From Ramazzottius varieornatus (lineage: Eukaryota; Animalia; Tardigrada): a DNA stretch of 64,000 nt. Both the position numbers and the translations under genes were made by a program. Shown one piece after another: positions 1-64,000 of this stretch (within the stretch, counting starts at the first letter, position 1; each line of letters starts with the position of its first letter). The notes beneath the pieces were generated by a model. The model did not search any database. It worked only from the letters and a program-made list of their open reading frames with translations, and had not been told where the DNA came from. The stretch spans positions 1,637,620 to 1,701,619 of the forward strand of contig BDGG01000004.1 in NCBI GenBank assembly GCA_001949185.1, given 5' to 3'.

Positions 1-1382
1 CAAAGAAAAACTGTTTCCGTCTCAGGTAAGCGGAAAGAGGAAACATGGAATGTCCATCACCTAAGCAGAAAAGGGCAAGTCAGAAACGGAGTGGTGGCGA
101 ACCCAAATGTAGGCCAGGCGCAACCTACATGGCTGACGTCGATCAAATTCTTCTTCCATGTAATGATAGCAACACCCTACAAAGCAAAGACCCAGGTTTC
201 TTTCGTTTTGAACGAAGACTTCTGCAATGTCGTTTCCCAGCGAGCCGCACCTGCAGATGAACAGAGTTACGCACGAGCTTCGTTATGTGACTCGAACCAA
301 GCGCCAGAATACTGAACCAATCATGTACTAACGTATGTAATCCACACAACAGGTAGGTTTCCGGCTTTTCAAGGTAAGAATCCGAATTAAGATCGCGACG
401 AACTGTGCAGGGGAGAACGCAAAAGGTCCCTGGTGTTTCTTTAACCACATATTCCGGAGCAGTTAACCTCTTCTTCAGTACCGGCCACTGCTTGGAGATC
501 TTTCTGAATCTTGACATGGCCGATGAAACAGTCGACTCGTTGCTTTCTAGGCCAATCACGTTGATACTGTGCCTCAGCGTTAGCAAGGCACTGAGATATC
601 CTTTCCCACATCCAAAGTCGATCACCTGTGAAAAGTACGGCCTCTCTGAGAACCGGACATCAGAAGTTCTTCACCTCTTAGTAAGGTTTGTGCCAATTAA
701 CAAACCGACCTCACATTGTGCAAATCCCATTTCACACACAGTTCAGCAATCAGATCACACATCGACTGAACCTCAGCGAGCTTCTTCTTGGACATCATAA
801 GCATCGTATGCCCATTGTTTCCGGTTTTTAACTCGTTCAGAAACGAAGGCTGAATTCGATCAAGAGCCAGTTTCTCGGTTTCACGAATCTGCAGGAAACA
901 CCTTCTCGCGAGGTTCTCGAAGTGGTTGGCTGGTTCTGCAAAACGCAAATACAGCGAACGTGCATAACGCCATGTATAAATTGTTAACCATTCTGTTCCA
1001 CTGTTAATTCTTCACGAACAAGTATACATAGGCGAAGAAGGTCAAACCTCGTATTTCTGAGTCGGTAAGGGTACTGGAATGCAACATCTCGCAGTAAGCA
1101 AACAGGTCGTCATAGACGTGCTCGGGGTCCACAGCTTGTCTGGCGTCGGTGACCATCGTCTCGGGAAAACAGTCCAGCCATAAATTGTCCAGGTAGAATG
1201 TAGCCATCCTTGCGTCCGTCAATTTGTGTAAAGGCTGCAGAAAGTCAGTCATCTGTTGCAACCTATGTCAAAACAGGAACCCGGAATTTGAAGTCGTGGT
1301 CGACTGGTCGTATGACAGATGGAACGAGCCGCCAATCCAGCTCGTCGCACAAGACTGCTTACCTGATGAAAAATGACGACAT
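1..1382 (-). CDS. METTL25: Methyltransferase-like protein 25 (METTL25/RRNAD1 family), multi-exon, 3' end outside the window
   Basis: Spliced reading MSSFFIR|LQQMTDFL...SKKKLAEVQSMCDLI...IDFGCGKGYLSALL (SAM motif)...LCGLHT|CGSL...VGCCYH; GT-AG introns keep the frame. Confidence 0.85.
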
Positions 1383-2383
1383 TATGAAACCTTGGGGGCT
1401 CGATCCTTCCCATTCGCAGCCGGCCTTCCCAATGTCCTGGCAGCAGTCGAACCCGGGATCAGAGCTGGAACCGCAGAAATCAAATCGGAGGTCCGAAACT
1501 TCGGAGATTCAAACAAGATTAGTGATGAGCTGCTGAATATGGCCCAGAGTATAAAACCGCGTAGCGTTGCGGAATCATACGGCTGCAGTGCGGTACGGCC
1601 GTATGTAACCGCAAGGAAAATTGGGAGAAAAATGCAGTGCAGTACGCGCCGCAAAATCATGGGACAGTATACGTCTGCACCGCATCGCCCAGTAGCGCAT
1701 GCGCCGTAGCATGAAGTTTGTGACTGATTGCCTGTTTTGTCGGGTGTTTCTCTCTCGGAATTCACCGAACAAGCTGAGGTCGGTCATATAACGTGTGTTT
1801 TCGTGTGCTTTAAGCCAGAGACGGAATTCTCTTTTGATTTTTAGCATCCTAGGCTTCAAGCACTCCCTCAGAAACGCTGTTTTGATGACTGTGGTGAAAT
1901 TTTCACCGATATTTTTTGGCGATGTATCATCTTTCTCGGTCGATAAAGCTTGATGGTTTGCTGTTTCAAACTCCTAAGATATCTCAATTTAGAGAAGAGA
2001 TTGCCGTTATAACAAAATTTTCGTTGCCGTATGCCGACCTTGCAGCATATGGAACAGCGTTTGCAGCATGGTACCGCAATAAAAACTCACGGTAATAACC
2101 GCGTGCCGTACGTGCGGCAGGTTTCTGCGAGCCCGCAGTACGGTTCCGCAAGCAAAATCCTACGCGGTTTTTGCGAGAGCTCCGCCCAAAAGGCTGGCCT
2201 TCCAGCGGAGCTTTAGAATGAACCACAGACCGCTTGAGTCATTGTAGAAAGCTGTCCATGCATTCTAAAGCCCTTAGATTGGGGAAACTATGGCAAGCCT
2301 GAGCCTATGGCGGAAAGATCACAGGATGGGAATCAAGGTTCATTCACATCTGACGTAGTATAAAGCGTCTTCCAGTCAAATAA

Positions 2384-2550
2384 TCAACTCCAGTATACCC
2401 AAGGGGGATACTGGAGTTGAACCAACGGCCGACCCCTAGTGCTCAACTAGAACGACCAATGGTCAACCACTAGTGGTCAAGACAGCAAGACCAACGGCCA
2501 GCTACTAGGGGTCAATCTACCAAGATCAATGGTCAACCACTAGCGGTCAA
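2384..2550. repeat. 13-bp-stem hairpin followed by four ~35-bp tandem units with palindromic cores
   Basis: TCAACTCCAGTAT...ATACTGGAGTTGA (2384-2420); units start at 2421, 2455, 2490, 2525, consensus ACCAAYGGYCRACCACTAGYGGTCAA plus 8-9 variable nt. Confidence 0.75.
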
Positions 2551-3144
2551 CCAACCTACCCTCCTACCCTGGCGATTGTACCATTGTACGGTCCTCTACC
2601 TTCTTACCTAGTTACCCAGCCGCGTGGCTGCCGATCGTACAGCAGGCAGCACGAGTTACGTCATACCGTGTCGGTCGTAACATTGTCCGACCCGACCGGC
2701 AGGGTCCTGAGAGTAATCAGTTCTTTGATAATCAACTACCTGTTATCGCCAGTTGATTCGTACGAATTTGATTAATCAGACACGAAGTCATGATTCAGCA
2801 AAAACTAAGAGAATTAGAAAAACCAGAAAAAAAATCGGGGAATCATCCTGAGAAAAGGATCGTGCTGTCTGGAGCTCGAGCTTCCTCTGATGAATACCGC
2901 CGGGAAGTTGTAATGTAAATGCAAAATGTAATTATACGTTTACAGCTATCCTCTTCATTAATATGACTACAGGAACTATAACAAACCGAACCCATATGGG
3001 GTAACTGAGAGCAGGTACTGGGCCGAGCTGGGCAGAATACTCCGCCACACTCATTTCGTGTCGTACCTCCCAAAACAACCACACCATAGACGCAAAACCT
3101 CGCCATATGTGCTAACCACTCCGCCTTCTGCTGTATATCTTGCT

Positions 3145-4028
3145 TTACATAAATATTATAACAATCCGAAAACTGTGTGACTTGTACTTGGTGCCCAAAA
3201 ATGACAAGAGGAACTCGTTGAGCTTTTGGCGGGTTAGTGACGCTGCGTTTTCGAGCACGAACACTAAACCTTGTGACAACTTGCTCACTTTAAGGCAGTT
3301 ACGGTACGCGCGTACTGTACAACAGGAACGTCCCGTTGCAGGTACTTCAATCATCACTTCGCCCAGTTGTGAACTGTTTGTTGACTTTATACGAACTCCG
3401 AAGAAATCTTTCGTATACTCGATGTTTCCAATGGTAAGTTTACACGCACCGTTCACATGAGTAAACTCCGAAACTCTCCTGAACCCGAAGAAGGCTGAAG
3501 TACATGCTGACCATAACATGTGCTTGTCGGGAAAACTCAAACATGAGTCGCGTAGCAGGTCTTTCAGTTTCCTTAGTACGTCAAGTGTGATGGGTTCTCT
3601 GCTGCTGCGTTGAATGACTACAGATCGATCATTCTGAGTCTCACATCATCAGTTGAGGGTTTTCCGTATCCCTCTATCAAATGTTGTGATCGTACCGAGG
3701 AGATTTATACTTTTGCAGCTACCAGACTTAGCCCTTTGAAGTACAGATTAGTAGCAAATCGCTGGATGGTTTCTTTAGTTGAACGAATGAAACCTTCGGA
3801 GTATTTCAAGCAGAAAGACAAGTAGTGTCGTGGTCCAACATTGTATACTCTTCGGGTGGAAGCTGCAAGGTGTCCATCTGCGAGCCATCGCGAAACACTG
3901 TCGAGTCCTCCGACCGCGGAACATGATCTGACTGCAGTGCTCGTTTCAGAAAATCGAGACCGCAATCGACTTTCACTGGCTCTTCTAGGGCTGTCGGGTG
4001 TAATGAACGGAACTGTTTCCAATTGCAT
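3145..4028 (-). pseudogene. Tyrosine recombinase of the YR retroelement, broken and C-terminally truncated
   Basis: R motif (FFGFRRVSEFT) and HSFR present; no GRW..Y segment follows. Confidence 0.8.
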
Positions 4029-5603
4029 CTAGAGACGGAATCCGCAATTGAGTTACCAAAACCGGCTATATATGTGATGCTTAAGTTGAAATTATTCATA
4101 GCTTCTATGAAATGCATCTGACGTATCAGCTCCATGATGCCATTATGCGGGGTTGACAGTTTCCGCTACGCCGAGACCACAGCCATGTTGTTCGAATGGA
4201 ACAATAGCCTTTTACTTTGCCAGTTTACCCCCCAAACAACACAAGCTATATAAACTGGCAAAATTTCGAATAAGACAATGGGAGATTGGGTCTCACTAAG
4301 CCACGCAGGCCACGGCAAGAAAAACCACTCGTTTCCAAACACCGCACCACATCCAATAGATCCAGCTGCATCTGTAAACAAATGCATCAACGTTGCTGAC
4401 GTTTCATCAAGTTGAAGAACACTGCCTGTACCATTCCACCCTGGTAAGAACCTCTGCCACCATTCTATGTCTAGCTTGAAATCTTTCGTCAACTTGACTT
4501 TGTCGTGACCGTCGCGAGCTCGATTTACAAGTGCGATGAAACGACGAAGGAACATTCGAACAGCTGGGAAACATTTAGTGGCGAAGCTGAGTTTGCCAAT
4601 CGAACTCTGGAGCTCGTTCTTCGTTGCACTAGGTTTCCGATGGAAAACGGTCAGCTCATCCATTAACTCTTTCGCTTTCTGGAACAGCTATCGTTTGTTT
4701 GACGGTGTCGAGTTCTATGCCGAGAAACGTTAGCTTCGTGTTAGGACTGACAGTGTTTTCTTCGGCCATTGTTACCCATAGATAGTTGCAGAAATGACGA
4801 AAGAGATTGAGAACTCGCTGACGCTCAGGATCGTCAGGTGGACCAGCCCACCAAAAATCATCAATATAATATAGAATATGTCTGACGTGACCATAATGTC
4901 TGGCGAACCCCTAAAGCAGCTTGGTCATTTCGTCAAACAATGCTGGTGAAAAACGTCCCCCAAAAGGTAGAACCACGTCGAAATAATACTTCCCGTCCAT
5001 CTCAAAACAGAGGTAATGCCAGTGATCCATGTGAACCGGGATGAGTACTGTTGCCATCAGGGCACCCGGGCCATATCCGCTCAGAACCCGAATAGCGTCG
5101 TCCACCCCAATAAAAGTGAGACTATTGTCGGACCGATTCACGAAGTCATTGACGGATTGCTTCTCGGGACGTGATAGGTCCATTATCAAGCGCGAACCAC
5201 CATTCTACTTCGCTCGCACTCCAATAGAAGAAACGACACTATTCGCGAACGGCGGCTCATCAAAAGGTCCTACTGTATGCTTGACGGCAGCCTCCTTGGC
5301 GACATATTTCATGAGTATGTGAATGCAATCGAATGCTGTTCGAGCGTTTGGCGTTTTGCGAGGAAACTCAGGACCGCTATAACCAATGTGAAATCCATCT
5401 GTCAACCCATCCACAAAGTGTGTAACGGAATCCTGATCGGGGTATTCTTTTAACACTAACGCAAAGCGTTCGGGTATCAAAGAGATGAAGGCTTTACCCA
5501 GTACCATTATCGGGACAGGTATCACGTCGGTGGCCCTTCTGCATACATCTATCGCAAATTCGAATTTGACGTTGTAAACAAAGTTCGCTGCAACTACCAT
5601 CAT
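3980..5603 (-). pseudogene. Reverse transcriptase / RNase H of the YR retroelement
   Basis: ORF fragments 5205-5603, 4911-5189, 4166-4663 and 3806-4135 carry RT and RNase H motifs in different frames. Confidence 0.85.
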
Positions 5604-7980
5604 GCCAACGAATGCATGGCATATCTGTTCGTAAACGAGCTCTATATTTACTCCTAACCAAACCTGTACTCGTGCTGCCCAACTGTTTGGGCTCGGGGTC
5701 CTTTGTTACAGAAGCGTTACCAGCTCTATGGCCGGTATCACTCGGGAGGCGCGCAGTACCTCGATGCTGCGAACCACGATCACTTTCCGTGTGTATCAAT
5801 GGCGAGGCCATTGATAATCCCGATGTAGGTTAACAACTTGGGGTACAAGTCGGGATGGTATTATCCGCGATAGGAAGCAAAAATGACGAAGGCCTCCAAC
5901 CAGGTAGTGGAACTGTCGATCATTTGTTTCCGAGCCTTACCCGCGTACTTCAGAAGAGCGCCAGCAATATTGCTGAGAACACAATCAACGTCAGAGGACA
6001 TGTCCAGTCATAGTTCTGCGGATCAACTCAAGATTGACAAACTTATGCGGTCCCGCATAAGTTTGTCGATGGCGTCAGAAATTGGCTCAAAATTGAAAGA
6101 ACGACCCGGTGCAGCGAGCTTTGAGATAACAGCGATAACCGTAGGTGAATTTGAGATAGTAATCGTCTCCACCGGCTGACGTACGGACCTTGCAACTGAT
6201 AAGGGAGCCCCATCATCGGAAACAGTAGCTGTAGTCTCGGCTGGCGCCCCTGTTTGTTCATCGGCACCGCGGGACGCTCTCACCTGACAAGTGAGGGCAG
6301 TAAGCGCAGTAAGACTTGGTCGAACTCATCTTCCAGAGAGTTCTTCGTATTGGATCCATCAGCGACTTGAGTCTGTTCGCGCTGTCCAGAGAATGAACGA
6401 TGCGCGGCCTTTCGCTTCACGCCAGCCTTGCCGGCGGAGTGGCCCGCGAAGCTGGAGTCAGATTACTCATGGTCGTCACAAGAACAGAACCTGAATACAG
6501 GAACACAGCGTAAGAACGCACACAGCCCAAAAGAAGAACAGACCAAAAAAGCGAAAACCGATCTTCCGCTCAACACGCACACAGCAATGAGACGTTCTTT
6601 TTTTCTCTTCACCATACTTGTTTGTACACATGACAACCGTGCTTGAGACTGCTTGGCCACTGTACCCTTTTCTCGCTTCCTCTCAGAGTCCGCCAGTTAC
6701 GTCAGCCTAAGAACTACTCGAAACGCTGATTACGAGAAGCTGTAAATGTAGATTTTACACCTAACGGCGCGAATCTATATATTACAAGCCGAAAATCTGT
6801 GGTATGTCCGAGCGTTTTGCCGCGAAAAATCTAAACCCGGCTGATTTACGTGGGATAATTGTGAAAAACCTCGTCAATATGGCCATTTTTTAAGCTTATG
6901 TCTACTGCAACCCGTATTTTTTGTCTATTTTTGGAAAATGATTGCACAGAACTGTTTTGTGCAAATGCAGTAGTTGTTGGTCCGACATTTTACTCGCACC
7001 ATATCACTTTTATACGTTATAAACTACTCGGTTTGTAAAATGTAAACTGGTGTAAAATGTAATTACAATTTTATAATTACACCATTTTACATTACAATTT
7101 ACATTACACGGACCATCTGCGTGTAATGCTCATCACTAGCTGCTGGAGCGTGAAACACGGGCTCAAGCGCTTGATTAATTGTGTTCCGCTGGGAAGTGGG
7201 CAGGGCGACATGGCCCTGTGCGTCATATCTAATGTCACACGGTATGTAATGAAATGTCATGCATTTATAGCGAAACTCAAAACAAGTTTTTCGGTTAATC
7301 AAGGCACGAGAACAACGGAAAAACACTGATTGACTCAATTTTCGCATAGACCACAGTCACCACACGATCAACGCAGTAAAAAGCAGCATCCGATGCCTTG
7401 AACCGAGCTGCTCCACAGTGGTAGTCTGCGCCGCGTACGCAGCACTGACGTGTATGGTGGAGTTCGTGACAACGTAACATACAGCATTTCACGCTTTGAG
7501 CGTTCTGGCAAGCCATGTCAAAGTGAAGGCCATATTTAGCAGCTCGTCACTGAACAAGATTCTAACTTCGGAAAAATTTTAGGTATTGCGCAACATTCAA
7601 AAAGTGACGTCAAATGATCAACTGCTAATAAATTTGCTGATTGACTCCCAGGATAGCTAAGATCAATGGATCAATCAAGCGGGAAATATGAGTCACGCAC
7701 TTGAACGGCATTGCAGTAGGCGTTTCCCGGTGTCAATTTTCGCAATTAGAGCTGTGAAACGTGGAGCGCTGTACCTGTAGCTGGTGCCTGGTTTGTACGA
7801 TCTACGGATCTTCTAATTCGGGTTCCGGTCTCAGATCATCTTCCTCCATCAAAATTTTGACGCTCAATCCTCTTTTGCCGCTATGTCGGGACGTCAGACG
7901 AGTTTAAGATCGGGCGTTGTGCTCCTGTGACGGATTGCGAATCAGGTGTGCGGTGTCCAATAAACTCCAGCTGCTGCAGG

Positions 7981-10233
7981 ATGGCTACTTCCGTCCATGG
8001 CTTCCAAGACATATCTGCCGAAAATTCCGAAGTCACGGAGGTTGAAAGTCTCTGTTTAGCCTGCGAGCGAAATGTAAGTGCAAACTTGTACATCACTGCC
8101 GAGTGAAACCAGTCGTAAACGAAGACCGATTGAGCTAGTATGACTCCCATATCTCTATAGGGGACGACAAGGCTTCTTATGGTCAAGATACCCTTCTACA
8201 AGGAAATATTCGTTTCTTCGTTCTCATGCCCGCACTGTGGATACAACAATTGCTCATCCATGGCTGGACAGGAGATACAGGAAGAAGCGTCGGAAATTAC
8301 GCTGCTGGTCAAGACACCCCGGGTATATAGAGTTAACTGTTACAGTTAGCCTATGAAGTCCAGAACAGTGAGCACTGATGCGACATTCTGCACGGGTTCC
8401 ACGGAGTCGAAATAGAAGATGTGCTTTGACAAATGCTACCCCTGGTGTGTTTTGTCTATTTGCCTCTAGCAATTTCTCTGTTTAGGATATGAACCGAACA
8501 GTTGTAATGTCCGATTATGCGGCGCTCAAGATACCCGAACTGGACTTCGAAGCTCCTTACCGCCGGCAAAGCTTTGGAGTGACGACGGTCGAAGGTGTGA
8601 TAACCAAAGTCAAAGAAATGATCGAGAAGTTTATGGTATATATAGCTTCAGAGTCTACTGTACGTTTCTCTTGTAAGAAAAATGAGAATGACTAACCGAC
8701 TACGGCTTTCCACTAGGAAGCTCGAGGGAGTACCGAAGAGGGTATCCGGGAACTCGGGCAGTTCGTTCCGAAGTTAGATGCTTGTTTACGCATGCAAAGC
8801 CCCTTTCATTTAGTGAGTTAAACCTTCTGCTTATTCTTCGTATCGCCAAGTGCATCAGAGTGAAGCTGGAGTTCTTTCCAGGTAATCGACGATCCTTCCG
8901 GCAACAGCTTTGTTGAAAACCCTCACGCACCTAATCCGGACCCCGGACTTACCATACGGACCTACGCACGAAACCAAGAGCTTGATGAGTTGGTTGGGAT
9001 CATGGTATGACGCCTTCGCGATCACTCACATGCTCATATTGTTGCTGTTCTCAATTTGGTACGGTTCCGTGGCCGTCTGTGTCAGAGCCCCAGTTTTGTT
9101 GTTTAGCCAAGTACCACAGACTCTAGCGAGGGACCACGAGAAAAAACCGACCCCGTTGACGAGGTAAAATGCACCACTGGTTGATCGTTTCGCGTGACCC
9201 ACGCGCTAACGACAGGTTGCTGTTTCACAGGTGATGGTCTTCCCAACCACATGCTACAACTGCAAGGCGGAATGTGTCACCAACATGAAAACCGTTGGTG
9301 AGATATCTCATCGAATTTTCGATTTTTAAATGCTCTGGACGTTACCAAGTCTCGTGGTTAAGTAAACCATAAATCTTCTAGACGTTCCTCATTTCAAAGA
9401 AATACTTATCATGTCGTCTCAATGCGACAAGTGCGGATGGAGAAACAACGAGGCAAAGCCATCTGGTGGCATCGAGGAAGAAGGATGCATCATTGATCTT
9501 CTGGTAGCTGGTACCGAGGACCTGGACCGACATGTCATCAAAGTGATTCAACCATTTCAGCTCGTTCCATGGGATATGGAATCGCTTCTGCCCGTTTATT
9601 CACAATTTTTGGTTTTGTTACTGCGGATAATTTGAATGAATTGTTCTCGACTATAGTCGTCAACATGTGCCCTGCGGATACCGGAACTGGATTTCGAGAT
9701 GCTAGCCAGTGACCATTCCAGCCGTTATAGTAACGTGGAAGGCCTTCTCAGCAACATCAAAGACGAGGTTTGTCTTTATTACGTACAATCATTCCGCGAC
9801 TTTCACTCTTGAAAATTCTGTTATAGTTGGTGGATAAGAATCCGTTTATTCATGGAGATAGCGCCAGCACTGCAACAACAGACAAATTGGCAGAATTCGG
9901 AACTGTTTTACAAGAGGTAGGTTCCGCTTCCGCTGTGCCCTGCGTTCGCTTCAGCCAGTTCATTTTCGATTAGGTCATTGAGGGGAAACGACAAATACAT
10001 TTCATCCTCGACGACCCAGCGGGGAACAGCTTTATCGAAGTAAGTTTGTCACGGTCTTCAAAATCGACAGTAGCCAGAAAAGCTCCACTTCTTTCCTATT
10101 CTAGACACTTCTGTCCAATGATAAAGACGAAAGACTTAGCATAAAAAGGTACAAGAGAAATGCTGAACAAGATATAGAACTTGGTATAGCGGAGATGAAC
10201 ACTGAAAACTATGATGAAAACACTGAAAAATAA
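7981..10233 (+). CDS. ZPR1: Zinc finger protein ZPR1, multi-exon
   Basis: [53 protein letters not shown], second finger PTTCYNC...[41 protein letters not shown]. Confidence 0.93.
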
Positions 10234-10359
10234 TTTCTGGCTTTTTTGTGGTCCATTTTCTGCCCTGGTGAATCAAACTTACACATCTTCATCGTTGTAA
10301 AGCGACTGCATGGTTATATCCGACGAGCTCTCTGAGCTCGAGTAGTCGATTTTTCGCCG

Positions 10360-11180
10360 TTATTTCGACCAGCAGTACGCCACAAAAGCAATGACAGTTG
10401 TCGTCACGAAGGTGAAGCAAATGGCGAACCCGAACATAGCTGTGACCAGCATGTTGTCGTTATGGTCCTCTTGATTCCAGTTAGATATCCCAGGCCACGG
10501 ACTATGTAGGACGAATGCGATGAACCAGAACCATATTCCCTGTAAGAATGTTAGGGAACACCGAACGGTCGGCACCAGGATGCTGGACCGGAACTTGATC
10601 TCAACTGCAGCGAACACTGCGCAACCATAGACGACGTAGTAGAGGAAGGTGTGGAGATGAACGTCCATCATTGGTCGACCGTGGAGATGGAACTGGAATA
10701 GGATACCTTCAACAAAGAAGGCCATGGCTAAGGAAACGTATTCCAGTCTTAGCGGAGTAGCCACAGCGGATCGGTAGAAGACAAATATTTCAGAGAGTCC
10801 GTGAACACAGAACGCGGTATACATGGCAATATGTTGGGTGTTTCCAATGGCCTGAAATTTTCCATCTCTCATCGCGGTAACTGTTTCGCCTACAAAAACT
10901 CGATTGCTGGTTAACTCAGCGCTTAAGAGGCAACCAGAAAAAGTATTATGATACCTGCAATGCCGACCGCTGTAAGGAGCACTTTGAGGACGGGGATCAA
11001 AGGGAATCTTCGGAAGCCGGATGGACCAAAGCTTGTGAACGAGATGAAACCGGTTCGCTTCCGGCTTCCGATAGTAGACCTTGATGTCCGCTCGAATCGC
11101 AGAAACATGAACAGCAAGTCCCATAATGCCCATAAGGCAAACAGGGCCCCTGGAAGAACATGTCCCATGAAAGTTCCCAT
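10360..11180 (-). CDS. TMEM45: Transmembrane protein 45 family (DUF716), two exons
   Basis: MGTFMGHVLPG, NTQHIAMY, VEGILFQFHLHGRPMMDVHLHTFL, LQGIWFWFIAFVL; a GT-AG intron at about 10891-10954 joins the two ORFs. Confidence 0.9.
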
Positions 11181-12296
11181 GGTCGCGGACAACTTGTCGA
11201 CAGCGGTTCCTCTGATGTTAACAGGGACGAGAAACATACTAAGTAACCTCAACAGCCTTTTTCAAAAACTTTGATTACAATTGCCGTTTCATTTACCAGC
11301 TCGAGTGAAGCGGTTTGGTATTGTTTGAGCGGCTTAAGCCGGAAGGCATATTAGACCGTGAATTCCTTTTTTCGCGTGCTTTAGCGTCGTAATTTGCGAT
11401 GAGCTTACATAATTTCTGATCTCCAAGCCAGGCAGGTACTCGTCGAGATATTGTAGCCCTGCTTCGACTCTCTTGGAGTTACCTGACAGGTGCTTCTAAT
11501 CCGCTTTGATTAGCCGTGAACACAGAGCGACTCTTCTTCCTGGACTTCTGGAAAGCCTGGTTCGTGAGCGCCGGGTTCCTTGCTTTCCGTGCCTCGCCAA
11601 AGTGGACTTTTCCCAGGCTTTCACCATTTACCAAGGTTTTCAAAATACAGGTGATTCATAAGCGAGGTATTAGAGCTCAATAAAGACAACAATGAGCAGG
11701 TAACTTACCATCGAAAAGCAAACAACCTCAGGCTGGTGGAAACGCTGACAGTTTGTAGGAGTAACAGCCTGATAATCTGCTTGATACCCGTCATGCGTTG
11801 ATTTGGCTACCACTTGATTTCTAGGCCTGTAAGAACCGTCTCCGTATTCCGTAACTCTGGAGTTCCGAATTCAGACCTTTTTTCCAGCTTCTGCGAAAGG
11901 AACAAATACTATATTGCCTCGTGCAGAGGACCTCTGGCTCCTCTGAACTTCGAAGATGCGTATTCGTAACGCTAGTTATGGTCGGAGAGTCAGAGACTCT
12001 AAGGGTCGGAGAAAAATGTGAAGAATTTCAAACAGGAATGCGCGAATGGTCGTTTCATTAATAAATCCGGTCATGCTTGAACGGCCAAGAGCCTTGCTAC
12101 GACGCACACAAAAGCCCAAGACGGAAGCAGCGCATTCCAAAGCCTTTCGCACCCAGTGGAGAGCGGATCTCTTGAAGTCTGAACGCTGGTGGTGAATGTT
12201 CCCATCGTCAGGATACGGACATGGTATTCCGCTGCATAATTTTGTTCCTATCTACTGTTTCATAAACCAGCATGACATTAGAAGCCCAAGTTCAAA

Positions 12297-13570
12297 ATGT
12301 ATATGCCTCATTATCTTGACCGCAGTATTTTTATGGTTCTCACAATACTGATGTTACGCCCAGGAGCCAACGGCCAGATACCGCAATGGGGTTCCTGTCC
12401 GACGGTAAATTCAGAATTTACCCTAAGTTACAGCTCATGGAGTCGCCTTGTACGAACAATAGATCTGATTCTTGAATTTGACAGCTGGACTTTCTTCCTG
12501 CAGGTTGAAACTTTCCAAGACCTCGACATTGACAGAGTAAGAAGTTTGGCCGACACGAAATGACAAGTTTCTCTCGCGCTCGTATTTGTATGGATTCAAA
12601 CTTCTGTTTGCAGTACATGGGCAGATGGTTCCTGGTTGAGGCCTACGTCCACTTCTTCGAGCTCGGACTCTCGTGCATCACAGCCGATTATTTTCTGAGC
12701 AACTTCGCCTCGTCCCAAGCGACGAATCCCCTCGTCACTGTGAAAAACAGTGGGTTTAGTGTCATGTAAGTACTCGATCTTATTCTCCAACAGCGGACTA
12801 ATTCCTAGTACCCATAGTGCGCGGGTTTTTACAGGCACAAGGAGGAAGTTGCGTCTGATGGTACCGCGTACCTCGCCGAAGCCGGCATACTCTCGAAATG
12901 GAAACTACACTTCCCAAATGGTACCTTTTTCCTTAGTCTATTGTGGGATTCACTGTCCATCACGTATGTTTAACACTTCACGCCGTAGTGACCGGTCCAG
13001 GTACCACAGCTACGGATGCCAATTATTGGGTGAGTATCGGTGATCGTTTTATGTTCGGTAATGAGAGGAACAGTCAGCATAACCAAACTGCTTACGTTTG
13101 GCATAGATATTGGACACCGACTACGATAGCCATGCCATAGTCTGGAGCTGCGTTCAGATGGAAATATTCGGTGCGTCCTTTATCAACGCGCAGATGCTGT
13201 GGCTACTGGGTCGTGCACCTGTATTACCCAAAACAACAATAAAAACACTGAAAGAGCGGTATGGGTCAATGGTTTGAAATCTTTTTGAGCAATGCACTGC
13301 GCGGAACTATGCACAGCTATTTTTAGGATAAAGTCACTGGGATTGAACCCTGGCCATCTGATGAAACATGACCAAGAAAACTGCCCACTGAAGACACCCA
13401 GCTTTACCTCACATCAGAGAACGAGCCGGCAAGGGTACGGATGGAACGTAGATGGTTCGATGTCGCGCTTTCCTTTGTCTATCCAGGTTGACAAATACCC
13501 TCCGAACTTGTTCAGTGCGAACTTCCTCAAAGAAGTACAGTACGGAAAACTCCGAAGACGCACACTATAG
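12297..13570 (+). CDS. APOD: Apolipoprotein D-like lipocalin 1, with C-terminal extension
   Basis: Signal peptide, GSCP, YMGRWF (SCR1), CITADY, YWILDTDYDSHAIVWSC (SCR2), LWLLGR (SCR3), DQENC. Confidence 0.88.
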
Positions 13571-13674
13571 GATAATAAAACCCGCGTCGATAAGATTCAC
13601 AAATGGGTCGTCGTCAACTGGTGAATTTCTAAAAACGAGCATTTCCCCCTTACATTTGTGGCAAACCAATCGAA

Positions 13675-14805
13675 CTAACGGTTCTGAAGAAACAACGTCA
13701 TCACTCCGTTGAACAAGTGCGCGTGTGTGAGATGCGGATCGTGACCTGCGTCCGATATCGTCCATAAACTGAGACAGAAACTGCGTATCCACCATAATAT
13801 TAATAACAAGTTAGTGCGCCGAAACTACCCGCAACATACTCGCCGGAAACCAAATGGGCTGCTAGATGATAGGCGTGGTGAAGGGGGACCGCTGTGTCGT
13901 TTTTCCCGTGGACAATTAGAACTGGCGCCGTTATTAGCTTTAGCTCTTCTTTACATATATCCCCGCCGCGTTCCTTGTAGATTAAGGCCATGGTATCGCA
14001 CCACTTGTTCCAAAGTTCCAAGAATCCAGCCTGACCATACGAAGATACCATCAAGTTTCTTCCTTGCGGATCCCACGTGTTGATGTCCCTCAGTTCTATG
14101 CGGAGAAGGGTTAGGAGCCCAGGTCAACGATGTCACATCGGCATGACTCGTGACAAATCCGAACTCTTACCTTCGTATATTCTGATATCGGTGGAATCCA
14201 GAAAAGCGTTGCCACCGACTGCGATGACTTTATACACCATCTCTGGATATTTAGCGGCAATCAGAAACGCAGTATTGGCGCCATCGCTGTATCCCAAGAT
14301 GGAGAAGCGTGTCGATCCGATGTGCTGTAATCACAGCGAACAGACAGCACTGGTTCGGAACAGCAGAATCCAGTACCGCCTCTCAAGAATCCCAAAAAGA
14401 GTACCTTCATGAGGGCGACGACTACTTCCGCGTCCCTCTCCAGCATATCGAGAGTCCAGGATCTCTGTAAGAGTGCCGGATCGGCATGTCCGTAACCAGG
14501 TGGATCCCAGCTCACCAAAGTGTATGCACTAGGGTCCAGATAATCAAACTGTGCGAGAAAATCGGTTTCTTTCGTACCTATAGCATAAAAATTCCCGTAA
14601 CACGAATAGGCAGATGGTGCTAGTACGCATACCAACCATGCCGACATAATTATACGTTGGCCAGTGGTCACTTACCTAATGCTCCCGGTAACATCAATAG
14701 GACGGTATTACCACTTCCCGACACCTGATAACGAACATAGCCGCTTTCGCCGTGATGGAAGAGTCTCTCTTCGGGACCCATTGTTACGTTCCATGAAGAT
14801 GCCAT
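13675..14805 (-). CDS. BPHL: Valacyclovir hydrolase / BPHL-like alpha/beta hydrolase
   Basis: LLMLPGALG, TDF, WDPPGYG, GYSDG nucleophile elbow, PVLIVHGKND, last exon DAGHDPHL. Confidence 0.88.
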
Positions 14806-14993
14806 CCACGCTGTCTAAAATTTCGTAGAAGACTGGATTCTGGAAAAAGCCAATTATTTTAGCCAAACGAAATTATTGACAATTCTCTATTGCGACTTTG
14901 CGATTCCCAAGTCTCAACATACTAAGGGCCAGTCCTCCGGTATAGCACTAATCGACCTGGGGCTGAATGTCGGCCCCCCCGTGATATGACCAT

Positions 14994-15430
14994 TCGATAG
15001 ATCGCGACGAGATCTATCGAACTGCATCAGCCGTTTTTGCAACAAGGACATCCCCTGGTAAAGGCTGGTGACCGCAACGTTAATTAAGTGTTCTAATCAG
15101 GAAAAATTGGCGCTGTCCGTTTCAAAACTCAATACACAACATTATAATTCTTGCATTATTGTCTGTTGGAAATATTTTATGGGGGGGTGGGGGGTGGTTT
15201 GGGGGGCTTTGGCTTAGGCGGGGGTAGCACGCGTAAGAACAGAGCTGGAGGCGAGCAAAGCGAGCTCCAGCCCTGTTCTTACGCTTTGTTACCCCTGCAC
15301 TAAAGGTCCCCATTGCGAAAACGGCTGATGCTGTTCGATAGATCTCGTCGAGTTCCTCCCACACAGAGGGCGAAATTCTCCCCCGCGGGGGTCATATCTT
15401 ACCAGACCTGCACTAGCGGTTACTCTTAGG
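14994..15430. repeat. MITE-like foldback remnant with a G-rich core
   Basis: 37-bp inverted repeat 15005-15041 / 15314-15350 (35/37); G-tracts at 15180-15225; ACCGCTAGTGCAGGT shared in inverse with 21054-21068. Confidence 0.6.
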
Positions 15431-17849
15431 ATGCCACGTCTGATATCGTTTATCGAAAGAAAAATTGATTTAGTTAAAATTTTTTGTAATTAGAAAATGG
15501 CTTTGTTGTTTTATGTTCGTGCAACAATTAATTTTCATCGCTGATGTGTCATGCTTTTGTCTCACAGCCGTTATCCAAGATTTTCCGTTTGCCCGGCTCT
15601 ACAGGGCCAGCCTGACAAGCCGGTCACGCCCATTGCGAATGTGAAACAATACACTTTCGAAACATTGGGGTACTACTAGACGGGGGCGCACGGAGCTCCC
15701 GAGGATGGGTAAGGCTGAATAAATCGTGTTTTCGAGCTTCGAGGCCGGCAAAAATCGCGACCAAGCCTCAGGAGGATCGCGAAATCCGAAATTAATGTAT
15801 GGAAAAATTGAACAGAAACCTATGTGTTTTTGTGTAAAACGTTGCATAAAACTTTCCATTCGGTATTGATGTAAGAAGCTTTAATTTGAACCGAGCGTAG
15901 AAAGCTGTAAAATTGTCAGAAGAACGTCCAGAAACTGCTCAAAAGCGCTCGAAAACGTGAAAATCTTCGACAGCTTCGACCGGCCTCACGAAACTTCTGT
16001 TTTTCCTTCCCCTTTCACAGCGAAATCTCAGCCACTCCAGGCTGAAAATCTGGGCAAGGGTGGCTGGGTCTCGTCAGCCCTATGGGTCAACGCGCCCGTG
16101 CTACTAAAGCTGTTGTTGCCGCCGATACAGTGTGAGGCTATTACGTAATGCTCGCAGAGCTTACTAATACAACCTTGCATGCGACTTGATACCCCATGTT
16201 ATCTCATGTCAAACCACTTCAGGTGGTCTAACATGGAGTTTTCGGGCACGAGCTGTCGTTGCGGAGCTGGTATGGTTCGTAATTTTGTGTTTAAACCCCT
16301 CTGCTGGGCTTTGGCCAGTGAAGGGCAAAGTACAAAATTAGTGGAGATAAACTTGTGAATGGAATGTGACTGAGGAGAAGCGAAAGTAGGTCGCAAAAGA
16401 AGGAGATAGAGCTACAGCATTGTATTCTGAGTCACAGGGAGTAATTCAATTGTTGGGAACTTGGGATACGCGCTGCCATCATGGTCTAATGTTCAAACCA
16501 AACCACATAAACCACCGGTCTGAACCGGTTTGCGAACAACTTCTCGTCAATACTAGACATTAAATTCTGCCTTGTTTTTCCTCAATTGACGATACCAATC
16601 GACGGAGGTGACCATCAAGGAGTTCGACGAGGAGAGAAAATTGAGACACAATTGCTGGTTTCTCTGAGAACAGGCACGAACAGGCAGAAATGGCGCGTGC
16701 TGGAACCGGAAAAACACCATAGCAAGGTTATAACAACCCAAAAATTTGTTTCAGAAAGTCGGAAAATTATGAGATGAGTCATTTCTACTACGTCTCGACC
16801 AACCTCGTTGTCAACCACGTCGGCTTTGTGAACGCATCGGGGTAGACAACCAGAATAGCCAACCATCTCCATGATGGAGTGCCCCCCAGAACTACTAGCC
16901 AAAAGAAGCTAGTGGGTTTCAACTCAACTTTCCATTTCCTCGTCCAGCTTCCGGCTTGCGACCTTGACCATTTTGAGAGATAAATTTCCCTGTCAGTGGC
17001 TATTCCTGAAAGCGTTTACTGTTAGAATACGGATAATTCTTGGTTGCGTTTGGTGTGGAGAAAGCGAAAGACGCATGGGATATGAATGTGTCAACGTCAT
17101 CTAGCAAGAAGGACTTCCGAAGTTTCGATGTTCTACTGTTGTCTCAGAGTTTCCTTCCTTGACCGTCAGCCTCCAAAACCTTCCCGGCATCTTTGGACTG
17201 TCTTCTGGAAGTCGAATAAAGACAGTCCAGCTATGGAAAGTATTCGAACGTGAAGGGAACGCACAGTGGGAATATCGAAAAAATTACGGCAGTCAATGGG
17301 TAGCCAACCCAGTTCAATAATAAGTTTTCGAACGCTAGTTGATCAAAATCAGGTAAGTTGCTGCCTGGTTGCTCATAATTGCGTCTGTCACACCAACTAG
17401 CTTTTCTGAGTGTTCAGAAAGTCTACGTGGTTCTTCATAACGACCTCGTCACATATAACGACCTCGTCACAGTCGACTAAGGCCGTGTTAATTTAGTGGT
17501 AGACTACTAGATCGTTATGAGGGTTATGATGAACCAACGTTCATAAAGGCGATTATGTTCAACCCAGCAGTGGGTTACTCATAACAACACAAAAATCGTT
17601 CACAAAGTCCAAAAATTATGCGATGTGTCATTTGAAACCCGTTTCATCTAACCTCGTCGCCGACTACGTCGACTTTGTGAACGCGTCAGGGTAGGCAACC
17701 GGCGTAGCTAACCAACTCCATTACAAAGTGCCTACCAGAGCTACCAGCCAAAAAAGGCTAGTAGCTTTCTACTTAGCACTGGAGAGTGCTACTGATCATG
17801 CGTTTTATCTCTCCACCGGGTTTTCATTTTTCTCCTTATCTCTTCCGAT

Positions 17850-19018
17850 GTGAAGATGGAGCTTCTGAATGATCAGATTGATCCAGTCAGGGTTACTGTG
17901 ATGATCTTGGCATCATCTCTTCGTCCGCCCGAGCCCGATACTCGCAATGCGCTGTCCGATAGCCAGACTTTCGCCGCAGCAGAACTAGCCTGTATGATCC
18001 TTAACAATTGCGCTGTGGCATCTTCCTCACTTTCCCCACTCAACCATAATCTATATGTCCGCGAAGTTCGAGCGTACGGTCTACTAAGATCCCGGGAGAT
18101 CTTCAGCAGAGATGCTGACATGAAGAAGGTGTTCGGCGTGAAGAGACAAACCTTCTCCAGAATACTGCGCCATGTGCGCACTCGCCTGCAAACGGGAAAA
18201 GACTCTCCTTTCGGTCGTCCCAAATTCTCTGCTAAACTTCAACTTGCTTGTGGACTCCACTACTTGTCAAAGGGTGTCTTCTATAGTGTTTGTCTAGGTA
18301 CGTTCGGAATCGGAAAGTCGACCGCCCATAAATACGTCAATAAATTTATCCTCGCTGTTAAACATACGTACCCGAACGTCATCCGGATTCCTTCCTGCGC
18401 CAAACTTGATACGATGGTACAAAGGACGATGAACAAGTTCCGGAGGTTCCCCGAAGTTCAAGGAACTGGTCGGGTATTGGGAGCTGTTGATGGAACCCAT
18501 ATCAACTGCCCCGCCCCGGACAACAAGAGAGAAGAATACATTAATCGCCGCCGGAAGTACAGCTTGAACGTGCAAGGCCTTGTCTATCCTGACTGGTATG
18601 TTTCACTTTTGTCTATCTTTCTGTGATTTCATCTGGTGTGAACGTGTACGATGCCTATCCTATCTCCATCAAGGTAATTACACTCTACACGAACCGCGAT
18701 GAGCTGTCTGAACAGCATTTAAGGCGCGACGAAATTCATTCCAGTATAAGAATGGTGGTGGAAAGAGCCTTCAGTGTTCTCAAACAGCGCTTTTGAGTTC
18801 TGAGATATGTGGAATCCACTAGCCTCGATAAGATCAAGCATATTATTCTTTGTTGCATGATTCTGCACAACTTGTGCATCGATATGGACGATCACACTGA
18901 AGTCCAGCTTAACGTAGAATTATTGGATGAAGCTATTCTTGAACCGGATGAAGCCGCTGACAAGAGAGAAATCCAAGAAAAGTTTTTTGGAAACTTGATG
19001 GGAGACAATATGTCCTAG
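17850..19018 (+). pseudogene. Harbinger (HARBI1-like) DDE transposase, damaged
   Basis: FGIGKSTAH HTH, GAVDGTHI, YINRRRKYSLNVQ, RMVVERAFSVLKQRF followed by an in-frame TGA, CCMILHNLC; the middle of the catalytic domain appears deleted. Confidence 0.85.
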
Positions 19019-19033
19019 CTTTTGAACAATTCT

Positions 19034-19900
19034 CTAGGCTATTCTAGCGGTTCTGGAATAAAGAGGCGAAAGTAGCAAAAGAGTCACCAATTTTCTTTGG
19101 CGAATGGCAACCACACTTTGCTTGTTTTGCTCCACCAGCTTCTCTTGGTTACCAGCTTCTCTTGCTTCTTGACCAGGGTCGTTCATCTCGTCATTACCGA
19201 AGTCGCGTAGAGCCGTCGTATCTTTTTCACCTACAAAAGAAAACGAATGACAAGCCGGGTAAGTGGAAACTAGATAACAACAAAGCAAGCGGGGCTCCCT
19301 CCACCAACACGGTGGATCGATTTCCCCAGTGGCGTGCGCGTCCGGCTAATAACACTGATAGAGTGCGACACTTTGCAAACCATCATTCTAAATAATGAGT
19401 AACCAACTTTACCTCCAATGTTCGTCAGCCCCTCGAGCGTGATGTCATCCCTGTCGCCCATTTCCGCGTCAATCTGGCCAAGAAGAATGGCCAAGTAATC
19501 TTCCCAGCTCCGGTCCGCGCTGCGGCTTTCTTCCTGGCGCGGTAGGTCTTGTCCAGATTACGCCATTTCTCGCGGACTTGCGCGGCTGTTTTGTCGAAAT
19601 CAGGGAACGCTTCGACTATGGCTGCTTTCATCTTCTTCCAGTAGATAATCTGTGAACCACAAACGAGGAAGTCCTCCTTCATCTCTTTCAGACGAAGGTT
19701 AATCAAACACCTAGTGAAACAATAATTATGGACTCCATGTGGAAGATTATCTCGACGAAAGGCACAGTTTATACTTTCATCAGTCACAAAACACACCTGG
19801 TCTGCGCCGGGGTGAATGGATTCCTCTCCACATCTTCTAGTTCCACGGCAGCACGTCCACGTTTTCGAGATATGATAAGAGAAAAACCGAGACGAGAGCA
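19034..19900 (-). pseudogene. Harbinger accessory Myb/SANT-like (trihelix) DNA-binding protein
   Basis: YWKKMKAAI...KTAAQVREKWRNLDKTYRARKK...TGAGKITWPFF. Confidence 0.75.
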
Positions 19901-21861
19901 AGAAGGAAAGCAATCCGTCTTGTTGAGACGATAAGAGAGAAATGGCGCGAATAGGAATCGCAAATGAGAAGCAAAGCTCGAATGTAACTAGCGAGGTTGC
20001 AATTGCTGGTTGATCGGATTTTCCACCGTATTTTGTGAACGCTGGTTCGTCGCAATATTTCGGTTTACTGTGGGGTTGACTGAAATTTCGCCTACCACAC
20101 CAACTAGCTTTTTCAAGCGTTCAGAAAGTCTACGTAGTTTTTCATAACGACCTCGTCACTCACAACGACCCAGTCGAGAAAATGTACACGGCCTGAATGT
20201 ACCCGGCCTCGTATTCGGATAAGTTTTTTATCCCTCCGTGTATCCATCCGTTTAACCGTTTATCCATCCATTAACAACCCTATCCGATATGACGTGTTCA
20301 ATTTCAATTAGAACTACGATTAGTCAAAATTCCTCGCGCAGCAGCAAATTGATTTGCAGATGCCTGGTTCTGGTTGAATTATCAGTTACGCTCGATTGAA
20401 ATATGCCTTTCGACTACAATTGTAAAATTAAAATATTATTTAAATGATTGCCATGGTGTTTTGTAGTTTCAGTTCCCATCAAACTGACATTTTAAATGAT
20501 TGCCACTGACATTTCTGTTCGGTACCCCGCGTGTGATGGGTAAGCGTGTGGAATGATCCAGTGGTACTTCGCAGACTACGCCATTCCCGAGGTATCCAGT
20601 ACGGATGGCTACCGTCAGCACGGACTGTTATGCATTGTGGAGCCGTGAGAACAATTTCCACGAGGAACTTCCATGAGCCATCAAGGCAGCACAGGGTCGG
20701 TCACGGGTGAATGTCAGGCCAGTAGCAGCTGAATGAGCCACGTGGCAGCCAGACCAGTGCGTAGGTATTCAGGGCAAGCCAGTGCTGAACTGCATTGACC
20801 GGCCTTGGCTCCTTGTATGATGAGTCAAGCAAAGCAGCACAAAGCTAATGAGGCCAGCTCGAGCCCCGCTCGAACTAGACTTTCGCGTTTTTCGCTCGAA
20901 ATTAGTATTCATGCTTTATGGTATATCAATTTTATCAAAGGCACCCTGTATTAATTTCTGGCACCTTTTCCACCCTGTCAAAGGCACCTTCATCGTCTGG
21001 GGTGGAAAGGTGCAAAATCCTATATCAGAGAGGCTCTAAGGTGGACAAAAGGCACCGCTAGTGCAGGTGTGCTAAGGGTCTTCAAAGATTAAGAGCTTAT
21101 ATAATAAGGTTCGCTCGGTGGTGTAATTAGCCTGTTCTTTTTGGTGAATCCGCCCTCTATTTGATTCAAGCAATCAAACCCTAGAGATAATCACGATACT
21201 TTGAACGGTCTACTTCAGACTTTGAAGCCTCGAACGTGTAATTTTTCAACATTCAGCTTTCTATTTTGAACTTCACGAATTTCTGCTCGCACAACGCACT
21301 TCTTGATTTCCTTGCGAACATGCCTCAGCTGAAGGAAAGAACCCTTATACTCAGGAAGATCCAGTCATCTCTATGAGAACCAGTTCGGGTATGATTGCCA
21401 GCCACTTTGAACGAGGCTTCTGCCTCTTATAAAAGACGTTACTGTATACTCTCCCGAACTTCACGTACGTCACTCCATTCCGGGTGTAAAACTAGACGGT
21501 AAGACCCCAATGATTTGAGAGTCAGTGACTTACGGGAATTTCGGGAGAGCCTACAGTATCTACTTGTTGAAAAGGCTTTTCGTCTCATGTTCTAGTTCAC
21601 GGCTAGATAAACACTTCAGGGTTCGTCCACTTGCCGAATAAACTGAAACCGACACGAGACAACTCCATCCTGCGATTCAGATTCTTGAGAAAAGGGTAGG
21701 GGTTTTGTTTGCGGCATGGTATCGAAGAACATAAAAAGAAGGGCAGATATATATACATAATACTAAAGAACAGAAATCGAGCACTTGCCTAAAACTACAT
21801 CTGCTCGCTGTACGGTGGCAAAGCGGGCCTCTCAAAGTCAGGAGATTAGGGGACTCTGTGA

Positions 21862-22614
21862 TTGGTCCGTTTTGTTTATGGGTGTATCCACCAGAGCAGA
21901 CAGGATAATTATACCACCAGACTGACCAGACCCAGGTCTGTCATTGAAGGCCCTTAGTAAGGGCTGTTTGGTTGACTCGCTTGATCGGTGGCCACCGTTC
22001 GCGTCCCAGACGCATGACGTCACGACGTGGTTGCAGGTGAGTCAGCTGTCTTACCCAGCGTGCTGCGTTGGACGGGTGATTTACACAGCGAATTATTAAA
22101 AACACAGATCCACTTCACAACCTCAAATACGGCCAAGCTCAGGCTGTCAGACCACAAATCAGTAAGGGCTTACAAAGACCAAGCTGGCTTGGTGGTATAA
22201 GTACACCAGCTACTTTGGTGGACACGCCCATAAAATTTTTTTGACCAGTTAGGAAAGCGGTGTAACGGCTTGCTTTGAAAGCCCCGCACTGCAGGTAAGT
22301 ACGACCGGAGGATTATGAGATCTTTGATGTCGGAGGAACCACCATACACTCACCAGTAAGACGAGTAGCGAGAAACTTCGTCATGGAAGTGAGATCTGAA
22401 GGTTTGGAGGGGAGCACAGCGCACTCGGGATGTTGGTTGCATCTGGTGTAATTACGAGTCGCTCCGGAACGACTCGTAATTACACCGAAAGTGTAATGTC
22501 TTGTGGAATGAATAGGCCAATCGCAAGAGTGTGGGTGGAGCCAATTACACTAGCGTTGTAATTTCACCAGCGGTGTAATTTACCTTTGTAAGCCCTTAAT
22601 ATTTTCGTGGTCTG
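21862..22614. repeat. MITE-like inverted-repeat cluster
   Basis: TAAGGGCTTACAAAG (22163-22177) inverse at 22584-22598; 21862-21960 is a diverged inverse of 22160-22250; perfect 17-bp stem at 22445-22486. Confidence 0.7.
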
Positions 22615-23138
22615 AAAAAAGCGCGTCCAGTGTTGGTCGAACACCAGTTCTATGGTTTATATAGGTGGAAGTTTTGCAGTCGTGACCGATTTTCTCTTGC
22701 AAGTTATTTTCTGGCAGCTCGTACGCGACAGTTGTGTGAATATCGATATTAGGCTGCATAAATCACCCGTTCATCGCTCGTTTGGTTTTGCGACTTCCTT
22801 CATTTGTCGGATTTTGTCAAAATCCAGAGCAATCCCGTCCATATAGGTTTTGTACATCAAAGATCGTTTTGTGTCATGTTTCGTAGGAAAGTTAGCCTAG
22901 TGTTAAGTCGACCCGTCTGATTTCATTGCTCCCTCAGCTGCTAAGAAACACTGCGGACATCTGACTGACCGAAGACGTATGCTAGACTTCCATCGACTGT
23001 GAGTGCGTCCGTACGCGTTCTTCCCACTGTCCTTACTACATTCTGCCGAGGGATCAATCCTAGTGGATCAAATCCGAAGCTGCTGTTAATTGCGGTACTC
23101 CGTTCTTCCTCTCGGTGTAACTAGTGGAACATCAGACC

Positions 23139-25865
23139 ATGGATATAGAGTCGATGCTGGTGGATGACAGTACGGACATAGTCTTCCTAGTCCACTATGG
23201 AGATCACACTGTTCGTGTGGAGCTGCCTCGTGAGAAGACCGTGGGTGAGTTGGCTCTTCCTGCGGTCAGTTGTCAAGGTCCTTCCGCGGCGAGAAGTGCT
23301 GCGTTGAGTGTTATGCAACTTTACCACTCCTCAACCCTGTACATACCCAGTGCATGACCAAACGTTATTATTTTATTGTTAGGAAGCCTGAAGATGGTTC
23401 TCACACGTAAGACGGGCCTTTCGGGCGATGACATGGATCTTCTCGGTTGGGATGCTCCCGCTGTTGCTGACGAGGTATACATTCGGTCATTTGTCAGTTT
23501 TGATAAGTAAAATTTAGATGAATAAGTAATGCATCTCTAAGTTGTGCCCCCCGCCGTGCTTTGCGTTAACTGGGCTTGCACTCGAGAACAGATGACGTTT
23601 GAGGAAATGGGCATCGAGAAAGAGTACAATCTGATACTGCTGGCGAAGAATGGATCCGAAGATGATCGGTAAGTAACCATGCTCTTTGACTGGTTACTGT
23701 TGCAGCTCCTCGGAGATCTTACCAAGTCTTACGTTCGTTCTTGCCTAATAAGAGTTTTCTCTCACAGCGACAAGACCTCGATGACTTATCATATTCAGAT
23801 GGAAGACGAAGAGAACGACGAGACGTTTAATCTCTACTTCAACGGCCTTCAGACTGTGCAAGATGTAAGGCGCGTCTTTCTTCTAGCAGGGAACCGTTGG
23901 TGTTAACATGGAACTTTTTCACCAGGTCAAAGGCCATGCAGCGACCTTGTCTCCCATACCTGTGGATCGCCAGAGATGGGATGGCTGGCCTTGGCCCATT
24001 TCAGACCACCAGGTATTTATCTCTCGTTACAGATGTGGTTCTCTTTGCATTCATACTGAATATATGTTCTTTCCGTATTCCTAGAGTTTGATGGAAGTGG
24101 GGCTCAAAACGCCCACGCACAAACTGAGGCTGAACCGTATTCGTGATATCGTCCGGCCACTTGGCTCGAACAATGCTCGGGTACCCTTCCGCTCATCTTA
24201 TTAATTTTACTTCACTGATGTTTGTGTGGTAAGATCGTGACAATGTCTGTTCTACTGTGGTAGTCGAATTACCTGGATACTGACAATATTACCGAGGACG
24301 AAGATGACACTGAAGACGATCTGGAAGCAGTCGCATCCGCTAGCCCGTCCTTGGCTGCCCAACGGGGATCTCTGAGTAGGGTTGTGCGCTCTTTACCTTA
24401 AACTTTGGGAGGGACTTTTGGGGAAACCGAGCGCTTCAAATTTTTTGTATTGTGTAGTTCCCGATGTTACCTTGCCCATAGGAGCTGCAGTCGACCTCTT
24501 CGTACAGAATTTTGAACAAAGGTTCGTTTTCAACTGACCGGAGAGCTCGGCGAACACACTGGTGTGAAATCATATCTAAGCCGTCCAATGATTTTCGCAG
24601 GTATGGAGACAAACACGTCAGTTTCTTCGTTGGGGCCCTCAAAGACGCCATGTCATTTGCCTTCGATCGCCCTATTACCGATGTGTGTACTACACGAATC
24701 CTCTTGCTTGTTTTGTTCTCGCTTATGATGCCAGTATTAATTAACGCGGGATTTATCACAAGTCTCTCTCAACAATGGTATGTCGTTACAGAGACAACTG
24801 TTGGTGATATACCTTCACCATGACAGATCGATATCGGTCAACATTTTCGTCACTCAGATCCTGCAAAGTCCCCTAATCATCGAGCACGTTACTGACCGAG
24901 TAGTTGTGTGGCCATGGGACGTGACTGCGGACGACAACAAGAAAATTGTTCGGAGAGAAATCGAGCAAGCGCTGGGAGTGGACGGAGGTATTCCTCTCAG
25001 CTCTATCGCTGACCAGTATCCATTCATGCTCATCTGCGCCAAAATGAAGGGATCCGTCGAGTTACTCAGAACAATCGACGGTTCAAAGACCGCGAGCGAA
25101 GTCCTACATGCTTTGGAATACGCCGATGGTGTCCAGTCCCGCGCCAAAGCGATCGAGGTCAGCGAACAGGTACGTCATCCGGGCTGTGAGTTCTGAACAG
25201 TCTCTGTTACAGACTATTATTCACAGGAGGCACGAAACCGAAATCGAATCATGGTGGAAGAGCAGAATGTTGCCTATCAGAAGTCTTTAGAAGCGGACCA
25301 AGCCAAAGTAAGTGATGAAATTCCTGTTGCGGTTTTCGCTTCCTTCTCATTTTCCCTCAGAAGATTCGTGCGGATGGCTTTTTATTTGGTTGACTGAGTT
25401 GTGTTACTGTTTCAGGCGGAAGCCAAGCGTCTTTTGGAACAGCAGGCTCAGCTCGCGGAGAACGACGCGAGGGAGCTGATACGTCGACGTGAAAGACGAC
25501 AGGAAGAAGCCGCTGCCTCTCTCCCCCCGGAGCCTTCACAAGCAAATGGAGATCCCATCACCATTATTCGCCTTAAAACACCCGATGGAAAGAACTTGAC
25601 ACGTCGCTTTTCTTCAAATGAACCGCTGAAACAACTGTACAAGTTCGCCTTAGCCAATGGCTTTCCGCAGGAAGAATTCAAGCTGGTTTGCAGCTTCCCT
25701 AGAAAAGACGTAAGTTAGCTTTTGCAGATAGCAGAGGACAGGCTTGTCGAAAAATACTTTGCGTGAATAGTATTCATGTTTCAGCTGGGCGAACTGGATC
25801 AGCACAAGTCTCTGAAGGAGCTCGGATTGACACAGCAGATTGCTTTGTTTGTCGAAGAGAACTGA
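23139..25865 (+). CDS. FAF1: FAS-associated factor 1-like (two UBL domains, UAS, coiled coil, UBX)
   Basis: IPVDRQRWDGWP, FFVGALKDA, LLVIYLHHDRSISVNIF, VWPWDVT, EEQNVAYQKSLEADQAK, LPPEP...IRLKTPDG...RRF...SFPRKD, LFVEE. Confidence 0.88.
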
Positions 25866-26737
25866 AGTTTCCTCTCGAGTTGTTTCTAAACGGTGACAGT
25901 AAGTCTAGTTTTTCTTTTCGATTTTCTGTTTGATACTACGGAGAAACTTCCCTAGTTTACTGATGTGTTTTTATCGAATTTAGTCCACCCGATGGATATA
26001 GTACAGTATCTTCTTCGCTTTTGTTTGCTGCATATTCTTAACCATATATATGGTCAAAAATTGTTTTAGAGTGGAACACAACGAAGTAAAACTTCTTCCG
26101 GTAGTCTACCGTAGCTGTGTGCGGCAGAAGATATCAGAGGAAGGCTGGAACATGTCGTCGAGAATTTGGGCATTTTGGGGGTTGTATGTATGGTGGACCA
26201 GGAAGTATTGTTGAAGTCTTCAAGTGGGTTTGAGTGGTCGTCCTTAATTGTTTACTCTACCTGCAGCTCACGTTCGTCTTGAATGTTTTCTATGTGCAGC
26301 TGCGTAGATACCACAAAGGATGAGCGCGAACCAATATGGACATGGCTGGTACTTTTGGTGATCGGTGGGCCAGCAGTTGAGCCCGTCACATCATGATGAG
26401 AGGCCGAGCGTTGGCTCTTGCACGCCTGATTGAAAGCCAGTTTGTTTCATGGGTCTTGAACTCCAATGTAAAGCAAGTCTGCTGTTTTAACCTGCGTACA
26501 TTGTTCTGTTTAGACCAATTAGCACGATTACATAATAGGTCAACATTCAAACAACTTCCTCGCTCGCATCTGATTTAGAGGCGCTCAACTTTCCATGCGC
26601 TGGCGCGAAGTGTCAAGATCCTCCGTCAATACCTCATCTCGCTAAGTGAGTCTTCGGATTATAATTATTTTGTTCGGAACTCGCAGCGATCCCCACGAAC
26701 AATTGTTTGAATCTGATGCTGATTGACAGCCTGAAAA

Positions 26738-28026
26738 ATGGAAACAAGAATGATCACCGCGTATCTGTTGGCAGTAGTCGTGCTGCTCAGCTGCAATAAA
26801 GCGGAAGCCCAAGTTGGACGCGTCGGGAAGTGTCCGGATTATCAAGGTCTGCAGGATTTCAGCTTTGAACGAGTAGGTCATCTAGATGCACCAGAAAATT
26901 TTCTGCCGACCCGAATAAAACTTGTTGATTACTTTCGCGCCTCAAGTGTAAGTACCTTTGTCCACATGACCATCCTGTGCTTAGTACGCCAACGGGACCT
27001 GGTACGAGGTCGCCAAATTCTTCACCGTTATGGAGACAAAATGCGTAGCAATGGAGTTCGTCCCACACAATGGCACCATCCTTGTGGTCAGCACTGCTCT
27101 GGAGAAAATGTACGTAATGGTACACTGTGTCAGTATGGCACTTGAATCCTAGCTGTTGTCCGCTCAGTAACGTCCGGTCTGCCGTTTTAGGATTCTTCCG
27201 CCTCCTGTGCAGCAAGCTCCCCCTCCTCCTGCACAGCTTCGACATTCCAAACATGGTGGATTCCCGCTGATGAGCCATCATGATAAGAAGCTTGTCATTG
27301 AGCATTTAAAGGCACAAAGAACACGTCGGAACATCAACCAGGCGGAGCCGTAAGTGTCGGTCTTCTGTTTCCATCTTTTGGTCGGGTCTTGGTGCCCAGA
27401 TATACAATAACCCAGAAAGTTATCGGAAACAGTTAGCGACCGGAACTGCTCCTGTCTAACCGTTTCCTTGTCCGCTAGAATCTTTACTCCAGTCAAGGTA
27501 GTAGGCTTCGTTTCCGAGAAGGTCCCTCCTGCAACATTGAGATTCAACTACACGGAAGGTGAGAAGTGGGAACAGATATGTTACTTTCGGCAAATTTTCT
27601 GCTGCCAAGCACGTAAGAATTAACCCACCATCGGCTTCGTACTATAGGAACAAGCATGCAGGAGTATCGAGTCCTTGACACCGACTACGAAACTTACGCG
27701 ACGGTAAGTCACCGATCGATCCTGAAGAGCCACGATCACCCTTTGTACCGTACAGTACTAGTGCGACCATCTGTTGCAGATTTGGTCGTGCACGGAAATG
27801 TTCAACGGAGTTTTCCATAACCAGTTTGTATCCATTCTAAGGTAACGCTGCTCTGCTCCACGCTTTGAGTTCTTAAGTTCTCCGTTTACAAACCTCGTTA
27901 ATGTAATGTAGTCGCACAAGAACGGTCGAGCCGTCCCTTATCAACGAGCTTGTGGCAAAGCTAACCGCAGCCGGACTGGAGACCTCTCATCTGGTCGTGT
28001 CCGATCAACAACGATGTGATAGTTGA
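26738..28026 (+). CDS. APOD: Apolipoprotein D-like lipocalin 2, with an inserted exon
   Basis: Signal peptide, GKCP, YANGTWYEV, KCVAMEF, YRVLDTDYETYATIWSC, ILSRTRT, SDQQRC. Confidence 0.85.
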
Positions 28027-28552
28027 TCAGAGCACCTCGTGTTCACTGACCTGCAGTGATTAAACAATTCGATTCTAGCGAACCTGCCTCGAGATAAAAC
28101 GTGGGACCGGTGAAGAAACCAGCGGGCTCATCATACTTCAAAAAGTATCGTACGTAATGTAAAAGACGCGTGCACGAGAAACATTTCCCTCACAATCACC
28201 ATATCGCCATTTACGGGAACTTCCATTATGTGTCTTTGGAAAGTTTATCAGGAATGATCAATAAAAATTCAAAAAATAAGAATGGAATGCGTCATTGAGA
28301 AACTAACGTGGTTAAAGAGCTAACGCTAAGGAAGCGTAGAGGAGGCGAAGCATTAACTTCTCAAAAAACCATCACGACAAAAAGCCTGATGTCCACCTGG
28401 AGACATAGGAATGGACTCCAAAAAGGCTTCATCTAAATTCTCAGGAATATCCGCGCACGATCGAGCCATCGTCTAAACGTAGAATCAAGTATCAAAGTAC
28501 CACAGACCAGAGAAGAATTGAGCACAAACGTGACATCAGATTTCGCTAGGAC

Positions 28553-29461
28553 TCAGGGATCCAGGTTGAATGCAGACAGCTGGTACTCAGGAGGCAGACG
28601 ATGGTTCAAGGTGTCCATCAGATCGACCGTCTTTGCGAGGTTTTCCTGAATCCTGTCCAACGTCTTGTTGACATCACTTACGCTTCCAAAAGTGTCAGCA
28701 TATCGCGACAGCAACTTTTGCTTCTCGGAAAGAAGCGATGTTTCACGAGACACTACTTCATCAGCCTACAAACCATCGGAATTAGCCAAAAGTGAAAAGT
28801 TTCAGATCGAAAATTACCATAGTATACCTCTTTTATACGGGCGATAACTTTGTGCTGCTCTACTCCAACGATGTCCGAACACTGTCGCAGATACTGTTGG
28901 TACCGCAGACCGATCATCAGGATTTTCCGGTAATCCAGCCGATCACCCAGTTCCGGATCTTTAACGGCAGTCACATTCACAGAGGTCTTGACGAGGGGTA
29001 AGAAGGTTGGGAGTGACTAAACAGATGGAACAAACGGTGGCCACAACAGGACGATACACTATTTGTCATTCTTCACACTTGGCACTGCCTACCCTCAAGT
29101 GCTCTAAATCAGGATCCGACTCGGCCGGAGAACCTTCTGTTGCACCTTCTCTGACGACATGGATTTCTTGAGGGATCGGAGGCTTGTTAGTTCTGACTGT
29201 GGGAATGGCATCACTGAGGAAGCGAGAAAGGCGTCCTGGTCCAGTCGTTCCTCTTGACTGCTGAGCCAGATCTGTATCCGAAAAAACAACTGACACGAGT
29301 GGTAAAAAGACAGGCTATCATGATTCAAGAAGAGCACATGTCTCACCTATCGGTGGACTTCGAACAGATGGCGAGGTTTCCTCCGGAAATGATCGTACAG
29401 TCGATGGGGTAGGAGGTGCACCATCGCCCTGGTTCTGCTGAGTGCTGATTTCCGATCCCAT
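28553..29461 (-). CDS. BORCS5: BLOC-1-related complex subunit 5 (myrlysin / LOH12CR1)
   Basis: MGSEIS myristoylation-type start, IHVVREG, DPDLEHLRSLPTFLPL, LRYQQYLRQCS...EQ...RIKE, LNHRLPPEYQL. Confidence 0.9.
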
Positions 29462-31009
29462 CTTTTCGAGTCATACAGCTTCAGTAGCAATGCATGTTAC
29501 TGGTGAGTATGGACGTTAAGACGGCAGAGAAGCGCGAAACGAAAGTACGAAAGGAAGAACAGGATCCCAGAGAACAATTCAAAAACATAGACGAGCTGCT
29601 GAATATGGCATCCACTTTGACATGGCTTGCCAACACTCTGAAAGCGGAAAACGCTGTTTGCGAGTCATCACAAACTTCATCATACCGATTAGTACTGCGT
29701 ACATGGCGCAGACTCCCAGTGTGGAGAACGTGGTTCAAACCCTGTGGCACAGCTTTATACTGCCTTTCCGTCTGGTCCGGAATACTAGTCCGTCATGGCC
29801 ACCTTAATTTGATGTACGTTGCCGCTTCGACCGGCTGCCAGCTGCTTTTTCCATGGCATCAGTTAGGCCAGGCGCGTGCACACCCTTTCATAGGGGAAAC
29901 TCTTTCCTTGTACAGGGGCAGGTGGTCAGCCAAAGGGTGACCACTGGTCAGTCGTTACTTGTGGGTGCGCAGAGGTGCGCGTTGGTTATCGAATGCCCCT
30001 CATTAAACCAGCAACTTCATGTTGTTAGATGCGTTCTTGAGCCCATAGGAGTAAATCACCCAGTTCCAAATGATTTTTTTCATTTTTTGTATTTCATCTA
30101 GAACCATTCACGACTGCAATGTTTTTTCTTCTGACTCTGTTTAGTTATGCTTGAGTTTGGCGAGACGGTTTTCTTTTGTTGCTGGCAGTCCTTGATTAAA
30201 TGAAAAGCTCATTATGGGTTTTGCTGTAGGTTACATCACACCATGTTCTGTGTATCGTGTACATTTGACGTCCACCGTATCGGCCATACCTTCTTGTTAG
30301 CGGAACGTAATCAATCGGTCGCTCAATCAGGTGTCTTACGCTCCAGTAAGGCCATATTCAGCGGCTTGCTATGCTTTGCCTTCGCAGCACTTTACCGTCA
30401 AAATGTCTTCGGGGGTTTGCGAATTTTGCCTTCAGTATAACCTTCAGCGTATCCAGACAACTACTAAACTCGTAACCGTACTGCACCACAATTTCGAAAA
30501 ATAATCGTAACACCGCACCGTAACTCGTACCCCTCACAACGATGTACACTCAGCATACTGAAACGCCGCAGCCGAAATAGCGGCCACGGCCAAGCCAGTT
30601 GCTTGGGTTTGCAACGCAAGAAAATTTATTTTTCACTTGTTTCCGCCTTTCTCCTCGCTTTCTTCCTGGATCTGTTTTGACTTTCGCTGCCACCTCGCCA
30701 TGGAACACTCATCGTATATTTCGGATGAGAATGACGACAACGAGATAGTGTTCGATGGTATCTTCCCATCTGGTTCGCCCAACAGCACTGGCTGCAGTGG
30801 GGGTGTCAAACGCCTGAAAACTGAGGACATCAGTCAAGATATACTCCCCGATCGTTCTACAAGCGCTTTCGACGCGGAATGGGACAACCAAGACGAGTCG
30901 GACGAACTGACTATGAATTCTGTCATCCTCGACGACGATCCTAATATTCCGAGCACTTCTTCTGGAGTTGGAAGGTACGTTTTCAAATTTTCCAACGTAT
31001 CTCAAAAAC

Positions 31010-31240
31010 ACTTATAAACCACTGGACCTGCAAATGTTCACGCCGGCGAAGTTGTCTTCGTATAAGCCGTCGAAGTTATCACTTTACACGCCGGCGGAAA
31101 TGCCACTGCACAAGCCGGCGAAGTCCGTATCCTATCGTCTCAGTTGTCATTGTACGCGCCGGTGGAGACGGCAGACCACACGCCGGCGTGGATGTTACTC
31201 CTCACGCCGGCGAAATCCGTGTACATGCCGTACTCGCCGA
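31010..31240 (+). repeat. 24-bp minisatellite (core TACACGCCGGCGAAG) in transposase intron 1
   Basis: About 9 degenerate units; related arrays at 31730-31825 and 33145-33290, and in inverse at 33372-33442. Confidence 0.75.
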
Positions 31241-31407
31241 TTGAGATGACGATATGTACGGTGTTTGTGTGGTTTATTTGCACTATGTAGTCCACAAATG
31301 CAATATTCATTGCAAGCAATATATCGATTGGATATTTCAGGAACTTTGCAATCTTCAAAGACTCTTCGGTGAACAATGCTGATAGGTCGGTTGTATATAT
31401 GTTGGAA

Positions 31408-31410
<3 letters not shown>

Positions 31411-31437
<27 letters not shown>
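31411..31437 (+). repeat. (GAC)9 microsatellite encoding poly-Asp
   Basis: GAC x9 within the predicted second exon. Confidence 0.9.
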
Positions 31438-31438
<1 letters not shown>

Positions 31439-33496
31439 CATCAGCTATCACCGGCGCCTCCACGCACAGCAGCGCTAATGAGCCAGTGCACATGTGCATT
31501 ACCCCGTAAGTAGTCGGGATTATGAGCAGCGCACAAGTGACTCCAGCGTTAACTGGATCACTTACCTGTTGCAGGGAGACATCGTTTTCTGTATCAGACC
31601 ATGAGCCAAAACGAATATCTCAGCCAGTGGTTACATTTTCTGGACGTGGAAATCTTGCCTTAGGAGCTCCCGTGGCGGACAGCGCTCTGGGACCATGTTA
31701 TGAGATGTGAGTCAAGCTGCTTCTTTTCAATACATGCCGGCAGAGTTTTTACTGTATAAACCTGTGAAGATGCCGTTGTATAAGCCGATGAAGATGCTGG
31801 TGTGCACGCCGACGGAGTTGTCAACGTAGTGAAATCTAACATCATATTGCTTCCTGCAGAGATAACCTTTATCGTTGTTTCCAAACGGTGGAAAGCGATG
31901 CGTCAGTTCTCGCCTGGTTGTGTAATCCAGAAGTCCTTGATGCGTACAAATATCACCGAATACCTCAGCGCTTCCGAAGTCAAGCGTGGTTTGCCGTTTC
32001 CTTCCGGTCCGAGCAAAGAGAACGGATCTACGGACTAATTCTGGGCGACGGGAACGGCAGCTGGAAAGAATCAAATGAACGGTTTGGTAGTGGTAGCAAG
32101 CATGATGACGACCAGACGCCGTTCTTATTCATGAAGAAGGACTGGTATAGTCGACCTAATGGGAAGCCTAATGGCTTCAAGCGACGTCTTCTTGTAATTG
32201 TGTCGTCAGAGGGCTGCAGCAAGCCAGTCGAGTTTTTCTTCGTGATCCAGTATGTATGGTCCGACGAAAGCAAGATCGCACCATTCCCGCCTGGGAAAAC
32301 CTACACCAACCGCGCTATCACAAGCGCGAGCAAGAAGCTAGCGTCACCTGTTGCACGCGGCAAGCCCATGAGCCCTAGAGACATCGTTCTCGAAGTTGCG
32401 TCAACTATACCCGAAATCAACCGCGAGGTGAACCCATATTATCGACCGAAAGATATGCGACAGGTCATGACCATCAGAAACACGGTCAACAAGAACACAT
32501 ACGGAGAAGACGTGGAAAGCTACCTGCGAAGGAAGGAAGGGGTCATTCTTCGTCAGTACCAGAACGAGGATGGATCGGAGTCTGAGAATTTCGTCGTGGT
32601 AGATCCGTACCACGTTGAGCTGATAGCGACGAACGGCGACCAAAAGCTAAAGTGTGAGTCGATTAAGGTCAGAGCGATTGCCTATTCCGGCAATGTTGAC
32701 AAAGTACACGCCAGCGATATTTACGCTGTAAACACCGGCAGTCTTTGGGCGATGACAAATCTCAGCACTGATTTGAAAAACACCATCAGAAGAACTTTGT
32801 CGAGAAACTAATCCTACCGGCACGTGAAAAGATGGGTTTCTCGCGCGACCTTCCTAATACTAATCTGTCTGAGGCCATGAACAAAACGCTCAAAGCCTTT
32901 TGTGGCACGCACAACGATCCCCGGGAAGTGGTTGAGAGGTTGCTTAAGATGTACGCCGATGAAACTGTGTTCATGTTGCAGGCCCTGAAAGATCAAGGCC
33001 GATACAGAATAGCCGAGCAGTACAGAGAAGACCTTCTCCTGTCGCGAGAGAAAGCACACGACAATACCCACATAATGTCCAAAGTGCAACGGTTGTTCTC
33101 CCAGTGCAACGTGAACACCATGGTTGTCGTTGCATTGAGTCGAAAAGTAAGTACCAGCGGAGTTGTTGCAAGTAGGCCGGTGGTGTTAGTACGTTTTGTT
33201 GGCGAAGATGCTGCATTGTCCGCCGTCGGAGTTGCCAAAGCCTACGCGAGCAGAGCTGCCGCGCTTTGTGCCGGTGAAGTCTTGTTGGTTCGTCTAATAG
33301 TAGAACAGGTACATAGTGCTCGTCTGTAACTGTGACATGTTGTAGGTCGATTTGTCGGGAGATGGAACAAGACCACTTCGCCGGCCTGTACAGTAATTAC
33401 TTCGCCGGCCTGTACAGTAACCACTTCGCCGGCCTGTACAGACCGTTCATGCAATGCCAACACCCGTTACAGAGAAACAACTACAATCCAGCCCTG

Positions 33497-35118
33497 TTAT
33501 TTGAAACTACGGTACGAACCCTCGGGAACAGTTTCTTCCAGTTCGGGAACTTGTTGGACGGGCACCAGGAAGGAGACGATCTTACCGTTCTCCACCTTGC
33601 TTTGGACCATGAACTGCTGACCTGGAGTTCCGGCAGGACTTCCAGCAGGAACGGCTGTAACGATGGTGCTCACAGGTAGCATTTCGGTCATGGCTAACTG
33701 AAAAACAAGCAAATACGTAATAGCATGTGCTGGATTTTCCGTCATAACCGTAATAAATAGCTCTCACCGGCTGGCACCTTTTTCCTCGCACCAGTGTTCT
33801 TCGCTCTTTTGATTTTCTTGATACTGGATGGGTTTTCCAGTCGGTTAATCGACTTCTCAGATGAACTGGCTGGCTCTAAGCTGTGCGCTTTTCCGTTGTC
33901 GGTCAAGGTGGTCAACTCGCATTCGAGCGCTGAAGCCATGCTGGGCGGCTCCAGCGACTGACAGCCTGCAGCTAAAATATTATCTCCCGCAGACAGTCCT
34001 GCATCAATTCTCGCTTGTTTACTGCTCGTCGTACCTGGAAAAATATTGAAAATGAATATCCTGTGAGCGGAATTCAATGGAAAATTCAATGGGATGAACA
34101 TACAGCATAAATAATTTTCCAGACATTCGAGAGTCAAGGTACACTACCGAAATGTTCGGTTGAACCCGCGCATTACTTAGACTGCTTCGGCACTAGAGGT
34201 AAAATTTTTTGAAGTTACCCCTAGGTTCGGCAGTCGCGCCTCCTCTGCTTCCACCTTTTCCTCGGCCTCTGGCGGGAGATACTCCGTTGATAGGCACAGG
34301 ATTGGAGCTTTGAAACACATTGGCTTTTTCCGCCGTCATCTGCAAAGAACTGGTCCTGTCTGCCTGGGCCGTTCTCTTTCCGGTCTTCATACTCTTGATT
34401 CCGCTGCAAAATTAAACATCACTCAACGTAATGCATAAGTCTATCCGGAGAAAACAAACGTGAATTTTTCCCCAGAGTTTATACCTGGCCTCCATCAAGG
34501 CGCCGTTCTCGGCCGAGGCCTTGGCATTGTTCTCTGTGTTCTGCAACATCAGCGAATCGCTGTACATCCACTCGTCATACCTGAAGAGGAGAAATCATCA
34601 GACATCTTCCTTCTGCCGCATCCGATGGATGTCGGAGCCTGCTTACCGTTTTCCCCAACCCGGGTAATGGATTCTGTAGATGGGCACGGATGTCGTCTCA
34701 TCTCCGGAATACTTGTACGTTTCGATCAGAATAAGCTTAGCTTCGTGCCACTGTCCCTTACTGATGACCCATACATCGTCACCTGCAACACAAGCACCAG
34801 TAATCAGCAAAAGCAGTCGGGAGAAAGAAATGATTCGACACTGAAAGTGCGAAGCTATGACCAGCTACCGACCTCTTTCCGCAACTTCGTGTGGGTCGAG
34901 ATTATGCGCGACTTGATCTGGGTGATCATCAATCAGAGGTTTTCTAGAGACGTACCTATGCTGAATTTCTTCATGAAATCTTCGAGACGCATTTCTGTGT
35001 GGTCGTTCAGCTCCTTCTTCATGTTTCTGTTTGGTGTGCTGGGAGCAGGGTTGATGGTCATGATCGGCGGAGGGATGCCTCCGTGTGAAGGGGCACTGCA
35101 CGTCGATGTCTTGTCCAT
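33497..35118 (-). CDS. Transposon-borne chromo-barrel (Tudor-knot, MRG15/MSL3/Esa1-type) protein
   Basis: Exons 34782-34647 and 34580-34485 splice in phase to GDDVWVISKGQWHEAKLILIE...YRIHYPGWGKRYDEWMYSDSLMLQNTEN; later exons are basic or low complexity (ARGRGKGGSRGG, KKIKRAK); 5' and 3' exon structure less certain. Confidence 0.72.
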
Positions 35119-36394
35119 GGCGCTGTAAAACAGAACGACACGCTGTTTCCACTCAACCGACAAACAGTGATTGTCCGCGCAATGGGAGGGGATGTTCCAG
35201 GCAGCAACTTGTGATGAAGATGGCTTTTGATTTCGCAGGTCACGGCAGGTGTCAAAACTTCGAAGAATCATGAATCGAAGAGATACGGAGAAGCGGGGAA
35301 TTCGTGAAATCTCACGGTATGTCGCCCAGTCAGCGGTTACCGTGCGGAAAAAAGGAAATCAAATAATCAAGTAGCGATGGGCGGGTACGGCGTTCGGTGG
35401 TGTGGTATTTGGTTGAGCTAGTTCTAGTCAATATGCAGCGAAGACACGTTGAAGGCATAGTTCGCAAACCCTTGAAGACATGTCGACGGTAAAGTGCTGC
35501 GAAGGCAGAGCATAGCAAGCCATATTCAGCAGCTCGTCTATGTTCAAAGACTTGTCAAATGGCTACGCCCGTCTTCACTCTTCAGCAATCAAGTTAAACG
35601 AAACCGAAATTGCAAATTTCCGTGTCGTCATACCGGACGGTGACGTAGGACGCCACCGGTGACGACTGCAGGAACACATTCCGCTTATAGCGGGTCTGCG
35701 GCATCTTCGGGGTATTTGGGAACTAGATTTCCGCCTGTTAGTGTCAGACACAGTCTCCGCGTGTAGGGGGGGGGGGGGCTCATTTTTCGAACCTCAAAAA
35801 TCGAAGCTTCTTCTGAATCTTTTCGAGTTTATGTGATGTTGCCTTTTCCGATTCTCCGTAGTGGATCTGCTCCGGATTCTCGTATCAATGTGGGTTAGTT
35901 GCGACTTGCAAGATTCTGCCGTGACCCGATGAGCGAGGTTGATCAGTGATCACTTGGCAGGAAGGACGCAACAGCAGCAGGATTCTGACAGCAGTGAGAT
36001 ACGCCGCTGGAAGGTAGAAGACAGCGTCGAGCCTTGTACTGTTCCCTTTTCGACGCACATCAAAACCGTTTGAATTCGGGACAGACAGCCGATGTGGGTA
36101 GCAGCGTCGGTTGCAGCTTCTTGAAGTAAGTTCATGTAACACGGAACATGACTGTAACTCTGTCCTTTCTATGAAAGCGGTATCCACCAAACTATACTCT
36201 AATTTCGTCTTAATTATGCACACACGTGACGAGGGCGCGACGTGATTATGCCCGGAATGATATTATACAGTACCAAAACGTTTGGTACAGTACCAGTAAT
36301 TTTGGTACTGTACCAAAACGCCTAACGCGAAGCTAAGGGTGATATCGTTTTCCTTCGGTTTACAGGATACACAAGTCCTCAGAACTGCTGAGCC

Positions 36395-39300
36395 ATGGCT
36401 GAGGCCAAGTTAGCCGTAGCCTTCTCCTTCAATGTCTCCCACGAAGGAGTGACGCTGGACTACGACAAGGAACTGGTCAAGGAGCTGATGCACACAGCCA
36501 AACGGTCGTGGCGCTACCGCTTTATTCGCTTCTGGGTATTCTCTAATGAAAGTTACTTCTAGCATCTACTGAAAAAGAAGCAATACTTATATTTAATCTT
36601 TGTTTCAGAACAACATCAAGAATGTCGTCTTTCCGTTTACGATGCCGTCGATCGTTGCACTCATCGTACTTACCAGCTCCCTAACGGTGCACGATTATTT
36701 TAACATGAACATGGACCCGACGTTTGGGCTTGCGAAAAGACTGACAACGTTTGCTCCTTGGTGCGAGTCTCGTTACCAACTTCATTATTAGCTTGCGAGT
36801 TGCGAAAATTTCGCTTAGGGTTCTCGTTGCGCTTTAGGAACCTTCTTCCTGCTCGAGAGTCCCTTATCGTCAGCGTAGTCACGCTGAATACCATCGGATG
36901 GGCTGCCGTCATATTCCTCGTACGATGGTCCATCCAGATGCTCTTGCATTACCGCGGACTCATGTACGAACGCCGAGGCAAATATTCGTGGAAAACAAGG
37001 CTTTGGTTTGTAAGTAAACTGTCTGCCCTCTGCATCTATGGTTGCTGCTTAGTACTTTCTGTGTTTATGGAGTGGATTTATGTTGATGAGTTGTCATCCC
37101 TAGATCGCGATGAAGCTCCTTCAAGGGAATCGCAAGCCACAGCTTTACAGCTTTTCTGGCATGATGCCAATCTTGCCGCTCCCTCCGCTGAAGCAGACGA
37201 TGCGTCGTGTAAGAGAGTGGCGCCATCCAGCTGATTCAGTGTTGTGTCTAGAGTGTAGTTCTGACAGTATTTTGTGAATGGAATAATTATCTAGCAAATA
37301 TTTATATATTTCTGTAGTACCTTCGCTCAGTTCGCCCACTGCTGGATGACGAGGAATACACCCGAATGCTGAACCTTGCCATGGATTTCGAGAAGGGCCA
37401 TGGCCGGCGATTCCAACGATACCTTTATTTCAAGTGGCTTATCTCCACAAATTATGTAGGTCCGTACTGGAATTTATTTTTCAACTTTCGTCAGTGATTA
37501 CGGTCACTGGAAATGGTTTGTTACGTTATTCTTCAGGTTTCTGACTGGTGGGAAGAGTATGTCTACCTCCGCTCGCGGACGCCGATTATGGTCAACAGCA
37601 ACTTTTACGCCATGGTTCGTTATACGTGCTGAGCTCTTTGTGAATTTGGACGGGCGAATATGGTAGGTATTCTTTTAAAGGATACTTTGCTCTTTCGTGG
37701 AACGAAGAACCAAGCAGCTCGCGCCGCAAATCTGGTCTACTCACTCCTGACTTTTCGGAGGATGCTTCATCGGCAAGAAGTGACACCGGTAAGTACACTT
37801 TTTTCTTACCCGGCTTTTCTGTCGTTTGGGGTTACTCATAGTATGATCTTTTTCTGCAGTTGATGCTGGACTCACTGATACCGTTGGACTCGTGGCAGTA
37901 CCAAAGAACTTTTGATACCACACGTGTCCCGGGCATTGAAACCGATCGGGTAAGGCTGTTGGTGGTCTTTCGTCTTCTTGGTCTGTTCATCTTGTTTTGG
38001 TGTTTGAAGGTGTACCATTTCGACAACAGCACTCACATTGTTGCTCTTCACAAAGGTCGTTACTACAAAGTTCCTACCCACGGAAAAGGGCGTCTTCTGA
38101 ATCCCAAGGAACTTGAGCTGTTCGTTGACGATGTTGTCCCTGACGCACTTCATTGAACTGACGCACTTGATTCTTGCAGTCAGATGGAAAGGATCTTAGA
38201 AGACACTTCACCTCCACAACCGGGAGAGGCTATGCTTGCGGCGCTGACTGCCGGCGAGCGGTGAGTCTTGATCCGCTTGTACTTTTGGGTGTACTGCTGG
38301 CTTCATCGCCCTCTGTTTTTCTTTCAGGAAAACCTGGGCTCAAATGCGCAATTCGTACTTTACTCGGGGAGTCAACCGGGTTTCGCTTGAGACCATTGAA
38401 AGGGTAAGCTTCTCGTTGTTCCTTATTACCGAATGCTTTTCGACAGCCATTTCTGGGTTCAAGGGTGCGTTTTTCCTGTGCTTGGACGAAGAAGAGCACT
38501 ACTATCTGGAGGTAAGAACCCTTATCTGGTTCGGTACGACTCGTTGTATAAACGCTGAATTTCCAGACTGACGCGAGTAAGCTCGACGCCTACTGCAAAT
38601 GGCTCCTTCACGGAAATGGCCACAATCGGTGGTACGACAAATCTTTCAATGTGATTGTCATGGCCAACGGCAAGGTAGCTATCGTAATCTGTGCTTTCAC
38701 GTAGTTCTGAATTTCTAGTTTTACGTGGAAATGTCTTTTGCAGGCTGGCTTGAATGTTGAGCATTCGTGGGCGGACGCACCTGTTATCGGTCACGCCTGG
38801 GAGTGGGCGATTACGGAAGACCTGGGAGTCTTAGGTTACACTGAGGCCGGTCACACAAAAGGTATGATTGTGGCCAATCCTACTCCTCCACAGCGCCTGA
38901 GGTTCGAGCTGCACGAAGAGGTAAGAATCTACAGAATTGGCTTTACTGCATGGTTTGTTATCAGCTAAAATGTTCAAAGTTTTTAGTGTTTGACCGAAAT
39001 TGCCCACAGCTACACAGTGGCTAAAGAGCTGTGCGACGATGTGGACCTTGTGGTTCTGATGTTCCAAGACTATGGCAAAGGTTTCATGAAGGCATGCAAA
39101 GTCAGTCCCGATGCGTACATCCAGCTTGCCTTACAGCTGGCGTACCGGAGGGTAAAGAAGTTCTTCGGCTTATATAGATTGACGCGACTGAGGCTTGTGC
39201 TTGCTGATCTAACTGAGCAATTTTTCCTCAGGACGCTGGTCGGTTCCATCTGACTTATGAAGCTTCGATGACTCGTCTTTTCCGTGAAGGTCGCACGGAA

Positions 39301-40196
39301 ACTGTCCGTCCATGCACAATCGAGTCAACAGCCTTCGTCATGTCGATGTTCGACAGGACGCCGGTAAGCTGCTATGAAACTATGCCCTGCGTCTCGCGCT
39401 TTGAGTATGGCGTTCAGCTGTCTGTTTGGTGGCTATAGGTTGAAGAGCGGATAAGACTGTTGCGTAAGGCATGTGAAGTCCATCAGAATAGTTACTTGGA
39501 TGCGATGTGTGGGAAGGGCATCGACCGTCACCTGTTTTGCCTTTACGTCGTGTCCAAGTACCTCGAAGTCGAGTCGCCTTTCTTGGGAGAGGTTCTCAGC
39601 GAACCGTGGCGCTTGTCGACAAGTCAAGTAAGTTGGTCCTCACCGGCAGTCTCCATTCCTTGGTCTGTTGTGACTGAAAATTGTCCGGTGAATTTCTCTT
39701 CTTGAATGATGCTACTTACTACTGTTCGCTTTCTTGTCCTTACAGACACCACAAACTCAGACGGGAAGGACAGATGTGACGAAGCGACCAGAGGAAATCT
39801 CACCAGGCGGAGGATTCGGACCTGTGGCGGACGATGGCTATGGCGTTTCTTACATCATTTCAGGGGTGAGAGATCGTAACGATGTTTGCAAGCGTTTGAT
39901 TATAACTGATCGTAACGCCCGTAATGTATTTCAGGAGAACGTTCTTTTCTTCCACATTAGCAGCAAGAAATCCTCAACGCAAACCGTAAGTGAATTCGAA
40001 CGTTTGTTTTATCGGTACACGTGTAATACACAATGTCATGTACAGTAATTTGGAGTCATCGGACAACGTTTTGTGCTTGCAGAGTTCGGACAGATTTCGA
40101 AAAGCCATCCGACAGGCGCTGTTGGACATCAGAGCACTTTTCGAGCCTAATGCAGACAAACGCGAATCTCCACAAATACTTGCTCTTTTTTCATGA
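36395..40196 (+). CDS. CPT1: Carnitine O-palmitoyltransferase 1, copy A
   Basis: [102 protein letters not shown]. Confidence 0.95.
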
Positions 40197-40949
40197 TTTG
40201 TAATTATGATTGACAAATTCGGCGGCAGATGTCCGCCTTGCCTAAATTGTGCTGATAGTGTGGTCTCTGTGTTTGGTTTTATTCGAAGTTTTTCGAGCTA
40301 TGGTGCTTTTGCTTATAGTGATTCTATTAGTTACAGACAACGGACTGCCGCACGATTGGGGTTTATTAAGTTATGAAGTATACATTCTGGAAAACGAATA
40401 CGTACGTGGCGCAGCGCCGAAGTCGCCGGCTGGGTCCTGAACACTTAAAGTCGAAGCAAACGTCGAAGTAATGCGAGATGACGTCATCCATAAGGCCACG
40501 CACAATGGCCGGACTGTTTGCTTCAGGCCATTCCAAAATCCAAACCACCAAGTTCCGCTGATCTTTTCGCCCTCGTCGCGATCTCGTCCCTTTTTTGCCG
40601 CTTTCACTCTTCAGAGCAGAGAGTGAAGTTTGCGTTCGCATCCGCCGAAACATTTCCGGATCAAATGATCGACTGTACTACTCCATTGTGAATACTGCAG
40701 AGGTAAGGAGATTCCGATAAACCTAACGTATTTCTATGTTTTGGTCTGGATGCGTAGGAGGACGAAAGTACTTTACTGCTTACAGGGACTGCAAGAAGAA
40801 CACCCAGAACGATAAGCCTGTTCACCAGGGTTCTGTAGCGCAACAGCGCATTGTTGCAACATACAATCCGCCAGCTGGGTTTCCGTCGGAAGTGAAATTG
40901 AGTCGTTTAGCATCGTCGGCAGTCGACTCGTTCCTACCTCGAATCCACC

Positions 40950-43900
40950 ATGGCCGAAGCGCATGCTGCCGTTGCATTCCAGTTCAATGTTTCGCGACAT
41001 GGACTGACGGTGGACTACGATAAAGAAATTCTGCGAGAGCTAATCCACTCAACGAAACGGTCATGGCGATATCGGCTAATTCGCTTTCTGGTAAGTGTTA
41101 ATTATGTGAATGGACAGGAACATGTGATAGAAACCTCCTGTTGCAGACTAACCTAACGCTATTATTCTTGCAATGCAGAACAGAATCCGCAACATGGTCT
41201 TCCCCTTCACCGTTCCCTCCGTCTTGGCGCTCATAGCATTAACCAGCTCCTTGACGCTGTCGGACTATTTTGATCCGCTGTCCGGATACGCGCGACGATT
41301 ACATGCCCTTGTGCCATGGTATGATGCAGTGCTGCATAAAAACTGCCCGGCTGCATTTGTATCCCTTGAGAATTTAGCTTAGCGAAAAACTATCAATGCT
41401 GACTGTTTTTCCCTGCAGGCGGATTTCTGCTCTTTATCCCAAGCAATCGTACATCGTGACAACGGTGTCGGCTTGCGCTGCTGCTGTTGGCGTAGTTGTC
41501 TTCCTTACACGGTTCTTCCTGGAGAAGTTACTCCATTACCGGGGAGCACTAAGGGAGCGTCGCGGGAAATACTCATGGAGAACCAAGCTGTGGTTTGTAA
41601 GTTGCGCTTTTACGACTTCCGGCTTAATGTCTTACTGGCATCTCCCGCGAATATTGAACTGTTCTTGCTTTGATAGATCTGGATGAAAGTCGTTCAAGGA
41701 AATAGCACGCCGCGGCTGTACAGCTATCAAGATATCATGCCAGTGCTGCCACTCCCTTCGCTGAGGGACACCATCCCAAAGGTGAGCATGTTTCGACGGC
41801 TGTCACGATGAAGATTCTTCGCCGACTTTTGACTAGTGTTTCCGTCTTTGCACTTTAGTACTTGAGATCGATGCGCCCATTGCTCGATGACGAGAAGTAT
41901 GAAAGAATGGTCCAACTGGCGGCTGACTTCCAAAATGGTCAGGGACGGCGGTTCCAGAGATATCTAATTATGAAGTGGCTGTTCTCCACCAACTACGTGC
42001 GTATCATTCGACTACTGTCCGGCAGAGCAGTTATGAGATGCTCGTGAGGAGTACATTTTGCGTTGCAGGTGTCCGACTGGTGGGAGGAGTACGTTTATCT
42101 GCGAGGTCGCGGGCCTCTGTTAATCAACAGCAACTGCTACGCAATGGTACGAAACTTTTGCAGAGTGGGAGACCTTTGACCGTTTGGGATGTTGGGACTA
42201 CGGGTCGGCTGGACATACGGGCCACATTTTGTGCTGTGGGCATTACAGTGGAACACCATTCATGGCACGGCACAAAACTTGGCACGTATGTTCCCACTGA
42301 TCGGTAGATCAAAGTAATTTTCGAGCAAGCTGGGTTACAGCGATATTTTGGAAGGATGCTTTGCACGAAAGAGGATCGAAGCGTCAAGCTGCACGAGCGG
42401 CTAACCTGACCCATGCTCTTCTAAAGATGCGAAGGATGATCAACCAGGAAGACGTGATGCCGGTATAGAAACCGTTCCTCGCACTGAGGCTAAATGACGG
42501 TGCATGATATCTCTGTCTTTTCAGCTGATGTTGGACAAGATGATTCCGCTCGACTCGTTCCAGTACCCTAGAACTTTCGACACATGTCGTATTCCGGGAC
42601 GTGAAACCGGTGGGTCGATTTCGAACTTTAGTTGCGTCCAAAGGAATTTACCTGGACGTTGTTCCTTCAGACAAGCATGTCCATTACGACAGCAGCACCC
42701 ACGTGGTAGTTTTTAACAGAGGACGCTATTTCTGGGTTCCCACACATACCATTTCCGGACGCCTTCTGAACCCCAAAGAGCTGGAAATGTAGGTGCACAA
42801 TTCGGACTTTAGTTCTTTGGCGTTGTACTCCTGTCGTTAGTTTTGTTTTGGTGCAGGCAGTTTGACCGAGTATTGCAAGATTCTAGCAAAGCGCGAGAAG
42901 GGGAAGAACTGGTAGCTGCTCTAACGGCTGGAGACCGGTACAATTGTGACATCAACTGCCCCGAGTGAGTAGCAATTATTGGCTATTGTTCACTACCTTT
43001 TCAGGGTATTGTGGGCTGAAGCAAGAGAACGGTATTTCTCCCGAGGACCAAACCGTGTGTCTTTGGAAACGATAGAACGCGTAAGTTTGAATATTTGACG
43101 TGGTAGACCAGCATACGGACGAACCCGTCGCATGACCCGATTTTGTAGGCCGCTTTCTACCTGGTTCTGGACGAAGAGGAAGATTATTACTTCGATGCGG
43201 TAATCGGATCGTTTTTGGATTAATTCCAGTGACTATTTACCTTAAAGCTGTGGTTCAATTTAGAGCGATCCTTCTCGCCTGGACGACTACTGCAAATGGT
43301 TGCTACAAGGTGCCTGCAAGGAAAACAGCTGCAAACTGTGGTGCGATAAGTCCTTCAGTTTGCTGATCATGAAAAACGGTTTGGTAAGTGGCAGGTCTCA
43401 TAGTCATGAAACGAAGCTATAAGAAAAGCGTTTAGATGTGCTTGAATCAGGACATTCACATTTTTTAGGCAGGAGTGAACTTTGAACATTCATGGGGCGA
43501 TGGACTTGTGGCTGGTCATATTTGGTAAGATTATTCAAGAAAAAGCAATGTACCTGTCTTCCTAACGTATGGCTTCGGGTTTTCAGGGAATGGGCTCTTA
43601 CGGAAGATCTCGGCGTACTACAGTAAGGCTTAAATTTTTCGTCGTAAGAACAATATAATTCTTCATGCCGGGCGATTTGCAGATACGACGCCGATGGTCA
43701 TACCAGAGGGAGCATCGAGACTGTTCCGCAACAGCCTCAGAGGCTGAAATTTGAATTATCGGAAGAGGTAAGAAACGATACATTCAATGAAATACAAATT
43801 AATGCGAATGTAGGTGTGTTGTTGATCACCTGTGTTCCGAGCCGCCGTGATTTCACTGATGAATGATCTCGTAGTGCCTCTTGTCAATCAACAAAAGCTT

Positions 43901-44981
43901 CAAAACCGCGAGGAGCCTTTGCGACGACCTCGACCTGCGAGTACTGATGTTCAACGATTACGGCAAAGGCTTCATGAAGACGTGCAAAGTCAGTCCGGAC
44001 GCATATATTCAGCTTGCTTTGCAGCTTGCGTACAGACGGGTGAGCTTTCCGATATCATTGTCTTATCTAATACTATAGTATCAAAGATGCTCAAACAACT
44101 GCTTACCGTACAGGATGCGGGAAATTACTGCCAGACGTACGAAGCAACTACAGCTCGACTTTTCCGCGAAGGTCGTACGGAGACTGTTCGCCCTTGCACG
44201 ATCGAGTCGAAAGCTTTTGTAGAAGCCATGCTGAATGAGAATGCTACTGTACGTCGGTCCGAGATTCACCGGTTCACGATTTGTCAGCTTAGGGGATTTT
44301 AATAAGGTACATTTCAATTTCATACTTTAGAATGCGGAACGCCAGCGTCTGTTGAGAATAGCTTCTGAGGTCCACACAGCTGGGTACATGGATTCCATGT
44401 GCGGCAAAGGCGTCGACCGACATCTGTTTTGTCTTTACGTCGTATCGAAGTACCTTGCCGTCGAGTCTCCCTTCCTGAAAGACGTGATAAGTGAACCGTG
44501 GCGTCTGTCCACTAGTCAGGTACATGACACGATTGAGCCTTTAATGATCATCCCTAGCTTGATCTGATGCTCTACTTTTTCTACAGACTCCTCAAAATCA
44601 AACTGGTCGATTGGATCCGACAAGGCATCCTGAACAGGTGGCACCAGGAGGCGGTTTTGGACCGGTAAGGATACTTGCTGGTCTTCGTATTGGGCTTAGG
44701 GGAAGTTGTAAATTGTTTATCCGCATAGGTTGCGGATGATGGGTACGGTGTTTGTTATTTCATTTCCGGCGATGCGGTGTTGTTCTTCCACGTTACCTGC
44801 AAAATCTCCTCCGAGAAAACGGTACGAGTGCTTGTTTTTCTTGCGTGGTGCTTGAGGTTTTTTTGACTAGTCCATTCTACAGGATGCCAACCGGTTCCGC
44901 GAGATGATTCGGTCAAGTTTACACCTCATGGCGGACATTTTTAAAGAAGAACCCGCTCGGGACAAAGCTCCCTTAGTGTAG
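40950..44981 (+). CDS. CPT1: Carnitine O-palmitoyltransferase 1, copy B (divergent regulatory residues)
   Basis: [75 protein letters not shown]|VADDGYG; no disabling stop seen in the exons read. Confidence 0.93.
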
Positions 44982-45374
44982 TCAGCTTCTGCATTCTGCA
45001 CTTTGTTAGGTAAATCCTGTGTTCGTACTTTATCGAAGTTTCAATATGGCTACTTTTTCGCATGGTGCGACACGCCTTAGCTGTGCTCTTTTATGGTTAA
45101 AAATTATATTGACTGCGTGCTGGGCAAAGGAATGCTTGGCTGCTGGGAGCCTGAACAAAGAGAAAGTTCGGGGAGGAGACGGTATACAGTGAACGTGTCG
45201 TCAATTACAAGGACATTAGTTCTTGCAACCGTGTGACACGCACTGCGATGCGGAAGCTCAGACGGTAGATTCACGAAGACGAAAATAGTGAGACGCCAAA
45301 TCTGAAAATGGTTCCATAAGTACCCACTCTTGCTGAGAAGGAGCCTTGAGGCATTCAGTCCTATGGGCGGGCGT

Positions 45375-46495
45375 TCATAGTAAGGACAGCTTCGAAACAC
45401 CACAACTGCAGCTGATTGGGACCTGTCGACGAACAATAATCTGAAGTTCTTTCCGAACTCGCGGGTTCGTCAGTTCGACTTACCTGAATCCAGTCCCAGT
45501 CAAACTGCTCTACTGGCAGGCGCCGTATTAATGCCATGACGTAGCCTCGCTAAGATAAGTTCATAAGGTGCGCGAGTCAGAAGCGTGACATGTACTCTGC
45601 GCACTAACCTTTGTCAAGCACTTGCTACGGTACAAAAAAGATGTGCCGGAACATGGCTGGTCCTCCACATCGTGCGCGCATCTCGTCGAGTAGAAGAACT
45701 GCCAACCGTTTTAAACATATGTATTTTTAAAAAATTCATGATGTCCATCGTGTAAAAAAAGGATCACCTGCCGCTTGCTCCGTACCTGAGCACCCAGCCT
45801 GGTCTCCTCGTCGCCATCGCTGGGCTGTGAAACACAGCAAGTACATCTTCATCGAGTCTTGTTAGAAGAGTAGTGATCTCGCTGTCAAATACCTGGAATA
45901 TTTCCACTTCGTTATCATGAATGTCTCTGCTTTTATTCAGCGTTATCCATTCCGTTACGGAAGGACAGGCTTCTGTCAAAGGATGTTCAAGCATCCGCTT
46001 TCCCGGCGTAACACGTTCACGCGTTTGGGCAGGGTCAACAGGGGTGGTCGGAGACCAAGAACTCGAAACCACTGGAGAATGAGCGCCCTGTTCCTCAACA
46101 GCGAGATCTGGCGGGTGTGACGCTACCGCTAGGCGGCTGACAAAGAGTAGAGGATGCTCGCGTAAACGATTGTACAGACCACGAAGCCGATGTAAAAACT
46201 GTTCTTCTGCAAAACGCAAAGTTCTCCAAATTGACCAGTATAAGGTCCAAGCTTACAGTACACGTTCTCACACTTACGAGCGGCAGGAAGGTCTTCCCTG
46301 GCCACGTACTCTTCGGATCGTGTCATGACACGGAAGTCGTTCGTTGGCGTCGCTAGAGGATTCACGAGAGACTCAAGTTGCTTACACATCCGTTCAAAAC
46401 AAGTGAGAGCGTTTGTAGTACATACCTCCATGCGTCTGGAACAAACATATCAACAAAAGACCGGAACCGATAGTATAGTTCCAAAAGCGAATCAT
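45375..46495 (-). CDS. Neurotrophin (NGF-family cystine knot) precursor, 7 exons
   Basis: Signal peptide MIRFWNYTIGSGLLLICLFQTHG; pro-region ending GKR; mature ACPSVTEWITLNKSRDIHDNEVEI...QFFYSTRC...PCSG...YRSKCLTKRGYVMALI...WDWIQVPISCSC (six Cys). Confidence 0.82.
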
Positions 46496-47238
46496 TGCTG
46501 CAGTCTTCTAATTCTCCGCGTGTGACGGGAGAAGTATGGAATACACTGTAGCGAGCCTAACGCCATTCAATAAAACATACTGTAAAACGCAACCAGATCC
46601 TCTCACATCTTCGGCGCTTCGAAACTGAACGTTAAAAACCGAACATTGTGAACGAGTTGACAATCTTTTATCCTGCATGGTCCGCACGCCCTTCTAACAA
46701 ATTAGGTGTGTACAGATCCATCAGAAACCAGCCCACATACTACAATGCTTCATGACGTAAGCACCTAGCCTCGCAAGAAAAGGACTGCTGTGACAAATTA
46801 AGATTCATCTCTCCCGGAGCGCTTCAAAATCGCAAATAATTTGCTCTTAATCTGAGGCTCACATCACTTCGTCATCGACCATTGTAGTAAACTGCGTCTC
46901 AGCATCGGAGTCAAATTTGTTTCTTCCACAGAACAATGTCAGGAATAGACCACCAAGATTGTACTTGACGTCCTTGCTACCCACGCCCAGCCGTTGATGA
47001 ACTCTGAACTTGTGAATTACAGTCAGAAAAGTTATGTGTTTCCACAAAATAAATCGGGCTGCACTGCAGAATAAGATGACTTCCGCCTACTGTACAGACG
47101 CCTACCCCAGTTCTTTTTTGGTTTGAAACTTGCGAAATTTATGAAAGATCCAAAATTATATAACGTTCGAACACCAAATCGATAATACGGCAATACGCAA
47201 ACTGCAGTTTAAAATATAATAAAAATACCGCAATGCAG

Positions 47239-50336
<3,098 letters not shown>

Positions 50337-50888
50337 GGTGAGGCAAACTGGAGGTACGCTATAATATGATCCCTACCACAGCTGCTGTGGCTCAACAGAT
50401 TCAAAATGGCAATGAAAAGGACAGGTCTCAATCAATCCTTGGTCCGGGAACTTGTGCTCCGTAACGGACACGTCCCGGCGTCTAGGCTCCAGAGCGTCAG
50501 AATTCTGCAACGATGATGAGATGAGGAGGATCTTTGAAACGGAAACTGTGTGGGAAGCGGGATCACGGTGACACATTCATTTCACGCAGAACGATCAAGA
50601 TTCAAAAACGGAGGGAAAAGCAAAACAATTAAACAAAGCAGCTGGCCGCAACAGGGCCGTGCCCTGCTTACCTTCATTTTTCTGGGGCTCGCGCCGTGAT
50701 TCCCTTCAGCTGGAACTTAATGGCACGGATCGGCTGGGACCGGAAATGGTGGAAAAACGACCACCCTAAATGGCTCTGATATACAAGAGGTGGAAATTCC
50801 CATCCTGGAAGAACAGGGTGGGAACGCCAGGATGGAAAGCTGGGAGCAAGGGTCAGGGTGGATTTACCGTTCTTCCGTGACATCAAAC

Positions 50889-53704
50889 CAGGGATGAGCA
50901 GTTATGAGAACTGGAACATTTCGCTTCGCTACCGCTTTGCTTCGATCTTACTTCCCGCTTTAGTTTCGCTATGAATTTTCGAAGGTCGCTTTCCGCTATG
51001 GACCGCTATAGAAATATTTTTGAAAATATTAATTTTTACTGGAAACATTTTGCAGCAGGCTTGCTCTTCGCGATTAGATCAAGAAGGTATTGATTGACAT
51101 TACAAAATAATAGTCTCTCGAAATTCAGATCATTGGTACGAAGTCTAATCTCATTAAGAATCCTTCCCGAAATACTGAAAATTCGCTCGATACCAGCGGG
51201 AGTCGCAGGCGCACATAAAATTTGCTTAGCTATCACACACATCCTCTTGAAAATATCTTTGCGTTCCTTTCATCCGATAGAAGTTCAAAGGGTTCTCGCC
51301 GCTCCAGTCGTTGTTCAGATAGAGCTCATATTCTGCTTCAGCTGTAATCGCTGGACTCTGCTTAGTCTTGGCCAGAGGGACTTCGTCTTCCATAAAGCTG
51401 AACAATTCCGATCCTCCTTCGGCTTTCTTCGACGCACTGAAAGAACAAACCAGCCTAGTGAATATACGCAAATTTCGGTATTGTCTCGTAGTGATATATT
51501 TATCTATTTTTTAATATTTGGAAATCAAAGCATACCTTCTGCTGCTGCTTGCCAGAGGAGTGGTATCGCAAGGTCCTGCTAACTTCACTTCTCGCATCAT
51601 ACGCAGAATGACCTCCCGGGATCTGTTTTCGGTTTCGATAGCTCTCTTTGATCCTCTGCAAAAACGTAGCTTGAAAGAATGATCTAAGAACGAAGCCGCC
51701 AAGTACAAGTCATCTTCCTTCAGTTTGACGAACGGTTCTTCGAGAAGTAGCTCCAAGGTGAAGGCTTCCAGCAACAGGTACTCTCCAGCAGCCACTAAAT
51801 TGTGCAAATGCACCCGAAGACCGTACAAAATAGGCAAGACCTGACAGATGGCCGGTATGCTAAAACGTTGCAATTTCAGAAAGGCCGTTTGAAATGGCGC
51901 AGTTATTTTAACGAACTGTTTTAAGATGATTTCGTAATTAGGAGAAAGACGGTACTTCTTCTGAAGACCCACTTTGTCCCAGTCCATCTGCAACGCGCGC
52001 TCGGCCATGATGAAGTTGCTGTTCCAGCGAATGGCACAACGCGCTTTCAAGGCTCGTCCGAACTCTTTCTCCACAGCTTCTGTCATGCTCACGGAATACC
52101 GAATGCTCGAAACAATTGACGCCAGCGCTTCTACCGCTTTGTTGACCACTGCACACTTTTTCACGGGCTTTTTGACCACTAGCTGGAGTGAATGTGCCAC
52201 ACATCGAACCTACGAGAAAACCAAATAACACAAATGGTAACCCAACCGAGCAGAAATATTAAAAAAGTTTCGTGAAGCTCTAGAAAAGTATCGCACCAGA
52301 ATTTTTCTATCGGGAAGTAAAAAATATTTTTGGAGGAGAAGTTCTGCTACTTCATTAGCCAAGTTGTTGTCCACGTCGAGTGCCTCAGGATAGACGGGAT
52401 CGAACTCTTCGTCGTCGGCAGCCGCTTCTTCGAGTTCTTGAATATCTTCCTGATGGCTTCTCGTTGAAGTGAGTCATCATCTGCAACGAACAACGAGTAA
52501 TTGCAAGATACTTTTCCAGTCAGACAAGTGACTAAACTGTAGGAAAGTTTACATGGCGGTACCTGAGCTATCGGCAGGGATGTTGAATTCATAGAACTGC
52601 GGAAACCAGTCTTTAAATGCGCAAATGATATTGCTTCCATTGTCCGTACCCACGAAGAAGATCTTCGTTTGCAGACCGTAATCCGCAATCACCTCCACTG
52701 TCAAGCTGGCTTCGTCCAGACGGATCTGCTTGGGATGCTTCCGTCCCAGTCGCTTCTTCTTCGCCGAAGGAAAGCAATCGACGAGCGTACCATTGTCCGC
52801 TTTTCGTTTCGCTTCTTCCGACGATGCACAGAACGTTACCACCTCCTAGTACCAGCAATAAAATTGAAAACAAGGTTACGGGAATTCAATCCCAGCTATC
52901 CGGGTAAATATGATGGCTGTTAAAGTTCCGGAGGGGAACATTACCTAGTTTTTGTTGTGAAAAGTCAACACATGGCTTTTGAAGTTACTGTAGCCGTCCC
53001 GAGATGATATGTTCTTCTCAATCTTCTTTTCCTTCGGGCACAGACGATAGTTGGCGGAATGAACTACGTAGCTCTTGCTGTTCTTCGATTCTCTGGCGGT
53101 AACTAACGACGTGAAAAAGGTGGAGTAGAACTCTTTCGCCTTTCGGTCGCGGTCTCCACTCGATGCTTCCGACGCTTCCACATCGTCATCTTCGTCGATG
53201 ACAATCTCCCTAGCGGCCATCCTTCAGCAGTTCTCTCGAAAATCAACCAAACCTCTTGTACACTTCGCACAGCCGATGGTACAAGTTTTCATGGAAGAGC
53301 GAAAGTCAAGATTTCATCAGAAGATGCGTTAGACAACTAAAGTTAAGAGATTAGTCGCCCTCTTGCGACAACTTGTGCTGTATGGTGTGCTTGATTTTGC
53401 AATCGCTTAGTCATCTCTCACTCGAAGGTTTACATGGGTGGTTGTCCTCTAAGAACTATATGCATTTGGAACGATAATCACTCGTTCAACTCTGAAAAAA
53501 CTGTGACTTTTTACATTCACCATAGCGGAATTCGGCTTTCCGCTCCGCTTTGGTCGTTTTTCCGCTTTCGTTGTTTTCTACGGATTCCGCTTCGCCACGT
53601 CCAGTTTTGACCAAAGATCTGTCCGCTATAGTTTCGCCACAAAGCGAAGCGGAGCGGATAGCGACCAGCAAAACGCTATGCCGCTCCGAAACTGCTCATC
53701 CCTG
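50889..53704. mobile_element. hAT superfamily DNA transposon, 2816 bp
   Basis: 15-bp TIR CAGGGATGAGCAGTT; perfect 8-bp TSD CATCAAAC (50881-50888, 53705-53712); subterminal TCCGCT/TTCGCT repeats at both ends. Confidence 0.95.
51036..53220 (-). pseudogene. hAT transposase, degenerate
   Basis: Damaged BED finger (ANYRLC...SNFKSH..TFH), GTDNGSNI, AHSLQL, IRWNS, ASFLDHSFK, dimerisation domain ILCAPATPAGIERIFS; frameshifts and deletions. Confidence 0.88.
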
Positions 53705-55863
53705 CATCAAACCCAGAAATAACAGGTTTTAAACGTTCCTGGTTTCCTGTTTCAAGGGTCCCTGGTAAGCAACCTCATTTGTAACAATGTACCCTATGGA
53801 GTAGCATTCCCTCCAATCTCCGCCACACATCGTTAGCCAGTGCAATTCTGGCCAGCTAGGAGGACTCTATGACAGCAGTATAACGAAAATGATAGAAGAC
53901 ATCAGTTCGACGTTCGCCGTTACCGAAATTACCTACGGCGGTGCTGAAGGGTATAGAATGCATCCATACTAGCTCGAAAACTCAACTGGCAGTTGTATCC
54001 GCAGTTGTAACCACAGCATGCTTGTCTGGCTTGCCAACCAATATGCTATTCCAAATTTTGAGCCGGTTGGGATGCATTTTGAACACTGTACAGTAACCCG
54101 CGGCGATTGAAGAATAGTAAATCCTCTCGAAACTTGTACTGCACGGATTACGCACAGTCGCAGTATTTCGGTAGTCTTCTGTCAGGTGCCATAAGACAAG
54201 GTTCAGTGCGGGACGATACGCACTATGGCAAACATGTGGTTATACGTATCACAGCTTTGTGACTCGACTACCAGCGCGGCTTCGATTTATTGATCGCACC
54301 AAAATTTTCGACACAATAGTGGCGTCGGGTCTCTCAGCCCACAACATCAACATTACCATAAAACCATGGTACTATTTTATATCCTTTTGGCTGGTAATCT
54401 GTGGTCTACATCGTCACGATCCGGGGCGATGGAATCGATAGGAAATGTTGAAAGTATTCCACTTGTCATGCGGCCGGTGGTTTTTCCTCTGATTTCGCTA
54501 CAGAGCAGTTCGTTATGTAGCTTCAGAAACGCGTTTGAACCGTGGACTGTACCGCTTGGTCAAACAGACCACTATGCAACCAGTTTTGCCTTTGGACTGA
54601 CTGAATGTGTTAAGTATCCATTATTTGATTCCTTTTTGTCCAGTGAATTTGGGGATACCCGAAAATTTTATGAGTTGTTCGTCTAGACAAAATTATGGCC
54701 ACCCTTGAGTTACCCAAAAAAAATTGCACTGTGATACATCACTGATCGTTGCACTTCCTGGTTTCGCGTTCGCATACTTCCAATCTATGTCAAGACATCT
54801 CTTGTATACTTGAACCCAATGGGAAAAAGTTTCATCTGCATTAACTACGCAACACCATGTCGCTGTCTGGAGTTACGCTATTTTCTGAACGCTTCCAAAA
54901 CTAGCGCTCAGCAGGAAGGGAGAAGCGAATGAGGAGTGCACTTCCTGCATTTACTTCAGAAGAGAACAAAGCTATGGCTGTGCATGAAGCAGAAAAGAGG
55001 TTGCATATCGTAATGTAATACTTTACGTAGTCTCGTGGTGTTTGGGAGGCGTTTTGTTTCACTTCGTTGAAACTGCCCGACATTAAGTCATTGCTGGCTC
55101 AGTTGACGGAAATAAATTGCGTTAACTCCAGGATCTTGAAAGAACTAATAAATTATACCAATAACAAGAAGAATTCTTAGTTTTTGTGTCATTAAATTTC
55201 CTGCCTCAAGTAACAAAGCAATCAACTAATCAAGTGTGGAGCAAAGTGTGATATAGGCTATATTGTTTCCCACCCCAGACTGACTTGCTAGCCTAACCCT
55301 GCTTGATCGTGACTGGTGACCTCATTACAAATCATTACAGTGTACGACAAAATAAACTGTTAAAAATGGGTGTTAAATGAAGCCAGATGGATATGGCCAA
55401 TGAAATTTGCGCATCCAGCAGATATAATTCCCGTTGGCTGAGCTGGAAATAAGCTTTAGCTGAAGTGTTACGCCCATTTTTAACGGTTAATTTTGTCGCA
55501 CACTGTATGTTTGACTTATTCTTCAGGTTTTTGTGTTCAACTTCATCTTCAACTCCATCGTCGTTTGCTGAAAATACTGGACCACTCAAGGACTGGACTA
55601 CTTGTAACTGGAGCTTCATATCGAGACACTGCCTGGAGAACTTAGGTGAGAGTTCTAGACAGTCAAGGACTAAAACATAAGCAGCGCTGCCGAGCAGCAA
55701 TAATGCTATGCCCAATAGGGAAAGTGCTCTGGAACCGGAAGTGGGTCTCGTCGTACCTACGCATGCAGTGGACAATGCTCGTCAGGAAACTGGATATTTT
55801 ACCGTAAGAATCTATAGAACTTCCAAGGCAGAGTTCGCGTTCATGGATCACTCGTAGTCTAAT

Positions 55864-57409
55864 CTATAAGTATGCTTTTACAGAATCCTCCCTCATCCAC
55901 TCCAGCAGTTCCGGTGTAAAGTACGTGATGATCACATCGGCACCCGCACGTCGCATTCCATGAAGTATCTCCAGGACAGCTGACCGAAGGTCGAAGGCAC
56001 TTGTCTGCGCGGCACTCTTGAGCATGGCGAACTCACCGGATACTTGGTACACGAAGAGCGGGTGGTTCGGGAACTTGTCCTTGAGAAGTCGGACAATGTC
56101 CAGGTAAGGTAAGCCCGGTTTCACCATGATCATGTCCACGCCTTCTTGAACATCTCTCTCGGTCGCGCGTAAGGCGAGTCCTCGACTGGCGGAAGGCAGC
56201 TGGTACGCTTGTCGGTCTCCGAACGCTGGACATGACTGTGCGGCATCGCTGATAAGAGAAAAGACTTCGGAGCGCAGTACTCTACAATGACTGTCAGTCT
56301 ATATTGCAGACACAAACCGAAAAGGACCGTAGAAGCAGGAAGCGAACTTCGCACTGTAGCTGAGAACCGATACCGAGTTCCCGTAATGGTTGTCCCGAAG
56401 AATTTTCTTGATTGCTCCCACTCTCCCATCCATCATGTCGGACGGGGCGATGATATGAGCTCCTGAATGACTGGTGAGTATCCAAGCGCGAGTGGTATTT
56501 GTGTCAATTGTACGAGTAAATCAAGGAACTTACCCGCTTTAGCATAAGCGAGACTGATCTCCGCGAGCCTCGAGATGCTGGCGTCGTTGTCAACAAGTCC
56601 GTTTTCCCGGAGAATCGCTAGACACCCAAACGCAGGTACGCGGCACTTCGATATGAGCAATGAGGCTTAGTAGTTTATACATATTGACAAGCTTTAATTA
56701 CTGTCGTTTCTTACCACAGTGGCCGTGGCTCGTGTACGGGCATAGGCACACATCACAAGCTACAACGAGTGGCGGGAAGGCTTTCCGAATTATTTTCACG
56801 GTCGTCACTATGGGACTGTTATCCATGCACGCTCCTGTACCGCGCCCATCCTACGACGTTTCGAAAGGTACGAACGTTTCTCCGGTCTTACTTGAGATCT
56901 TGCACGTACCTTCTTATGCTTGGCTATTACGCCAAATAACAGAATGGAGCTCAAGCCTTTCTTTACTAGGGGCTCCAACAATTCCACTACCCGGTTTGAT
57001 CCAACACGATGCTGGCCTTTCATCGATATGATCTCTTCGTTGCCATCCGGATCATCCCTATCCCAATAATCAAGCGGTCAGTCTGTAATACTAAATCATT
57101 TTTCAGGTTATGTGCTTTGAATTCGTCGTAGAGACAGCCGAATCCACCAAAGCGTTAGGCGGATTCGAAGATACCATTGTGTGTACAAGTACGCGGTGTT
57201 TCTACTGTGAATCGTTTTAGAGCGAGATCGGTAACTTACGTGATGAAAACTGGATACATGAGATGGCTGGCGGAAATGGCGTTGTTCGTGGCCTGCCATT
57301 GTCGCAGCACAGGATGGGAGTACCCGCTGTGCAAGATGGAATACAACTGCTCTTTCACTGTGGAGCTTGCTGGTTTTGCTTCCATCTCCGATGAATACGT
57401 GGTAGACAT
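55864..57409 (-). CDS. ALAD: Delta-aminolevulinic acid dehydratase (porphobilinogen synthase)
   Basis: [24 protein letters not shown] Zn site, [49 protein letters not shown]. Confidence 0.96.
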
Positions 57410-60400
57410 ATAGCAAATGACTTAAAAGGAGAACTTGCCGCAAAGATCAGAAGCTCGAACAAGAAGTGTCAAGAAGCGTAAGTAAAGCGTGGCAAAGTTC
57501 ACGCATGGGGACAATCTAACCCGATCTAGCTGATGTCCATCAGCACTGGTGGAGACAGGTGGCGTATCAGGTCGCATAATATTGTATTCTATGCTGTGGC
57601 AAATTCATGTTTGTTTTGCTGCAGGGTCCTCGTGTGCCGACGGCTTCTCCGAGGATTCGGTGGACGCGAAGGTGTGGAAGCTCTGATGCGGCTCAAGATT
57701 TCGACAAGAGTAGAAGCAGCAGAGGACTCGGCAAACGTGCAACCGCGAAAAAGGTGTTTACAACAACACGAAGACCGACGCAACATCAAGCCAAGGGACA
57801 TCCAGTCCCCGGGAACGTCTACAGTTCCGATGCTGCATTGGAGGTATAGTGCAACATTCAATGACGGTCATTCCTGTTGCTTTTACTTGAAAATCTTATC
57901 TGTTTGGGAGTATTTCTGGGACGCTTGGGAGAGTAGGGGAGACTTTGCTGTGCACAGTACTAGGAGCTTTATAAGAATCTTGTGAAGGACTCCGTGCGGC
58001 GGGAAGGAGGAAGTGCTTCTTTTGACCGGGTCTCAGTCTGTAATCGATTGGAGTAACAGTCCTGGCGAGCGAGAGAGTATCCTGAAAGGAAGGGCATTCT
58101 GAGAGCGGAAGCTGGAACGCTTTTCCGTTGAGGCGTTGCTGATCAGACGTGACGTTTTTTCTTTGAGTCGTCGTAAAGAGCAATGTCGTGCTGGTTTGCG
58201 GAAGAGCTTTTGGTGTTGCGGTTGCCTCGGAATTATCATTTTATCACTCGTCAAACAATGTTACGACACTGATAGATTACTTGTCACTTTTTCACGTGTA
58301 CGGAAGAGGCCAACCTCGACTGCGTTTGACGCCTCAGCCATTCGCGTAGTCGCTACCGTTGTACAAGATGAATGTAGCCGTTGGCGATTCTCCTCGTTGT
58401 GAATGCAACGACGTCAGCTTTGTTTATCTTTTGTGTCAATAAGATTGAGTGAGCATTCAATAGGCCTGATCGATGCAGATGGAATTTTCGAAATTTAAAT
58501 GAACATGAACTGGAGTTGGTAAATAAGGCACGCATACTGATAATGCTGCGTCTGAACGTGATCTCTGAAATGCGCCTTTAATCACGTTTCTTTTCTTTTT
58601 GATATACCTAGGAAGGTCATAGATTCGCACACCGTCCTTCACTTTTTTCTCCCGCCTTGGCCTGAACATTTGGGATTCAGGCAGATGACTGAAACCAGAT
58701 GGTATTCACAAGTGGCGCATACTCTCGTTTTTACTGGCTGAGAGCGTGCGCCACTTGTGAAAGCGAACGTGATAACGAACTGGTTCAACGCCTTAGATGG
58801 CTTACGAGTAGGCTTTGTTGTCTTTTAGCGCTCTCACCCGCGGTAATGTTTTCGCACGGCCATCGATTTATAGGAGTTTTCTGACGGTACGTATCGATGC
58901 GATATCAAAGCTCCATCTTTCAATGCGGATTAAGCGTTTCAACTTTTCCTGTCAAGGTTACACGATAATTGATATGACAAGGAAGGTGACAGACACGCAT
59001 GGGTCTATAGCGTACTGAATATGAATACGATAAGCTTCCCACCATCTGGTTGACCAGTCTGATGAGTTGTCCAGTTGGACGAGAATAGCCGTTGGCCGTA
59101 CATAAATGAATATTATCATGGTCGGATAAATTACGCTCACAGCTTCTGTTTCTCAGAAGTATTTTCTGCACGAAATATCGCTGCGTGTAACCTCTTGAAA
59201 AGCTAAACAGTAATCGGCCTGTACCCATACAGTGGCCATACGGCTACTTTGGCCTCGCGTGCTCGATGGGACACTGCATCTGCTCCTTCCTTCCACGATT
59301 AATGCTCCACAACATCTTTTGTTTGACTGGTCATATTTGCACTGCCAAGTTGCGGTTTGTCTGCCCATTGACAATTTACAACTGACATTTTTGTAGCGGC
59401 AAACCGGTTGCAAAACCGCAATGAAGTGCCCCTCACTCATTCATGAATATTTTCGAAAGCCCTTTTGAAATGTTAGTCTGTGGGCGCTGCAAATGGACAT
59501 TGACTGCCCTGCCTGCATAACTCTCATTTGGCTAATGTTTATTTCTTTTAAACATCAAATGGGTCAGTCCCAGACGATCCTGTAGCGCTTGTGTAAGTCA
59601 ACACTCGGTCGGGCTCGTCAATGTTTCTTTCTCGATATTGCTAAAAATACTACATAGCACAACAGAAAAACTTAGAAGAAAGCGAAGGTCTAATTTGAGT
59701 TTGACGATTGAAACTACACTGAGTCCCATATTTATCTGTCCACCCCCATCTTCGTTTCAAAACTTCATAACTTATTTCGCACTAACCCGATTTCGATATT
59801 TTGAACGTCTTTCTAGAGATCAGTGTTTGATCTTTACGACCACGTGACTTCCGTATGAATCAATCGGCAAATCAACTGGGAGCATCATCCTACGAACACC
59901 TAAAACTGTCTTGTTTTCGGCTCCGAGTTGCGGGTGTTAGCCAGCAGATCTGCTGGCTAGCAAAAATGGGGTTAGACAGATAATTATGGGGCTCAGTGTA
60001 TATGGGATATCGGCAAATAAATTGAACATGATGGCGCACACCCAAGTGGCGCACACAGCTAGCCGATGGTAATGAATATGTGCGCCTTTTGAGAAAGCGA
60101 TCGTCTGCAGCTTATTTGCCGACGTTCCATTTAATATTCTAGAAGCTGAACTCGCAGTGAAATTTTCCATTCTTGTGTTCATGCGTATTGGTGTTATTAT
60201 GTTCTGCCGCAGGAATCGACAGATTCTAGCATGCAGAGAGCTGTAAACTTTTATATATTGGTGCTCCTGGCGTCTAATGATGTCGTTCGTTCTTTGGAAT
60301 CGTTTGGTACAAATTGACCCCGAGAGTCTTGGTGTTTGATAGAAACTGTAGACGTACAGTATTTCACAGAAGCTTGATGGACTATAAATCAAAATTTAAC

Positions 60401-61069
60401 AGTTGGCGCTTTGCTTTATGTACAAGCAAGCTCTGATCTGCTATTCGGCGTGGGCGTGGCACTATCTTGCGGTTTGCCGCGCATCTCTCGACGGTTGAAT
60501 CTCTCGCCTCGTTCATCTCTACGAGTGAAGTAAACCCCTCGAATGAGCAGATAGTTTCGTTAGGAATTCGATTCTGTCTTCGTTTGGGCGTAAGCTCGCT
60601 TACTGTATATTCCTGCAGCGATTGAGGCGGCTTTCTGTATCTCAAATTGCCTCCCATTCTGGTCTAACTTTTGATGGACAGGCAATGATGACGACGAAGT
60701 TGTCGGCGTAATGGGACTTCACTCGTTTAAAACGATCAGGGATTTGAGGACACTGATGGATTTTTTTCCGGCAAACATCACGTCGAACTTTTGCGTAAAC
60801 GCTCCTGGGATACCTTTATCGCTTTGCGAAACGGGATGATGTGATGGGTTCGCTCGTGCAGAACGGCTATAATGAGATGTCGCAATAGCAGCAGCTCTTT
60901 ATGTATTGAACTTTTTCTAACGGATGTTGCACCTGGGAATCTCTCACTAGTGATTCATTCCGGCCCGGCTGTTAATCTTTCCACCTTCACTTACGACATT
61001 GTGATATCGAGTCACCGGTCCGTCAAGCGACATATGCGCCGTTATGATATTAGGCTATAGCTGACCGTG

Positions 61070-64000
61070 ATGACTTCGAGGCGTGAAACCATTTTAAACC
61101 AGACGATGCGGAAGAACTACCTCGGTGATGATTCAGCTGATACCTTATCTAGACGGCTCGCGCGGCAAAGAACAGCTCACCAGCATCGTTTGTTGTCCTA
61201 TTGTCTCAAGTCCAATTTGAACAATGAACAGTGGACATCAGCCGTCAACAATGTCGCTCCGGCATCCTCCAACGCGACGGAGCCGGTGGAAAAATCGGAA
61301 TGCTTTGCACATCTCAGTGAATGTCTAATGGGTGGTGTTATTGCTCGCAAGAAAATTACGACCGGCATCAACGCCTACAAGATGCAAGACTACAAAGCGG
61401 CATACCAAAGCTGGCTCGCTGCAAGCAGGCTTTGTGATAATCGGGAGCTATTTTATACCCTTAATTACCTGATCTCGTTATCCTTTGACTTTGGCAATTT
61501 TCGGAAAATGCTGGGCTATGCCGTCCACCAGTTTCAGATTGCGCGCTTCCTCGGCGAACGCAACTTGATCGCCGAGGCGTACTTGAACCTGCTGACAGCC
61601 CGTGGACTATTGTGCAACTGGGAGCTCTGTTTATCTTATTGCAAAAGCTGCTTAAATTATTTGGATGTAGACAAAGCTGGCTACGTTTATGTAAGACGTG
61701 TTCACTTTCACAGGATCACGACCTTCACTAACTAACCTTTGGGAACAAAATGATGAGATATACAACATATCACGTCAATTTATGTTGGATTATTCGTAAA
61801 CCAGTATCGCCAGAATACTAGTAGAAGAAAGGCCAGTATCTTTTCGGTTTCGGTTTTGCAGATGAGTGTCGCGTGTGCGTACCTGGAGTTGAACAGATTC
61901 AGCGAAGCAGCCGGCTTCCTGAAGCTAACCTGCGATGCCTGCAACCAACAGAAGAACTACGGATTACTGGTGCAGGCGCTGGTCGCTTGCTCTGGACTGT
62001 TTTTCAGCCTGAAGTCCTACCCGGAAGCCAAAGAGTTCGCCACGCGCGCTGTGGAGCTAGCAGGGACCATCTTCAGCATCAATCCCGGAAGTGCACGCTA
62101 TCGACGCTGTGCAGTGCACTTGATCCCCATACAGGTTGTGTAACCGGTTGTAAACTGTCAATCGCGCTCTTTTCCCCATCGTCAAGTTCCTGTTTCGTAA
62201 TTTCAATCGATGCTATCTCTTTTCCAGATCAAACTGAGGCAGCTAGACGAAGCCATGCAGCTGTGTGAGGTAAGGCTTTCCTAGTCTCACCGATACCGCA
62301 CATGTAAACTGGATCTCGAGGCATTCGCGAGAGAAAGTAGCTTCCGTTTGGTGCGTTGATGGACCAGCTACGGGCGCTCGTATCCACTTAGAATTTGATC
62401 GACCGAAGGATATTTGAAACTGTACCGTAATTGGCTTGATGGTTTAGGAAGTTAGTCTTAAGCTGTTGAGCTCTGCGGAGTCTGAACAAAAGCCCGGACC
62501 ACGGACTGATTACCTCCTAAGAGACCGCTGGCGGTACTTCAGCCCTTCGCCGGATTGCAGGGCGAGGATGAAATTTCATCCTCAAATACATACAAGCACT
62601 TACTTGAAACCCAAAACTCCCTTGCTGCCACAAATTACTTTTTGAAAAAGGCAAAAACGAGAGAGGTTTGACCGACTGACTTTTTCGTTTACATTTTCCG
62701 AAAAAAAATAGTTCAACAAGAAAATTGAATTAGTGCGTTTGGCTTCTGATAAGCCGGTAAATTCTTTCCTTCCAATCGTCAGCGTAACGAGGGACAGCTG
62801 TGGGGCGGAACCGTTCCCTTTTGCCACCTTGAGTCCGATTGTGCTGATACTAAGCTTAGGGAAGGAAGATTGATGGGCTGTTTGGATCGCTGATGAATTG
62901 AAAGTGGCATTGGCATTCCGCCTCAACGTTCAAACGCATCGAATTCGAAGCGATCAATACTTAAGTCGAGATGCGTTCAAGCTGATATTACGAAGATGCT
63001 GAATGCATGACGATGTAGGTAAAGTACCACTCCGCTCCACTCGGAAGCAAGATATTGGTGATGTGAACCAAGTGGTGGGGCGTATCGTCCACTAACGAGC
63101 ATCATGACGACATAAAGCTTAATTTTGTGATAGGAACCCTCATAAACGCGAGCACAATCAGCAAATGGTTGGATGAGGACTTTGATATCTTCGTGTGTTT
63201 GTTTCAGGAAGCCGTCAGGAGCGCACTCGAGTACCACGACGTTTATGTCCAAGCCAAGTGTCTACTGTACTTTGCTGACATCTCCCGTCTGAGGTCGGAT
63301 CATGAAGTAAGCATGAGCCAGGCCTCCATCATGAAATTTCAGTGTTCGGATTCTGGATGAATATTGTTTTAACTATTTCAGAGTTCATGTAATGGTACCT
63401 TTGGATCTTCGATCGCTGTGCATCAAGACAATACCTTGAATACTACTTCTCTCTTGTAGGTTGCCTACCAAAGCTACCAGGCTTCGCTGGACAGTGGTTA
63501 TCCTCAGCTTCGGCTTCGGGCCCTCTTCGGGATTGGAAAATCAGTGTTAAAAACGCGACCACTGGACGGAAACCAAGACATCGCACAAACCAAAGTACCG
63601 AAAAAGTTTTTCCATGGTAGAGTTATGGTCCTTATAGGCTTTTCGTTTTATAGGCTTTGAATTACTATCAGGAGGCACTGGAACTCGCGACTTCTTTGGG
63701 ATGCAAGGTAAGAGCCGCTGGAAGTAAGACGGAAGTTAAAACCCTTCCTCGGACTGACCGATGGTTAACATCGTTGGCATATCTGTGACAGTCGATGATT
63801 GACAGTTCTAAGATATAAAGGAAGTCATGGTCAATATAAGCACCGCAGGCTGTCCGATACTTGGTAGTTAAACATGGACAGAAGCGGAATAACGTCAAAC
63901 TGAAGCTTCTGGTTTATTTCATGTAGCTCGACGTGCTACGCTGTTACCGGCGGATGGCTAAACTTCATCTGCCGACGGCAGAGGATTCCGTCAGTCCTCT
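61070..64000 (+). CDS. RAPSN: Rapsyn-like TPR protein (43 kDa receptor-associated protein of the synapse), 3' end outside the window
   Basis: MGGVIARKKITTGINAY, DFGNFRKMLGYAVHQFQIA, AEAYLNL, CEEAVRSALEYHDVYVQAKCLLYFADI, ALELATSLGCKLDVLRC; start could be 61070 or 61328. Confidence 0.8.

What the first reader, a model, noticed from the sequence alone, without database searches (positions are those of the whole stretch)
29586..35542. DNA transposon carrying its own spliced chromo-barrel (Tudor-knot) chromatin-reader gene
Seen: between 24-bp TIRs and an 8-bp TSD lie two convergent intron-containing genes. Plus strand: a Mutator-like transposase. Minus strand: a gene invisible in the ORF track whose exons join to GDDVWVISKGQWHEAKLILIE...YRIHYPGWGKRYDEWMYSD, followed by RGRGKGG and basic segments. 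Established: EAK...Y.IHY.GW...(W/Y)DEW is the signature of MRG15/MSL3/Esa1 chromo-barrel domains, which bind methyl-lysine histone tails or nucleic acid; chromodomain targeting is well known in chromovirus LTR integrases, and some plant MULEs carry anti-silencing genes. No MRG or MYST domain follows, so this is not an intact host gene. Inference: a two-component transposon whose accessory protein steers insertion or counters silencing. I do not recall this combination being described, but cannot confirm novelty without a search.
Basis: partly seen in the sequence, partly recalled or inferred. Interest (0 to 1): 0.85.

Follow-up and report, generated by a model that had tools for sequence, protein, structure and literature searches.

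The report
Mutator transposon with captured histone-reader gene
This is a decayed copy of a tardigrade Mutator-type jumping gene that carries, beside its transposase, the front half of one of the host's own histone-mark-reader genes; several lineages of the transposon have kept that stolen piece under selection, so it probably serves the transposon.

Summary
Its 24-bp TIRs and 8-bp TSD belong to a ~0.5-kb MITE. The real element is window 30363-35521, a Mutator-like element (MULE) with 72-bp TIRs and a perfect 9-bp TSD (ATATTCAGC), inserted into that MITE's right TIR.

The genome is Ramazzottius varieornatus. The window copy is a derivative with two internal deletions: it has lost the MULE-domain core and the SWIM finger. 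Full copies of 7-10 kb lie elsewhere in the genome.

The minus-strand gene is confirmed by GT..AG joints in RNA contigs. Annotated products of sister copies pass Pfam Tudor-knot and fold like the MSL3 and MRG15 chromo barrels.

New here: the gene is a DNA-level capture, introns included, of the 5' part (aa 1-~259) of the single-copy host gene RvY_18288. That gene encodes a chromo barrel plus an MRG-like C-terminus and has orthologues in two other tardigrades. In full copies the captured part is spliced onto transposon-native exons.

At least three diverged MULE lineages carry it, in the same convergent position, under purifying selection (omega about 0.2-0.4). It is neither a recent passive capture nor an invention of the transposon. 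Function (tether or decoy) is inferred only. The scan noted a sister copy before (s1-794188).

The parts
29586..30362 (.). Left and main part of an unrelated ~0.5-kb MITE (24-bp TIR, CATAGACGAG...). Its 8-bp TSD is at 29578-29585 and 35543-35550.
   Evidence: I7, I11; copies L033 and L034 have the same TIR and perfect 8-bp TSDs..
29792..30082 (.). A second, ~291-bp dispersed repeat nested inside the MITE.
   Evidence: about 20 matches at 80-96% identity to query 207-497. MITE copies L033 and L034 lack it.
30354..30362 (.). Left copy of the MULE's 9-bp target-site duplication, ATATTCAGC. The right copy is at 35522-35530.
   Evidence: All seven A/A' copies have 9-bp TSDs: five perfect, two matching 8 of 9.
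30363..35521 (+). The real element: a 5159-bp internally deleted copy of a Mutator-like element (subfamily A).
30363..30434 (+). Left terminal inverted repeat (72 nt, starts GGCTTGCTATGC).
   Evidence: I1: 90% complementary to 35450-35521..
35450..35521 (-). Right terminal inverted repeat.
   Evidence: I1.
30700..32811 (+). Transposase remnant. Exons are 30700-30974, 31341-31505, 31575-31706 and 31860-32742. After deletion junction 1 the frame reads on to a premature stop at 32809-32811.
   Evidence: GT..AG joints in RNA contigs.
32742..32743 (.). Deletion junction 1. About 700 bp present in full copies (L022:2873-3572) are missing, including the stretch that matches Pfam MULE.
33374..33375 (.). 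Deletion junction 2, with 4-nt microhomology (GACC). Between 1.4 and 3.9 kb of the full copies are missing: the SWIM finger, the transposase C-terminus, and the downstream exons of the accessory gene including exon X1.
33497..35118 (-). Accessory (chromo-barrel) gene. Exons: E1 35118-34956, E2 34782-34647, E3 34580-34485, E4 34403-34219, E5 34034-33768, E6 33693-33520. In this copy E6 reads through to a stop at 33497-33499. In full copies it splices on from a donor at 33519/33520.
   Evidence: Joints; canonical splice sites; phases and per-exon translations; the loose end at 33518 matches L023 exactly.
34485..34782 (-). Exons 2 and 3, which encode the chromo barrel, split by intron 34581-34646.
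33863..35132 (-). Tract homologous to host gene RvY_18288 (C18), running from 14 nt upstream of the ATG to mid exon 5, introns included.
   Evidence: C18 match at 78% over query 4278-5547..
31035..31214 (+). Array of ~24-nt repeats with a GCCGGCGAAGT core, inside transposase intron 1. Inverted copies lie at 33375-33441. They may be transposase-binding sites.
   Evidence: I2-I6, I8, I10. The function is inferred only.

Best explanation
Window 30363-35521 is a non-autonomous, twice-deleted copy of a low-copy Mutator-like element (MULE) of the tardigrade Ramazzottius varieornatus. It is inserted, with a 9-bp TSD, into the right TIR of an unrelated MITE.

Full-length relatives (7-10 kb) encode a multi-exon MULE/SWIM transposase on one strand. 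Convergent to it, next to the other TIR, lies an accessory gene. The 5' half of that gene (start codon, exons 1-4 and part of exon 5, with their introns) was copied at the DNA level from the single-copy host gene RvY_18288. RvY_18288 is an EAF3/MRG15/MSL3-like protein with a chromo barrel and an MRG-like C-terminus. The captured part keeps the chromo barrel and an RGG-like basic stretch but lacks the MRG domain. In full copies it is spliced onto transposon-native exons (E6, X1).

Shown: the anatomy, the splicing, the host origin, the presence in subfamilies A, A', B and C, and purifying selection while the gene resided in the transposon.

Inferred: the chimeric protein works for the transposon. 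My preferred mechanism, at odds of about 0.4, is an adaptor. The stolen reader would bind methyl-lysine histone marks of the H3K36me/H4K20me class, and the transposon-native C-terminus would connect to the transposition machinery, biasing where the element integrates or is expressed. The family now looks largely decayed: every long copy examined has a stop or frameshift in this gene.
For: Ends. All copies start and end at window 30363 and 35521 with 9-bp TSDs. A B-type copy, L047:1138-6055, has related TIRs and a 9-bp TSD.

Transposase. There are repeated sub-threshold Pfam MULE hits (E 9e-6 to 9e-3) and a weak SWIM hit. The nearest ESM-atlas clusters with a named family are all MULE/ZSWIM. 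Sources name relatives 'MULE transposase domain-containing' and 'SWIM-type'.

Splicing. Five minus-strand and three plus-strand GT..AG joints appear in contigs of runs from two studies. The contigs differ 3-4% from the window, and one loose end equals copy L023 exactly.

Fold. Annotated products of sister copies score 30-31 bits on Pfam Tudor-knot against a cut-off of 20.8. A profile of the spliced products hits only MRG-type chromo barrels in the PDB, best MRG701 at 3.5e-9. An AF2 model has pLDDT 91-95 over residues ~101-182 and matches MSL3 3oa6 (TM 0.85, rmsd 1.7 A) and MRG15 2f5k.

Host origin. P0008 (RvY_18288) aligns end to end with the Paramacrobiotus 'EAF3 homolog', which carries a Pfam MRG domain. 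P0008 residues 260-633 match only C18, whereas residues 1-259 match every transposon copy. Exon identity is 86% and intron identity 72%.

Retention. Chromo-barrel exons lie convergent to transposases that share only 55% (B) or about 27% (C) amino-acid identity with subfamily A.

Selection. A versus A' gives omega about 0.2 (p about 1e-4). The B stem gives 0.19 (p 8e-10) and the A stem 0.43 (p 0.03). Exons are more conserved than introns.

Chimera. Exon X1 occurs only in transposon copies. A related metagenomic MULE (L049) has an E6-like exon but no detectable barrel. A database gene model, P0014, joins barrel exons to X1.
Against: No experiment or binding data exist, and the mechanism is pure inference.

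Pfam MULE and SWIM stay below the curated cut-offs. The window's own barrel exon alone scores 18.4 bits, below 20.8.

The first aromatic-cage Tyr of MRG15, EAF3 and MSL3 is His here and in the host protein.

Within subfamily A, omega is 0.5-0.7 and exon identity equals intron identity, so present copies are decaying neutrally. L022, L025, L026 and L032 have in-frame stops, and L021 and L023 have frameshifts in exon 4.

The barrel module is less diverged between A and B (pS 0.56) than the transposase is (pS 0.81, saturated). Capture may therefore have been repeated, or refreshed by conversion from the constrained host gene, which would inflate the apparent constraint.

The runs are only guessed to be RNA. 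The evidence from L049 rests on one 45-residue match.
Confidence: 0.6

Rival explanations
1. Decoy or anti-silencing factor. The reader-only fragment of the host EAF3/MSL3-like protein competes with the full-length host protein for the same histone marks but cannot recruit its MRG-domain partners. This would locally blunt a host repression pathway, for example Rpd3S-type suppression of internal promoters, and so keep the element expressed. The role would resemble that of VANC in plant VANDAL MULEs.
For: It derives from the very host protein it would compete with. It has been under purifying selection. Both the host gene and the transposon gene are transcribed: the spliced host 5'UTR shows up as a loose end at 35118.
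Against: A simple decoy would not need the fusion to conserved transposon-native exons. With about 8 copies and modest contig depths, stoichiometric competition looks hard. No data exist on the host protein's role.
Confidence: 0.25
2. Passive passenger. This would be a Pack-MULE-like transduplicate with no function for the element. The low dN/dS would arise because the module was repeatedly copied or converted from a constrained host gene, and because tblastn-based codon alignments favour conserved stretches.
For: MULEs are known to capture host fragments (PMC6446971). The host parent exists at 86% exon identity. The module is younger than the A/B transposase split, and the upstream region looks mosaic. 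Present copies decay neutrally, and the long copies carry disabling mutations.
Against: The A versus A' comparison lies wholly within transposon lineages and still gives omega about 0.2 (p about 1e-4), with exons at 92% identity against introns at 86%. Even if about 30% of the B stem were host-lineage evolution, the transposon part would need omega about 0.2. The module sits at the same position and orientation in three lineages whose transposases share as little as 27% identity. It is spliced in frame onto native exons.
Confidence: 0.2
3. One reading: one two-gene transposon bounded by the 24-bp TIRs at 29586 and 35542, with an 8-bp TSD.
For: The inverted repeat is perfect (I7).
Against: No other copy of the two-gene element extends beyond 30363 or 35521. 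The 24-bp TIR family exists independently as ~495-bp MITEs with 8-bp TSDs. A perfect 9-bp TSD flanks 30363-35521 inside the MITE's TIR.
Confidence: 0.02
4. Reverse direction: the host gene RvY_18288 acquired its N-terminal reader from the transposon (domestication).
For: In the short protein tree the host sequence sits on a zero-length branch among the transposon clades.
Against: Barrel plus MRG is the ancestral MRG15/EAF3/MSL3 architecture. Hypsibius and Paramacrobiotus orthologues have the barrel at the same place. Subfamily B also carries the host's 5'UTR exon and 5'UTR intron.
Confidence: 0.03

Closest known systems
MuDR of maize (mudrA transposase plus convergent mudrB helper gene)
   Same: It is a MULE with long TIRs and a 9-bp TSD. 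It has two intron-containing genes transcribed convergently from the two ends, the second being an accessory protein (architecture as summarised in PMC6446971).
   Different: I found no sequence similarity to mudrB, and Pfam gives nothing for the native exons. Here the accessory gene's 5' half is a recognisable host chromatin-reader fragment, and the host is an animal.
Pack-MULEs and MULE transduplication of host gene fragments (plants)
   Same: A host gene fragment, introns included, is copied at the DNA level between MULE TIRs and expressed from the element.
   Different: Pack-MULEs are non-autonomous and their cargo is mostly neutral. Here the cargo sits in transposase-bearing elements. It is fused in frame to native exons, conserved across diverged lineages and under purifying selection. 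It occurs in a tardigrade.
VANDAL/Hiun MULEs of Arabidopsis, which encode VANC anti-silencing proteins
   Same: It is a MULE with extra ORFs that act on host chromatin for the element's benefit (PMC6446971). This is the closest functional precedent for the decoy reading.
   Different: VANC is not a histone reader and is not known to be a host gene fragment. Plant DNA-methylation biology may not apply here. No homology was tested or seen.
Chromoviruses (Ty3/gypsy integrase chromodomain, e.g. MAGGY) and transposon-reader fusions catalogued by Grau-Bove et al. (10.1101/2021.11.30.470311), including hAT plus Chromo in a sponge
   Same: A mobile element has co-opted a methyl-lysine reader, with chromatin tethering as the proposed use.
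   Different: Those are classical chromodomains or PHD fingers fused to the integrase or transposase itself.
Host MRG15/EAF3/MSL3 family (RvY_18288 and its tardigrade orthologues)
   Same: The barrel fold is the same, the HY.GW...DEW motif is kept, the intron positions match, and exon identity to RvY_18288 is 86%.
   Different: The MRG domain is absent. The C-terminus is replaced by transposon-native sequence. The gene is multi-copy, lies inside TIRs, and uses a different promoter region.

Membership tests
Mutator-like elements (MULE superfamily) | Target-site duplication of 8-11 bp, typically 9 | tested here: met
   Seven of seven A/A' copies have a 9-bp TSD (five perfect, two matching 8 of 9), and so does a B-type copy.
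Mutator-like elements (MULE superfamily) | Long terminal inverted repeats | tested here: met
   The TIRs are 72 nt and 90% complementary. The termini (GGCTTG[C/G]TATGC) are conserved between subfamilies A and B.
Mutator-like elements (MULE superfamily) | Transposase with the MULE (PF10551) DDE domain | tested here: inconclusive
   Five of seven annotated fragments and the L022 ORF hit PF10551 at E 9e-6 to 9e-3, scoring 17-26.5 bits against a cut-off of 27.6. The ESM-atlas neighbours with a named family are all MULE/ZSWIM. The window copy itself has lost this stretch.
Mutator-like elements (MULE superfamily) | SWIM-type zinc finger C-terminal to the catalytic domain | tested here: inconclusive
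   PF04434 gives E 0.036, 14 bits against a cut-off of 19.6, on L022:4184-4750. A CxC...CxH motif is visible in that ORF. UniRef names the relatives 'SWIM-type'. The motif is absent from the window copy.
Chromo barrel / Tudor-knot of the MRG15-EAF3-MSL3 class | Pfam Tudor-knot (PF11717) above the gathering score | tested here: met
   The window's exon 2 alone scores 18.4 bits, below 20.8. The annotated spliced products of sister copies (92-96% identical in exon 2) score 30-31 bits. The window's own joined product was not searched, by instruction.
Chromo barrel / Tudor-knot of the MRG15-EAF3-MSL3 class | Beta-barrel plus C-terminal helix fold | tested here: met
   The AF2 model of P0038 has pLDDT 91-95 over the domain. 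Its top Foldseek hits are MSL3 3oa6 (TM 0.85, rmsd 1.7 A), MRG15 2f5k, MRG701 and Eaf3.
Chromo barrel / Tudor-knot of the MRG15-EAF3-MSL3 class | Aromatic cage for methyl-lysine | tested here: inconclusive
   Y of IHY, W of GW and W of DEW are kept. The Tyr of the YEAK/YDAK position is His (WHEAK), as it is in the host protein. Which residues form the cage is taken from my memory of the MRG15 and Eaf3 structures.
MRG15/EAF3/MSL3 proteins (full family membership) | C-terminal MRG domain (PF05712) | tested here: not met
   No MRG domain appears in any transposon copy. P0008 residues 260-633 match only the host locus. No Pfam MRG hit was found in the transposon products.
Pack-MULE | Host gene fragment carried between MULE TIRs | tested here: met
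Pack-MULE | Non-autonomous element without a transposase gene | tested here: not met
   Full copies L021, L022 and L023, and B copies L045 and L046, carry the transposase together with the captured gene. The window copy is non-autonomous only because of later deletions.

The most novel reading that the evidence does not exclude
An animal cut-and-paste transposon lineage has stolen the histone-mark reader of a host EAF3/MSL3-like chromatin protein, possibly more than once or with later refreshment from the host gene. This would be a DNA-transposon counterpart of the chromovirus chromodomain or of LEDGF-guided retroviral integration, with the donor gene still identifiable.
Probability: 0.35. Interest if true: 0.8.

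Novelty: new variant of a known kind. Interest (0 to 1): 0.6.

Why it matters
Gene capture by MULEs is well documented in plants, where the cargo is mostly dead weight. Chromatin readers in mobile elements are known mainly as domains fused to retrotransposon integrases.

This case differs in four ways. The donor host gene, the capture boundaries and the introns are all still visible. The cargo sits in transposase-bearing elements of an animal. It is spliced onto a native accessory gene. It was kept under selection in several diverged lineages.

That makes a concrete question testable: can a cut-and-paste transposon acquire target or chromatin specificity, or a counter-defence, by stealing the reader module of a host chromatin complex? 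It also flags a little-studied tardigrade EAF3/MSL3-like gene.

Tried and rejected
- **Joined product not built.** Exons were searched one by one by reference. The spliced product was studied through database proteins of sister copies (P0009, P0010, P0038, P0039).
- **Pfam on other ORFs.** Pfam on the window's other ORFs and on the native exons (E6, X1, X2) gave nothing usable.
- **Protein tree unresolved.** A tree with Hypsibius and Paramacrobiotus outgroups has no starred branch. Single versus repeated capture therefore stays open. The DNA tree is unrooted.
- **'881-aa open frame' at C20.** This is an artefact of an assembly gap translated as X.
- **Right ends of B copies.** The right ends of the C1 and C22 copies were not found in L031 or L032. 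L047 supplied a complete B-type copy instead.
- **The look-up of encoding contigs.** It returns nothing for this genome's own proteins, so the insertion context relative to annotated genes could not be tabulated.
- **ESM atlas.** On the native part of P0014 it scored 0.80 or less, which is a lead only.
- **Literature.** Searches found no MULE with an MRG or Tudor-knot gene. Absence from the held library is not proof of absence.
- **Complex prediction.** I did not run it. The full transposase and the native C-terminus exist only as multi-exon models that I may not join, and a blank would say nothing.

Full report
**1. What is at the coordinates**

Its flanks are TTCAAAAA and TTCAAAGA. A search of the window's own genome with 29586-35542 shows something else, though. 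Every other copy of the two-gene region starts at query 777/778 and ends at 5936/5937, which is window 30363 and 35521.

Those positions carry 72-nt TIRs (I1) starting GGCTTGCTATGC. In all seven copies they are flanked by 9-bp duplications. In the window the duplication is a perfect ATATTCAGC at 30354-30362 and 35522-35530.

The outer 24-bp TIRs belong to an independent ~495-bp MITE family. Its intact copies, L033 and L034, have perfect 8-bp TSDs and carry the sequence ATATTCAGC once, inside their right TIR. So the larger element jumped into the MITE's TIR. The MITE also holds a further nested 291-bp repeat at 29792-30082.

**2. The element and its family**

Source names identify the genome as Ramazzottius varieornatus. 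TIR matches indicate about eight copies of this subfamily (A and A'), with no swarm of MITE derivatives.

Three copies are long, at 7.3, 8.8 and 9.7 kb (L021, L022, L023). Compared with them, the window copy lacks about 700 bp at 32742/3 and 1.4-3.9 kb at 33374/5. The junctions show short microhomology, as expected from abortive gap repair.

In L022 the plus strand carries ORFs with sub-threshold Pfam MULE (E 3.6e-4) and SWIM (E 0.036) matches. Five of seven annotated fragments of relatives hit PF10551, and the ESM-atlas neighbours with a named family are all MULE/ZSWIM clusters. Together with the 9-bp TSDs and long TIRs, this places the family in the Mutator superfamily, although the curated Pfam cut-offs are not reached.

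The window keeps only the transposase's first four exons. Their GT..AG introns at 30975-31340, 31506-31574 and 31707-31859 are seen as joints in RNA contigs. The frame then runs into a premature stop after deletion 1. The MULE-matching stretch and the SWIM finger are gone.

**3. The minus-strand gene**

Contigs of four public runs (three studies; typed as RNA only by guess) were laid on 29586-35542. Contigs of three of these runs (X1-X3, two studies) show five joints with GT..AG on the minus strand.

The exon phases give one open frame from the ATG at 35118 through six exons.

The contigs differ from the window by 3-4%. One continues beyond 33518 into sequence that matches copy L023 exactly. 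Two non-canonical joints reproduce the deletion structure of the C7 copy. Sister copies are therefore transcribed and spliced. Error-free contigs also cross the window-specific junctions at 30362/3 and 33374/5 (table 8), which suggests the window copy is transcribed too.

In L023 exon 6 splices from GAAG|GTTCGT to a further exon. In the window that exon was deleted, and the frame reads through to a stop at 33497.

**4. Is it a chromo barrel?**

Exon 2 alone scores 18.4 bits on Pfam Tudor-knot, below the cut-off of 20.8. Twelve of 17 homologous exons from other copies also hit it. An exon-2 profile finds plant MRG chromodomains as its only PDB matches.

A whole-library profile search returned annotated spliced proteins of sister copies: RvY_12404, RvY_05203 and RvY_16976. 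These score 30-31 bits on Tudor-knot. A profile of them hits only MRG701, Eaf3, MRG2, MSL3, MRG15 and ARID4A barrels.

An AF2 model of P0038 has one confident domain, with pLDDT 91-95. It superposes on the MSL3 and MRG15 barrels at TM 0.82-0.87.

Three aromatic positions are kept: the Y of IHY, the W of GW and the W of DEW. The Tyr of the YEAK position is His.

**5. Where the gene came from**

The best hit of the profile search, P0008 (RvY_18288, 633 aa, contig C18), has the same first ~260 residues followed by a long C-terminus. It aligns end to end (E 3e-72) with a Paramacrobiotus protein named 'EAF3 homolog', which carries a Pfam MRG domain. Hypsibius has an orthologue too.

In the genome, P0008 residues 260-633 match only C18, whereas residues 1-259 match all transposon copies. 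No transposase or TIR lies near the C18 gene.

Homology between the window and C18 is continuous over 1.27 kb, from 14 nt upstream of the ATG to mid exon 5, introns included. Exon identity is 86% and intron identity 72%.

The transposon gene is therefore a DNA-level transduplicate of the 5' part of a host reader gene. The RNA loose end at 35118 is the host mRNA with its 5'UTR intron removed.

**6. Not a recent passenger**

The barrel exons occur at about 20 places in the genome. In subfamily B they lie convergent to a transposase only about 55% identical to that of A, with related TIRs and a 9-bp TSD. In subfamily C the transposase is about 27% identical.

Selection, from codon comparisons summed exon by exon:
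- Within A, omega is 0.53-0.68 and exon identity equals intron identity, which is neutral decay after insertion.
- A versus A' gives 0.18-0.21, with exons at 92% identity and introns at 86%.
- A versus B gives 0.12-0.21 at dS about 1.
- A three-clade parsimony count gives omega 0.43 on the A stem (p 0.026), 0.19 on the B stem (p 8e-10) and 0.13 on the host branch. The A versus A' excess of synonymous changes has p about 1e-4.

Caveats:
- The barrel module is less diverged between A and B (pS 0.56) than the transposase is (pS 0.81).
- Subfamily B also contains the host 5'UTR exon and intron.
- Upstream of the ATG, subfamily A looks more like B than like the host.

This mosaic fits one old capture followed by host-to-A conversion, or repeated capture. 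I could not decide between them.

**7. A chimera with native exons**

Exon X1, a Lys-rich coiled-coil segment, occurs only in transposon copies of A and B. A database gene model of a B copy (P0014) joins barrel exons to X1.

A 9.5-kb metagenomic contig (L049) carries a transposase 52% identical to that of A. It also has an E6-like exon on the opposite strand, but no detectable barrel.

This suggests, weakly, that a convergent accessory gene existed before the capture and that the host reader was grafted onto its 5' end.

**8. How it most likely works**

Shown: the anatomy, the splicing, the host origin, the retention and the past constraint.

Inferred: the protein served the element.
- I favour an adaptor (odds about 0.4).
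- The main rival is a reader-only decoy of the host protein (about 0.25).
- A functionless passenger remains possible (about 0.2).

The family is now mostly broken. There are stops in L022, L025, L026 and L032, and exon-4 frameshifts in L021 and L023. The barrel ORF is intact only in the window and C7 copies, both deletion derivatives.

**9. Comparison and novelty**

The architecture is that of MuDR, with convergent transposase and helper genes. The origin is Pack-MULE-like. The possible role recalls VANC, or the chromodomain of chromoviruses. Fusions of transposable elements with Chromo and PHD readers, including hAT plus Chromo in a sponge, have been catalogued (10.1101/2021.11.30.470311).

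I found no report of a MULE carrying an MRG/MSL3-type barrel, nor of a retained transduplicated reader in an animal MULE. I class it as a new variant of a known kind.

The scan had already noted a sister copy (s1-794188, which corresponds to L026). Another note reports chromodomains in two other DNA transposons of this genome.

Noticed in passing
window 29586-30362 plus 35531-35542; L033:501-995; L034:505-1058: A ~495-bp MITE family with 24-bp TIRs (CATAGACGAG...) and 8-bp TSDs, which is hAT-like in TSD length. In the window its left 240 bp are part of a very abundant, error-free contig (depth about 500) that runs out of the stretch to the left. It probably lies in the UTR of a highly expressed neighbouring gene.
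   Followed up: partly
window 29792-30082: A 291-bp dispersed repeat nested in the MITE, with about 20 copies at 80-96% identity across the genome. It often has a short inverted match beside it.
   Followed up: no
window 31035-31214, 31740-31830, 33150-33300 and (inverted) 33375-33441; L049:2664-2762, 5403-5531, 6684-6800, 8747-8975: Arrays of ~24-nt repeats sit inside the transposase introns and, in inverted orientation, in the other half of the element. The core is GCCGGCGAAGT here. The related metagenomic MULE has a different core, CCGGAGAGGT. They could be internal transposase-binding sites.
   Followed up: no
G000:C18:305277-308419 (L027, L048): The host gene RvY_18288 is a divergent EAF3/MSL3-like protein whose MRG domain is too diverged for Pfam in Ramazzottius. 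It has a 5'UTR intron ending 4 nt before the ATG, and it is expressed: a spliced 5'UTR appears in RNA contigs.
   Followed up: partly
L041 (G000:C3:2305145-2305285), L042 (G000:C4:2133261-2133404); P0025, P0026: Two further, much more distant barrel-like exons (31-38% identity to exon 2). One has a Hypsibius homologue (BV898_13705). They are probably other host reader genes.
   Followed up: no
L050 (ENA ERZ28593185 scaffold_73714) and ENA proteins P0013, P0018, P0020-P0023: Environmental metagenome contigs encode close relatives of barrel exons 1-3 (52-68% identity). They presumably come from other tardigrades. Whether they are host genes or transposon copies is unknown.
   Followed up: partly
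window 31403-31447: A run of GAC codons (poly-Asp) in transposase exon 2. The reads tool skipped it as a repeat.
   Followed up: no
L040 (G000:C20:349500-351650 approx.): An assembly gap (Ns) inside a B-type copy produces spurious open frames of 742-881 aa in the ORF and genome-search outputs.
   Followed up: yes
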